From Calcarisporiella thermophila CBS 279.70 (Eukaryota; Fungi; Calcarisporiellomycota), in assembly GCF_041956535.1 (NCBI RefSeq), contig NW_027192205.1, positions 532,877 through 596,876 of the forward strand: a DNA stretch of 64,000 nt, read 5' to 3'. The notes under the pieces were generated by a model. That model did no database searches, was not told the DNA's origin, and saw only the letters and a program-made list of their open reading frames with translations. Both the position numbers and the translations under genes were made by a program. How positions within the stretch are numbered: the stretch's first letter is position 1; each line of letters begins with the position of its first letter. Of the stretch, positions 1 to 64,000 are shown one piece after another.

Positions 1-926
1 CTCAGTGCTTTCTCTACTCTGAAAATATCAATTGGCGATACATAGTGAAAATAGCTTTATCTTGCTGTAAATAAAATACTACATGAATTCAAATATTATT
101 TGAACTAACGTATATTATGCGTTAGAGAGACGTGGAAAAAAATTTTTATAAAGATACCTTCTAGTTCTATGCACTCGATCACTATTTTTTTTCTTTCTCG
201 CCCGGCTTAGGTAATGGATCCCATAGGTTTGCTTACAATGGTATATATTGTGTAATGATTTGACTTTACGTATTTTTCTTATCTCTTATCTTTACAGCAA
301 ATTGGAATATTTTACCTTAGATAGATAGTTTTAGTTTTGTGATTTTTACGCCAGTTTTACATTGACCATTTTACGCCAACTTGTATTATGTAAAGAATGT
401 TTTCTGAAGTTCATAAATAGTCCTTGATTTTTTGTAAAGAATAAATTAATCAATCTTTTTCTTCTTGACTTACTTGATTTGGAATCTTTGGAACTCCGAT
501 CCCTCCAGAACTCGAGAAATCTTACATATTGTTTTTATATGAATTCAAGTATCCATAGACTCTATATTCTCGTTTCTTCCAAACTTTTTGACTCTTTTCC
601 GTTATAGTACCTGTTATACATAAAGTTGGTTTAGGAGGCATTGTTGTTCATATCTTAATAGGCCTTAAGGGGTTCTAGGTTAAAATAATAAAACTATAAA
701 AGAGTACGCAGAATGAAGACTTCGGCTGAACGTATGGAAAAAAAATATTAAATATTCCTTCGACCCAAGCGGTTGAAGATCACCCATCGGACGAAGCCAC
801 TAGGTTAGACCCAATATTAGCACCCTCACTTGCAAAATCCTAGACACCGAAGGCATACCAAACATGGTAGCTACCGGCGCGCCAAAACTCTAGTCATCCA
901 TAGGGGAGATAGGGGAGAGGTTCGAA

Positions 927-2721
927 TCAATCCCCCCAAGTGTCAAACTCGGCGGTTCCTGGATCGGGCAACTTCGCCGTTTGTGCAGTAATATCGCTCA
1001 ATCTTCCAACCACCTCAAACCACAGTGCCATTTTGTATCGGGGCTCCCCCTCCGAATCGCTCTGCACCACGATGGTTCCCGTCTTGGGATCCTGCGTGAA
1101 GATGCCGCGGTCGATTTGGACGATACGTTCTTCTGGCCGAAGTAGGAATTTGAGCTTCCAGTTCCGCCGCATTGGGTAGTCTTTTGTTCGCACTCGCACT
1201 AGGGTGCGTGTGTGGGTGGAGTTGCCGGGCAGTGGGACGTATTCAACACGGACGTTGGGCTTGTTCTTCGGGTCGAGAAGCGGGTTTTCCGAAGGCACCT
1301 CTGAAGGATCAATCCGGGCTTGCACGTAGTTGGAGTGGGGCCTGAAATGATGAGGTTGCTTTCGAAGATGCTTCGCAGAGGGCGCCATGGTCTCGAGCTG
1401 ACGGGAGGTCTCGGTGGAGCAGGAGCTCTCCTGGATCTTCTCCACTCCCAGCATTTCGGTCGAGTTGCTGTACGTGTTCAATGTGTGGGTGACGGTGCAC
1501 TTCACTGTCTTCGACTCCTTTCTCGGCTTCCCTTTCTTGGGCCTCATCGTCTTTTTCCTCGCTCCCTCGCTTGCTTCCCGCATGTAGTGCGAAATCGCCC
1601 CTGCATAGTGGGGCTGCCCATCCGGGTTGTTGAACGCCTGGCTGGCGTCCCACATCATCACCCCGCCCATGCTTTTAGGGAATTTATCCCGGGTCTCGGC
1701 AACCACCTGCTGCAGGCGATTCTGGTCGACGTAGCCTCCCCCAGCAGCGGAGGGTGAGCCTGGGACGCCAATGTAGACCTTGACGTTCTTGTTGATGGAT
1801 TTGGTGCGCGCCCAATTGTCCCAGTCTCCAAAGTTGTACGAGTTGCCTGCAGCCGAGCAGTAGTTGTTGTAGAACTGCACATAGACCATGTCAAACCAGC
1901 TATTACAAGAGGCATTAGATTAGATATAGTGTGGATCAAAATGAAATATAGAGCTTGAGGTATTTGCACTTACGCATTGTTCAGCGCTTGGTCCAAGAAT
2001 CCATCGGGGTATGGACACTGGGGAGCGGCTGCAATATAATATCGCCTGCCGCTTTCTTTATAGAGCCTACGGAGTTCGGTCACAAAGGCATCGTACCCAA
2101 CCGTGGATCCTCCTTCAATACTGATATCAAACAGAAACAACCAAGGAAACACCCCCAGGTTAGAGAAGTTGGGAGACAAAAATCCAGATAAACCTGTAGA
2201 TATATCACTCACTCGAGATCAATGCCATCCAGAACCGCATCGTCAAATGGACGTTTGGAATGTTTCCCTCCCAAGAACAAGTTCCACACCGTGTGAGCGA
2301 AGTCCTTTGCCTGCTGGTCGTTCGCGAACCCATACGCTCCTGCTGCCCCACCCATGGAGAGTAGAACGATTTTACCTTTCTCTTGGCAGGCTTTGATCCC
2401 TCGCCCGGTCTCTGGGCAGTGTCTCAGCTGCGTTCCCTCGTGGAATTCACCACACTGGTTGGAAAGATCGATCTCCGGCAGGCGATTTGTCCCTGCGTTA
2501 AACACGTTCATAAACGCGACGGTAAGCACAGAAACGGTGTCGTCCTGGCAATAGTGTGCGATAGGCTTTTGCCAATGCTGCTTATCCGACGGATTGGCGG
2601 CCCCATAACTGTTCTGGCCCCAGTAGTTGACTAGATTGCCGCTTGAGCTTATCTCAAAGGCAGTGGTTAAGCTAAAAAGACCGTGAACGAGTAGAAGCGC
2701 ATTCAGCGATCTATATTTCAT
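927..2721 (-). CDS. Secreted GH18 class III chitinase (Cts1/Chi1-like) with a C-terminal beta-rich domain; 3 exons (2721-2213, 2120-1974, 1899-927)
   Basis: Signal peptide [21 protein letters not shown]; YWGQNS; LLSMGGA. Splicing GT-AG intron 2212-2121 restores catalytic [27 protein letters not shown] and GGVMMWDAS motifs also present. Confidence 0.93.
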
Positions 2722-3676
2722 GGTGGCGACAAGGGTTTATGGAGGGGATCTCGTACAGTATATTTTTAGCAATATTAACCTCAAATAGGCCTCAGATATA
2801 CAAAGGATATATATACTTATATGTATATGGGTGTGTATATAAAATGGCACTTATAGGAAAAAGATGAGTTTGCGTTGGTAAATAGGAGTATAAGTTTATG
2901 AGAAAGAAATACGCTATATACGATGTCCTGTAGAAGAGAGGACAGTGCTAGAGAAATTGGATTAACCAAGTAAAGGAAGTTGGATAAAAAAAATAACGGT
3001 CTTTTTTGAAAGAAAAAGTCGCTTTGAGACGAGACTCGCGCTGATATAATGGAAAAAAGCAAAGTTTGTATTAGGAGATCATATGCCCTTGGGCAATATA
3101 CAAACACAACTGGCAAAGCCGACACTTAATTTCTGTGCTTTTTTCCTTCACATTCGTTGGTCTTTAAAATTTCAATGGAGTGGCTTCAAATAAGCCGGTT
3201 AGGTGAGATTATGAAATTTCATCGTGATTTTCCTTCAAATTCAAAAATGAACCATCGTACTAAACTGAAATCCTAACTTGCTACATATTCCACATGGCAG
3301 ATCAAGAAAATTAAGTTTACGAAGGATGATGTCCCTTTATCCCTTTTTCTTTCCCTCTACCTTTGGCAAGCGCTAAGTTTGTATCGATCTTGTTTTTTAA
3401 TATGTACTATGATATGTATGTAATATGTATTGATTAAACATGATGACAACCTGTATCATCTAAATAGTAAAGGAGAAGAAATAATAATGATGAAGAAAAT
3501 ACTGGGACAAAGCCCATGGTTATAAATCGTACACAATATGAAATCAAATGGAAACAAAATTTAGGTTCATAAATGAGCATAAAATCAAGTGAGTAAAAAA
3601 AAAAATACTAAATGGAACAGTGCAAAAAATGTGGAGGCAAAAGAAAAAGTACAAAATTGCTCTATGCTCTAAAGCT

Positions 3677-4894
3677 CTAGAAAGAGGAGGAGGATGAGTC
3701 GCTTTCAGAGCCCGACTCGAATTCCCTCTCCAAGATATACTTGATGGCATCTTCAACATGCTCGAGGACGGCGTGGGCTGGGATATTGGGATCGTTTTCA
3801 CGGGCAATGCCCGTCTTGACGAGAATTCCATGCCAGTTTGCGGCTCTTGCGCCAGCAATGTCGGAGGCGGGGTTGTCGCCGATGGCATAAACATTGGTGG
3901 GGGCCTGGGCGAGCTGCACACCATGGTCCTTCAGGTGGTTGCACATCGCCCTCTTAGCGTATTCGTAGGTGATAGCGTGGGGCTTGCCGAACTGCGTGTA
4001 TTCCATCTCGCGACCGGTCGTCCACTTGAACAGGGCGCCTAGAGCGAGGCGGAAAGCGCCTTGACCGTAGCGAGGAAGGGGAAAGTCCGTTGACCAAATG
4101 ATATCTGGGTTCGAGAAGTAGATTGGAACTTGCTGGGTGGGCTTGTCGGTATCTTGTGCGGTACCCACGTAGCCGCCTTTCGAGGTGAGCACGTCGACGA
4201 CAATCTGCATGTCGCAACCCCAGTCGCGCGAGTCGTGGAAGCAGAGGACCGCAGCAATCGGCCGAGTCATGAAGTCGTACTTGATGTGCGAGTTTTCCGC
4301 GGCAGCCGCCTCATACTCCGGGTGAATTTTGCGATACGGCCACACGGTGTTATTCCAAGCCACAATGTCGTCGGGGACCGCCACATGCTTGAAGCCGTAG
4401 TCGTGGGCCACCTTTCGGCAGGCAAGACCCTCGCCACCGACCACGAGCACGAGCTCGTCCTTATACTTTTCGACCAGCCCCTTCATCGGAGTGTGGGATT
4501 GCACCACCTGGGTTTCGCTGACCGGGACGCCGAGCTGCTTGCTCAGCTTCTTGGCCCTCTCAGCCTCACCTACGCCTCCGCCGTTGGTGATGAAGACGTA
4601 TGGGATGCGCATTTTGTAGGGGTTATGTCCGTCAAGGATGCGGAGTGCCCGCTTGGCCTCGGGCAGCACAGTTCCTCCGCGTAAAAGAACACCATCAATG
4701 TCGAAAGCGATGGCTGCCTGGGTGTACCATTCGGGCTGAGGCTGTCTTACGGCCAGAGAGGTAATACTTGTGCGTCGGTCGAAATCATATTTGCGCACCT
4801 GGAGTGTCTCGTGATCGTATTGATTGCTATGGCGACGGCCGCGAGGGGCGGGGAGTTCAGTGAGAGGGTGGAATTGAAGCGTTGCAGATGCCAT
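3677..4894 (-). CDS. HAD-superfamily hydrolase, subfamily IIA (CECR5/HDHD5-like), intronless
   Basis: FDIDGVL motif I, FITNGGG, QSHTP, FSNPDIIW, FGKP, AIGDNPASDIAGA, LVKTG. Confidence 0.92.
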   Translation of the reverse strand: MASATLQFHPLTELPAPRGRRHSNQYDHETLQVRKYDFDRRTSITSLAVRQPQPEWYTQAAIAFDIDGVLLRGGTVLPEAKRALRILDGHNPYKMRIPYVFITNGGGVGEAERAKKLSKQLGVPVSETQVVQSHTPMKGLVEKYKDELVLVVGGEGLACRKVAHDYGFKHVAVPDDIVAWNNTVWPYRKIHPEYEAAAAENSHIKYDFMTRPIAAVLCFHDSRDWGCDMQIVVDVLTSKGGYVGTAQDTDKPTQQVPIYFSNPDIIWSTDFPLPRYGQGAFRLALGALFKWTTGREMEYTQFGKPHAITYEYAKRAMCNHLKDHGVQLAQAPTNVYAIGDNPASDIAGARAANWHGILVKTGIARENDPNIPAHAVLEHVEDAIKYILEREFESGSESDSSSSSF

Positions 4895-6649
4895 TGTGAT
4901 ATATATGTGTGTTGGGGGGTGTATATGGATGAGGATGAGGAGTGTAGATGTGAATGGATGTGAGTATGGGGGATGGAATGAAAGATGTCAAAGATGGTAG
5001 TGGATTTTGCTGATGATGGGGGAGACCTCGCGGAGGAGGCCGGCTCTTTTATATGGGAGACCTGGTGTACTTTATCTATAAGATAAAAAGAGTTGATAGG
5101 GTCCGTGTACTAGGTCCTATACCGAAACAGAACCCATTTCCTACATCGATAAGTGTCCGACCAGTCAAAGGGGAAGCTACCTCGAAATGTCAATGGGAGA
5201 TAAACATGAAACAACGAGGGGAATGACATAATTTCTTTATCAAAACCACTCATTAGTGCGGAACCGAGAAATCAAACGAGGTTCCTTCTAAATTAAATCA
5301 AACTCCTGAAGCGAGACCGTATGTTTAACGGGGGAGTTAATATGTAAAAAGAAATCGATAACTACGTAGCGACAAGAGTTTTGTCAAACATAGTTTAGAG
5401 CGGGTGTTGCTCGACTCCAACCCTTAAATTACAAAGGCCATTGTCTTTTGTGCTGTCGAAGCGTCGTCAAATCACCCTAATCCCTCATCGTTTTATCCCC
5501 TCATTCCGCCCTATCCTTTTTTCATCATTTTCTCCAATATGTTAGACAAAAATAATCTCTCGTAGTTTTGCCTCGCTTCCGGAAACTTATCCTTTTTCTT
5601 CTTTTCCCAATTGCGCTAATGGATAGCCTCCTTCTAATAATTGCAGCATTCTTTGATTTCTTGGTGCAATTAGCGCTTATCTTCAAAAAATCGGCCCGTG
5701 GACCAACGGGAATGAAGCAGCACAAATTTAATTTCTCAAGCTTTATTGAGACTTTTGGTAGATAAAACATTTGAAGCAGGAAGAGCACAAGTAGGAAGTG
5801 GGGAGATAAGAAAAAAAAAATACTATGATGATGACGGTGTGAGATAAAGCTATTTTACAAAACAAGTTAAAAAGACCCTTTGACGTTTCAAAGAAATAAC
5901 GCTCAAATGAACCGTTACATCACTATTAAGTTATGATGCAAGGGTCTTGACATATGCAGCCATCGGCTGAAATGAAATTGATTCTGGTTGAGGTTAGCTA
6001 ACTGAACTTCATCTCTTTTATGCACGTCTCTCTCAATGTCATCCTCCTTCCAGCATGAACTCCTGCCAACTTGAGCAAAGGGGCGGTTCCGGATCCTTAA
6101 CAGCCCAAGTTTCCCCACTGCAACCGCCGAGACTTGATCGCTGCAAGGACACCATAGGTGGGGCTTCGGTGCGCCCATCGAAACGGAGCTCTAGCGACGA
6201 AGAGAGCTTCAACAGCCATCGCAGGCCCTAAACAGGGTGCTCTTTGCTAATCTCCATCGAGTATAGAATGATAGGGTCCTGGCTGCCTTTTGAACTTATC
6301 TTATGCCATCGGTCTAAAGGATTCGTGCACAAGCCCGAAAAATCGGGAAAACCAATTAGCACGCAGTCCGATCCGTGGCCCAAGAAATTTGACATTTGAT
6401 AGGTTTTTCACGTGTTTCCATTTTTATAGGTTACGTCAAAAATCTATTCCAACATTATCAACATGCGATCCAAAAAAATGAAAGGGGAGAAAACAGCATT
6501 TACATTAAAATAAAATAATAGGTTATGAATAAGCTTGTATTCAGGAGGAGAAAAAACACACAGAGCGATAATAAAAAATTCCCTAAATTACAAAAATAAT
6601 AAGCACATACTACTAAGTCGAAGGAACGACTCAAACGCAGCCACGGATA

Positions 6650-8459
6650 CTACCGCCGCCGACCTGTGGAAAAGTGGGTTGGTTCTCGATTCAGATCGGA
6701 GGAGCGAGTGTAATGATGATGTTGGCCAATATCCTTCAGGTGGCCGAACCGCTCCTGGAAGCGAATCAAATCGCGCGTGAGTTGGTCGAGCATTTCCAGA
6801 CTGCTCAGTTCTTCGGCTGTAGCATTACTATCCCCCTTTGGAGACTCTTTCGATGTGAAGGCCCCTGCTTCTGCGGCCGATTCGCTTTTTGGTAAAGAAT
6901 CGAGTGGATCATTCGATGTAGCTCGTTCAGGGGTTGCGGTCGATGTTGTCGCAGCCGCTGTGACCGATGCTGACGTGGGGGTGGGGGTCCCTCGGGTAAT
7001 TAGAATGCTTGGGGGAGACACGGCCGGTGATTCTGCTGTAGGTCCCTCACGTTCCTCTTCCATTCCAACTCTTGTGCCGGGCTTCCCTCTCCGTTTTGTC
7101 GCTGCTTTTCTTCCCTTTGAATGACTACTCATCTTCTCCTCGCTATCACTTCCGGTATCCGTCCCCAAGAGGTATTTCCGAGTGGTCGCCATCTCGACTT
7201 GTACGCTTGTGATATAGTCGAGCAACAGTTTCGCCCGCTTGTTCATATCGTTGAAGGTCATCTTTGCAGAGGGATAACGCACTTTGGCGGGCGGTGAAGG
7301 GGCGCGTGCATCAGGGGCACCGGAGGAACTTTCGGGCTGGGGAGTGGACGTCCGTGAATTTGTGTTTCGCTTAGGGGCGCGCTTTCCAAACTCACCACCC
7401 CCTCTTCGCCTGCCTTGCGGCTTTTGGGGAGGAGGCTCGTCCAATATTTCCTTCGAGGCTCGCCCATCGTCCCCGCCCAATTCGTCCTTGACCTCATTTT
7501 CCATCCTCGTGTCAGCGGGGTCGTCGGGGGAAGCTCCGCGTGATTTTACCCTGGGGTTGTCGCTATCCGCGGTTCTTCGCTTCCGCTTTGCCGGTCGCTC
7601 TCCCTCCATCTCACTTCCAGTGCTTCCCATTTTATCCTCCTCTCCGAGACTCGGTGACCCTAGCGGCGTCGGACTTGAGGACCGCGAACGCTTACCCCCA
7701 ATGACATCGTCCACAAACTTGGAGGTGATCGTCTTCTTGGGATATTTCGCCGACAAATTTGAGTCACCTTCCTTATTGTCCACCTCTGGCGCGTATAATG
7801 GCTTGTTCTCTTCCTCCACTGCAATCTGTAACTCTTCAAGAGAGGCGCTGGAGGCTTTTTTCCTCCGTTTGTTTGAGCGAGTGTCGAGATCTTGCCGTGC
7901 GGATTTGGTCAGATTTTCGGGGAGCGGCAGAGCCGCATCTCGGCTATTCATGGTGCTCCGTTTTTTCGTTGGGGATTTTTGCTGTTTGGCATCTCGATAG
8001 GTGTGTCTTTTTCTTCTGCAAACAATCGCCGATCATTAAATGGGCAAACCTCCCAGCAATTCACCGGAGAAATGAAAAACTTACCCCGAGTTTCCCACAC
8101 GCACCACAATGTGGTTTTCAGGCCGGCATTCTTCGCAATAATACATGTCCGGAATCCCCTTCTCTGACACAATTCCAACGCAGATGCAATGCTGCCATAC
8201 TTTGCATTCCTCACACTGAATCATGATTCCTTCGTGATCTGAGGCGATATACAATCCCATCAGGGGTCACCTTTAACATTAGCAATTGGAGAAAGGATGA
8301 ATACTTACGCACTTCCCCACATATACACCGTGTGAAGCCCCCATCTTCACCTTCCATCTCCTCATCATCACCTTCCCCGCCGACATTTTGCTGCTGATCC
8401 TCGCTCGGCGATGCTTCCGGTAACATCTCTTCATAATCATCTTGTGGCTCATCTGCCAT
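6650..8459 (-). CDS. CTI6: PHD-finger protein Cti6 (Rpd3L-associated); at least 3 exons, 5' end may extend upstream
   Basis: Spliced translation gives PHD finger TRCICGE..IMIQCEECKVWQHCICVG..YYCEECRP, then KKRSTMNSRDA, DMNKRAKLLLDYITSVQVEMA and LEMLDQLTRDLIRFQERFG, which are Cti6-type segments. Confidence 0.82.
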
Positions 8460-9756
8460 TACTCGGTGGTAATAGTTTCCGCGACTCTGCTGTCGAATGG
8501 TGTGTGAATTTCGGTAACTGCGTCGCTGTGAAACAAGGGATGCTAATAGCAGTCAAAAGAGAGTATAATCAATGTCAAGTAAGGTAAACAGATAATGGAA
8601 AGAGGCATGAGAAAGGAGGTACTGAAAACTATAGTATTTGCTCAATCACACTATAGTTGCAAGGAAATGGCTGAGGGCGTGAAAATGCTGATTGAGAGAA
8701 AGGAATGCAGATGCCCATTGCCTTTAGCAAGAAAGCTATTCAAACAAATGCTTACCCATTATTTAACAATAAATATGGGAGGAGGAGGGCAAAACGAATC
8801 GGAAATCTGGTAATGCCAATAATCTCCACAAAGGTAGAAATGATAAGGAAGACTTGGGCTGGTAAAAACGAAATGGCTTGCAAGTGAGAGAGAGAGAGCC
8901 AGTGTTTTCTCAGCACAAATCTAGCATTAACGGAAAGAGTAGAGAAGAAGGGTTAACATGATGAACAGAAAAAAATTAGATAAACACTCCCCAATCATAG
9001 GGAGGTTTTCTAGGAAGAGCAACTTACAGCCTTGAATGGAATTGAGCTAATACTAGGAAGACAGCAGTGTAGGAAGAGGGATTCCAAGAAATTGCGAGTC
9101 AAGATAAGAAGGAGGCTGAAGCGAAAGTGAATCTAGAATAGAGAACAAGCTAAATTCACGCGTTTAATCCTTCACTCACTCTTTGTTACTCCTCTGTTCA
9201 CAGGTGCGCAGAGAAAGAAAAGAGAGAGGAAAAAAAATAGGCGATACATTGTGACGTCACAGTGACTGCTTTTACTCGATTCAAATAATCCAAAGATCGA
9301 AACCTCATGTTTAACCTTGACTGCTGTTTCCCCAATTCACGTTTCTCTGCACAATATTTTCCCGCTATGAGGGGGAAGAAACTCGTCAATACTACCCCTC
9401 CTTCCCAAACCTCTGTTTTCTTGGCAAATTAAAACAAAGACATTTACATTAATTATATGATGGTAGCAATAATCTGAATTTCAAATTATCTTAAGATTAA
9501 TAATATAGTCATTCGGCCCAGCATCCTTTAGGAAACTTAATATTCTTATAACAGCCGTTATACACCTAAAGAGGGCATGGACAAAAATAGATGGAATACA
9601 TGCTTGACTTAGACAATTACTTCAGGTCTACCCATATTGCAAATAATGGTACCCATGTATAACCTGATAATTGATGATCTCAACTAATTTCACTAGTTGA
9701 CGTTGAATTATTAAATAAATGACATTTTCAAATTTATTGCATGCTTATTGATCAAA

Positions 9757-12700
9757 TTACTCCTTTTGCCATAGCCCACCACATATGCACGTTCTCACAA
9801 AGCCTAAATACCACCGCGTTCGTCCCGTCGGATCACTCCATTCATCTTCAGCTTCCCCTTCGCCTCCTTCCCCCTCTCCTGCAGTCTCGCCCTCCACCAT
9901 TCCGCTAGTTACCACAAAATTCGCTGCAGCAGGATCGATTCCGCGAGCCGCGTTTGCTGCTGCGGCTGCGACCACAGAAGGAGTTGCAACCGTGTGTTGC
10001 TTGCGAGCGGGGGGGCGCTGGTGTGGAAGGATCAAGGCAAGTCGATGGCACTTGGTGCAACGACGGAGAGGCCGGCCGGGAAGTAGAAGGACTTTTCCGA
10101 TGGTGTCGAGGGGTTGTTTTACATGTACACTGGAGGGATTTCCGGAGGTGGAGAGACCACTTGAGGCTGGGAAGAGGTCAAGCCATGCCGAGTCATAGAA
10201 GCCCAACACAGAACGATCAAATGCATCGGAAGCGTCGAGTAACTCTTTCAGAGGGGAGAGGAGTGGAAAGAGTTGGGAAGGAATTCTCGCCCGAACGAGT
10301 AAAGTCGCCTCCGCCTGATGCCGCTGCTTTTCATTCTTCATGGGAGTTTCGAGCAGAGTATCGATTTTTTCTAAGAAATGAATCATCCCGTCGATACGCA
10401 CAGGGTGACCCTCAATCACGCCTCCCAAGTGGGTTCGTAGATGCTCCATTAGTATCTTCTTCTCTGCGATTCCACCTGATGTTTTGCCACCGGTTTCTTT
10501 TACGAAGGCTTGAAACTCTTTCGCCAGTATAAGCGCTCGAAGAAGACATTTCCTTGTTGAGCCATGGCAAAGGAGTGAAAGATTTGTTGCTCGGTCAGTA
10601 TCCCAATGGGCACTACGCGTTAGCTGCTGTTCAAGTGGCGCATCATTAAAACTTCGCTTACGCAGGTGAAAGAACACATGCGCATCCTCGAAGAGTTGGC
10701 CTGCACAACTAAGGAGCCAGGTAGTCAGGGCAAAGAGAGACCAAAGCGAGTCTAGCAAACAATTTGGTCATGACAAATTATCATCAACGAAAATGATCCC
10801 GGATATATATAAATGTTACCTTCATCAAAAGTAAGCTGCTTTCCGTGGGCAGTTTTCTCACCTACCGCGTCCGATTGAATTGTAAATAGCTGCTGTATAT
10901 CAGTTAGATCTGCCGTACAACTACTCATGAATGCTTCGTAAATGGCCGTAATATGAAGTGCAGCCATCACGTTCACGTTTTGAGCCGTTCTTCTTTTCAG
11001 CACTCTAAATACCAACACACACAGACCGTACAGACATCCCACCCTTGATAGCTGGATCATTTCTGAATCCATGTCCTTTTCCCCCAAAATATTAAGATAA
11101 TTCGCATACACCGCTTCAAGGATTTGCTCAACTATTCCGGGCGTATTTTCCTCAAAATGCAAGAGCTGCCATACTAGATCGGTTGCATCTACGTTGTTGA
11201 GTAGGCTAAGGGTTAGCCCCTTTATCATCTCATTCGCATCATTTTCCTCTAGGGTATTGAGGGGGGTTCGAGTGAGAAAGCATAGCGTACTGACAGATGT
11301 TACTACAGCCATGAGTTTAGAATTTGGAGAGGTGCCGATGTTGGTTGCAAATTCTGGCCCTATTCCAACCAAAAAATTGATTACAGAGTCACAAGAGAGT
11401 GTGGATGACTTTAATTACCTGCTAACTCGAGCTTCTTACTAGAGGCCTCGCCAAAATACCCGATCTTTTTTTCGACCTGTAATGTCATCAACTCGCTCAA
11501 TCTATCAATACAGAAGATTTAGCATATGGAAGATCTCGAAAAGAGCCATTTTTATATTATACTTTGATTCGACCACATAAATCTTCACATTTCCGTCACT
11601 AAGACCCACCAATAATTCACCCTTTTCACTCCTATTAAGGCTTGTTACTAAGGTCTCAGGAAAGATTGCAGAATCTACAAAAACGAAATTCTATATTATA
11701 CAAAAATAAATCATGTAAATAGCAGTCCAAAGAAGGGGTAAAATAAAAGTAAAATTATACAAATACCGGTTTTGGCGAAGTGGCAATGTTGTCATTCCGT
11801 TTCGACGTTAACTGTTGGAAGTTGTTATGCAGTAGAAAAGAGTTGGCAGACAGTTCCCAAACAGCAAGTGCGCTCTGGTAAATCATCTGTTCCTTTTTTT
11901 CCTCTGTTTTAATGCCTGAATCACACACAACCTCAAATTATCCACCTGCACTTTGCGAAAACAAAAGTCTTATATGTCTCACCCTTTTTTTGTGCAGTGG
12001 CAATGATCACTCGCACGCTCTCATTTTGACCACACAGTACTAATAAATCGGTGACAGCTATTCGGGAGATATCCGAGGGTGGAGTCGTATCGTCTGTGGG
12101 AAGAGTGAGAGACAGCCGGGAACAAGGAGTGCACTTTAAACCTATGCTCGGAGGTTTGGTAAACTAACAAGGAAATCGTCATTCATATTATTATATATAT
12201 GTTACCCTCTTCCGTCATTAGAAAATCCACAGTGATTTCAAATAGATACACCATTTGAGGCAAAAAATTGGCACAGTGGAGAGAGAGGTATATTCGACCC
12301 TCTATTGAAAGGAATATCAATAAGCTAATTGGCTTCGATGCGGCACGTTGTAAATACCAACCGTCATTCATAGTGATATTGGCGTGCGATATTCTGCGTG
12401 AAAAAGCTGATGGGTAACAGGGTAGTGGGATTTCGATGATTTTTTTTGTGAATGAGGTCCCTTCGTTTTGATAAAACAGCAGAAGCTGTTTTCAAGTCAA
12501 AAGTGTGAAGTTAAACAGAAATACACAAAAAAAAGAACATCATTGCTCCAATTGCTAACATTACCTTGCCATCAATGGTCACTACCAAAAATGCTAAATA
12601 TCCGAATGGATTGCGCGGTCCCCTAAATGGGGCACGTTGATAGACTGTCTTGACATTATTATCCGTATCTCCATTTTTCAGATTGATAGCAGTGTACTAC

Positions 12701-13367
12701 AAAGGGCATTACAATATAGGATGCGGGTTAGCCTTAGGATACTCAGCCCAGTTGTATTATTCCTAGGGGAGAAACTTACCATGCGATCTGTGTTTAACCA
12801 CTCAAATGCAACACTTCGGCAGTGCAATTTAGTGTTGTAAGCCGGCCGCCAGTCATTGACGAATTCCTTCATTTCCCAGAGGACCAACGCACCAGATTCA
12901 TCTATAGAGACAAGGTGATTGCCGCGTTGACTCCATCGAAGAAATGTGATAGCATTTCGAACATGATATTTTTGGCTCAGCTCAATGGGATAGGTTGACG
13001 AGAAGGAGAGTGATGGTTTAGTCGAGGTGAAATGAAGTGTAGGGACTATGATGTTTATACTGCAAATAAATCGTAGGCTAAGACTTTAGCTACTAGAGTA
13101 ATATGGATACTGGTTTGAAGAACATACCGAGAATATTGAACTGGCTTCGTTCGTTTACGTTTTGAGGGGAGCTTGACAGAGGGAGGAGGTGCAAAAGCAA
13201 TAGCGTTAAAGGGAGACCATGCAACACAACTAAATTCATTGTAAAAAGTTAGCATCTCTCTAAACATCCGGGGAAGATATAATCTGGACTGAGCCGTATT
13301 GATTGCGCACTCCAAAAGTTTACCTGTATTGTTGCTCGTAACAGAGCTGGTTGTAGAAATGATCCAT
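9757..13367 (-). CDS. MED16: Mediator subunit Med16/Sin4, multi-exon
   Basis: N-terminal beta-propeller exons (CVAWSPFNAIA; LRWSQRGNHLVSIDESGALVLWEMKEFVNDW); C-terminal LRRCTKC...TCICGGLW zinc-ribbon typical of Med16. Confidence 0.85.
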
Positions 13368-14220
13368 ATCATATGGACAAATTATATCACTTGATGCAAA
13401 CTCGGAATGGCTGCGCTTTTCCGCGCCATTGGTTGCCGCTGTGGGGAAAGTGATCATTACTATCTGCCCTTTAAGATATTTTTTTTTTGCAATTATCGCG
13501 TTGGAATTTTATCAATGTGCTGCGCCATACAATGCGAGTCCAATATTCTAGTATTCCTTTATTCTCTCTTACAGTTTATCCCAGTAACGAACCTCCGAGG
13601 AAAGGCTTATGCAATGTCCTCAGTGATCCGAGGGGAGAATAAACAGCTACCTTGCAATAGCCTTTTCGCTCTAGCTTTTTTCAAATATAGGATTCGCAAC
13701 TTAAACACTGCCGTTCATACCTGCGTCATAAATCTAAGCCACCAAGCCATATATTCTTTTTGCACACTCTGGTTCCTAACCTCTAACTAGTTCTCAATTC
13801 TCAAGACAAATATAGCAAACTGTCGCTTCTCTTATTCATCATCTTTGCCAAAATAAACAAAGCAAGAAGGTTTGTTACCTCTTTGTGCTTTCTTGGTGAT
13901 GACCTCGGTGATGGATCCCGTGCAATTTCATCAAAACTTAAAGTTTTTTTTTTCCCTCTCTTTCTTTTTTCATAAAGGGCGTATAGGAGATTTTTTTAAT
14001 CTGCGTGTCTATACACACTTTGCCTATGTATTCGGGAAGTTTATCCCGGACTATCATCAGGATTAATTGGTCTCAATCTTAATTGATTTATATCCGTTTT
14101 ATACAATTGTGGGTAGCCATAATCTCATCTACATTAATTCCCGTTTCTCAAGATGACATAACATTGGACTGATCAATGGGTATTTCCTATTTGTGTCATC
14201 TTCCCCTCATTTAGCTTCCA

Positions 14221-16806
14221 ATGCCGTCAACATTGTCGGCTAAATCCTCCGCTCCGCCAGCGCCGACGGTCTCTGCTGGCCAAACCCACATATCAGCTGC
14301 CAATGGTACCAGCGATGCGGATCTGAATTCCCTCCAGAATGGACATCACCCCACAGCAAAGACAAAGTCACGGATTGCAAATCCTCCTGTGCCCGTATCG
14401 ATGGGAGCAGGTGCTCGCAATATGGCCAAACCAAAAACACGGCAGAAGCAAGCAGGATGTGATGCCAATATTCCACTAACGGAATTGCGAGATGCGATGG
14501 AGGGTTCTAAATTAGAGAAGCATTTAGGAAGAGAGGCCCAGGTGGAATTTGATGAATTGACACCCGAGGCTGTGCAGGAGTACATCGCGTCCTTGCTAAG
14601 CGAAGATATGATAGCGCAATGCAATAACGACGATCCCAACACCAACACCGGTGAAAGGGATGGGATAAATAATGAGATAATAGGGAATGGAGTAGGAGTA
14701 GGGGTTGCAGATTTCTCACAGCCATCAAAACTGTTAGACTCTGTGAGCAATTTTTTGAAATTCGTATCACAGCAGCAACAGCAACAGCAACAAGACCAGC
14801 CAGCCGCTACTTTAATCACCAGCTCCGCTGCCGCTACAGCAACTAAGACAGATCTGAAAAATGGAACCGCCACAGATATCAGCACAAGGGACTGGTCTGA
14901 CAATAACACAGAAAGAAATTCAAGTAGATTAGAAGAGGAGCCGGTGCGAGAGGCATTAGCGACAGACAGGAGCAGCAGAGCGACGCAGTCGCCTCCCCCC
15001 ATCAATTGGCCAACGGGCACAGGAGGAACTGCGCCCCTGATTGATCTCTCCATCTTCAACCCCTCCAACGTTTCATTCGCAGCTCCACAGCTCTTCACCT
15101 CCTCTGCTTCCTCCTCCGCCTCTATCTATGGCCCCTCAACATCTAATTCACTCTCCAGCAAGTACGTGCTTCCACTGGATCTCTCGCCGGACTCGATCCT
15201 TATCCTGCCTCCCAAGGACAATGCGCCTATTACTGCGCGAAGACTCGCACGACCGGTAAGTCGGCTATCAAGAGGTAAAAAGAGCGAGGAGGTCTCAACA
15301 GAAGAGGGTGAAAGGCGGGAGGAGAATCGAGAAGGCGGAGAAAAGGAGACTGTAGCCATAGCTCAGGTGCCGATCGTGTCGGCCTCGTCCTTTGCCAGCT
15401 CGGCCGCGAAGGGAGATTTGGAGGATCCTCTGCACACTCTCACCTCGAAATTGAATGCGTTCCATATTGGAGCCTATCACATGCGTGGGGACGCGTTCAA
15501 CGAGGATGAGGATGAGGAGGACGAGGAGGACGAGGAGGATCTAGGCAGCATGGGAGTAGAGGATGTGGACGAGTGTGACTATAACGAATACGCAGAATTT
15601 GCCGTGCTCTCTGACGGAGAAGGGTTCGCCGACGGAGGTGGCGCCAAGAAAAAGAAGCGGAAGGCCGTGTGTGGTGGGCAGACTACCACCGCTGCTGTTA
15701 CCACTTTATCTGTGGGAGCGATGTCGAGTTCAAGCCTTGGGGGTGTCAATGGCTTCAGACACGGTGTGTGTCGCCAGAGTCTTCACACCAAGCAGCGTAA
15801 GGAAAGGCGAGGGGGCTGCCCCACCCTTACAAAGCCGATGCCCCCTCCTTTCCACGCTGCGTCCCCCGTGGCCAAGGTTACCTCCGATTTGGCCAATTGT
15901 GAAATTGCTTCTCGCCCTCCTCAAGGTGAATTTGAATTTGAATGTAAACACATTGTGGACGAAGAGTTCCGCAAGCTAGCTGCTCGTGCAACGAGCAAGA
16001 TGCTCACAACGCCCTCCTCCTCGGGGCCCCCATCACAACCACCACCTCCTCCCCCCCCTCCTCCTCCCACATCCCCGCCCGCCCTTGACTCCGTGACCAA
16101 TGGCCCCTCTACTTCTCCCCACGCCATGCCCACCGCAAAGCCGTCACGTACTCGCAATTTACCGCCTACCAATTCAAAAAACACGAATCCAGCCCTGGTT
16201 TCGGTACCGACAACAAAACGCGCAGGAGGAAGGAAGAAGCTACCCAATAAATCTCATGGGAAGCCATCGCGTGCTGCGGTGTCATCGGCATCCTCGGCGA
16301 GTGGAGAGCAGGCCGAGCAACAGGGAAGACGACGTCAAACGCGGCTCCGAGGGCGTGGGACAGATACCGGAGACGGTGGCGGGGGTAGATGGGTGTGCTG
16401 GTTTTGTGAGTATGACTTGTATTGGGGCGACGGGCATCGCCGCCGAATGATGCGCGAACGAAATCGCCATCGACGCAGCAGTGGAAGGTATCACCAAAAC
16501 AGCAGAGGTCATATCGAGGAGCCCGACGAAGAAGAGGACGATATTGTGGTGGAGGAGGAAGAAGAGGAGGAGATCTATGAAAGTGATCTGCGGGAGGCCT
16601 ACCTTGACGAGGGGGTGACGGACGGCAGGAGAAGCTATGCCGACGACGGATCCAGCTGTGCTCACAAGTGCCACCACCTTGACCATCACTATTCCCACGG
16701 ACACCACTCTGTTCAATCGCTGCATTGCGGTAAGACCGCTGGCGATGGGAGACGAGAGTTTGCTGGAGGTAGAAGAGTTAAGCCCGCAAATGTGTCGGGG
16801 CAGTAA
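14221..16806 (+). CDS. 861-aa low-complexity protein with a C-terminal CxFCEYxxxxG motif (Ibd2-like)
   Basis: Long uninterrupted ORF with polyQ, acidic and polyP tracts. GEFEFE and WVCWFCEYDLYWG resemble my recollection of the conserved fungal Ibd2 blocks; the CDS is well supported, the family less so. Confidence 0.6.
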   Translation: MPSTLSAKSSAPPAPTVSAGQTHISAANGTSDADLNSLQNGHHPTAKTKSRIANPPVPVSMGAGARNMAKPKTRQKQAGCDANIPLTELRDAMEGSKLEKHLGREAQVEFDELTPEAVQEYIASLLSEDMIAQCNNDDPNTNTGERDGINNEIIGNGVGVGVADFSQPSKLLDSVSNFLKFVSQQQQQQQQDQPAATLITSSAAATATKTDLKNGTATDISTRDWSDNNTERNSSRLEEEPVREALATDRSSRATQSPPPINWPTGTGGTAPLIDLSIFNPSNVSFAAPQLFTSSASSSASIYGPSTSNSLSSKYVLPLDLSPDSILILPPKDNAPITARRLARPVSRLSRGKKSEEVSTEEGERREENREGGEKETVAIAQVPIVSASSFASSAAKGDLEDPLHTLTSKLNAFHIGAYHMRGDAFNEDEDEEDEEDEEDLGSMGVEDVDECDYNEYAEFAVLSDGEGFADGGGAKKKKRKAVCGGQTTTAAVTTLSVGAMSSSSLGGVNGFRHGVCRQSLHTKQRKERRGGCPTLTKPMPPPFHAASPVAKVTSDLANCEIASRPPQGEFEFECKHIVDEEFRKLAARATSKMLTTPSSSGPPSQPPPPPPPPPPTSPPALDSVTNGPSTSPHAMPTAKPSRTRNLPPTNSKNTNPALVSVPTTKRAGGRKKLPNKSHGKPSRAAVSSASSASGEQAEQQGRRRQTRLRGRGTDTGDGGGGRWVCWFCEYDLYWGDGHRRRMMRERNRHRRSSGRYHQNSRGHIEEPDEEEDDIVVEEEEEEEIYESDLREAYLDEGVTDGRRSYADDGSSCAHKCHHLDHHYSHGHHSVQSLHCGKTAGDGRREFAGGRRVKPANVSGQ
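14770..14793 (+). repeat. CAG/CAA coding microsatellite (polyQ)
   Basis: cagcagcaacagcaacagcaacaa encodes Q8. Confidence 0.8.
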
Positions 16807-17827
16807 TTCCCTCTTTTCTTTTTTTTTTCGGACTTTTTATGGGTGTATAGAACCGTTTCTTTTTTTTCTGATTCGCTTTTGAACTCTATATATTTTCCCT
16901 ATATATTTCTTATTCTTTTTATGCCCTTATTACCTCCCTTGCTGTAGAGGATATATTGATGCCTCTTTATTTTGAAATCTGAAATTCTTATCTTTTGTTT
17001 TTTTTTTTTTGTAAATAGAACACGGATGGATTGAATCAGAAAGAAACGTGGCGAGCCGCTAGGCATTTGAGAAAGTCCAATCCATAATAAAAACACGAAA
17101 TGAATTATCTACACCGAGGCTGGAAGTAGCTAATTCACGGCCGAGCTGTAGGAGTAACAGACTCTCGACTCCATTGGATGGCCCCATTCTGCCAATCTTT
17201 TGGGGAGACTTGGCAGCAATTAACCCATCCTTATGACTCGACAATAAGTCCCAAATTAGCCCAATCAGAATCTCGGTTGCTGCCATTTAACCTCACACAG
17301 ACATTTCTAGCATCGGCCAACAAAGTGGGCCCGCCTTTTCCAATTCAACCCCAACACTCAAACCCTCTCCGGCCTATACCTCCACCAGAGACTTCCATCG
17401 TGACCTGGATATCTTTAAGGAGTGGCCTCGACTCAGCATCCTCCCGAGATGCAGCTCCTGAAGGGATTAAGACCAACGAAATGGTGCTGGGTCCCCTCTA
17501 TCAAGCTATGCACATGTGGTTGCTTTCCCCTAGAACGGCGCTAAGATGAACGTGCGGCAAAGAAAGGGAAAGAAGGAATATGGACGTGTGAGGGCCTCTA
17601 CCAAACTAGAGGGTGCTCTGCGCCTCTAACATTAGCCAGCTCCGGTGTCGAAACTTTGTTGAGCTCAATCTAGTAGAGGCATGACCTGATTTGCACTCCG
17701 CACTACCCATTTTATTTCTCTAGCGCTACAGCCTGAATTCTGCTTTTTTTATCTCCCTTCTTATTCTATCACGTCTGCCCTCCTTCTTATGTTTTAATGA
17801 GCATAGCCGGCTTCGCTTAGCAAAGGA

Positions 17828-18945
17828 ATGCAGTTCCTCATCCCGAGCAGCTTCCATCAACAAGTACGCACCCTTCTCTCCTCGCTCTCTGCCACTGTTT
17901 TGCCAGAGCCGCAACCTCGAGCGGCCTCTGAGGATGCACTGAAGAACATTGATCCGTTGAAGGGTCTGAACTGGCCGGTTATCAGCGAATTCACTGCACC
18001 ACGATTCCCAATAGTCTTATGCCATGGTAAGTACTTCACCCATACCATGCACATCAATATTTAGCTTTTCATTAACTGGCAATGTCTCTTTCAGGGCTCT
18101 ATGGATTCGATAAATTGGGGCCCGATTCCATTCCACTGCTCCAAATTGAATATTGGCAGGGTATCCGCGATGCGCTTGCCAAACTCGGTGCACGCGTTGT
18201 CTTTGCCAGGGTTCCTAGTACGGGCTCCATCCGCGAACGCGCTCTCGCCCTCCGCCGCTTTCTGGAAACTTCCCTGCCAAATCAAGAGATAAACCTTGTA
18301 GGCCATTCGATGGGTGGGCTGGACGCGAGATACTTAATCACACACCTCCCTTCCGATGTATATACCATTCGATCGCTTACTACCATCAGCACGCCACATA
18401 GAGGCTCGTTCTTCATGGATTGGTGCCGGGACAATCTTGGTCTCGGGCGCATTGGGCTAAACGATGAAACAGCCGTCTCATCCCCCCCATTGACTGCCGC
18501 AGAGCCCTCGAGTATGGCAGCAACTCCGGTCCCATCCTCTCCCAGCTTTTTCCCTTTTACTTCTAATCCCCTCTTGATGAGGCTAACACGAGCTCTTGAC
18601 GCTCCGGCTTACGCCAATTTGACCACCGATTTCTGCACACGCATTTTCAATCCAAACACGCCTGACTCGCCCAACATTGCCTACTACTCCTACGGCGCCG
18701 TGACCTCTGCCCCCGCCTCTCCTCTACTAATGCTGCCGCACCGCATTGTGACCGAGAAGGATGGGCCTAACGATGGGCTGGTGAGTGTGAGAAGTGCCCG
18801 GTGGGGAAGATACCTGGGGACGCTGCAGGAATGCGACCACTGGGAGCTCAACAAGAGGAAGCGGCGCAAAGGAGAGAGGGGAAAATGGGATGTCGGGGAG
18901 TTTTATGTAAAAATGGCCACTGTATTGTATTTGGAAGGATTTTGA
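17828..18945 (+). CDS. TGL2: Triacylglycerol lipase, Tgl2-like alpha/beta hydrolase; 2 exons (intron about 18027-18094)
   Basis: PIVLCHG|LYGFD across a GT-AG intron; GHSMGG nucleophile elbow; TPHRGS; NDGLV; CDH catalytic His. Confidence 0.85.
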
Positions 18946-19542
18946 GCAAGATATCCCCTCCTTTTTGACGATTCACTTTTTTTTTCAGTCTTGGCGCATC
19001 GACACTGACGCTTTTTATTTTGTCTACTTTATTCGAATTTGTCCTTTGCTTTTTGTTTTCGCTTCTACTGTTTTATTTTTTTTTTTTTGTTTTATTTTCA
19101 TATCTTGCTGCCTAGGCATAATATCTATCAATGTTGTTATATAAAGTTTTGACCGGATTTTTCCGGCTTTCATGTCGAGAGAACGCGTATTCGCAATTCT
19201 TAACATGGCTTTGCCCACGAATGGAAAAGTGTGTTGTCATTAAATAGCTCACATCCCTGTAGACACATTGTAAAAGGCCATTTCCCATAACGTTTTAACA
19301 AAAACTTCAAGGACGTAGAAAATTTGCTTTTCTTAGGGTAGAAGGAGATAGTGATATCCACAAATTAGAAAAGATGAGGTAATACCTAGAACTGACAAAG
19401 GGAACAACAGATCCAATTTAAAATAGAAATAAAAATAAAAAAAAATGAATGGGTGATATAAAAAATAAGATGTTTCACCAGGCGTTAAAAGGAGAAGTAA
19501 ATATAAGACCGAATGCAGTATCGAATCTGGATAATCTAGTCA

Positions 19543-21369
19543 TCAAACACCCGCAGCCTGTACGGGTAATACTGCGAGATTTGTCCCCTCTCTATTTACA
19601 AGACAAATGTCCTTGCAGCATTCGTGGGTTTGGACCTCCAAACTTGACTCGCTGGCAGTGGTAGAAGATATATCCTCCGCGAAATATTCCTCGGGTTCCT
19701 CCGTCATGATCGTCTGCTCCTTACGATCCACATTTGCCCTCTTAGAGCCATCTTTAGCAATGTTGCGAGACTTCGGGCCTATATTTAAACTATGGAACAT
19801 GGAGGACGAAGTCGGGGCAGAGCGTCTTAGAGATAATAAAAAACTACGAGGCAACCGTTGGTGCGAAAGTGGAGAAGTTGTTTCCGGATCGACAACCGGA
19901 GTGTTTCGAAAATGTCCTAACGAAAATTGACGTCGTGCGACAAGAGGTTCCCTCCCGAAAGTGTCTGAGGAATTGCTTAGGTGAGAAGACGACCGGATTG
20001 AGGGTAGGCTGCCCACCTCCACTTTTTTCTCATCAGATGGATGCGCAATCTTCTCCGGAGAAGTCCCAAGAGAGAAAATTTTTCGTGCCAAGCATCGTGT
20101 CTTTCCAGGACCGCCCCCGTACGAGCCATTTACCGCAAATACAGACGCAGAAGCCAAGTTTGGATGAAGTTGCTCCTGTGTTCTGCGGAAAAATGTCGTC
20201 CAGTGGGTATGATCGGCAGCGTCAAGAGCGCGAAAGGTAAAAGAGGCCTCTACTGGGGCTAGAATGTGAAGTGACCATGTGAGTTGGGCCTGATGGCTGG
20301 AGCCAGAGGGCCCGGCTTTTTGATCCTTTGGAGAAAGTGGCAGTTCGGAATTATATGTGAGAATAAATGGAATCGTGAGGTCTATGGTATCCAGCTGGTC
20401 GAGGTCCTAAAGCCCACCCGAATATGTTGAGTAAAATCAAGCTAGTTTGAATATAAGGATGCTTCTTACATTTTTACTGCGAGACCAGGTCATCCTCTCC
20501 CCACAAACCATTAGCCATCGCGGTTTCCATGCGTTCGCCTCTAGACGAGCATATCTATTTGATCTTGACTGCAGCACTGTTCCATAAGCAAAAAGGGAAT
20601 TTGGTAGCGAAACGCATGGCGTAGGAAGTTGGACGAAATATCGGCGATGCTGAAGTTGAAGAGTTTCCTGAGAGCAAAAAGCATTTTAGTGAACGATCAG
20701 AATAGAAGCCGCATGCTTTTCATTTACATCAGGCCCTAGATCGTAGGACTCTATACTCCTAGAATCATCTAGCCAATGTCCCTATGATATTGTGAACAAT
20801 AAATTTGCATTAGTCTTTCAATCCATGTTACAACCTCTGGTCGTCATACGTACAGCGTTCACCCAAAATAGGCCCCACTCTTTCCTCCAACACATGCACA
20901 CTTCTTCTTCTTCTCCCTCTCCTCCACAATTGATGCATCCCCCACCATCCTTCTCTTCCAAACTGGTTTTCGACACTTTGCTCAACGTTTTTAGCTTGGT
21001 TCGTCGCGCTTTAGTTCCCAAATTTTTCAGTTTCTTCTCACCGTCCCAAGCCTTTGTCATGGGAAGGAGATTCTTGGGAATTTGCCCCGATATTCCGATT
21101 GTTTGACGATAAGTGACCTTCATTGCGGAAAGGCTAGCATCTCGCGCCGATGCGACCGATTCGGTGGGATGGAGCGGAAGGTAGGCAATGTGGTTCCGTG
21201 CTACATAATGAACTTTATATTGCGGTAGATGGCATCGCGACATATCACTCCATGCATCAGGCAGGCGCTCATGCTTATCAGTGGAAATAGGGCTTGCACT
21301 AGAGGCAGGAAGTGAGGCGGTAGAGCGATGAGATAGATGGTTGGTACTAAAAAATTCGCGCGGCATCAT
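19543..21369 (-). CDS. Ubiquitin-like (FERM F0/talin-like) + PH domain protein; 4 exons (21369-20854, 20781-20728, 20667-20470, 20406-19543)
   Basis: Three phase-0 GT-AG introns join the ORF pieces: WGLFWVNA|GHWLDDSRSIESYDLGPD|ETLQLQHR...WKPRWLMVCGERMTW...FTFRALDAADHTHWTTFFRR. Confidence 0.7.
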
Positions 21370-21935
21370 TCTGTGCAGTTGTTATGACTGTTGTAGCTTG
21401 ATGGTTTACAAATGCCAGTGCGTTGGATTTCCAAAAATAAAGTTAAGCAATATGACTACAAGAAATTTCACAATAATATAAATAGGTCGAAATAACACAT
21501 ATCAAAACATGAGGGGAGCAAACGTAACGAGTGACAGCGCGAAAGAATGAAAATGATGCAGCGAGTGCAGAACGCTGTGTAGGCGAAAAGGAGGGAAAAG
21601 ACCTGCGTTCCTAAAAAAATGAATTAAATAACGAGGAGAACAAGATAGGAAGCCTCATTTGAATAACCGGTTCTGTGTTTTCATTTACCCCAATTGGGAA
21701 TAGCAGTCCTGGATCTGTTCACCCATGAGGAAAGCATGAGCTTCGATTTGCTTTGATCTATTTGAACTGGAACTCAAAAAAATGCGTTGGGTGTCATCAA
21801 ATTTATAATATTCGCTTTTGACGATAAAATACAAGAAAGAAGGAGAAAACGAATTATAATGCAGTGAAAGGGGAAGACAATAACCAAAAGTTCGTAAATT
21901 AGCACTTCAAATAGGACCTTATGTGGAGCCTTGTC

Positions 21936-24682
21936 TCAGACTCGTAGGGGAGGAAAGGTCCCTTCTGAATCGCCCATTCGGCCCATATCTCCACTGCCTC
22001 CCGCTCCACCTCCCGCTCCTCCCCCAGCGCCCCCTCCAAACCCAATCACTCCATCTCCACTACACTCTGGCTGGAAATGCAAGAGGGCCGTTCGTACGCG
22101 ATCTCTTACATCTTGATCCGCATCTCCAACCATCCCACGTAGCCTCTCCTCAAATCCCATTTGCTTCAGTCTCCGCACCCGCTCTTGCGAGCCATGCAAA
22201 ATTTTTGGCTTATGTTTGTCTTCAGGCCAGGTAAGATTGATAATACACCACACCGAGGTTACGCGCAACTGCACTTGCTCGTGGATCTACAAAATAACCA
22301 CCGGAAGATATTACAACTCGGTTGAAGGCGGGTTATACTAAGGAAAAATAATACTTACGAGGTATTTGTATAACCATTCCAGTATCCCCTCCCGCATCAC
22401 AGCGTTCTTGTGGCGCTGATCTCCGGTGGCCACTGCGGTGATCACATGGAGCGCCTGTAGTGCAATTCCCTCCCCCTCCCTCTCAGCTCCTTTCTCTGGA
22501 CCACTCTCTCCATTGACCTGCCCCAGCTTTCCCTCTACGATATTAATTAGCAAGTCCTCCCCTCCAAACCCACGTACCACTTCCTCCACATCCTCCTTCC
22601 TCGTGCATACCAAATTCCTCAACATTATCAGCGCATGCTCCTGCACTGCAAGATCCGGGTCGTTGATCAACGCCTCCAAAGAAGGATAGGTAAGAGCCTC
22701 CATCACCCGGCGCTTCACTGGCATTTCGGCCCGATATAACATATTTTGCAGAGCCCATACCGCATTTCTCCGCAGCACCCCATCCACCTCGCTCGGCTTC
22801 CTAGTCGTAATCAGCTCTACCAACTTTTCGATAGCTCCCGCTTCAAGAACCGCTTTTTTCATCGGCGAAAAGTCGAGCACAATATTGCAGAGGGTTGCAA
22901 CCGCTGTTGTTTGCACCTCCACCGAAGGATCGTTCATCAGTTGGAGTAGGGGCGTTGCGATTCCGGCCTCAAGGAGGGAAGTCCGTAGTTGCTTCACAGA
23001 GCGAGAAAGACTTCGTGCGCACTGACACGCAGCCGCACGAACATGTGGCGCTGAAGACTCTAGGGCACTGATGATGTGCGGCAGAACGTTAGCTTGAATA
23101 ACTTGCTTGCGACATTCTTCGCTGAGAGAACTGATTGCCGCTAATGCAAGCAGTGCATTCTATATACAAAATAGGAGAGAGGCGATGCAGCAAGGGAGAA
23201 GGGAAAAAAATCAAGCCAAAAATATATTTACGCTTTTGAGTCGGTTTGTCTGCTCAGCCGACGCATATATACTGGGCTCCTCACTGGAGTTAATAACAAT
23301 ATTCGATACTTTGGTGATGGCCTCCACATCTGTGGCAGCATTTTGAATCTCATTATTATCGCGCGCAAGATCCGCTGTTTGCAAGCATATTTCGGTTATA
23401 TTTTGAGCTTGATGGGGTATGAAAAGGAAAAGAAACGCGTACCCAACACCAGGAGTGTCTTCTCCTTCAAATCACCTTTTTCATCTAGCAAACCGACCAA
23501 GGTGGGCAGTACCACCAACGTTAAATCATTGTTGTATACACTGATAGCTTGGTCGCGCGATAGATTTGTTAAACTAGACATAAAAAATAGGCAAGCTTTA
23601 GGGCGAAATGCTAAGTCTTCGCCGAAAATCATTGGTTTACCAAGTTGCAGCAATCAGCCTCACCATAGGAGACTCATCGTGGACATATTTGAGTATGGTT
23701 GGCACAAGGGGCTCACCCGATGTGCCTTTTCAGGATACAGAAATGGGGGATAAATGAGGTTCCATCGGCTCTCAATAGCTTCACACTGTTAACTTACTCT
23801 TAAAACACGATAAATATGTCCCTAGCTCAGCATTATCTCTACTCAGACCCGCTAACGCCTTGAGAGCAGCCTCTTTCGCCTTGGCAACACCGCTATTCAA
23901 TAGCTGCACCAACCAACCCACTGCCAGATGTGCAACACGAATTTGGTTTTCAGGTGTCTCGCAGCTATGTGCAATCACTAAGGCAATGAACTGTGCTATC
24001 CGGAGGGTGAGAGCAAGGTGCGGAAGAGGATCAGAAGGGACTGCCAAATTTACGGGAGAAGGAGAAAGAAATGGGAGAGAGAGAAAGAAGATTAAATTAT
24101 CTATATGTTGATCCTGTTTTATTAGATAGCATTAGCATCGTGCTTGGTAATCGTTCAAGAAATGGAATATTAAATGTGGAGTAATTTGCAAAGCATATAT
24201 TCACCTCGAAAATCTTACACTCAGGGCACTGTCCCTCCTCCACCAATGCCTTTATAGCTCGGGTGGCTGCTTCGATAACCCGTAGACTATCTAGTGACAT
24301 GGCGTTTTCTAAACTCCGTTTTCTCCCCTCACTGATGCACTTTAGTAGTGCGGTAAGCCCACCGCGCTCCACAAGCTCATCCACAATCTTCCTGCCTCCG
24401 TGTGCAAGGCTTCCGAGAACAATGGCCAGCTGGATTTTAAGCTCTAGTGAGCTTGTGGTTTCCAGGAGGGCCACCAGCCTGCAAAAAAAAAACTCGTGTG
24501 ATTCAATGGATGGAAGAGAGAGTGAGTTTCAATTATTACCGAGGTATTAATCCACGTTGAACAAAAAATGCCTTTTTTGTCCGATCGCCAATAATTTGAT
24601 TCTTGAGCGTTCGCACGACGCCAAGGAGATCATCGTCGGCTGAGGCATTTAGCAGGCGCGAGCACAAATCGCTCTGGGTCAT
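21936..24682 (-). CDS. VID28: Armadillo-repeat protein ARMC8/Vid28 (Gid5, GID/CTLH E3 complex), multi-exon
   Basis: N-terminal LKNQIIGDRTKK; VRAAACQCARSLSRSVKQLRTSL; TLCNIVLDFSPMK; NAVWALQN; VWCIINLTW. Confidence 0.88.
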
Positions 24683-25589
24683 TGTACGTATAGTCTTGTT
24701 GAGTACCGGAGAAGCAGATTACGTATACGGTAGGATACAAAACTGGATGTGATTAAGCAGCAAAGGGATTAGGTACGATCATATCTCTGAGAATTTAATG
24801 TCAAAAAGTTTCAGCTAGGAAAGTTATCTCGAATAAAACGATTACAGAGTTCTCGGGCAGTGCCATTGGACGAGGGAGGTGATTGGATCTCGCAAAATGA
24901 GGAGGACCAGATTACGTCTGAAATTTCTCGTTGTAAGGTTTTGGACGGCTCTGAGAGCTGGCCGTGGAATATCGCGCTGCTTGTTGGATAGCGTCAATGA
25001 CTCGGCCACTCTTACCTGGCGCACTTTGGCAACGCGACGGCCGAGAAACGCTCCTAGCTTGCGACTAGTGTTTCAATCCGAAAATGGCAATCCATGCCGT
25101 CATTTTTAATTCGAATATGAAAGAGCCTTGCTCATCCCGCCCTAAGCATCCAACCCAACTCATCCTATTGCGATGCCGCGGGCCCCGAAAAAGAAGGGCA
25201 CGGAAGCTTCTTTCTGCCCTATTCCTTCTCTGTGGGAAATGAGCGGAGGTTAGGCGAAACGGAGTTCTAATAGGGAGATTGCCTTGCTAGACTATTTCGC
25301 CAGCACATCGTAAAGAGGAGGGGAGGCGAGCTAGTATTACGATCCTATGTTTATTGATAAAGTCCTTGAATTAATAAAGAAAATCTATTATGAGCGAAAA
25401 TTTACAATTCAATTTCCAAGATAAATTTATGTACTCTGCAAAGAAAATGACTTTAAAAAAAATAAATAGCAACAAAATAAGTTAAAGGGGGAAAAAAATG
25501 CAAAATAAAAAAACACAATAAAAAAATAGAAAGGGTAAACAAATATGTAAATGGGAATCTAAGCAATTAACAACAGGCATCGCCAACAA

Positions 25590-26931
25590 CTATGCTTCGT
25601 AGGGAGGCAGCGAGGCCGAAATAGGAAGCGCTATGGGGAGCTCACGTGCCGCGCTCCGGTAAGAAGGAATTCGCATTAACTCCTGTACATCGTACGGGAA
25701 GGGTTCCTCGCCGGTCTCCTCGGCATGCTCGGCAAAGGGTCTATTGGGGTGTTGACCGACTCTGTTCACGGGGCGCGGTTGGTGTTGCTCTGGCTGCTGA
25801 GTCGGCGCTTGTCCTTGCTCGCTCACTATAGCGTTTGCAAGACAATCGGCAAGCGCAGGGTCGTAAGGAAGGGTGTAGAAGCTTTCGTCGTAAGGGGGGA
25901 GGGAATGGATTTCGTCGCCCTTTCCACTCGATGTGATGATGATGGGCAGGGCCGCACGAAGTTCGGAGATGTGTCCGTCCGGATTAATCAGAGAGACGGT
26001 GAACTTCAGCTTGTGTTTGATCCGGATCAAGTCGTTTTGTGTGTCAATACACACTTGCGCAGGAGCGTGGGGGATGTCCACCACCTCGGTCTTCTCCCAC
26101 ACGGCATCGTCTGTGTCGCATGGAAAGGCGTCGTCCCGCACGTATTTTACAATGCGCCCATCCGTACGGTGGTGTCGGCCGTGCGCAGTAAGCGTGATGT
26201 ACTCCTTGATGGTACATGTGATATGCTTCACGCGCAAGCCCGGACTCAGCGGCTCCAGTCGAAAGACGACGGGGATGCGCTCACCCTCCCCATAGGCCTT
26301 GGCTGGGATCATGACCTCGTATACCAGCTTGTTCGCCCACTCGTTTGCTATGGTCATCGACTGAACGTATTCAAGAGCTGAAGGGAGCAGGATTCGAGTG
26401 ATGCGCACGGGCTGCTTGGCGGTGATGTTCAGTGCAAAGGTGGGCCGCTCGACCACCGCCTTGAGATGATACTGGACCGACGCCCCTTCGGCCCCTTCGA
26501 CGGTCTCCGGGAGAGAGCCGGGAAGAGGGAGTTCGAAGTCCCAGTGATAGTTATCGGGCATCAAATGGTGTTGTGTCTTCGCTGGGGGAAGGAAATCCCA
26601 CCAGTGATCTATGACGATGCGAGTCTCTTTGTGGAAGCGCTGGTGTCTCTCCACACCTAATTAGGGATGATGCCAAGAATTGAGTCAAGGTGAGCAATCA
26701 AGCAATCCGTCAGTTCATTGCCAAGCACTTACCATCACTCCATGAGACCTTCATTTTCCCCACAAACCGCATGCCGACACTTTTCACCTTGGTGGGCTCG
26801 GTAAGGCTGAGGACAAGCGTCCCCCGCAGGACGCACCCGGCCGCTTCCGCCGCATTGCCCCGGAAAACAAGGTGGGAATTCTCAACGCGGATTTGGAAAA
26901 GCGTCGCGGGAGTGAGACGTGGATGGACCAT
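25590..26931 (-). CDS. Alpha-arrestin (CreD/Rod1-like), 2 exons
   Basis: LRGTLVLSLTEPTKVK; LPGSLPETVEG; YHLKAVVERP; WANKLVYEV; IKHKLKFTVSLINPDGHISELRAALP; PY motifs LPPYD, PSY, LPPYE. Confidence 0.9.
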
Positions 26932-27355
26932 TTGGGGGGAGGAGAGAGGTTAGTTAGCACACGCACGAGAATGAGCTGAGGTTCTGTTAATGAATCGGAG
27001 GCTCGAATGATAATGATTTGATTGTGTTTTGCAGACCGTTGGTTTTGTTGTCAAAGAGGGAAATTCTAAATAATATATAGAAATGTAAAAATACATGGAT
27101 TCATGGTGAGAAAAATCCAGCCTATCGCCAATAGGAAAAGATCGGGGGCATCGGCCGTCAAAATAATACAATTGGCATGGATTTAACCATTGGTGCGCAA
27201 TTTTAAGAAAAAATAGAGCAAGATAAAACAAAGCAAAAAAAAGGTATTATTACACAAAACATTGAGCAACTCCAAAATGATTAAAACCATCTCATTTTGT
27301 CACTCCACTCCCCGCTCCCCCCGAGACCCCTTCGCCTGGCTCGCGCCGAAACCTA

Positions 27356-30300
27356 TTATACCTGGATGCGGCTTTGTCTGCCTCGCTCAGGGTCTCGAAG
27401 TCGGTGAACTCGCACGTCTGGCCCCGGCAACATGTTGCTTGCGTCTTGGGGGGTGATCAGGACGTACTGCACGGCATCCGATGCCCGTGCTGTCTCGATC
27501 AGCAGCTGCATGCCCAAACGCCGATTGACAGCATCCATAAATACGTCGAATTCGTCCAGACTATTGACAGGATGAAAATTGAGAAACAAGGAATTCTTCC
27601 AGGAATCTTGTGCCGCAGCACTCCCCCCACTTACCATCGAATGGGACAGCCCATGGCCTCCCAGAGGGCCATCAACAAACACACCGTGGAAAACGATTTT
27701 TCACCACCAGAAAGCGAGCGGGCATCCTTATCTGACTTGATATTCTCTCGTTGATCATCCGTTTTGATCTGTTCATTAATTCAGGAAATCGATTGAAGAC
27801 GACGGAAAAACTATTAAGGAATTTCTGCTTTTACCCTCAAGTCCAATCGCCGCTTGTCATGGTCAAACTTTAATCGGCCAGTGTACCCGCGATGCGAGAG
27901 CATGTACATGAAATTGGCCTTTGCACGCAGCGAAATGTACTTTCGAAAATCATCCCAGCGATCAAGTCGGATCTTGAGCGCCGCCGTAAGCTCAAGGGTA
28001 AAACGCTCCATACTTCGAATCTCCTCGGCCGCATCATTCACTACTTGGCGTTTCTCCTTGGCCTCCCGGATCACATCCTCAAGGCTACGTCCGATCCTAA
28101 TTTTTTTTTTAAAAAAACAAAATATGGTAAAGTAAAAAAATATTAAGTTATCTTACAATTATCTTCTAAGCAAAGCTTAGGATGGCGATGGAAGGAATTT
28201 AACAGAAAGTAGGCCTACCTTTTTTCTGCCTGCTTGATGCTCTCTTGAATACTCTTGATCTTTCGGTCGAGCTCGGCAGCCGTCCCTGAGGGCTCGACTC
28301 GCTCCGGGCAATATTTGATGGCGCCCTCGGTAAACTCCTTAAAGAAATAATCATTAAAAATAGAGATGTTACACAAAGAGGGAAAACAAGTGGTAGTGAA
28401 AGTATTGATACACGTACCCGAACAATCACACGTTTCTCTTGTACCTGAGCCTCCAGCTCCTCCAGCCGGGTGCGCTCCTCGAAAGCCTTCTGCTTGTAAT
28501 GCTCCAAGCTATTAATGGCTTTCACACGCTCCATTACCTTGGCCTCAAGCATTGTCTGAAGGGGAGATTGAAATTATTAAAAAATTAGAGGTATACTCGG
28601 CAGTTATTGATTCGGGACGGGATGGATAAAATACCCTTATTTCCTCGATTCCATTCTGACGCTCCTGAAGCTCCCTGTTGACGGCCTCAATTTGCACATG
28701 AATCACCTCCTTCTCCTCCTCGATGCGCTTCTTCGCCACAATCAGTTCTTTGAATTGCTTCTTTACCATGTCTATCTGACGCTCGGTTTCCTGTGCAGTT
28801 TTAATTGGGATGAGCTCGAGCACTAGTGTATTGCACACAAAAACTTTGATACATACCTGGTGAGCCTCTTGCAGTGCTGCAATGTTCGCGGGCTCATCCT
28901 CCTGCAACTCCTCTTGTAACTGTTGGACTTTTCGTCGGAGGCGATTGCTTTCCGCAGTCATTTGATTGACTCTCGTCTAAACCAATATTCAAACAGTTTA
29001 AATGTTCAAATGACTATACAAACGATCGAAAATGTAACCCGGACTTACATTAGCCATCTGTGCACGTCTCCTTAGTCCAGTATGCTCATCATTTAATTCT
29101 TTGGCTTGCCGGCGAAGCTCACGCAATTTTTCCTCCAAATTCCTCGCTGTTTCTTCATTGGCACTAACAGAATGCAGTATGATAAGTAAAATTGGTCTAT
29201 ACAGAGGCCTTAGTCCACAGATTGATTTAATGTGGTTACCGAATTTGTCCGTCCAAATCCCGCGCGAATCGAGGAGGCCCGCGGTATTTGTTCAGGGCTT
29301 GCGTCGAAAGACCAGTGCGAGCACCCACTTTGAACCCGTCGATGGTATAGCATGCGGACACATTGCGTGGTGCTCCGCGTCCATTGTTATACATAATTCG
29401 GTCTGCTTCGAATCGATCTTCCACCAGAATCACCTGCTCGACATTGTCACTGACAATGAGTTGGCGCTTAACAAATTCGTCTTCGAACTAGATTGCAAGA
29501 TAGGGGTGAGTTCACAATGGAAAAGAAATAATTTCGGGACAAATGAAGCAGAGATCGCGTACGTGCAAAACTCTCAGAACAGTCATATATTCTTTGTCTG
29601 GTTCGCCTTCAGAGTAATCAAAAATATCCTTGCGACTGATAAAAATAGGTGACTGACTAATAATTTAAAATAATATGAGTTGGATCGTCTAGAGCGATGT
29701 TGCATTCTTTCGTCTAAATTACCATCGGTATCTTCTCAAAATCCTCGTTAACAGATTTCTGTCCTCGTAGTTCGTTACCGCAAAAGCATTCAACATCCGT
29801 CCCAATATTATTTCCAAGGTATCTGCCCACTTCTCGTCTCGCAACTGGATGAACATACCGAAGGGGCCAATTGGTTTTTCACGCCATCTTTTTTCATTGT
29901 TGATGGCCTGTAGTACTTCGGGCATGGATTGGCCGAAAGCCTTAGTGCGATGGATCTTTTGCTCCTGCAGCTGGCTGATGCGTTCCCGGGATTCGCCCAA
30001 CTCGCGTTGTGTCTGGTTGATCTCCGTGTCAACTTCTTGCTTGCGTTTGAGCAGTTGTGCAGTTTCCTCTTCCAATTTTGCCTCTTGGCTTTTTTCTGAT
30101 TGGATATCTTCCTTCAACCGATCTATTTGAGAATCCAGCTGGGATATTTCTGCAAGCTTTTCTCCGCGTCGTTCGCGATTGCTGGCCTCGAGCTTTCGCA
30201 TTTCTTCCTCAATCTTAGTTGCATAATTGCTGGCCTGACGACGCAGAGAAGTGATTTGAGTGTTCATCTCGTTCTCCTCCATCTCCATTATAAAAACGAA

Positions 30301-32087
30301 TAAATCATTCAAATTTTACCATAGGAAATTGAACTTGAACAAAAAATATATACTTACCGTATACTCTGAGAGCTGAGTGATTTTTTGACGGTCCAACTCT
30401 TTAAGCTGTTTTTTCTTCTGGTTAAGCGGCGCAAGTAGATCGTGTCTCCGCCGGCCTTCCTCCTCTAACTCCACCATCGCAGTTTCCACTTCTTGAGCAA
30501 CAGCCTAATCATTGTAAAAGTAGAGATTAAAATACAAGCACTCTGAGTCTTTGCGTAGCACTAGAGACCTCCTGCTTCTCTCTCTGAAGTTCTGCGTGTC
30601 GAAATTTCTTTTGGGCCTCTAAACATTGCTTTTCTGTTGCTTCCAATGCCTACAGAATACAAATATGTTGAGTAAATTTCATCTCAAATCGCCTTGTTTT
30701 TTCAATACTGCTTTTCAAATTACATTCTCTTTCTCTTCTACTTGGGCCCAGCACATTTCATTCTTTAGAGTTTGCACCTGTAGCTCCAGATCTCTTGCCT
30801 TCGCCATTTGCTTGTATCGCTCTTCGGCCTCTTTAGCAGCATTGAGCATCTCCGGAAAAACCTGCAATATTTTAAAGCTTTCGAATAAAATCCTGATATA
30901 AAAGAGATAAATAATATGTTAGTTTTACCTCTTTTTTGCGTTTAATTCCCGCTTTAGTAATATCAATTGTTTGGCGTATAATTTCGTAATCCTCTGCAAG
31001 CTGTGCCAACTGAGTTCCTTTCAAAAAAAACTAATGCGAAAAAAAAAATGATTCAGAAGCCGGCCATAATCCTCGCTTTTATAATCAATCATCGTACCTT
31101 GTATTTGTCCTCTGGAGAGGACTGATGTAAGAATTGCTTTGCCGTGTCTTGACTGAGCACATTCAATGGGTTGTCGACTTGAATCGCAAAATGGTCACAA
31201 ATGGATACCAGTTCTTCGCGCTTCGTAGAGATTATAGTGTCATCGGCAGATTTGATTTTGTAACTGTTGGCACCATCACGAGATATACGGCGCTCTATAA
31301 CAATTTTATCACCATATTGCTGTGGGCGGTAAGCATCTTGACCACCATTTCTTAAAGTGAGAATTATGCGAGCAGAGCTGAGAATCATTTATAGAATTAG
31401 TTAGCCCTTTTATCACTATATGCGTTCATATTTCGAAACTTACTTAGCAGCATCATTAATCAGTGATTTCAAATTGGACGCACGATTCGTGACTGAAGCC
31501 TTCCCTCCAAGACAAACAGTTATTGCTGTTAAAATTGCACTTTTCCCACCTGTATGTAGGCAAGTATGCTCAATATTATATGGTTGCTATATAGTCTAAT
31601 TTGATCTCGTATACATACTTCCATTGTGACCAATAATAAAATTAATTTTGGGCCCAAGAGAGACTTTCAAGAATGCGTGACACATGAAATTATGAAGTTC
31701 TATAGAGTCGATCACACCCATCTCTGCCGTTTGCTGAGGGATCATATGTATTAAATATATTTGCAAAATTTCAAGCAATAAGGATCTACTCACTCCAATT
31801 TTCTTCTTGAGCATCTCGAGCCGCTGCACTTCATTTTGTAAAAAGTTACTATCCACAGGGATCTCATCTTCAATAATTTCCTCTTCGCGGTTATTCTTTG
31901 TGTCTATTTCTTGACGAACACGTTTAGGAGGCTAAAAGGGGAGAAAAATAAAAAAAAAATCAATCTATTGCGCAACATTTGCCCCACAATGCTTTCGATC
32001 TATTACTTGATCTTCATTTTCAAGTCCATAATGGTCGTCCTCTGATTCGCTTTCATTTCTAAGCTCTCGACGCCTTTTAGGAGTCAT
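27356..32087 (-). CDS. SMC6: Structural maintenance of chromosomes protein 6, many exons
   Basis: NFMCH..INFIIGHNGSGKSAILTA Walker A; IQVDNPLNVLSQD; hinge PIGPFG; LSGGEKSFSTVCLL signature; CPIRCLDEFDVFMD Walker B; LITPQD. Confidence 0.95.
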
Positions 32088-32815
32088 GCTAAAAATTCAG
32101 TAAGAGTTAAAGATACAAAACCAGACGCGATAATATGAGACTTAATTTGGGAAATTTTCAAAATGAAAGTCTCTAATGGGATATTGAGCGTGACTTCGAA
32201 AACACCGTTGATATTTTCGAAGCTTGTTAACTAAATACGAACCATATGCGCTACCCAAAGCATAAGCAGCTCTACGTTAATCCATGGTTAGACTTGTTAG
32301 ATTAATGCTTTTCTGGCAAAATACATCCTTTCTAATAGAACCTAAATTTTACCAGGCACTTAGAATTTGTTGAAGTGATGGTTATCACACGAAAAACGAG
32401 GGCGCCTATATGCTGAGGTGTCACTTTGAACTACAGATATGAAATGATGCTCTCGCACAGTAAAGCTGCTTAAATTAAAAAAAAATTGGAAGCGTCCCAG
32501 AAGGATTGAGCATATAAGGAGGCGGGAAAATAAAATATTTTTACTATCCGCTGGTGATCTTAGTACCCTCGAATTCAATCGATTCCATAGATGTAATCCA
32601 GTTTGGGTAGCGTTATTTCGTTTTCTCTAGACTCTGTTGTAGACCGATTTTTTTTCCTGCTTTTAAACAGGCCTCAATCTGGTACACAATCAGGTCCCTG
32701 CTAATTTTGGTTGCGTCACTTGGGATCAGCCTCCACATTTTATTCAAAGTGGCGGCAAATTCAGCTGCTCTCACTTTCAAACTATTTTACCTCTTGCTCA
32801 CCAACTGTCAAAAGG

Positions 32816-34418
32816 ATGTCAAGTATTGGTTTTATAGTGGGGAATAAATATCGCCTCGTACAAAACAGAAAACTTGGATCCGGTTCATTTGGTGATATTT
32901 ACCTTGGTAATTGGAGAGATGAGCTGAATTTCTATTGTGCGTGTCCCTCCTTTTTTGGCGTAATTAATTATCTCTCACATAGGTCTCAATGTGTTCAACG
33001 GCGAAGAATTGGCTATAAAGATCGAAAGTCTTCGTAGTAGACATCCACAGCTCGAGTACGAGTCACGAGTTTATAAATGCCTTGCTGGGGCACCTGGCTT
33101 TCCACGCATTTTCTGGTCTGGAATAGAAGGAAGTTACTACTGCCTTGCCATAGAATTGCTTGGTCCTTCTCTTGAGGCCCTCTTCAACTTTTGTGGGCGC
33201 AGATTTACTCTTAAGACGGTTCTAATGCTTGCAGATCAACTGGTAACACATATTTTCAAAGTAGATGAATTGTCAGGAATTAACCTCGCTATTAGATCAC
33301 GAGAGTAGAATACATGCATTCGAAATTCTTTTTGCACCGCGACATCAAGCCAGATAATTTTCTCATGGGAACTGGAAAACATAGTAACCAAGTGCACATT
33401 ATTGACTTTGGACTCTCAAAACGTTATCGTGATCCGAAAACAGGGCTTCACATTCCATATCGTGAAAACAAAAGTTTGACAGGAACCGCTCGATACGCAA
33501 GTATCAATACACATCTTGGGGCAGGTAACGTATCCATAGGCTATCGCTTTAATTTATTGGCGACCAACCTTTCCTATTAGAACAATCTCGGCGCGATGAT
33601 TTGGAATCGCTGGGCTATGTTCTGATATACTTTTTGCGCCAACTCCCGTGGCAAGGATTAAAGGCGAATACAAAAAAACAAAAGTACGAGCGAATCATGG
33701 AAATAAAGATGATTACGCCTGAAAAATTGTGTATGGGATTACCCAAGGAATTTTGTTGCTATCTCAATTACATCCGATCGCTCCGCTTTGATGACAAGCC
33801 TGACTATAATTACATACGAAAGTTGTTCCAAGACTTGTATATTCGCGAAGGGTATCCACACGATAACATATTCGATTGGACTGTTGTGAGAATGGTAATT
33901 ATTTCTATTGAGTGCAACTTAGCATAATTGAGTGATCATTCTTAATGAATATTCCAGGAAAAGGATAGGTTAATCCCGAGACCTATTGGAATATCATCAC
34001 CCTGTCCCGATAGCATGTTGGTGAATGGTCAGCACACTGAAGGTAGCATCAGCCAAAGAGCTGTTGCTTCCCACTCTCATGGCATGTCAACCAAAAATCC
34101 ACTACCACCCACCATCTTAACTCCATACCAGTCAACTGAAAATCTGCTCCCCCAATCCCCCCAGCCACGACAATATGCTCCTCAGCCTCTTCCTATCAAT
34201 ATCGTAGGTAATATCAAGCCTGCACCGAAGCTTCAGCCCAGTCCGGTGGAGGTTGCCGCAATGGATGGGGACACTAGGTATGTCGCTTCGGATCAAATGT
34301 ACGCATAACTTTACCAGTCTTGCTTTCTCCTGGCCCGTATTGACTTAACATTTCTCTAAGTTTTCTTAGCTATGCAGAGCCTCAGAATGCAATGAAATCA
34401 CATCTTTTTCGCCGCTAG
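32816..34418 (+). CDS. Casein kinase I (Hrr25/Hhp1-type), multi-exon; last exon tentative
   Basis: [68 protein letters not shown]; no C-terminal Cys-Cys. Confidence 0.93.
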
Positions 34419-34659
34419 ACGTTAAACTTGTATTTTATTCACGAACATTAAGGAGTCTTGTAAATAGGATTTGGGGAATGTAACTTCATGCTGGTTCTGT
34501 ATTGTATGTTTAGTTGTTCTGTTGCTGAAGCAAAAAATGTATTTATATTTGTGAAATATAATGATGAATCACTCCAATCATGTCTCCAAGCTAGAAGGGA
34601 TTTGAAATAATCTAAATTCGTTATTTATTCTATTTTTTAACCCTTCATATGAAGGGCCA

Positions 34660-35709
34660 TTAGTTGCCTTGCATCTGCCTCTTTACCTCCTCCACAAAAT
34701 TGTTTTCCTTTTTCTCGATCCCCTCCCCTTTCTCCCACCGTACAAAGTCCAGTACCTCGATTTCAACTCCTTCCTGCGCACTTGTGCTAGCGACAATCTC
34801 CTGCACTGATCCGCCACCAAGCAGATAGTCCTGTCGCAGTAGAACCGAGGAGGACAAGTATTCTTCTTTACTCACTCCATCGGGAATAATGGCATCCTCA
34901 TCACGTACGCATTTTGGATTGAATCCTACCACTTGTCTGGCCAGATTGCGAGCCAATTTTTTGATAGTGTCGGAGGGAGAATGGGTGGTATTTTTCAAAC
35001 CAAGTACTACGAGACTTCCGATGTTACCAGTAGACTGGTCGCCGCCATGTGCGTATACACCTGACACGATTTTTCTATCTTGTGTGGATGTTTTAGCCAC
35101 TGCTGCTCGGCGGAGCGTTATTTTCTCGCCAAGTCGTCCTACTGTTTCTGCCATGCCTTCAGAGACCGACAAAGATTCCGGAATTTCTGTCGAATTTGGG
35201 TGAGGAAGGATGGGAGCGGTTAGGAGTGTATCCACAGGCAACTCTGCAATATAGCGCCTTGTCATGATGGAGGGCTCTTCGGAAGCAAACAGGGCAGTTG
35301 AACTGATCTGGGTGACTAGCTTTTTGAATACTTCATTTCGGGAGACGAAATCGGTCTCGCAATTCACCTCTACGATGGCACCCCTCGAGCCTTCAGGTCC
35401 TTCCGCAACCACAACGCCAACTAGGCCTTCACCGGCAACACGGCCACTCACCTTTTCTGCTTTTTTCGCTCCGCTAAGCTTCATGTCTTCTTGTAGCCAG
35501 GCCAAAGCCCTTTCGTAGTCATTATCGTTTTTCACAAGAGCTTCCTTTGCTTTTGTCATGGACACTTCAGTTTCCTGCCGCAACTTGGACAAAAGCTTGA
35601 GATTGGGTTTTAAAGTATTGGTCTGCTGGGATAGTAATGTGGGACATGCGCTAAAACAGCGGACATGATGGGAGGTTATTCTGGGTAACTGAGGAAGGAT
35701 CCGTAGCAT
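34660..35709 (-). CDS. TSF1: Mitochondrial elongation factor Ts, intronless
   Basis: Arg-rich presequence; KLRQETEVSMTKAKEAL UBA-like region; GRVAGEGLV; EVNCETDFVSRN; LGEKITLRR; DFVRWEKGEG. Confidence 0.94.
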   Translation of the reverse strand: MLRILPQLPRITSHHVRCFSACPTLLSQQTNTLKPNLKLLSKLRQETEVSMTKAKEALVKNDNDYERALAWLQEDMKLSGAKKAEKVSGRVAGEGLVGVVVAEGPEGSRGAIVEVNCETDFVSRNEVFKKLVTQISSTALFASEEPSIMTRRYIAELPVDTLLTAPILPHPNSTEIPESLSVSEGMAETVGRLGEKITLRRAAVAKTSTQDRKIVSGVYAHGGDQSTGNIGSLVVLGLKNTTHSPSDTIKKLARNLARQVVGFNPKCVRDEDAIIPDGVSKEEYLSSSVLLRQDYLLGGGSVQEIVASTSAQEGVEIEVLDFVRWEKGEGIEKKENNFVEEVKRQMQGN

Positions 35710-36094
35710 AATTTCTTTTTATTACTATTTAATATTAAATTTGATTTGTTTTCTTTGGAGCCGAGAACACTTTTAAGAGAGACTGGCTGCGCCTCTACAT
35801 CCTTGCTGCTCGCGTTATCCCCGACAGATATTCTTTAGTTTTTTCATCGCTTGACACCTCCATTACGCGAACCAGTTTTTAATTTAAAACTAATAAGGTG
35901 AATTTTAGAAAACATTATTGTTGGATGATCAATATGGTTGCCTTCTCTGTAAGAGATATTAACTTATTTCTCTTCTTTTTTACTGCTTGACACTAGACAC
36001 ATCTGCATCCAAGCCTTCATTGTGAGGCAAGAAAGCTCTCATAGTTCTCAAACATACAAAGCCATCAATCGTTGTCGTGGATTAACACACTACG

Positions 36095-39000
36095 ATGAAT
36101 TACATGAAGAAAGACGAAGATGGAGGTATAACTTTCACCACAACCATAATTCATCTATAGATTTAGAGATAAAATTTAATAATTATATTAATGTTTAAAT
36201 TAAATTGACAGGTGATGTGGGTATCTTTTATCATCTTGATAAAACTACCGTCCTGCAAGAGGCTCGTGTATTCAATGAATCACCTATTAATCCAAGAAAA
36301 TGCCGCCTTCTCCTTACCAAAGTGCTCTACCTCTTCTCCCTTGGAGAGACTTTTGCGACCATGGAGGCGACTGAATTGTTCTTCGGGGTGACGAAGCTTT
36401 TTCAATCGAAGGATGTGAGTAAATTGTCTTAATTCTATCACAAAATATAGATTGATATGTTAATTATGATGGGCCTTATTTCTAATTATTTTCTTTAACC
36501 AGATCGCTTTGCGACAAATGGTGTACCTCATTATAAAAGAACTCTCGACTATTTCAGAGGATGTTATTATGGTACGCAATAGTTTGATGAAGGATATGCA
36601 AGCAAAGTCAGATGTCGTGTATCGTTCGAACGCCATTCGCGCTCTTTGTAAAATCACTGATGTAAGTTTTATTTTCTTTCACTTCTTTCATTTTTTAATA
36701 CTAAAGTCGCCTATTATTATTGTTATTCAGGCTCCCATGTTCCAAGGTGTCGAGCGTTTCCTCAAAGCTGCTATTGTTGAAAAATCAACCGCCGTGTCCT
36801 CTGCTGCTATACTTTTTAGCTATCACCTCTTTCCAATTGCTAAGGACGTAATTCGGCGCTGGGCTAACGAAGTCCAGGAAGCAGTGAATGCTGGAAGGTC
36901 TGGGTTCACCGCGGCTGCTTCTGCTTATATGTCTTCTTTCGGTGGAGGAAGTACTCAAGTTGTCACTTCCACAAGCAATATCACGCAGTACCACGCCCTT
37001 GGGCTCCTTTACTTGATCAAACAGCACGATAGAATGGCAGTAATTAAAATGATTCAATCTCTGACAGGTCAGAGCAAAGGGAGTTTCGGTTCCGGCTCAG
37101 GCGCAGTGCTGAAAAACCCCTTTGCACTCTGCCTGATCATACGGTACGCCGCCAAAGTTATAGAGGAGGACCCTCGCGTTGCGAAGCAAATGTACGATAT
37201 GCTAGAAGGATTTTTACGTCATAAAAGCGATATGGTAAATTTGGAAGCTGCGCGTGTCATATGCCGTATGTCAGACATTACAGGAAAGGAGTTATATCCA
37301 GCAATCTCAGGTAGCCCCGTCATTTGGATCATGCTTACTTCTTTGTACCTTATTATTAACCCTTGTGCCTTTTCAAACCAGTTTTACAGTTGTTCCTATC
37401 TTCACCCAAACCTACCCTACGTTTTGCAGCTATCCGCACTTTAAATAAGTTGTCAATGACGCACCCATCTGCTGTTTCTCCTTGTAACTTAGACATGGAA
37501 AACCTGATCACGGACAGCAACCGTAGCATTGCCACTTTTGCTATCACCACGTTACTTAAGGTACTACTTATTTCTATCTCTATTATAGTATTTTGCATGT
37601 TTAATTTTTTCTGAATTTTTCTTTAGACTGGCAATGAAGCTAGTGTTGACCGTCTCATGAAGCAAATATCCGGATTTATGTCCGAAATTTCAGACGAATT
37701 CAAAGTCATTGTCGTGGAAGCGGTACGATCGCTCTGCCTAAAATTCCCACAGAAACAAACCATCATGCTCAACTTCTTGAGTGGGGTGCTTCGAGACGAG
37801 GGTGGCTATGAGTTTAAGAAAGCTGTGGTAGAGGCGATGTTTGATCTCGTGAGGTTTATTCCGGAATGCAAAGAGGCCGCACTTGCACACCTTTGTGAAT
37901 TTATTGAGGATTGTGAGTTTACAAAGCTGAGTGTACGAGTCCTGCATCTCCTGGGAGAAATGGGCCCAAAATCAGCGAAGCCGACCAATTTTATCAGATA
38001 TATCTATAACCGTGTTATTCTGGAGAATTCCATTGTGCGCGCTGCGGCTGTGAGTGCCTTGGCGAAATTTGGAATCGACTGCGAAGATGAAGGAGTAAAG
38101 AAAAGTGTGCACGTGCTTCTGACTCGGTAAGATTGCATCCTCATATTTTTAAATTGGGGGGCAGGAGGATCTTTGTCTTGCTCAACATACTTTTCTCCTA
38201 TTTTTAGGTGTCTCGACGACCATGACGATGAAGTCCGTGATAGAGCCACTTTCTTCCTTCAGATTATGAATAAAGGAGAGGGTGCGAAGAAATATGTTAG
38301 TGATGGTAATTATTGACTTGGCAATTTATATGCTACTTGAGTACGAAGATTAGATATATAATTTTATTTCTGGCGTTAGATTCCACGTATGCCTTGGCCA
38401 CTCTTGAACGCCAGCTCGTGAATTATTGCAATAATCCTTCCGACGCTCCTTTCGATATCTCCAATATCCCGAGAATCTCCAAGGCACAGGAAGAAGCAGA
38501 ACGCCTACAGGCCAAGAATGCTGAAATGACCCAAACGCTTGGCATTCCCTCGGCAACGGCTCCCAGTGCTCCAGGAGCGGGTGCAGCTTTACCAAACGCT
38601 ACTCCTGCAGCGCGTGGCCCTTCACCCGCGCCAGTACTCGACCAGCGCGAGGTCTATGCTACTCAACTCGAGAAAATTGCTCAATTTGCTACCTATGGAC
38701 AGCTATTCAAAAGCTCACTCAAACCAGTGGAGCTCACCGAGAGTGAGACTGAGTATGTCGTAACATGTGTTAAGCATTGCTTCCCCGAACATATTGTATT
38801 CCAGGTAGGCGAGTGCTTTATAAAAAGAAGACTTTGCTTCGTTGCTAACTTGATTACACTTAGTTTAACATCACCAATACTTTGCAAGACAATATCTTGG
38901 AAAACGTTTACGTGGTAATGCAGCCTGAGAGCGAGGAGTGTGGCTTAGAGGAGGAAGTAAGCATCCCGGCAGAGAGTATTGCCTATGATCAAACAGGAGT

Positions 39001-39572
39001 AGCCTATGTTGCGTATAAGCGGATGGAGGAGTATCCCTTAGGTGAGGATTATATCCGGTAATATCTGGAATCGACAACAAAATGGACTGACCTACTTTTT
39101 ATTTCTAGCTTCGTTTACCAATACTCTTAAATTCATTATTAAAGAGTGTGACCCTTCATCCGGCGAGCCTGAGGAGGATGGCTATGAGGATGAATATCAA
39201 GTCGAAGAGATTGAACTACTTACCGGTGATTACATGCAACCCACCTTTGAGCGTAACTTTGCATCTGCTTGGCAACAACTCGGCTTTGAGGTCGTCGAAG
39301 CATTCGCACTAGATCCTGAGCGGGCGAATAATCTGCGGGCTGCATGCTCCTCCCTAATCGAGCTGTTGGGAATGCAGCCATTGGAGGATACAGCTAATCC
39401 GAAATCGAATACTGTGCACACCCTGCTATTGGCGGGTGTGTTGATGGGTGGCGGACGAGTACTTGCAAGATGCCGTATGACATATACATCGGATGAGGGA
39501 GTCGCTATAGAATTGACCGTGCGCAGCGAGAGTGAGGCAACGAGTGCGGTGGTAATCGGAGCAATTGCATAA
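36095..39572 (+). CDS. SEC21: Coatomer subunit gamma, multi-exon
   Basis: [72 protein letters not shown]. Confidence 0.96.
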
Positions 39573-40619
39573 AGGGCCTGTTTTCTCTCCATACTAGTAA
39601 CGATGGAAAAAAAAAGTCACCACTGAGTATAAATTCCTGATATTTTCCGGATTTTATCGCTATTTTTTTTTAGTTTTTAAAGGATGGAATACATTTTACT
39701 ATTTTCATTAAAGAACACGTGTATGGGAAAACCTCTGTCACGCTGCTTTGTTTTTACGCCCAAATAGGAATAGCGGAAAACAGCGGGGCTCATTTAAGAT
39801 TTCATGCTCAGGGAAATAAACTGTTTTCCTCGCGCATTGATTAGTTTAAGCTCATCTCTGAAATGAATGCTCCTCTCAAGGACAAATGGCTCATTGTTTT
39901 ACACACTGCCTTATTGTGGAGGAGAGGACCATGTAATATTAGCGATCCGCTGGTGCCCATGAGCGCCGCTTCCACAACCTCCGAGCGGCTACCGCGCCGA
40001 ATCATTTCCACATTGAACTCCACACTAGCATTCCAGAGCTTTTGTAACAGCTATATGCAGTTGCTCGCTCCTTTTGCATTATTGCTGCTGCTTTGGGCGT
40101 ATGGCTAGGGAATTGTTGGGTGTCCATGAGCCAACGGTTCAATCCCGCGCGAAAGCAATCTCAGATTTTATCTGACTCGAAATCTGCATCTGGCAGATTA
40201 CGGGCTGTGATTGGAAAATGTGCATCAGATAAACACCGTCATCTTTTATTTTCCCTGTTCCACTTTGTTTATTCTGGGGGTAGGTGAAAATAGGCAAACG
40301 CAGTTTATTTTCATTCATCAATTGCCTACAATTTTTGACATCGATCCAAATCCTCAATCAACACCCCTTTTCTTTCTAACCAACTCCCCCCATCTCTTCT
40401 ACTTACTACATTCGAGTTTTAATCAAGGAGTAGCGACGTAGGAATCGTGCACACTAGAGTAGCTATCGTGATCATATTCGCACATCCTAGTCGTGATCCT
40501 ATTCTCAATCCTCTGATTTTCGGCGCGTTTTTCTTGGAATCCTTTTCAGAGGTAGGATGGAATTGAATGATCAATCCGATCTCTTCCGGAATCTTAGATC
40601 TTTTTTAAATTAGCGTTGT

Positions 40620-43115
40620 TTGATAATAATGTCTCAGCTTTTAAAAGCCATGACAGCCTTCCTCAAGCTCCAACGCGAGCATAGTATTTTCCATAATTTA
40701 TTCGTCTTACTCTGCGTTTTTGCCACACTCTCACTGTTTCTCTGGCCGGCCATCGCATCTTTTTGGCTTGATTTTGATGAAGGTTCCGATGGAGAAGAAA
40801 CAACCGGCTCATCCTCGGATGCTCCAGACACAGAGCGTTTTGGGAATTATTTTGCAAACAAAATGAGCGTATACTTTTTCCTTTCACTGGCAACCGTTTT
40901 AGGGTTTTTGTGGATAATCTGGAGAATACACTATCATCGCTATTCGCGACGCCAGCAATTTCATCAGAATTATAAATCTAAGAACACGAAAACAGATGCA
41001 AAGTTGGGTTCGACAGCAGGAAGCTGGACTGAAATTTTTAGTTCCCGTTCTCAATCTCTTCCCGATTTCCCTAGTGTGCGGGTACAAACACTAAAAGGGA
41101 AGCATATCGCGGATGTAGAATGTTTGGAAGCTTGCCATCGAGGAATCCTCGTCTCGTGCGGACTCGACGGCCGAGTCGTGGTCTGGGATGCAAAGCGAGC
41201 TGTTTGGACTCGCCATTTGGATAAGGTAGTGCAGCAAACAGGAGGTCGGTGGGTGGGCTTACCAAATGATAAACTACAACCAGCAGCCAATACAGGCGGG
41301 GCGGAAAAAACCATAAGAAGGCTGCTAGACAGAATATCTGTACGTTGTGCCAAAATTGATCCTAATGGACGCTGGTTTGCGGCTGGATTTGACGATGGCA
41401 CCGTTAGGGTATGGGATATGAACGGAGTTTTGCACCATGAACTCTCCGTCAGCGACGAGCACCTCCAAAACCATCCCCAAAACCATCTCCACCAGCCTGA
41501 TGATGACGACGAGCGGAGAATCGCTTTCATTGTCTATGCGAGCTCAAATGCCGGCCACTCTCACTTTGCATCGGACCCTCACTTCGTCCTCCACAACCAC
41601 CTGATATCCGCCGATCGCTCTGGCTGCCTTAGAGAGTGGGATCTTGTAGGCGGGGTAATGGTGCATGAAGAGAGAAGAGCCGAGGGCGTCAACGCACTTT
41701 GTGTTCTTGAGTCCGTACCCTCTTCCTCCTCTATTGCGCGTAGCTATGTAGTCGCAGGAGGGAAAAACGGCACGCTTCCAGTGTGGGAACGCACCTCTTC
41801 CACTAACGATAAGTCGACCTGGAACTTTCTTTACTCGATCCCCTCTGCCAGCAACACTCCTATTACTTTTGTCACTGGCTCGGCTCCCAGTCATGGTGCT
41901 CGAGGTCTGCTTGTCGCTGGGACGATGGACGGAGCGGTGTGCACCTATAGCCTAGAATCAGGCGAACCACTATTTGTGCTCAGCATGGGCGGTGTGCGGA
42001 AATCAAAGTGCGCCGACTTGTTCCCAGAATTTTATGGGCGTCCTGCCGTGAAAGAGAATGAGAAGCTAGTGGCCGACGCTGGAGATAGTGTCGCAGTACA
42101 AGCAGAAAGCGAAGGTGACGACGAGGACGAAGGAGTGGGCAACGAGGAAGAAAAAGATGAGGAGGATAAGAACAAAGGACATAGAGGTGCGATTACCGAC
42201 CTCGTTGTAACCCGAATTGCCACAGCTGGTTCAAAAAATGCAAGTGGCGAGCACTGGCTGGTAGCGTCAAGTTCAATGGATGAAACGGTGCGGATATGGC
42301 ACATACGTCCTCGAGAAGAAGGAGATAGCGACAGTCGCACTGCAGAAAAATTCGATCGAAATCAGCAGGATAATCAATATAACCATCGTCGTCGCAAGAA
42401 TAGCAGACAAGGCTTGCAAACTGCCGGCTTATCACCCGGAAATGGAATTAGCACTGCTCTTCTACCGTCGTTGAGATCATCTTCCTCATCACAAAACCCG
42501 TTCCATAACTCCTCTCACTCAGCGATCCCCCGTGGTGCGCGTCCTCCAAAGTTAGAGCACTCGCTTATAGGTGTAGTGGAGCAACCAGGTGCACGCTCCA
42601 TCACCCTCTGTCGCACATATCTTTGTGGAGTGCGTCGCGCTTCTGCTAAAAAATCTTCAGGTTCCCATCATCATATGTCAGCAGAACAGCCTAAACGGCC
42701 TTGGGAGTTGTGGATGGTCGATGCGAGCGCAGAGAAGCTTTACATTCACACCGTTCCACTACAACTTGATCGACTCTATCATTCACCTCGCTCTTCTCAT
42801 AAAGTGATTTGGAAATGGCGGACTGCATGGCCAATCCACTTTAGTTCTCCCGTCTCTGCTCGCGAGCACAAGAAGAAAAGCGAGCCTACGGAAAGGGAGA
42901 ATAGACGGAACCAGATGGATGGGAGTATGTTTGAGCAAGCAAGGTGGACGGCCGAAGAATTGGAAGCTGAACGGATGCTTCCTTTTTCATACGTGCGACA
43001 GGTAGTACCTGTTGGAGGAGGGGGAGTGGCATGTGATTTTGGTAACTTTGTAAAGGTAGTGTGGATGGGATCAAGGGCCGGCAGTCGTGATGAGAGTTCG
43101 CGATGGAAGCGGTGA
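40620..43115 (+). CDS. SCAP-like protein: two TM helices + WD40 domain; sterol-sensing N-terminal half not recoverable
   Basis: TM segments followed by TLKGKHIADVECL..GILVSCGLDGRVVVWD; GHRGAITDL; SSSMDETVRIW; RPWELW; LPFSYVRQV..GVACDFGNFVKVV, which resemble the fungal SCAP C-terminus. Confidence 0.75.
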   Translation: MIIMSQLLKAMTAFLKLQREHSIFHNLFVLLCVFATLSLFLWPAIASFWLDFDEGSDGEETTGSSSDAPDTERFGNYFANKMSVYFFLSLATVLGFLWIIWRIHYHRYSRRQQFHQNYKSKNTKTDAKLGSTAGSWTEIFSSRSQSLPDFPSVRVQTLKGKHIADVECLEACHRGILVSCGLDGRVVVWDAKRAVWTRHLDKVVQQTGGRWVGLPNDKLQPAANTGGAEKTIRRLLDRISVRCAKIDPNGRWFAAGFDDGTVRVWDMNGVLHHELSVSDEHLQNHPQNHLHQPDDDDERRIAFIVYASSNAGHSHFASDPHFVLHNHLISADRSGCLREWDLVGGVMVHEERRAEGVNALCVLESVPSSSSIARSYVVAGGKNGTLPVWERTSSTNDKSTWNFLYSIPSASNTPITFVTGSAPSHGARGLLVAGTMDGAVCTYSLESGEPLFVLSMGGVRKSKCADLFPEFYGRPAVKENEKLVADAGDSVAVQAESEGDDEDEGVGNEEEKDEEDKNKGHRGAITDLVVTRIATAGSKNASGEHWLVASSSMDETVRIWHIRPREEGDSDSRTAEKFDRNQQDNQYNHRRRKNSRQGLQTAGLSPGNGISTALLPSLRSSSSSQNPFHNSSHSAIPRGARPPKLEHSLIGVVEQPGARSITLCRTYLCGVRRASAKKSSGSHHHMSAEQPKRPWELWMVDASAEKLYIHTVPLQLDRLYHSPRSSHKVIWKWRTAWPIHFSSPVSAREHKKKSEPTERENRRNQMDGSMFEQARWTAEELEAERMLPFSYVRQVVPVGGGGVACDFGNFVKVVWMGSRAGSRDESSRWKR

Positions 43116-43413
43116 AGTTATTTTGTAAGAATTTTTTTAAAGGCTTTAATTGTACACTTATTTCTCCGCTTCTTTCTGTTTTTATTTTTTTTATTCTCAA
43201 AAGCGCGTTTGAATTTTCATTCTTTTTTTTTATTCCAACTCTTGTATATATCGCTTTAAAAATAAATATTTTGGAATATATCCATATATCCTTATACATG
43301 GCATGACAAGTTCATCCTAAGAATATAATTTGTTGATATCTGTTAAGGTGTTGTCAATGGGACTGACAATGCAATATTTATTCAATGGTGGCAAATTAAA
43401 CCAAATGCAAACA

Positions 43414-46400
43414 CTAGGTTATAAATATAGGAGACGGGGGAACCGGCGATGTTGCTCGAGCAATATCAGCCATCATACCACTATCCATTCCTGACTGTAA
43501 TTGCAGTTGCTTTGGTACTTTTTTTTGACTACTCTGGGCTTCCTTGGAGACGTTCTCTTCAGATCGAAGATGGCTTCCGGCATCAATGGACTCGTCTGAA
43601 TCAGCCATCGTATCCCACTGTTCACGTAGCTGGTCTATTTCGGCAGTCAGGTCTCTTATAGAGGAAGGAAATTCACCAAAAGGTTCATTGGCCGAATGTG
43701 CAACGCCTTCTTGCTTCGAATTATCTGTTGTAGAAGCTAAGTTTTTCTTCTCTTCTGAGTTTACTGGACTTGTCTCTCCCAGCACTGGCTCTATTTGAGT
43801 CTCATTAGCATTCGAGATTTTTGGCTCCATCTGCGTGTGCACCAATGTCTCTCCTGCAATATCGCCCTTCTCCTTGAGAGATGCTTCAGTAGGTATTTGC
43901 TCTAACGATGTGTTCGTGTCCATTCCAACAGGTGCATCAGGCGCTTGGTGCGATATCATTGTGTCGAGATCTCTCAATTGAAGCGCTGCCACTTTATCAG
44001 TTTGCTCGCCATAATTCTCCAAATTGAACTCTTCGGCGCTCGAGTTTCTTTGTTTCGCTTCAATTTGCTTCCAGAGTTCTTCGTTTAACGCCAACGACTC
44101 TGCTAAATCTGTTCTCGCCTCATCCAACGCCTTCGTTAATGTCGAAATTTCGGCTTGCAGTACGTCATTTTGCTTAACTGAGGAGTTTTTTAGTTCGAGA
44201 TAACGCGTCTGGAGAAGAGAATGTTCTATTTCCATTTTTGCCTTCTCTTCTTGGAGACGGTCTTGATATGCATAGGCCTTGTTTTCAGCATTCGGGCCAG
44301 AAGGCGGGTGCGTTGATAGGGAAGATTGTAATGTTGCATTTTGATCTTGCAGAGTTCCTACTTCCTCAATACTCTGCTTGTGTGCAGCCTTTGCTTCTGC
44401 CAGCTTGACTTCGGCTTCTTTGTTCAGTTTTCTCAGTTCTTCAACCTCTTTTAAGAGTGCCGTTGTCTTTGCTGCGCTCAGATCCAATTCTGCTATAGCG
44501 TGGTTAAGCTGATTCGTCAACTCGGAGACTTGATCGGAGGAAGTGGGTCGCGATTCTCGAAGCCGGTCCGGGTGTAGTGAGCTATTGCTATGTAGGTCTG
44601 TATTGTGCTCTGTTTGAGTGCTCTTTGTGGCTGTTTGTGCCTCTTCGGAAAAGTTCATCAAGATCGTTGCTTCACGCATCAAATTCACTTGCTCTTCCAT
44701 TTCTCCAAAAACTTTGACAACGTCCTCAAGCGCAAGCTCCTTTTCCCTGACTATTTCCTTGAGCCGGTCCAGTTCTTCCTCTTCCGACCTTAGCTTTTGC
44801 TTAAGTGCTGCGTTTTCATTCTTCAGCTCGAGCCTTTTTCGCTCTAATCGCACAATCTGGCCTTTTGCGGTTGTAAGCTCCTTTGTGGCATTATTTGCGA
44901 CCAGCTGTGTCTCTCGCTGCATGTCCTGGAGCGCCTTAAGTTTGCTCTGGAATTTTTCAATGCTCTTTTCCGTTTCCTTATATTGTTCCTGCAATTGAAC
45001 CTGTTGCGCTCGGAGCGCATCCGCCTCTTCCTTCATATTCTTCCACATTTTGTCCAAGTGACGTGCACGATCCCGGGACCGGGTCGCATCGTTTCGCATC
45101 TTTTGCATCTCAATTTTCATGTTGCCTATGACCCTATCCCGTGCAGCAATATCATCTTTCGCTGAAGCAAGTTCCGACTCGAGAGTCTGCATGTCTTGGA
45201 ATGCGTTTGTCCACAACATTTCTGCTTCGTCAGCGCGTTGGTTTGATGCCTGGGCCACGGCTGTTGCTTGGTTCAGCGCAGCCTCGGTACGCTCAACTTT
45301 CTGCCGCAGCAACTCGAGCTCTCCCTCTTCTTCCCTTGAAAGAACTCGGAGAGTTTGAGATGCTTCCTTTGATGCTAGAAGGGCTCTGGCCTCACGTGCT
45401 ACAGATTCTGCCTCTTGGACACGCGCAAGGAGACCTTCTACTCTTTGAAGCAGAGCGGAACACTCGTTCTGGGATGACTCCAGATTTACGGCTACGTTTA
45501 CCGCTCTTTCCTCTGCAGCACTACGTGCCACCTGCTCCTTTTGTAGATCTTGCGATACTCGTTCCAGTCGAGCTCGTAGTGACTCGCTTTCATGAAGACT
45601 ACTCGACAAACTTCTCTCTAGTTCTTTCATCGTTGCAGTGGAATCTGGGTCCTTGGACGAAAAGCGTGTAAAAATGGATAGAAGCGCCTTGTAATAAGCG
45701 GCCTCCTGGACTGCAGCGGCGTAGGCCTGTTCATGCTCGCGGAGCTTCTCGGAGGAATGGGCGTGCACAACAAGGGAATCTTTAGTACGCACTATGTTTG
45801 CTTGAAATTCGCTTATTGCTTCCAGTAATCCCTTCCCCTCCATCTCATGTCCTGATTTTTCTTTTCGAGCAATTTCCTCTTTCCACCACCGCTCTATTTC
45901 TCGGAGTTCAGCAATGACCTTATCGCGTACCCGTATCTCCCTCAATAGTAGTCGTCTCTCTGCTTCAAATGGATCCTCTCCTACTCTACTTGTTAAACAT
46001 ATCCCACCCGCAATTCGTCAATATAATGCTTTTATAATATGCAACCCTTGTACTTACTTTTTCAAGGATTGCCGTTGGGACATTGTTGTTATTCTCATCT
46101 TAGTGCTACTGTCAGAAGGGGTTCTCTGAACTGGTGTAACGACGTTCCGTGGACCATGAGGGAGCGAAATCTCAACGGACTGTGATTTCCGATCGGGTGC
46201 CTGAGTTTCATTAGCACGAACTAATACGTTGTCGTCCTCGACTTTGGGAGAGAATCTCACAGACTTAGGTTGTCCATCTTCGTCCGGTGAAGATCTCTGG
46301 GTTACTGGAACGGGATTCTCGATGGGTTGTAGCTGCGAAGCAGGCTGCCGTTGAGCCGTCGGAAGTGGGGTGAATGGTAAGGGAGATGCAGATCGCTCCG

Positions 46401-48151
46401 GAATAAAAACCGTGCGACGTTGGGCCACCTCGCTCAATGAGTTCTGTTTCATAACTGGTTTAGGAGTTACCGAGTTATCTTTTGGTGGCAGAGGGGGAGT
46501 TGGCAGAGATGAAGCTCTGGTTAAGGTGCTAATGCTATTGGGAGTTGGAGCGATAGTTTGTCTTGAGGTTTGAACAGGTACTCTTCTCACGGGTCCGCTC
46601 TTTGTCACTGGAGGAGGAGCTTCTCCGTTACGTTCTTGTGCATCATTATTGCGAGATGCACTAGGTGTTATATCTGCAGAGTTCGATTGAACTGCGGGGA
46701 GCGAAGTACCATCAATAAGTATGTCGGGAGGATAGCGAATTTTTGACGTATCGAGCAAGTGGATTAGTTTATTTGACTCCGAGTTGGGTTGAGAGAGTTC
46801 GCCTCCCATGACCAGAACTCGCTCATTTATGACCGTTAATGTGTGGAAAGCGCGCGGAGATGGCGATAAACCCATGTTTCGAAACATGAACCATCGGCGA
46901 CCTAGAGTCACCAGAAAGTTAGCACCTGAATACAATCGACAATTCCCGTAACAGCGGTTATACTTTTAATTCGAAAAGCGCATAGGTCTCCCAACTCCAA
47001 CCCTCCCTCCCCCATTCCTCCGAATATATATAGAACGTCGTTGACTATTGCGGCTGAAGATCCAAATCGAGGGGAAGGGACGTAGCCCGTGACAATAATT
47101 TCCTGCCATTTGCCTTGTCTTATGTCAAATGCCCAGATATCATTGAAGAGAATCTTTCCGTCAGTTCCACCAAATCTATTAATAATATATTGTTATATTG
47201 TAAAACGAAATTCATTGATGGATATAATTATTATAGTTACATATATAATATTCCTTCGCTTGCACAAGCTCCATGGTAATATCTTGGAGGTGGCGCATCT
47301 TTGGATTCATGCACATGCCAATTGTACGTGGATACTTCCGCTATGAACAAAGAGACAGTATTAATCTCGGAAGGATGGATGAACTCCGTATTGGATGTTA
47401 CCCGACGGCATCTCGAAGGTAATCAGTTCATTTGTACTTTGATCGTTGACAAGCCCTCCAAACACGTACATTCTTTGGCCGATTGCCGTTGCAGTGTGGC
47501 CCAGTCGAGCCTTGGGTTTGTAGCCTTGAATGGAGGGTATCTTCCATTGAAGCGTTCCTACGAAGTCAATAGGTTCACTAGAGGGGAGCTAAAGCATTAC
47601 TAAAATATAAAGGTACTTGTGTCAAGAATGTAAATATTCTCGTCTGCACCGAGCACATTGGTTTTCCCGCCGAACACTAGACAGAGATTGTGAGATAAAG
47701 CTTTAACACCTCCTGTCAGAATCCGATGCGATGGGCCAACTCACCTAATATATAATCTCCAAGTTTCACCATCGCGTGATTCCCTCGTGGATTCGGGGCG
47801 TCACCCGAAGTACTTAATGCAGTGCAACTCAATGAATCTAAATTGAAGTTAAATTACATTATTTCGTCTATCCCACAAATATATGCATCCATACACACCA
47901 ATGTCCACGACGCAAAGCTCCCCGGCCGCCTTCCCCTTCACAAATCCTCCCAGGGTGTATAATCTACCATCGTTCGTGACGGAAGGTGCGACAGCGTGAG
48001 CTGAGCAGGCGAGGGCGGGGGAGGTTAATTGGATGCTTGTCCAAGGGTATGGGGCTCTGGAGGGTGTTACTGAAGATATAGTTGTGGGGGTAGTAGAAGA
48101 GTGTAAATGTAGAGAGTTTTGTCTGGTGAATTTAGAAAATAGGCGAGTCAT
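43414..48151 (-). CDS. Kelch-repeat + coiled-coil polarity protein (Kel1/Tea1-like), multi-exon
   Basis: Kelch exons (LYTLGGFVKG; PSPRAFHTLTVINERVLVMGGE; LDTSKIRYPP); AVQEAAYYKA segment and a long coiled coil. Confidence 0.85.
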
Positions 48152-48645
48152 AGTGATATTTTTTTACTTTACAAGTACAGAGGGGTTCAAATGAATGCAA
48201 AATGAGGATACTCAAAACAAATCAATGTAATGCCATTTGGGAATGTAGAAAAACGAAATGAGAATGAAGATGTAAGAATTGCTAGGATACAGAAGAAGGA
48301 GGCAGCCGTTTATTTGTTCTCAAATTTCTTTTGCTCTCCCCCATCCCCCCTCCCTCCACCCATATTCCACTTAAGGGAAAGTGGTCAATTATCAGTGCTC
48401 AGTGAGGTGAGGTAAAATTAAAAGCAGTGGGCAACCCTGGAACAATCTATTTCGATTAGAATCGAGACAAGCCCCTCACACTATAGGGTTGAGCAAGGAC
48501 GATGGGTGCAAAAGTGGATCCAAATTATATAGGCCGCATTACTAATTTAAACTTCTGTCAAAACAGGTAATTAATCTAAATGCAGTCACGAGCTGGTAAA
48601 CAGAGAAGTTTGGCCACCGAAATTTTTCTTATCTAACCCTTCTCC

Positions 48646-50598
48646 ATGATAATGTTAGCATTACGTCGAGTTATCACCCCTTCCTCACGGTGTCTCACAC
48701 GATGCCATTCTTCTATGCAAAATTCTTCAACACTAGGCACTGTAAATTCTAAAAAGCCGGCTTTCTGGCCCGCAACAGCCGCAGAAGAAACTGTTAACAA
48801 CAATCAGGAGAGCAGCCAGAGAGAATCAGAAGAATTCATTTTTGGAAAGAAAAGAATCGGCACCGTGTCACTACCAAGACCACTTACTATTGGGATCCGA
48901 AATTTACTACAAGGTATAAATAAAACTCGAATTAAATTGTTAAGATTTAATTAATATATTCCTCCCAGGGCATGATAAACCTTTGATCAGAACCGATGCA
49001 CTTAGAATCTATCAATCATTACGATCCACTGCCAAGCCCGTCACTGAAGATGAACTTAAAAGTAATGCCTGATGATTCAAACTGGATGAGTTCATGCTAG
49101 ATTTTTTAATTTATTTTAGAATTCGATATAAAACCTTCCACCTCCGATCCCCATACTCTTACCTATGGTCTTCGCGAATCCCTCGCATACATTGCGGGAA
49201 GTATGCCTATCACATACGGAGCATTGTTCAATGTTATTGCCGAACTACAGACTCGAATCCCAAAATTTTGTCCACAATCAGTGCTGGATTTTGGAACAGG
49301 ACCAGGAACTGCCATCTGGGCGGCAACAGAAGTATATGGTGATACTCTGCAAAAATTTGTAGGCGTAGATAAGTCAGAAGACATGCTAAGAATTGCCGAA
49401 ACATTGATCACATGTAGGGGAGAAATTATTAGGCGGGATATTTTCTAGTACTAACGTTATATTTACGTTAAAATCTAGCCCATCCAAACCCTCAAAAAAT
49501 CGAATTTCAACAATACCTACCCTATAATCTTAAAGTAAACCGTACCTTGAATTCGTATTTCACTTCATTTTTACTCATTCTTGAGCTGCGTCTTTAAATA
49601 GGAAAAACATGATCTAGTAATCAGTTCTTTCACGTTGGGTGAAATTCCTACCACTTCTGCTCAGAATTCAACGCTCGATGCTCTATGGAACTTAACGGGC
49701 GATGTCTTGGTAAAAACGAATAAACATATAATCTATGTCGTTATTTTCATTATTATTTTATATTTTCTTTAGATTCTAATTGATCGAGGAACTCCCGCAG
49801 GCTTTAACAAGATTGTTACGGCGCGGGATTACATACTAAGAAAAGCAGAAAAGGCAAACGCATTTGAAGAAAAAGAAGACGAAAACACTGAAGTATCAGA
49901 TGCTCATGTCATTGCTCCGGTATGGATTTATTACACATTGAATCCTACCGGACACTACTAACACCGACACAAACTAAAATAGTGCCCACACGATAGGCCG
50001 TGTCCAATGATGAATTCGAAGGAATGGTGCCACTTTTCGCAAAAGGTGCAGCGGCCAGATTTTACGGTACGCCAATATATTTTTTATCCTTCCAGTTATT
50101 AGGATCCTAATTGAATGTCCACGAGCAGATGCGAACAAAACACTCCAAGATCAATTTTGAAGACGCCAAATATTCGTATGTTATTTTACGGAGAGGTACA
50201 AGGCCACAACCGAATGCATTATCAGGTATATATCTTTTTCCCCTTCTCATATCTTAACAAATATCTCATGAACTGTAACGGATTTTACAGATATGCAAAC
50301 TTCTTCTTACTCTTGGCCCCGCCTCGTATTCCCTCCCTTGAAGCGCAACAAGCACGTGGTGATGGATACCTGTTCACAGTCAGGTAATATCGAGCGCATG
50401 GTTATCCCAAAATCGCAGGGAAAAACACAATATCGTGATGCAAGAAAGAGCCACTGGGGCGACTTATTCCCTTGGACCCCCAAAAAAGAACCTACCCTTC
50501 GAAATCTGAAGATGGTAAATTCTACATCTTCGTCGGAAAAGAGGCAGGGAAAGGAGGAGAGAAATATAAATCGTGATATTAACGTAGAAGACCTTTAA
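48646..50598 (+). CDS. RSM22: Mitochondrial small-subunit assembly factor Rsm22/METTL17, multi-exon
   Basis: VLDFGTGPGTAIWA; IDRGTPAGF; APCPHDRPCPM..WCHFSQ; WPRLVFPPLKRNKHVVMDTC; YRDARKSHWGDLFP. Confidence 0.92.
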
Positions 50599-50980
50599 TA
50601 GGCTCTACAGTAATATAGAGTATATATATTATTTATTGCTGTTTTTTAATCCCCGACATCATTCTAATTTCGTAAGTGCAAATAAAATAACAGGCCATCC
50701 CAACAGCGTTCAAAGAGAAAATAAACAATATGCGAAGATAATTCAAGGAAGAAAGAAAGAAAGAAAATAACAGAAAGGGAAAAGGTTGACTTATATGAAT
50801 TTCGATACGTTCGAGATACTAAATTGTTGCGAGTAACGATTTTGAAGGTGGGACACAGTCAGAACATAATAGAAGCGGTAAAAAGAAAAAGAATTAATAA
50901 CAAGAGCCTTAGAGAAGCCTTGAAAGACTTTGCAAATAAAAGCACAGCAGAAAGATAAAAAACGGAAAAGGAAATTTACT

Positions 50981-51637
50981 TTAGAGCATCTCCGACCCAT
51001 CCTCGCTCTGCATTCTCAGCGTCTTCGGTCGAATCCTGCTGACTTATCACGCGCAATACAGATTTCTTACTTGACTCTTGCATTTCGCCAGCGATGAGAA
51101 GTTCATCAAGGATGAAATAGGCCTATTCATCGAAATATTAATCTTCGCCAATAATTTCTGGTGGATTGCACGAAAAAGGGGATACCTTTTGGAAATTAAA
51201 AATCAAATCCAACTCACACACGTTTCCAAAATAGCGATCTAGAATCTCTACGTAACGATGAACAATCTCCAAGGTAATAAGCTCATTATCCCCTTGATTG
51301 ATGGAACAAACAAAAAAGAGGCTCGCGTATCTACGGTAAACCACTTTGGTATCTAATGCACGAAATATAATTGTCACGAATTAACCCCATAAATCAAAAG
51401 TAAGGTCCTACCTTTGTATTCCAAAAAGTTGCACATCTTTGTTCGTCGCGCTAAGACGAGCTGTGTCACCTCTTTGACGATCTTTGACTTTTCTTTGTTG
51501 GGTAGCGTTTGAAACCATTTAGCAAGACGAACTTTGCCTTGTCGACTAACTAGGAATATATAATTTATCTAGATTCAATGTAGAAATTTAGAGCAGATGA
51601 AATAATTAACATTCTATATATTTGCACTCACGCCCAT
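50981..51637 (-). CDS. APS1: AP-1 complex sigma subunit, 4 exons
   Basis: [14 protein letters not shown]; MCNFLEYK; [11 protein letters not shown]; [29 protein letters not shown]; [19 protein letters not shown]. Confidence 0.93.
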
Positions 51638-52498
51638 GATGCTCAGCGCAGATTTTGTGACAATCCTCAACTAGATCATCTGAGAAATAACTAATAGCTA
51701 ATTCTTTTTTTGCTGTGGCTTAGCATAGGAAATTTCTTTTACCCAGCCCATCTATACAGTCTTTTGGGTATAGATTACGAAGTATGAAAGGCTATACAAT
51801 ATCAACATCCCAATATCATTGATATTCAAATTTGACTCTTTTATTTTGCCTATTCTTCAAAGTGGTAAAGCTTATGGTGAATTTTCAAACACAAATATCG
51901 AAAGTTAATTTGGCAGCTCTGATATATCGTACTCGATTTCATAATTATAAAAAATCAATTGCCAAAACTCTAAAATTCTTTCAATAGATACAATTAGGAC
52001 CGAGTGCAATATTCTCATTATGAATTCGTGGTAATATTAAAAATAGTAAAGATATTTTTTCGTCCTAAAAGTAGTTGAAATGTGACTCATATATTTATAT
52101 AATGCGCTTTATTGTGCTTCGCATTAGATAAGATACAAACTGGACAGTCGCATATCTTACTATTGCCAGATAACCAAGGTTAATTTCATCTCAAGATTTT
52201 TTTAAATAACCATCTTAATCCTCATCAAAAATATGAATGATAAAAGAAGAAAGATATATCCTTTTCTTTAACAGACTTGATTCATTTATAATAGATATGC
52301 TTAGCTTTTATTTGCCTACATATAAAAACTGGATTCTGCTGTCATTTCGTGAAGCGCTTAGAACTCAAAATGATCACGGGGGTTAATTGAATATTTTACG
52401 TCATATCATCTGTCATAATCACTCATGCTAGCGTCGAAAGTTCAGTTTAAATTAATTAAAAATTTCCCCACACTTTTATCTCGCTTGTGTATAAGCAA

Positions 52499-53669
52499 AT
52501 GGCCCCTAACATTCTTGTTGGTAATTTCTGGCATTATTCGGATAATTTAAACTTCCCCCCCCTAAATTTCTCTTTTAACAGTTGGAGCTGGAGCTATTGG
52601 TGCCGTGTATGGCTGGAGATTGTCCAGAATTGCCAATGTTGCCGTCGTTTGTCGCTCTAATTACGAAAAAGTTTGTCGTGAAGGATTCAGAATCCGATCC
52701 GCTAAATGGGGAGATGATACTTGGCATCCCACCCAAGGCACTATAATTGGATAATGTTCCTCCTCAAGGATGGCCCAATTCAACTTTGTTCGATTTTTTT
52801 TATTATAGTGACTAGGTCAGTGCATGAGGCGGCTCAAAAATTCAAGTACGACTATTGTTTTGTTTCTCTTAAAAACACCCCGGACATTGTCAACATCTGC
52901 GACATAATTGAGCCAGCTATTACTCCGTCGCTTACCTCCATAATATTAGCGCAGAATGGAATCAATATAGTGGAGCCTGTTGCTAAGCGTTTCCCGCAGA
53001 ACTCCATTGCTTCAGCCGCGCTCTATATAGGTGCTAGTCAGCTGGAGAGTGGTGAGGTGGTACAATATGGGAACGAGCTAATGAAAATCGGACTATTCCC
53101 TCGGAAAGGAGCAGATGAAAAAGTTGGACGAGATCAATTTGAGAGGTTTGTTGGTATGCTGAATAAATGTGGCTCGACTACGGAAGCAGTCGACAATATG
53201 CCGTGGATTCGTTGGCACAAGAATATGTGGTAAATTTGTATTGACATGTTTCTTCTCAGGGTCTCTTCTTTATGATTTTGCAAACTTCCATCTTAGGAAT
53301 GCTGCGTTTTCCTCAATTCAAGTCCTCACTGGAGCTCCTGTTGGCGCCATTCTCGAGTCACCCAGCTTGGTGGGGCTTGTGACGAATATCATGAACGAGC
53401 TGATAGACATTGGAGAAGCAATAGGCTTTGAAATTCCTGCTGATACGGTCGACAAATATTTGGAACTAACACGTGTCACCACCAAGTACGACTATAAATC
53501 ATCCATGTACCTGGATCATCTTCAAGGAAAGCCTCTCGAGGTAGAGGTTATTCTTGGAAACCCTCTAAGAATGGCCAAGGCCCGTGGACTCAATGCCCCT
53601 CATCTAGAAAGCTTATACTCTCTGGTGAAGACCGTTCATGAGTCACACGTGAAAAAACAAAAGTTGTAA
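52499..53669 (+). CDS. 2-dehydropantoate 2-reductase (ApbA/PanE family), 4 exons
   Basis: ILVVGAGAIG Rossmann motif; VCRSNY; ILAQNGI; RWHKNMWNAAFS; KSSMYLDH..KPLEVEVILGNP. Confidence 0.9.
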
Positions 53670-53953
53670 AAATAGAGGATAGAAACATTGTAGTGGTCAA
53701 GCTCGACTTAGATGATGGCATTTTAGACGATGGTATTTAAAGTGAAGAACTCAATTCATATTTTGGCATGTAAAGCGAAGAATAAAGAAGCATATCTATA
53801 GTTTGTTACCCTGCATTACTATCTTGCTATTTTTTTTTATAGCAACCTTCACATCACCATGCTAATATTTCTGAATAGAATAATTTCAAAGTGGTAGAGT
53901 CGAAAAGAGGTGGAAAAAATAAAATACAAAATAAACCAAAGGTTAATATTCAA

Positions 53954-54751
53954 TCACTCATTTTTCTTTTGAACTCCTAAATCTATCACCGCATATAAAG
54001 CATGTCCCGACATACATCCCAACAAGGTTCCTACAACAGCTGGGATGGGCCAAGCTTGCCATGGACGATCCCAGTCTAAAGGCAGAGTAATCGCACTTAA
54101 CCAAGCGCCAATGCAAGCTCCAAGTCCAGAATAGAGAACAGCAGATTCAACAGAGGTTTTAGCTTTAAAATCGATAAACACGCGAAACCAAGCGTTGACA
54201 TTGGTTCGCAATACCAGAAAGGCGGGGAGAACGGTTTGACTTGAAAGATATAACGAAAAGAGCCAAGTTTCTAAAATTTGGCTTAAAAAAATTAACCACA
54301 CATTAGTAACAGGCCATCTGAATATTAATAGTTTGAATGAAAAATACTTGAAAACTGGCGCTCCAAAGAGAATTGTCACTACATGAATTATAACGGCTCC
54401 TACAATTGTTGCCAGAGTGGCATATCCAAGCATCTAAGATTATAATTGTACAAAATTAACATTAATACAATTATAAAAAATTTTAATAATAATCTACTCA
54501 TTACTCACTAATTCTCTTCCTTTTACTTGCACACCGATCAGCATCTCTCCTAAAATTGCTGTACCAACTAATAAATATAAACGAGAAATCATCGTGTCTT
54601 TAGAGAGAAGTGACATATTTGGAATGGGTGAAAGAAGAGCGATCGTATTGAGCAAGAGATGAATCCGCTCGGTTGTGAGGGATGAGAGTGGTGGAAGAAC
54701 CACATTGGAGTTGGAAGCGGATTTGGACCGCTTGTTAGCTAAACGCGTCAT
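53954..54751 (-). CDS. GPI11: GPI biosynthesis protein PIG-F/Gpi11, 3 exons
   Basis: ILFGAP; GACIGAWLSAITLPLDWDRPWQAWP; C-terminal KKNE (KKXX ER-retrieval motif). Confidence 0.9.
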
Positions 54752-55124
54752 TTGTGATGATCACTCTGAAGATGAACTTGATATTTCGAGGTATTTCATA
54801 TATAGGCAGTCACAAGTACTTTTTGCATTTGTTTCTTCACTGACTATCGCAAAGTCACACTATAACCTCGCCAGCACTCAAATTATATATGTAAAAATGA
54901 ATTTTTATGTATATATATTGCGGGCTGTTATGTATAGAAAAGGACTATTGATACCAATTTTTCAAATTTAATAATATTATATCGAGAGTTAAATAGTTTA
55001 GTAAATGATTCATATTTTAATATAAGCACCACAGCTTCAATTTAACCCTAAGCCATGACCGTCACAATTTAACTTCGTAAAGAAACTGCAAGCTTTTTAG
55101 ACTCTATTAATAATTTAGATCAAG

Positions 55125-56086
55125 ATGTTCTTCCCTTTACGGCCCACTCTTTTTTACACTGCAAGGCATAGCACCGTAGAATTACGTTATTCATGTCTCA
55201 CCTCATACCCTCGCGCCAGTGTTGTTTTATTCCCACGAATTAACCGCCCATTTTCGAGTGCCTCTAAGAGTATCTTTACTCGTGACCAAAAACCCTCTCC
55301 ACTTAAGACTGCACTCATCGCAGCTGTACCGCTCGTCTTTTTCGGGCTGGGTACATGGCAGATATCACGCCTGCGATGGAAAGTCAATTTGATTTCAGAA
55401 CTAGAATCTCGTATTGCACAAGATGCGGTTCTCCTCCCTAGACGCATAACAGAAGATTCACTAGATGATTTTGAGTACCGGCGGGTTATAGCCAAGGGGA
55501 AATTTCGCCATGACCAGGAAATGCTACTTGGTCCACGCACACGGGGAGATGGAGTGCCGGGATACTTCGTTGTTACGCCTTTTGAGCGCGAAAATGGTAC
55601 AAAGATCCTGGTCAAGCGGGGCTGGATCGCAAAGGAAAAGCGCGAATCTAATGCCAGGCTCGAAGACGACGAAGTAATTATTGAGGGACTTTTGCGCAAA
55701 TCAGAAAAGGTGATTTTTCTTCTTTCTTCTACCTCTACCATCCCTGCATAGATCTCGCGCTAACCTCCATACTATATTTACAGAAAAATTCATTTATGCC
55801 TGAGAATCATCCAGAAAAGGATGAGTGGTACTATGCTGATCTACAGGCCATGGCCGAAAAAACTGGCTCACAAGCGGTTATGCTAGAGCAAATATCCGAA
55901 ATCAGCCCCAGTCTAATTCCCAAACTGGTAGAGGAAGGTAGACCTGTGGGAAGGCCTCCAACGGTAGAGTTACGGAATACACATTTGCAATATGCGATTA
56001 CCTGGTACTCCCTGTGCGCAGCAACCTCGACCATGCTGTATTTCCTCTTGCGAAAACCGACACGATCGCAAATTCGAAAATACTAA
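55125..56086 (+). CDS. SHY1: SURF1/Shy1 cytochrome c oxidase assembly factor, 2 exons
   Basis: FGLGTWQISRLRWK; EYRRV; GYFVVTPF; LVKRGWI; LRNTHLQYAITWYSL. Confidence 0.94.
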
Positions 56087-56557
56087 CCAACTCATGTATA
56101 AATCGACTAATTCTAATATATTGATCTATTTATCGATGCAAAGTAAAACTGTGACAATTGTCTATGGAGGCTTGGTCCTTTTTCCATCTATTGTATTACC
56201 GAGACCCTAAAGTCATCAGAACCATGTTGCGTCCTTAGAAACGACTCGATTTTCCTCGATCTGCTCCTGGCGGAATCTATAAAGCAAAAAACCTTTTGTC
56301 ATTCAAAATTCCCAGATTCCCTAATAAGGCCACCTATTGAGACAGAAAATTCTAAATTCCCTAAAATGGCTATTTCTTATTGTATAAAAAATGTATAGTA
56401 GAATCTATTAAAGGCAATTTATTACTAGGCATATCCTCAGCATCAGGCCTGAAAACTGTTTATAACGAGCCGGGAGTCAGATAATTATACGAATTATTAG
56501 CAATCGTGCTAAAGTTTGACAGAGTTGAGATCGAATCTCCAAACTTTCATTCTGAAT

Positions 56558-57319
56558 ATGTCAAATAAATCATTTGAAGAGCTGGTTGCCGAGGCTGAAT
56601 CCGTCTCCGTCGATGGGTGGGACTTCTCTTGGCTCGACGGACGGGCAACAGAGGAACGCCCTTCTTGGGGATACGCACGGTCCATGGCTGAACGCATGGC
56701 TCGCGCCACCGCTGCTCTTGATATCCAGACTGGTGGTGGGGAAGTCCTTGCCAGCGTCCCAAAGTTCCCACCCCTCACAGTTGCTACGGAATCTTGGCCG
56801 CCGAATGTTGCAAAGGCGACCGCACTGCTGCATCCGCTGGGGGTTGCTGTCGTGGCCGACGAAGACGAGCCGCCGCTCCCGTTCGCCGACGACGCATTTG
56901 ATCTCGTGGTTAGCCGCCACCCAGTAACGACCTATTGGGGCGAGATTGCCCGCGTACTACGTCCAGGAGGGACGTACTTCTCGCAACAGGTAGGCCCTGC
57001 CAGTGTCTTCGAGATGGTGGAATACTTCCTGGGACCGCAGCCAGAGGCACGTAAAAAGCGAGATCCGGAGGTGGCGAGGGCAGAGGCCGAGGCTGCTGGT
57101 CTGGAAGTGATTGACCTGCGGCTTGAAACACTCCGGATGGAATTTCACGACATCGGGGCGGTCATCTATTTTTTGCGAAAGGTCATCTGGACGGTGCCGG
57201 GATTCACCGTTGACAAATACAGAGACAAACTCAAAGCTCTACATGATCAAATCCAAGCAGAGGGGCCATTTATCGCCCACTCAACGAGATTTCTTATAGA
57301 GGCGCGAAAGCGTACGTAA
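56558..57319 (+). CDS. Class I SAM-dependent methyltransferase, bacterial-type (copy 1), intronless, 253 aa
   Basis: GWDFSWLDGRATEERPSWGY; motif I LDIQTGGGE; LPFADDAFDLVVSRH; EIARVLRPGG. Confidence 0.9.
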   Translation: MSNKSFEELVAEAESVSVDGWDFSWLDGRATEERPSWGYARSMAERMARATAALDIQTGGGEVLASVPKFPPLTVATESWPPNVAKATALLHPLGVAVVADEDEPPLPFADDAFDLVVSRHPVTTYWGEIARVLRPGGTYFSQQVGPASVFEMVEYFLGPQPEARKKRDPEVARAEAEAAGLEVIDLRLETLRMEFHDIGAVIYFLRKVIWTVPGFTVDKYRDKLKALHDQIQAEGPFIAHSTRFLIEARKRT

Positions 57320-58188
57320 TCTTATTTAACTTAAAATAAAGGATACACCTAGCATACGGAATACTATGCATTCGTGATGGGCGGAAATAATGGGAAAATA
57401 AATTGTATAGACAAGTATCCGTAGAAATTTTTGCTGATATTTGACTATTCAATCAGCTCTTGCGGAAGCCATATGGTTTAATATTTGAAGATGTTAACTA
57501 TAATAGGTATGGCTCAACAAACAGCAGTAGCCCTCTTACAAGATTGGCTCATGTAAGAGGACCACTAGGGATATTAAAAACTATATGTATAAAGCCGATT
57601 GTCTCTCAGCTGTTGCATTGCTATAGCCCTGAAGGCAGTGATATTCTAACAAAACCACTTCGGACACCTTTTCCATCCTTGAAAATAGCCTAGCCTACAA
57701 AAGACGTAAGTATTAAAGTCTCCATCACGTGTCCGGCGTTCAACTTTGTTGGGAAACGTTTGTATTCGGGCGATAGTTTGACAGAGGAGCCTGGGTTAAT
57801 AAACTTTACTGGTCTCTGGATTCTATCTTAACTGTCAAGATGTGGCGAATGTATCCGATGAAGATCTCTATTGCCCTTTATGATCCAATGCAATGCAGCG
57901 TTTTTTTCCCAGGTGCAGTCTTTTCTTTTACATGATTATTTATGCATTTCGTATTTGCTCTTTTCACGTTTTACAGATTGATTGCGTTCTTCCGATTTAA
58001 GGTTGTGTTCATCGTTTCTCCTTTTCGGTATAGAGCATACGGTATTACCTTCCCACGGGCAGAAAAGAGCGACCAATTTATTTCGATATAAAAGATTGCG
58101 TGTAGTAGTTTTTTCATCGAGGAAAAATTATTTCATATCATTCTTTATAACCGAAGCACTCTCCTTACAAACTCAGGATATTACGGCA

Positions 58189-58962
58189 ATGACGGTGTCA
58201 AATAGATCTTTCGAAGAGCTAGTTGCAGAGGCCGAGACTGTTTCCGTTGACGGCTGGGAGTTTTCCTGGCTTGACGGTCGAGCAACCGAAGAGCGCCCCT
58301 CTTGGGGATACGCACGGTCCATGGCTGAACGCATGGCTCGCGCTACATCCGCTCTTGATATCCAGACAGGTGGCGGGGAGGTTCTCGCCACTGTTCCCAA
58401 ATTCCCACCCGTCACAGTTGCAATAGAATACTGGCCACCGAATATCGCTATAGCTACTGCACGATTGCATCCTCGAGGGGTTGCTGTTGTGGCCGTCGAG
58501 GATGTACCGGTGTTCCCATTCGCCGACAACGCATTTGACCTTGTAGTCAGTCGTCATCCGATAAACAACTACTGGGAGGAGATTGCTCGCGTATTGCGTC
58601 CAGGCGGCACCTATTTCTCGCAACAGGTAGGCCCCGCCACCGTCATCGAGCTGAAGGAATACTTTCTGGGGCCACAGCCAGATGCATATAAAAGCCGGGA
58701 TCCGGAGGTGGCCAGGGCGGAGGCCGAAGCTGTCGGTCTGGAAGTGATTGACTTGCGACTCGAATCCCTCCGAATGGAATTTTTTGACATCGGAGCGGTT
58801 ATTTATTTCCTGCGAAAAGTAGTTTGGACCATACCAGACTTTTCTGTTGATAAGTACAGAGACAAGCTCAGAGACTTGCACGATCATATCCAGTCGAAGG
58901 GCTCATTCGTCGCACACTCGACACGATTTCTCATAGAAGCCCGTAAGCGTATGACGGTTTAA
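58189..58962 (+). CDS. Class I SAM-dependent methyltransferase, bacterial-type (copy 2, tandem paralog), intronless, 257 aa
   Basis: Collinear with copy 1; about 43 substitutions over about 252 aligned residues by hand count; same motifs. Confidence 0.9.
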   Translation: MTVSNRSFEELVAEAETVSVDGWEFSWLDGRATEERPSWGYARSMAERMARATSALDIQTGGGEVLATVPKFPPVTVAIEYWPPNIAIATARLHPRGVAVVAVEDVPVFPFADNAFDLVVSRHPINNYWEEIARVLRPGGTYFSQQVGPATVIELKEYFLGPQPDAYKSRDPEVARAEAEAVGLEVIDLRLESLRMEFFDIGAVIYFLRKVVWTIPDFSVDKYRDKLRDLHDHIQSKGSFVAHSTRFLIEARKRMTV

Positions 58963-60178
58963 AATGGTTTTTATGGCACAAGGTTTTTTGTGGGATAATA
59001 AGAAATTGAGGTGGTATTTGAAATAAATAGAAAGCTGATATTGTGTTGACCATCTCTAAAATTGGTTGACTATGCTCGAGTATTTGCGTTTCTATCATAT
59101 TTATGGCTTTTCAATCTCCAAATACATATTTAAAAATCTCAGCGATGATCATTATAGAGCTTTACCTTTATAACAAAATGCTATAGCTTGTGATAATGTT
59201 GCATAAGTATTTATTACGCATTACCAATATTTGGGTAGACTAGATCGTAGCTCCAGTTTGTCGCTTCACTTTGGAAATCGATCGATTTTTCACTGCTATC
59301 CTGTAGCAATCTTAGTGATCAAATCACTCTCTGACATACAAATCATCTGGTAATGCTCGTATCCTAGTATAGAACATGTTGATACCTTGTTCGTCGCCAT
59401 TCTATTTCATTTTGTTACAATATATCCACACTTATTTCGAACCTTGACCTGCCAGCATTATATGATGGTATTCCCGCTCATCAATCGTGCTGCACGATTA
59501 TGATAGCGGCCTATCCAATTTACTCAGAGGTAAGCTGGCGGATAAGCTAGAAAAAACTGAAAACAAATCCAAGTGTAGCTACAATGTAAAAGGCTACTTG
59601 TATTGATAAGGTAAAGGCCAGAGCATATGTTTACAAGTCAGTATCTAATAGCCCAAATAAAGTGCAGGTCATTGCGTTAAATATTGTGTCAAAATAATTA
59701 AATTCCAATGAATTGACTTTTATATTTCGTTTGCACAATAATCTTTTGGTTAATAAAAACTGCAAGCAGAAAGGATAATAAGAATCGGTGGATGTAGGGA
59801 CCAAAAACAGAATTGTGGCCAATTCGACTTGAATTCAACTAGAGGGGTATGATAATCTCGACTTTGACATATCCAAAAATAACCATACCAAGAACATCCC
59901 TCCATTACGAGAGGTTCACGTTTCAAGGACTGCGCCTTTTGTTAAACGGTCACAATTTTAATCGTCGAATCAGAGGTAGCCACCTCTTTCCTTTAGTCTT
60001 GATCGGCTCTTTTTTTCTCTTGACTTCCTAGGAAGAAGCTGTCTCTTCGATCGTATTGAAACACCCCTTGTTTTTAATTGGATTGCTTGTCAACCGTCTC
60101 TTACTCTTCCCTTTATAACATTCAAACTCTCCTCTCATTCTAAAAGCTCTCATTTAAACCAAAGCAGGAACCAGCGTT

Positions 60179-61747
60179 ATGCGGATTAATAGACTCTTTA
60201 TTTTACCGCTCCTGCTCTCTCTTTCTGTAGTCAGGGCCCAGGACTCTGAGCTCACGACCCAGCAACTCCTAGATCAAGCCCATGCTCATCTTGCTGCTGG
60301 GCGGCCACAAGATGCACTGCAAGCTTATGATCAGGCAATTCTTAAAGACCCTCAGAACTACCTTTCTTACTTCAAGCGGGCCGCTACTTATCTTTCGCTT
60401 GGAAAGCATCGCGCTGCTCTAGACGATTTCTCAAAGATTCTTTCTCTCAAGCCTGATTTTGAACAAGCTCTTTTGCAACGGGCAAAACTGCTGGCCCAGG
60501 AGGGATCGTTTGACGAAGCGGAGCGAGATTTGCGTAAGTTCTTAGGAATGCGTGCGAAAGATGGGGAAGCAACCCAGCTCCTTTCCAATGTTCAGCAGGC
60601 TCAAACAGCCTTGAAGACTGCAAGCACTCATTTTGCTGGTGGGCGCCATAGCGAGTGTGTAAAAGTATTAGACCCGGCGATCAACACCGCGCCTAATCAC
60701 CCACGGATGCGGCTTCTCCGTGGGAGATGTCGTTTGATGATGGGAGAAGAGGGCGCAATGGGAGACTTGCAGAGGGCAGCCTCTTTAGATCCGTCCAACG
60801 CTGATACTCTCAGGGAGATCACCTTGCTGACCTTCTATACCCTGAATGATCGAAAGCAGGCCCTAACTAATGTAAAATCTTGCCTGCACTACGATCCGGA
60901 GCACAAAGTGTGCAAGGCACTATATCGCCAGCTGAAGCAACTGGACCGCGATATCCAGCAGGCGAGTCAGGATCTGGAGGCCGGGAGAATTATTGGTGCG
61001 ACAAACAAGCTTGTCGGTTCAGGCCAACGGACAGGGGCTATTCGAGCCTCTGAACAGGCAATGGAAGAATTAGCAAAAGAGTTTAAATCGATGACTAAGG
61101 AGAAGAGCAAACTACTTGCAGAGCTCTATGGGATGGCATGTCGGGCGAGCCGGGAGCGAGAGACAGACGAGCTGCGCTTGTGTGGAGAGGCGCTCCGCTT
61201 TGACCCCGACAACGTTGATGCCCTTCTTGGTCACGCCAATGCATTGATGCGTAACTCACAGTACGACGATGCCCTCCGAGACCTAAACAAAGCCCACACT
61301 CTGACCCATGGGCAAGATCGCCGAGTACTTGAAGCCATGTCACGGTGCCAGCGGATGCTTCGGCAATCGAAGCGACGGGATTACTATAAGGTCCTAGGAG
61401 TCCCACGCGATGCAGGGGCACGCGAGATCAAGAAAGCATATCGCAAGCTTGCTCAGGAGTGGCACCCAGACAAATACCGCGGTGATCTTCCGAAGGAAGA
61501 AGTTGCCAAGAAGATGAGCGAGATTAATGAGGCCTACGAAGTCCTGAGCAATGAAGAATTGAAGGCTAGATACGACTCTGGCGATGACCCGAATGATCCA
61601 GAGGGTCAGCACGGTTTCCATTACCAACACGGAGGAAATCCCTTCGGGCCATTTGGGGGTGAAGGTTTCCCATTCTTCCAAGCCGGAGGGTTCCCATTCC
61701 AGCAGGGAGGGGATGGACAGTGGACCTTCAAGATGCACTTTGGCTGA
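60179..61747 (+). CDS. ER co-chaperone DnaJC3/P58IPK (TPR repeats + J domain), intronless
   Basis: Signal peptide; TPR repeats ([15 protein letters not shown]; [11 protein letters not shown]); J domain [22 protein letters not shown]; G/F-rich tail. Confidence 0.94.
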
Positions 61748-62049
61748 CAGGAGTTTTAAAATTTCTCTGCATATAGAATTTGATTTTATGCTATTTCCCA
61801 TCCTATGCTTTATTTCTTTTGATCCTTTCTATTTCTGTTATTATATCGCTTTCCTTCTCCAAATTTCCCTTCTTGCCTGTAGTAATTTTTATTTTCTAAT
61901 ACAGCGTTTACTCGATTTTGAAAAAAGGGTGAGACCTGGTGAGTCAGTGCATGAGTGGATGAGTGTGACTTAGTGATTTTTCGAAGTGGCAATAAGACAC
62001 TTGGTAACCATACGACAACTCTGGTACCGACGTGGACACGAGCTAGATC

Positions 62050-63473
62050 ATGCCGGAGCTACCTGAGGTTGAAAGAGCCAGACTTCTCTTGGAAGAGAAC
62101 TGTGTAGGCCGGTAATACCATTCTAATGCCATAAAAATCGCAAGGGAGCGGGCACATTAACTGTGATTGTAGCACCATTTCAAAGGCTGAAGCGGTCGAG
62201 GATAAAATCGTGTTCCAAGGCGACATTACACCTGAATCATTTTCTAGTACGCTTACAGGGCGGCGCGTAGTGGGAGTCCATCGCTATGGCAAGTATTTTT
62301 GGATGGAGCTGGATGAAGGCCCCGGGCTAGTTGCCCATTTCGGAATGACTGGCAACATTCAGGTAAAGGGCAGCGGCTATCCACCGCGCACTATCTCTAT
62401 GGTTGTTTGGCATCAACTTACTTCTACCTGTCGGCAGTTCGAGCACCTCCCTCCTCTACAGTATCGGTCGAAAAAGTCGAGCGACGGTTCTTTCCCTCCC
62501 CGATTCCACAAGTTCATTATCACATTCTCTTCTGCTCCCTCTTTTCCTGCTGAGATCCATCTTGCATTCACGGATCCACGTCGCTTAGGACGCGTCCGGT
62601 TTGTCAATCATCCTCAGAAGGAACCACCCATCTCGCTGCTGGGCTTTGATCCTATATTGAGTATGCCGAGCTTGGAGGAATTCAGCAAGCTTGTCCAGAA
62701 AAGATCAATGCCCATCAAAGGCCTCTTACTAGATCAAGGTTTCTCAGCTGGCGTTGGGGTGAGTACACTAACTAGCCAGCCCAATTGGATTAATTGGAGG
62801 CATCTATAACTATATGAACGACACTATTTTATAGAATTGGGTCGCCGATGAAGTCCTATTCCAGTCCAAGATACACCCGGCACAGCCCGCCAACACACTT
62901 TCGGATGAGGAATGCGCTACATTACATGAAATGCTACAATATGTTTGTAATACTGCGGTTTCCGTGAATGCAGATTCATCGCAATTCCCAGAACACTGGA
63001 TCTTTTCGCGGCGATGGGGTAAGGGGAAGGGCAAAGGAGGCGGGATGACGGCCGATGGAAATAAAATTAAATACGAAACCGTAATTATCAGAGTGGATGG
63101 AGTGATTGAATTTAGCGGACACTAATATCGAATATATCTAACTATCCAGATCGCTGGGAGGACAACAGCGATAGTAGAGAGCGTGCAAAAACTAAGAAAG
63201 AGAAAAGCCAACCCCAGCACTACCGAGGATAAAGGTACTAGCGAAATGGAGGAAGACCCGGTGGCCACCAACCAGTCGAAGCGCAAACGTACAGTAAAAG
63301 CTGAGCATTTGAAGAAGGAGATCACAGCTGAGGCTTCAGAGGAGTTGAACATTCCAACTGATACAAAGGCCGATAATGCCCCAATTAAAAAGACAAAAAG
63401 GGTAAGAGTCGAAGTGAAAAAAGAAAACATCGAGGGACTTCGCCGATCTGCACGGCTATCAAAGGTCAAGTGA
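62050..63473 (+). CDS. Formamidopyrimidine-DNA glycosylase (plant/fungal zincless Fpg), multi-exon
   Basis: Catalytic N-terminus MPELPEVE; RYGKYFW; HFGMTG; DPRRLGR; LLLDQGFSAGVGNWVADEVL (H2TH); AGRTTAIV; no Cys4 finger; basic tail. Confidence 0.93.
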
Positions 63474-63907
63474 ATCCTGTCCTTGCCTACTGTAATTGAA
63501 TGGAGATATATAATGTATTAGACCCGTGGTTTATGGCGTGTTGCATAGTCATATTTTGGTTTTGTGTTTGATCTTTTATTTTGGTGAGAAAATATATGCG
63601 ATAGAACTTATAGTCTCTGGTTATGATGAAAATATAGCCAAAAGTGTGCTGAGCTTAGATAGATCGAGCTCTTCTCAATGCAAGATTCATTATGTGATAG
63701 GCAAGATCTCGATAAGAAAGTAGATACGAACTTGGATCAAATTACTTTAGAATAATTGCTTACTATATTTGTGAATGAGAGCAGTCAATTATAGATGAAA
63801 AAGGGGTGGCGTCATCAAATGTGTAGAGACGCTTATTTCTAATTGAAAATAGTTTTATCTCAGCCATCAGAATATATAATAAGGATTGACTAAAATTATA
63901 AAAAAGA

Positions 63908-64000
63908 ATGGCAGATGCATTTATAGGATTAATTGTGAAAGTTCTATTACATAATGGAACGACACTTCGTGGGATGGTGTCTCGTGTTGATCAGCATACA
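63908..64000 (+). CDS. EDC3: Probable Edc3 (N-terminal LSm domain), truncated by the window edge
   Basis: MADAFIGLIVKVLLHNGTTLRGMVSRVDQHT is an Sm/LSm beta1-beta3 pattern resembling Edc3 N-termini; only 31 codons visible. Confidence 0.6.
   Translation, partial: MADAFIGLIVKVLLHNGTTLRGMVSRVDQHT

Follow-up and report, generated by a model that had tools for sequence, protein, structure and literature searches.

The two genes considered here, MT1 and MT2, lie in a 64-kb stretch of fungal DNA (the window, meaning the whole of the sequence analyzed), which is part of the 752-kb scaffold MU987578.1 of assembly GCA_041956535.1. The features of the locus, in window coordinates, are as follows:

53954–54433, minus strand: one-exon fragment of PIG-F, a GPI-biosynthesis protein (Pfam PIG-F, E = 1e-28)
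55125–56086, plus strand: SURF1/SHY1, the upstream host gene (exon 1, 55125–55709; intron, 55710–55783; exon 2, 55784–56086)
56558–57319, plus strand: MT1, an intronless class I SAM-dependent methyltransferase gene, open from ATG to stop, 253 aa; the conservative copy
57320–58188, no strand: AT-rich spacer of 869 bp between MT1 and MT2
58189–58962, plus strand: MT2, an intronless tandem paralogue of MT1, an open reading frame of 257 aa; the fast-evolving copy
60179–61747, plus strand: gene for a DnaJC3/p58IPK-like TPR and DnaJ co-chaperone, 522 aa, with matches to the Pfam DnaJ and TPR families; the downstream host gene

An initial annotation of this DNA had described two intact, intronless methyltransferase genes on the same strand between SHY1 and DnaJC3, and both the open reading frames and the flanking genes are as it had them. 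The two SURF1 exons, scanned separately, match Pfam SURF1 at E = 3e-36 (exon 1) and 5e-13 (exon 2), covering profile positions 2–127 and 133–205, and the 74-nt intron between them is spliceosomal, with GT..AG ends and a CTAAC branch site. The PIG-F exon upstream of SURF1 is a eukaryotic marker of the neighborhood. The spacer contains no open reading frame of 80 aa or more other than the MT2 frame continued upstream, and it shows no similarity to the flanks of MT1; an AATAAA-like signal is located 16 nt 3' of the MT1 stop codon. A tblastn search of the window with MT1 as query returned MT1 and MT2 and no third copy. The motifs quoted in the annotation, SFEELVAEAE, GWDFSWLDGRATEERPSWGY, DIQTGGGEVL, WPPN, SRHP, QQVGP and DIGAVIYFLRKV, were all found.

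Both proteins score above the gathering cut-off of Pfam Methyltransf_11 (35.1 bits for MT1 and 44.4 bits for MT2 vs 21.2). The AF2 model of MT1 (pLDDT 96.5, pTM 0.91) has a Rossmann-like core and a C-terminal beta-rich lid, and the top 50 PDB matches listed by Foldseek, each with probability 1.0, are all methyltransferases or methyltransferase-fold proteins, one of them the cyclase SpnF. The best of these are small-molecule, acyl-ACP and rRNA methyltransferases with TM scores of 0.50–0.66 and 13–19% identity. The motif I loop, LDIQTGGGE, is a TGGG variant of GxGxG, and the acidic residue closing strand 2 is E78, both in either copy. Eight residues that are invariant in the family (T58, G59, G61, E78, L91, P108, R132 and W211) are present in MT1 and MT2. 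From these residues, SAM is predicted to be held in each enzyme by E78 and the TGGGE loop.

The proteins had been called actinobacterial-looking, and their closest bacterial relatives are indeed class I SAM methyltransferases of Streptomyces and other actinobacteria, with 80–83% identity. For MT1 this identity extends over 98–99% of the length and is shared with over 100 of the actinobacterial proteins listed and with a few myxobacterial ones. We confirmed 333 relatives in bacterial genomes sampled at one per species; all but one of the best 80 belong to the Actinomycetota (79/80, including 61 from Streptomyces), the other being from the Myxococcota. In Streptomyces the gene occupies a position of conserved chromosomal synteny. 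Homologues on Bacillales plasmids have 36–38% identity, the distant family members that carry a name are actinobacterial with the remainder metagenomic, and we found no phage-borne copies of the family. The kinship with Bacillus YbaJ proposed in the initial annotation is conjectural, what was found on that side being these plasmid homologues and weak profile matches to YcgJ and BH2331.

Eukaryotic homologues were sought by two word searches of 5.8 billion proteins, one of them with a fungal-only profile; of 8000 candidates that were scored, the top 120 were considered. Among the matches listed, the only eukaryotic carriers were Basidiobolus meristosporus, B. ranarum (two copies) and Bifiguratus (one copy), and the fungal-only profile added no eukaryotic copy beyond these two genera. 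The initial annotation had taken broad fungal orthologues, in a clade congruent with the species tree, as the pattern that would speak against a transfer; among the matches listed there are instead, with the host, three fungal lineages carrying the gene at four unrelated loci. Of the eukaryotic homologues, those of Basidiobolus come closest to MT1 and MT2 (84–86% identity). The Basidiobolus and Bifiguratus genes are ameliorated in composition and have eukaryotic genes alongside. A neighbor of the Bifiguratus homologue has an intron.

The host itself is, on its DnaJC3 sequence, an isolated early-diverging fungal lineage and not a Basidiobolus. The best homologues of its DnaJC3 are all fungal, at 37–48% identity, and in the DnaJC3 tree it occupies a separate long branch outside Basidiobolus. 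The DnaJC3 locus of B. meristosporus is not syntenic with the SURF1–DnaJC3 region of the host.

The methyltransferase genes are almost certainly integrated in the fungal genome. Their 83% identity to Streptomyces proteins and their lack of introns are what one would also expect of bacterial contamination or of a chimeric join in the assembly, in which case the pair would lie outside the fungal genome, an explanation that we regard as barely credible. Third-position GC content is 0.575 in MT1 and 0.527 in MT2, matching the 0.527 of the host genes (3769 codons) and far from the 0.89–0.94 of every bacterial orthologue examined, and synonymous sites are saturated between the methyltransferase genes and all of the bacterial genes. 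The GC content of the region does not stand out from that of coding sequence in the window, the flanks and spacer, which are AT-rich, resemble the remaining window, and the pair lies within the long scaffold with the spliced SURF1 gene on one side and DnaJC3 on the other. The homologues in Basidiobolus and Bifiguratus, ameliorated and set among eukaryotic genes, also argue against contamination. The linkage to intron-bearing eukaryotic genes and the host-like GC3 thus uphold the earlier view that the contig is not a contaminant. Relative synonymous codon usage was uninformative in this comparison, its correlation with the host genes being about 0.3 whether a host gene, the methyltransferases or the bacterial genes were compared; GC3, not RSCU, is the discriminating statistic. 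The transfer is not a recent one: it is old, and amelioration is complete.

MT1 and MT2 arose by duplication within the host lineage, as their grouping as sisters in the tree (support 100/97) implies. The proteins align without gaps at 209 of 252 identical positions (83%, E = 4e-161), and the genes have 78% nucleotide identity, the similarity being confined to the coding sequence, from just past the ATG to the stop codon, with flanks that cannot be aligned. The identity of MT1 to MT2 is thus no higher than its identity to Streptomyces proteins, also 83%, and this equality together with the dissimilar flanks might suggest two independent acquisitions that came to lie next to each other. We consider that very unlikely, given the sister relationship in a careful tree; the equal identities are explained by acceleration of MT2, flank similarity is not expected to persist at a dS of about 1.3, and adjacency on the same strand fits tandem duplication. 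The estimates for the pair are dS 1.27, dN 0.097 and dN/dS 0.076. The duplication is therefore old, by a dS of about 1.3, and both copies are under strong purifying selection, with dN/dS about 0.08.

Divergence since this tandem duplication has been asymmetric, with MT2 the faster copy. In relative-rate tests against eight outgroups, MT2 had 27–31 private changes and MT1 4–9 (p = 5e-6 to 5e-4), or about 30 private substitutions against about five (p about 1e-5), and the terminal branches are 0.30 for MT2 and 0.012 for MT1. MT1 keeps all 54 of the columns conserved across the family and MT2 keeps 51, the changes being D22E, T77I and L107F. Eighteen changes are counted as specific to MT2. We infer that the second copy may be on the way to a different substrate preference or to weaker constraint.

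The ancestry of the genes is bacterial, and the donor was most likely a member of the Streptomycetaceae, within the Actinomycetota; the tree is too shallow to point to a donor species, and its root is unstable. The six sequences from fungi fall into a single, weakly supported cluster (76/58) close to a few from Streptomyces, fungal monophyly was not rejected by an AU test, and one quick tree placed a Nocardia sequence inside the fungal group. The fungal copies may thus share one origin, and since the AU test leaves their monophyly standing, the transfer need not date to the host lineage. In a tree without MT2 the fungi lie ten nodes deep, beside Streptomyces sp. NBC_00083 and BR1. When MT2 is included the far outgroups join its long branch, and when it is removed they attach to a bacterial branch; the attachment to MT2 is long-branch attraction, and we read the root next to the window copies as an artefact because it moves in this way. 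A placement of the fungal genes inside Streptomyces is tentative, drawing on the tree without MT2 and on which taxa carry the gene. Rooting by distant family members (36–58% identity, in a set of 78 rows) gave branches of 1–4 substitutions per site and long-branch artefacts, and was rejected as a guide to direction or nesting.

Could the gene instead be an ancient eukaryotic or fungal one, inherited vertically and lost from nearly all fungi, its likeness to bacterial proteins being due to extreme conservation or to transfer from fungus to bacterium? The family evolves very slowly, the six fungal sequences group together without rejection by the AU test, and the root falls beside the window copies when both MT2 and the far outgroups are present. 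That root is, however, the artefact just described. The gene is found in hundreds of actinobacterial species, with conserved synteny on the Streptomyces chromosome, and its named distant members are actinobacterial with the others metagenomic; in fungi, among the matches listed, it is confined to three lineages and to unrelated loci. Moreover, the host DnaJC3 has 46% identity to that of Basidiobolus, whereas the methyltransferases of the same fungi share 84–86%. Vertical descent is accordingly very improbable in our view.

Very probably, then, an ancestral bacterial gene was acquired, ameliorated and tandemly duplicated, and both copies were kept as enzymes under purifying selection. The bacterium-to-fungus transfer with retention and later duplication that had been proposed for this locus stands up well against the actinobacterial relatives, the patchy fungal distribution, the host-like GC3 and the sister relationship of the copies (100/97). 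An ancestor of the host would have gained a stand-alone class I SAM-dependent methyltransferase gene from a highly conserved actinobacterial family that is most abundant in the Streptomycetaceae, either straight from a bacterium or by way of another fungus already carrying it. The gene would have settled with ordinary nuclear genes on either side and shed the base composition of its bacterial source, and a later tandem duplication would have produced two copies, both maintained as enzymes by strong purifying selection. Copy 1 would then have changed very little, and copy 2 at about six times its rate, though with the cofactor-binding and family-signature residues retained.

A more speculative extension, which we think doubtful, is that the actinobacterial lineage entered the fungi once and was then moved between, or kept only in, three early-diverging lineages far apart from one another, the host lineage, Basidiobolus and Bifiguratus, with independent duplication in at least two of them and a universal substrate. 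If true, a single entry with near-frozen sequence in bacteria and fungi would mean that the enzyme methylates a universal substrate, in the cell or in its environment, that truly matters to selection.

No NCBIfam equivalog applies to either protein, every score being far below its cut-off. An identity as a 23S rRNA guanine-N1 methyltransferase of the RlmA/Erm(32) type was rejected, NCBIfam Erm32 scoring 18.8 bits vs a cut-off of 550, in MT2 only, and the match to RlmA (1p91) having E = 3e-4 over core residues 43–153 only. The malonyl-ACP O-methyltransferase BioC was rejected likewise (TIGR02072, 21.3 bits vs a cut-off of 185; fold TM about 0.6 at 14% identity), and no bio genes occur near the methyltransferase loci in the window or the bacterial loci examined. 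We found no gene neighbor common to the loci of Streptomyces, Rhodococcus, Vitiosangium, Nocardia, the S. clavuligerus plasmid pSCL4 and an M. avium plasmid. The pSCL4 copy is near GNAT, APH-family and ABC genes and the M. avium copy near transposases, associations that are suggestive only. Co-transfer with a transporter was also considered, an MFS gene adjoining the methyltransferase in both Basidiobolus species; these MFS genes are mutually unrelated, and the adjacency is coincidence.

Since the gene would work without a co-transferred partner, its substrate is predicted to be available in both actinomycetes and fungi. The candidate that we consider most likely is a metabolite or xenobiotic of small size, perhaps anionic, bound under the C-terminal lid, although the substrate class is a guess. 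The detoxification role suggested in the initial annotation is conjectural. Tailoring enzymes for small molecules seldom keep about 80% identity from one bacterial order to another, and such a level could point to a conserved macromolecular substrate. The genes would then be real and transferred, as above, but would act on rRNA, tRNA or protein. With dN/dS at 0.05–0.08, conservation this strong from Streptomyces, Nocardia and Rhodococcus to myxobacteria and fungi is more typical of enzymes whose macromolecular substrates are universal. RlmA(I), which methylates G745 of 23S rRNA, is also one of the top matches by sequence and by fold, and MT2 has its weak match to Erm(32). The RlmA match, however, covers the generic SAM-binding core only (TM 0.58), the Erm(32) score is a small fraction of its cut-off, the other top fold matches are mostly small-molecule or acyl-carrier methyltransferases, and Pfam detected no RNA-binding domain. 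On this evidence a macromolecular substrate is possible and rather unlikely, and a small molecule remains our preferred reading.

The finding changes no general picture, but the locus is a clean and well-bounded case of a bacterial gene fixed in an early-diverging fungus other than Basidiobolus. The conservation of this uncharacterized family is unusual, at about 80% identity over actinobacterial orders, myxobacteria and three fungal lineages, and its repeated retention by fungi without partner genes makes it worthwhile for substrate discovery. The tandem pair is in addition a natural experiment on a transferred enzyme after duplication, with one frozen and one accelerated copy.

The closest known system is the actinobacterial family of about 253 aa (for example in Streptomyces sp. 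NBC_00083, S. fildesensis and Rhodococcus sp. MTM3W5.2), to which the fungal enzymes have 80–83% identity over the full length. Both have the N-terminal GWDFSW...PSWGY segment, the DIQTGGGE loop, SRHP, QQVGP and DIGAVIYFLRKV; unlike the bacterial family, the fungal genes are eukaryotic in setting and in base composition. One loop is a residue shorter in the fungal copies (LGPQP-EAR), a state found among the bacteria only in a subset of Streptomyces sequences. Five solved Methyltransf_11 proteins, BH2331 (1vl5), YcgJ (1xxl), Anabaena 3ccf, BioC (8x8i) and RlmA(I) (1p91), share the Rossmann-like SAM-binding core and C-terminal lid (profile E values of 4e-15 to 5e-11, the profile matches to YcgJ and BH2331 being weak; Foldseek probability 1.0, TM 0.58–0.66). 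At 13–19% identity they are without a counterpart of the GWDFSW segment, and the best two are themselves uncharacterized; transfer of function from these proteins is not justified.

Genes of bacterial origin have been described in Basidiobolus (Tabima et al. 2020, PMC7466969), where Actinobacteria were the third most common donor group, and interkingdom transfers more generally in early-diverging fungi (Ciach et al. 2024, PMC11291939). In both studies the transferred genes were intronless, had bacterial best hits, lay among fungal genes and were indistinguishable from the host in base composition and codon usage; the main text of neither discusses the present methyltransferase family. The pair resembles these cases in its lack of introns, bacterial best hits, fungal surroundings and host-like base composition, and the transfer is a real event of an ordinary kind. 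It differs from the Basidiobolus cases in its host, whose DnaJC3 lies on a separate long branch, and it adds to the known transfers an old tandem duplication with asymmetric divergence.

MT1 and MT2, the two tandem methyltransferase genes, are located in eukaryotic surroundings on the forward strand of the window:

56558-57319, + strand: MT1, complete ORF, 253 aa
Between MT1 and MT2: AT-rich spacer, 869 bp
58189-58962, + strand: MT2, complete ORF, 257 aa
60179-61747: DnaJC3-like TPR+DnaJ co-chaperone, 522 aa, downstream of MT2

Aligned over their whole length, the MT1 and MT2 proteins require no gaps and are 83% identical (78% at the DNA level). Similarity between the loci starts just past the ATG and stops at the stop codon, the flanks being unalignable, and tblastn of MT1 against the window recovered no further copy, whole or partial. 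Each protein scores above the Pfam Methyltransf_11 threshold. An NCBIfam scan of the two returned no family close to its cut-off. The motifs quoted in the initial annotation, which proposed a bacterium-to-fungus transfer and duplication, are all present. Antisense ORFs overlapping MT1 (56570-56920, − strand, 116 aa) and MT2 (58219-58887, − strand, 222 aa) most likely arise from the higher GC content of the coding sequence rather than representing genes; Streptomyces methyltransferase loci contain spurious antisense ORFs from the same GC effect.

Upstream of MT1 lies SURF1/SHY1, whose two exons (scanned singly against Pfam) flank a 74-nt GT..AG intron with a CTAAC branch site (55710-55783), and farther upstream a PIG-F exon. 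Mitochondrial EF-Ts, arrestin, WD40, and HAD-hydrolase genes are also present in the window, which is part of the 752-kb scaffold MU987578.1 (assembly GCA_041956535.1). Three long window ORFs lack a Pfam match at E ≤ 1e-5 (14221-16806, +, 861 aa; 43414-45945, −, 843 aa; 6650-7951, −, 433 aa), and window GC peaks at 0.577 at 15-16 kb. No human-, toxin-, or virus-like sequence was noticed in the window. The best homologues of the DnaJC3-like protein are all fungal (37-48% identity) and about equally distant in Mucorales, Umbelopsis, Mortierellaceae, Glomeromycotina, and Basidiobolus; judged by this protein, the database holds no sequenced fungus close to the host (at most 48% identity). The host occupies a long branch (0.65) alone in the DnaJC3 tree, outside the tight Basidiobolus clade and also outside Mucorales, Mortierellaceae, and Glomeromycotina. 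Equidistance and the lone long branch together indicate that the host is an isolated early-diverging fungal lineage and not a Basidiobolus.

A word-index search covering 5.8 billion proteins gave at least 8000 significant matches, of which the best 120 were inspected. These are all bacterial (metagenome-derived entries without names being assumed so) save the window's own two and four fungal proteins, from Basidiobolus meristosporus (84%), B. ranarum (86% and 84%), and Bifiguratus adelaidae (80%). The named bacterial matches among the 120, with 77-84% identity over 93-100% of the length, are mostly Streptomyces, together with Streptacidiphilus, Rhodococcus, Amycolatopsis, Saccharopolyspora, and two myxobacteria. 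A one-genome-per-species bacterial scan confirmed 333 relatives, the best 80 comprising 79 Actinomycetota (61 Streptomyces) and one myxobacterium. The wider family recovered by exhaustive HMMER search comprises 320 clusters (50% identity, E ≤ 1e-30), and its few named distant members are actinobacterial too. A second search, with a profile of the six fungal sequences only, found no further eukaryotic members. This distribution points firmly to a bacterial ancestry of MT1 and MT2.

Family copies also occur on actinobacterial megaplasmids; no phage copies were found. On the linear Mycobacterium avium plasmid p1-JPH1, a 60% identical member (L091:4935-5732; L numbers denote loci in other genomes, in their own coordinates) lies between IS607/TnpB and other transposase genes and adjoins a Ser/Thr kinase and a HipA toxin-antitoxin pair. 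This transposase-flanked copy shows that the family can be mobile in bacteria. The copy on the Streptomyces clavuligerus megaplasmid pSCL4 (L090:4947-5714) neighbours a GNAT acetyltransferase, a small AAA ATPase, an aminoglycoside-phosphotransferase-family gene, an ABC transporter, and a TetR regulator, a neighbourhood that, in this one record, looks like resistance genes.

Third-position composition of the fungal copies was compared with that of the host and of bacterial orthologues.

GC3 of the methyltransferase genes and of the host
MT1: 0.575
MT2: 0.527
Host coding set (3769 codons): 0.527
Basidiobolus and Bifiguratus copies: 0.38-0.58
Streptomyces, Rhodococcus, and Vitiosangium orthologues: 0.89-0.94

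Synonymous sites are saturated between any fungal and any bacterial copy (pS 0.75-0.89) and likewise between copies of different fungal lineages. Host-like GC3 and saturated synonymous differences from bacteria make contamination very unlikely, and the transfer was not recent. The Basidiobolus and Bifiguratus copies are similarly intronless and ameliorated with eukaryotic genes on their flanks, and occupy four loci that share no relationship with one another or with the MT1/MT2 locus. Intronless MFS-type transporter genes adjoin the methyltransferase in both Basidiobolus species (L001:10925-12508, L002:1828-3363); these transporters are not related to one another and thus lend no support to co-transfer.

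A careful maximum-likelihood tree of 64 sequences places all six fungal ones in a single, weakly supported group (76/58) with Streptomyces sp. NBC_00083 and BR1 as sister (88/89), and fungal monophyly was not rejected by an AU test (p = 0.82). The fungal sequences have in common with a subset of Streptomyces a loop shortened by one residue, LGPQP-EAR, which thus marks a donor subgroup rather than a fungal novelty. Rooting with distant members failed: the outgroups join the long MT2 branch or, with MT2 removed, a bacterial branch, and in the latter tree the fungi lie ten nodes deep. In an MT2-free quick tree, a Nocardia sp. NPDC051832 sequence (L009:6001-6759) groups with the Bifiguratus copy within the fungal cluster (support 79), hinting that the latter may be a separate acquisition. 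A single entry may have been followed by spread from fungus to fungus or by massive loss, or there may have been several entries from related donors. Relative to DnaJC3, the host-Basidiobolus methyltransferase distance would be about six times below the expectation for vertical descent at the within-Basidiobolus rate, a soft argument because rates among the fungal copies vary fourfold.

MT1 and MT2 are sisters in the 64-sequence tree (100/97), as are the B. ranarum paralogues (97/86), which are on different contigs (L002:4142-4924, L003:1493-2362). These pairs indicate independent duplications of approximately the same depth in the two fungi (dS 1.27, dN 0.097, dN/dS 0.076 for MT1/MT2; dS ~1.18, dN/dS ~0.076 for B. 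ranarum), that of MT1/MT2 being old, with both copies under strong purifying selection. MT1 and MT2 have diverged unequally: in comparisons with eight outgroups, 27-31 substitutions are private to MT2 and 4-9 to MT1 (p = 5e-6 to 5e-4), and MT2 departs at 18 positions agreed by nine other family members, MT1 at none. Of 54 columns conserved across members 35-85% identical to MT1, MT1 retains all and MT2 51 (the changes in MT2 being D22E, T77I, and L107F). If dS is split evenly, omega would be roughly 0.02 for MT1 and 0.13 for MT2. MT2 therefore seems relaxed or shifting, yet not decaying.

The AF2 model is of high confidence (pLDDT 96.5) and has a Rossmann-like core and a C-terminal beta-rich lid, with GWDFSW on a short N-terminal helix-strand segment. 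The nearest solved structures (BH2331, Anabaena 3ccf, RlmA(I), BioC, YcgJ, RebM, TleD, and JHAMT; TM 0.50-0.66, identity 13-19%) are not close enough to justify substrate transfer from any of them. Bacterial homologues have no conserved gene neighbour beyond core synteny inside Streptomyces. Polar or aromatic residues conserved family-wide off the cofactor site (W21, D22, R29, W37, Y39, R120, H121, E129, R132, Q143, D198, and W211) suggest a defined pocket with several arginines. Our leading guess, made with low confidence, is that the enzyme is a stand-alone methyltransferase of small molecules. The substrate might be acidic or otherwise ubiquitous, and presence in both actinomycetes and fungi would explain how the enzyme could work without partners after transfer. 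A conserved macromolecule as substrate is a serious rival, favored by the extreme conservation of the family.

Bacterium-derived genes make up 2-5% of Basidiobolus genes, with a median of zero introns, host-like composition, and Actinobacteria as the third commonest donor (PMC7466969), and bacterial genes fixed in other early-diverging fungi are documented (PMC11291939). The texts of these two papers make no mention of the MT1/MT2 family. The MT1/MT2 locus represents the same type of event in another host lineage, and brings an uncharacterised family into a documented class of fungal bacterial-gene gains.
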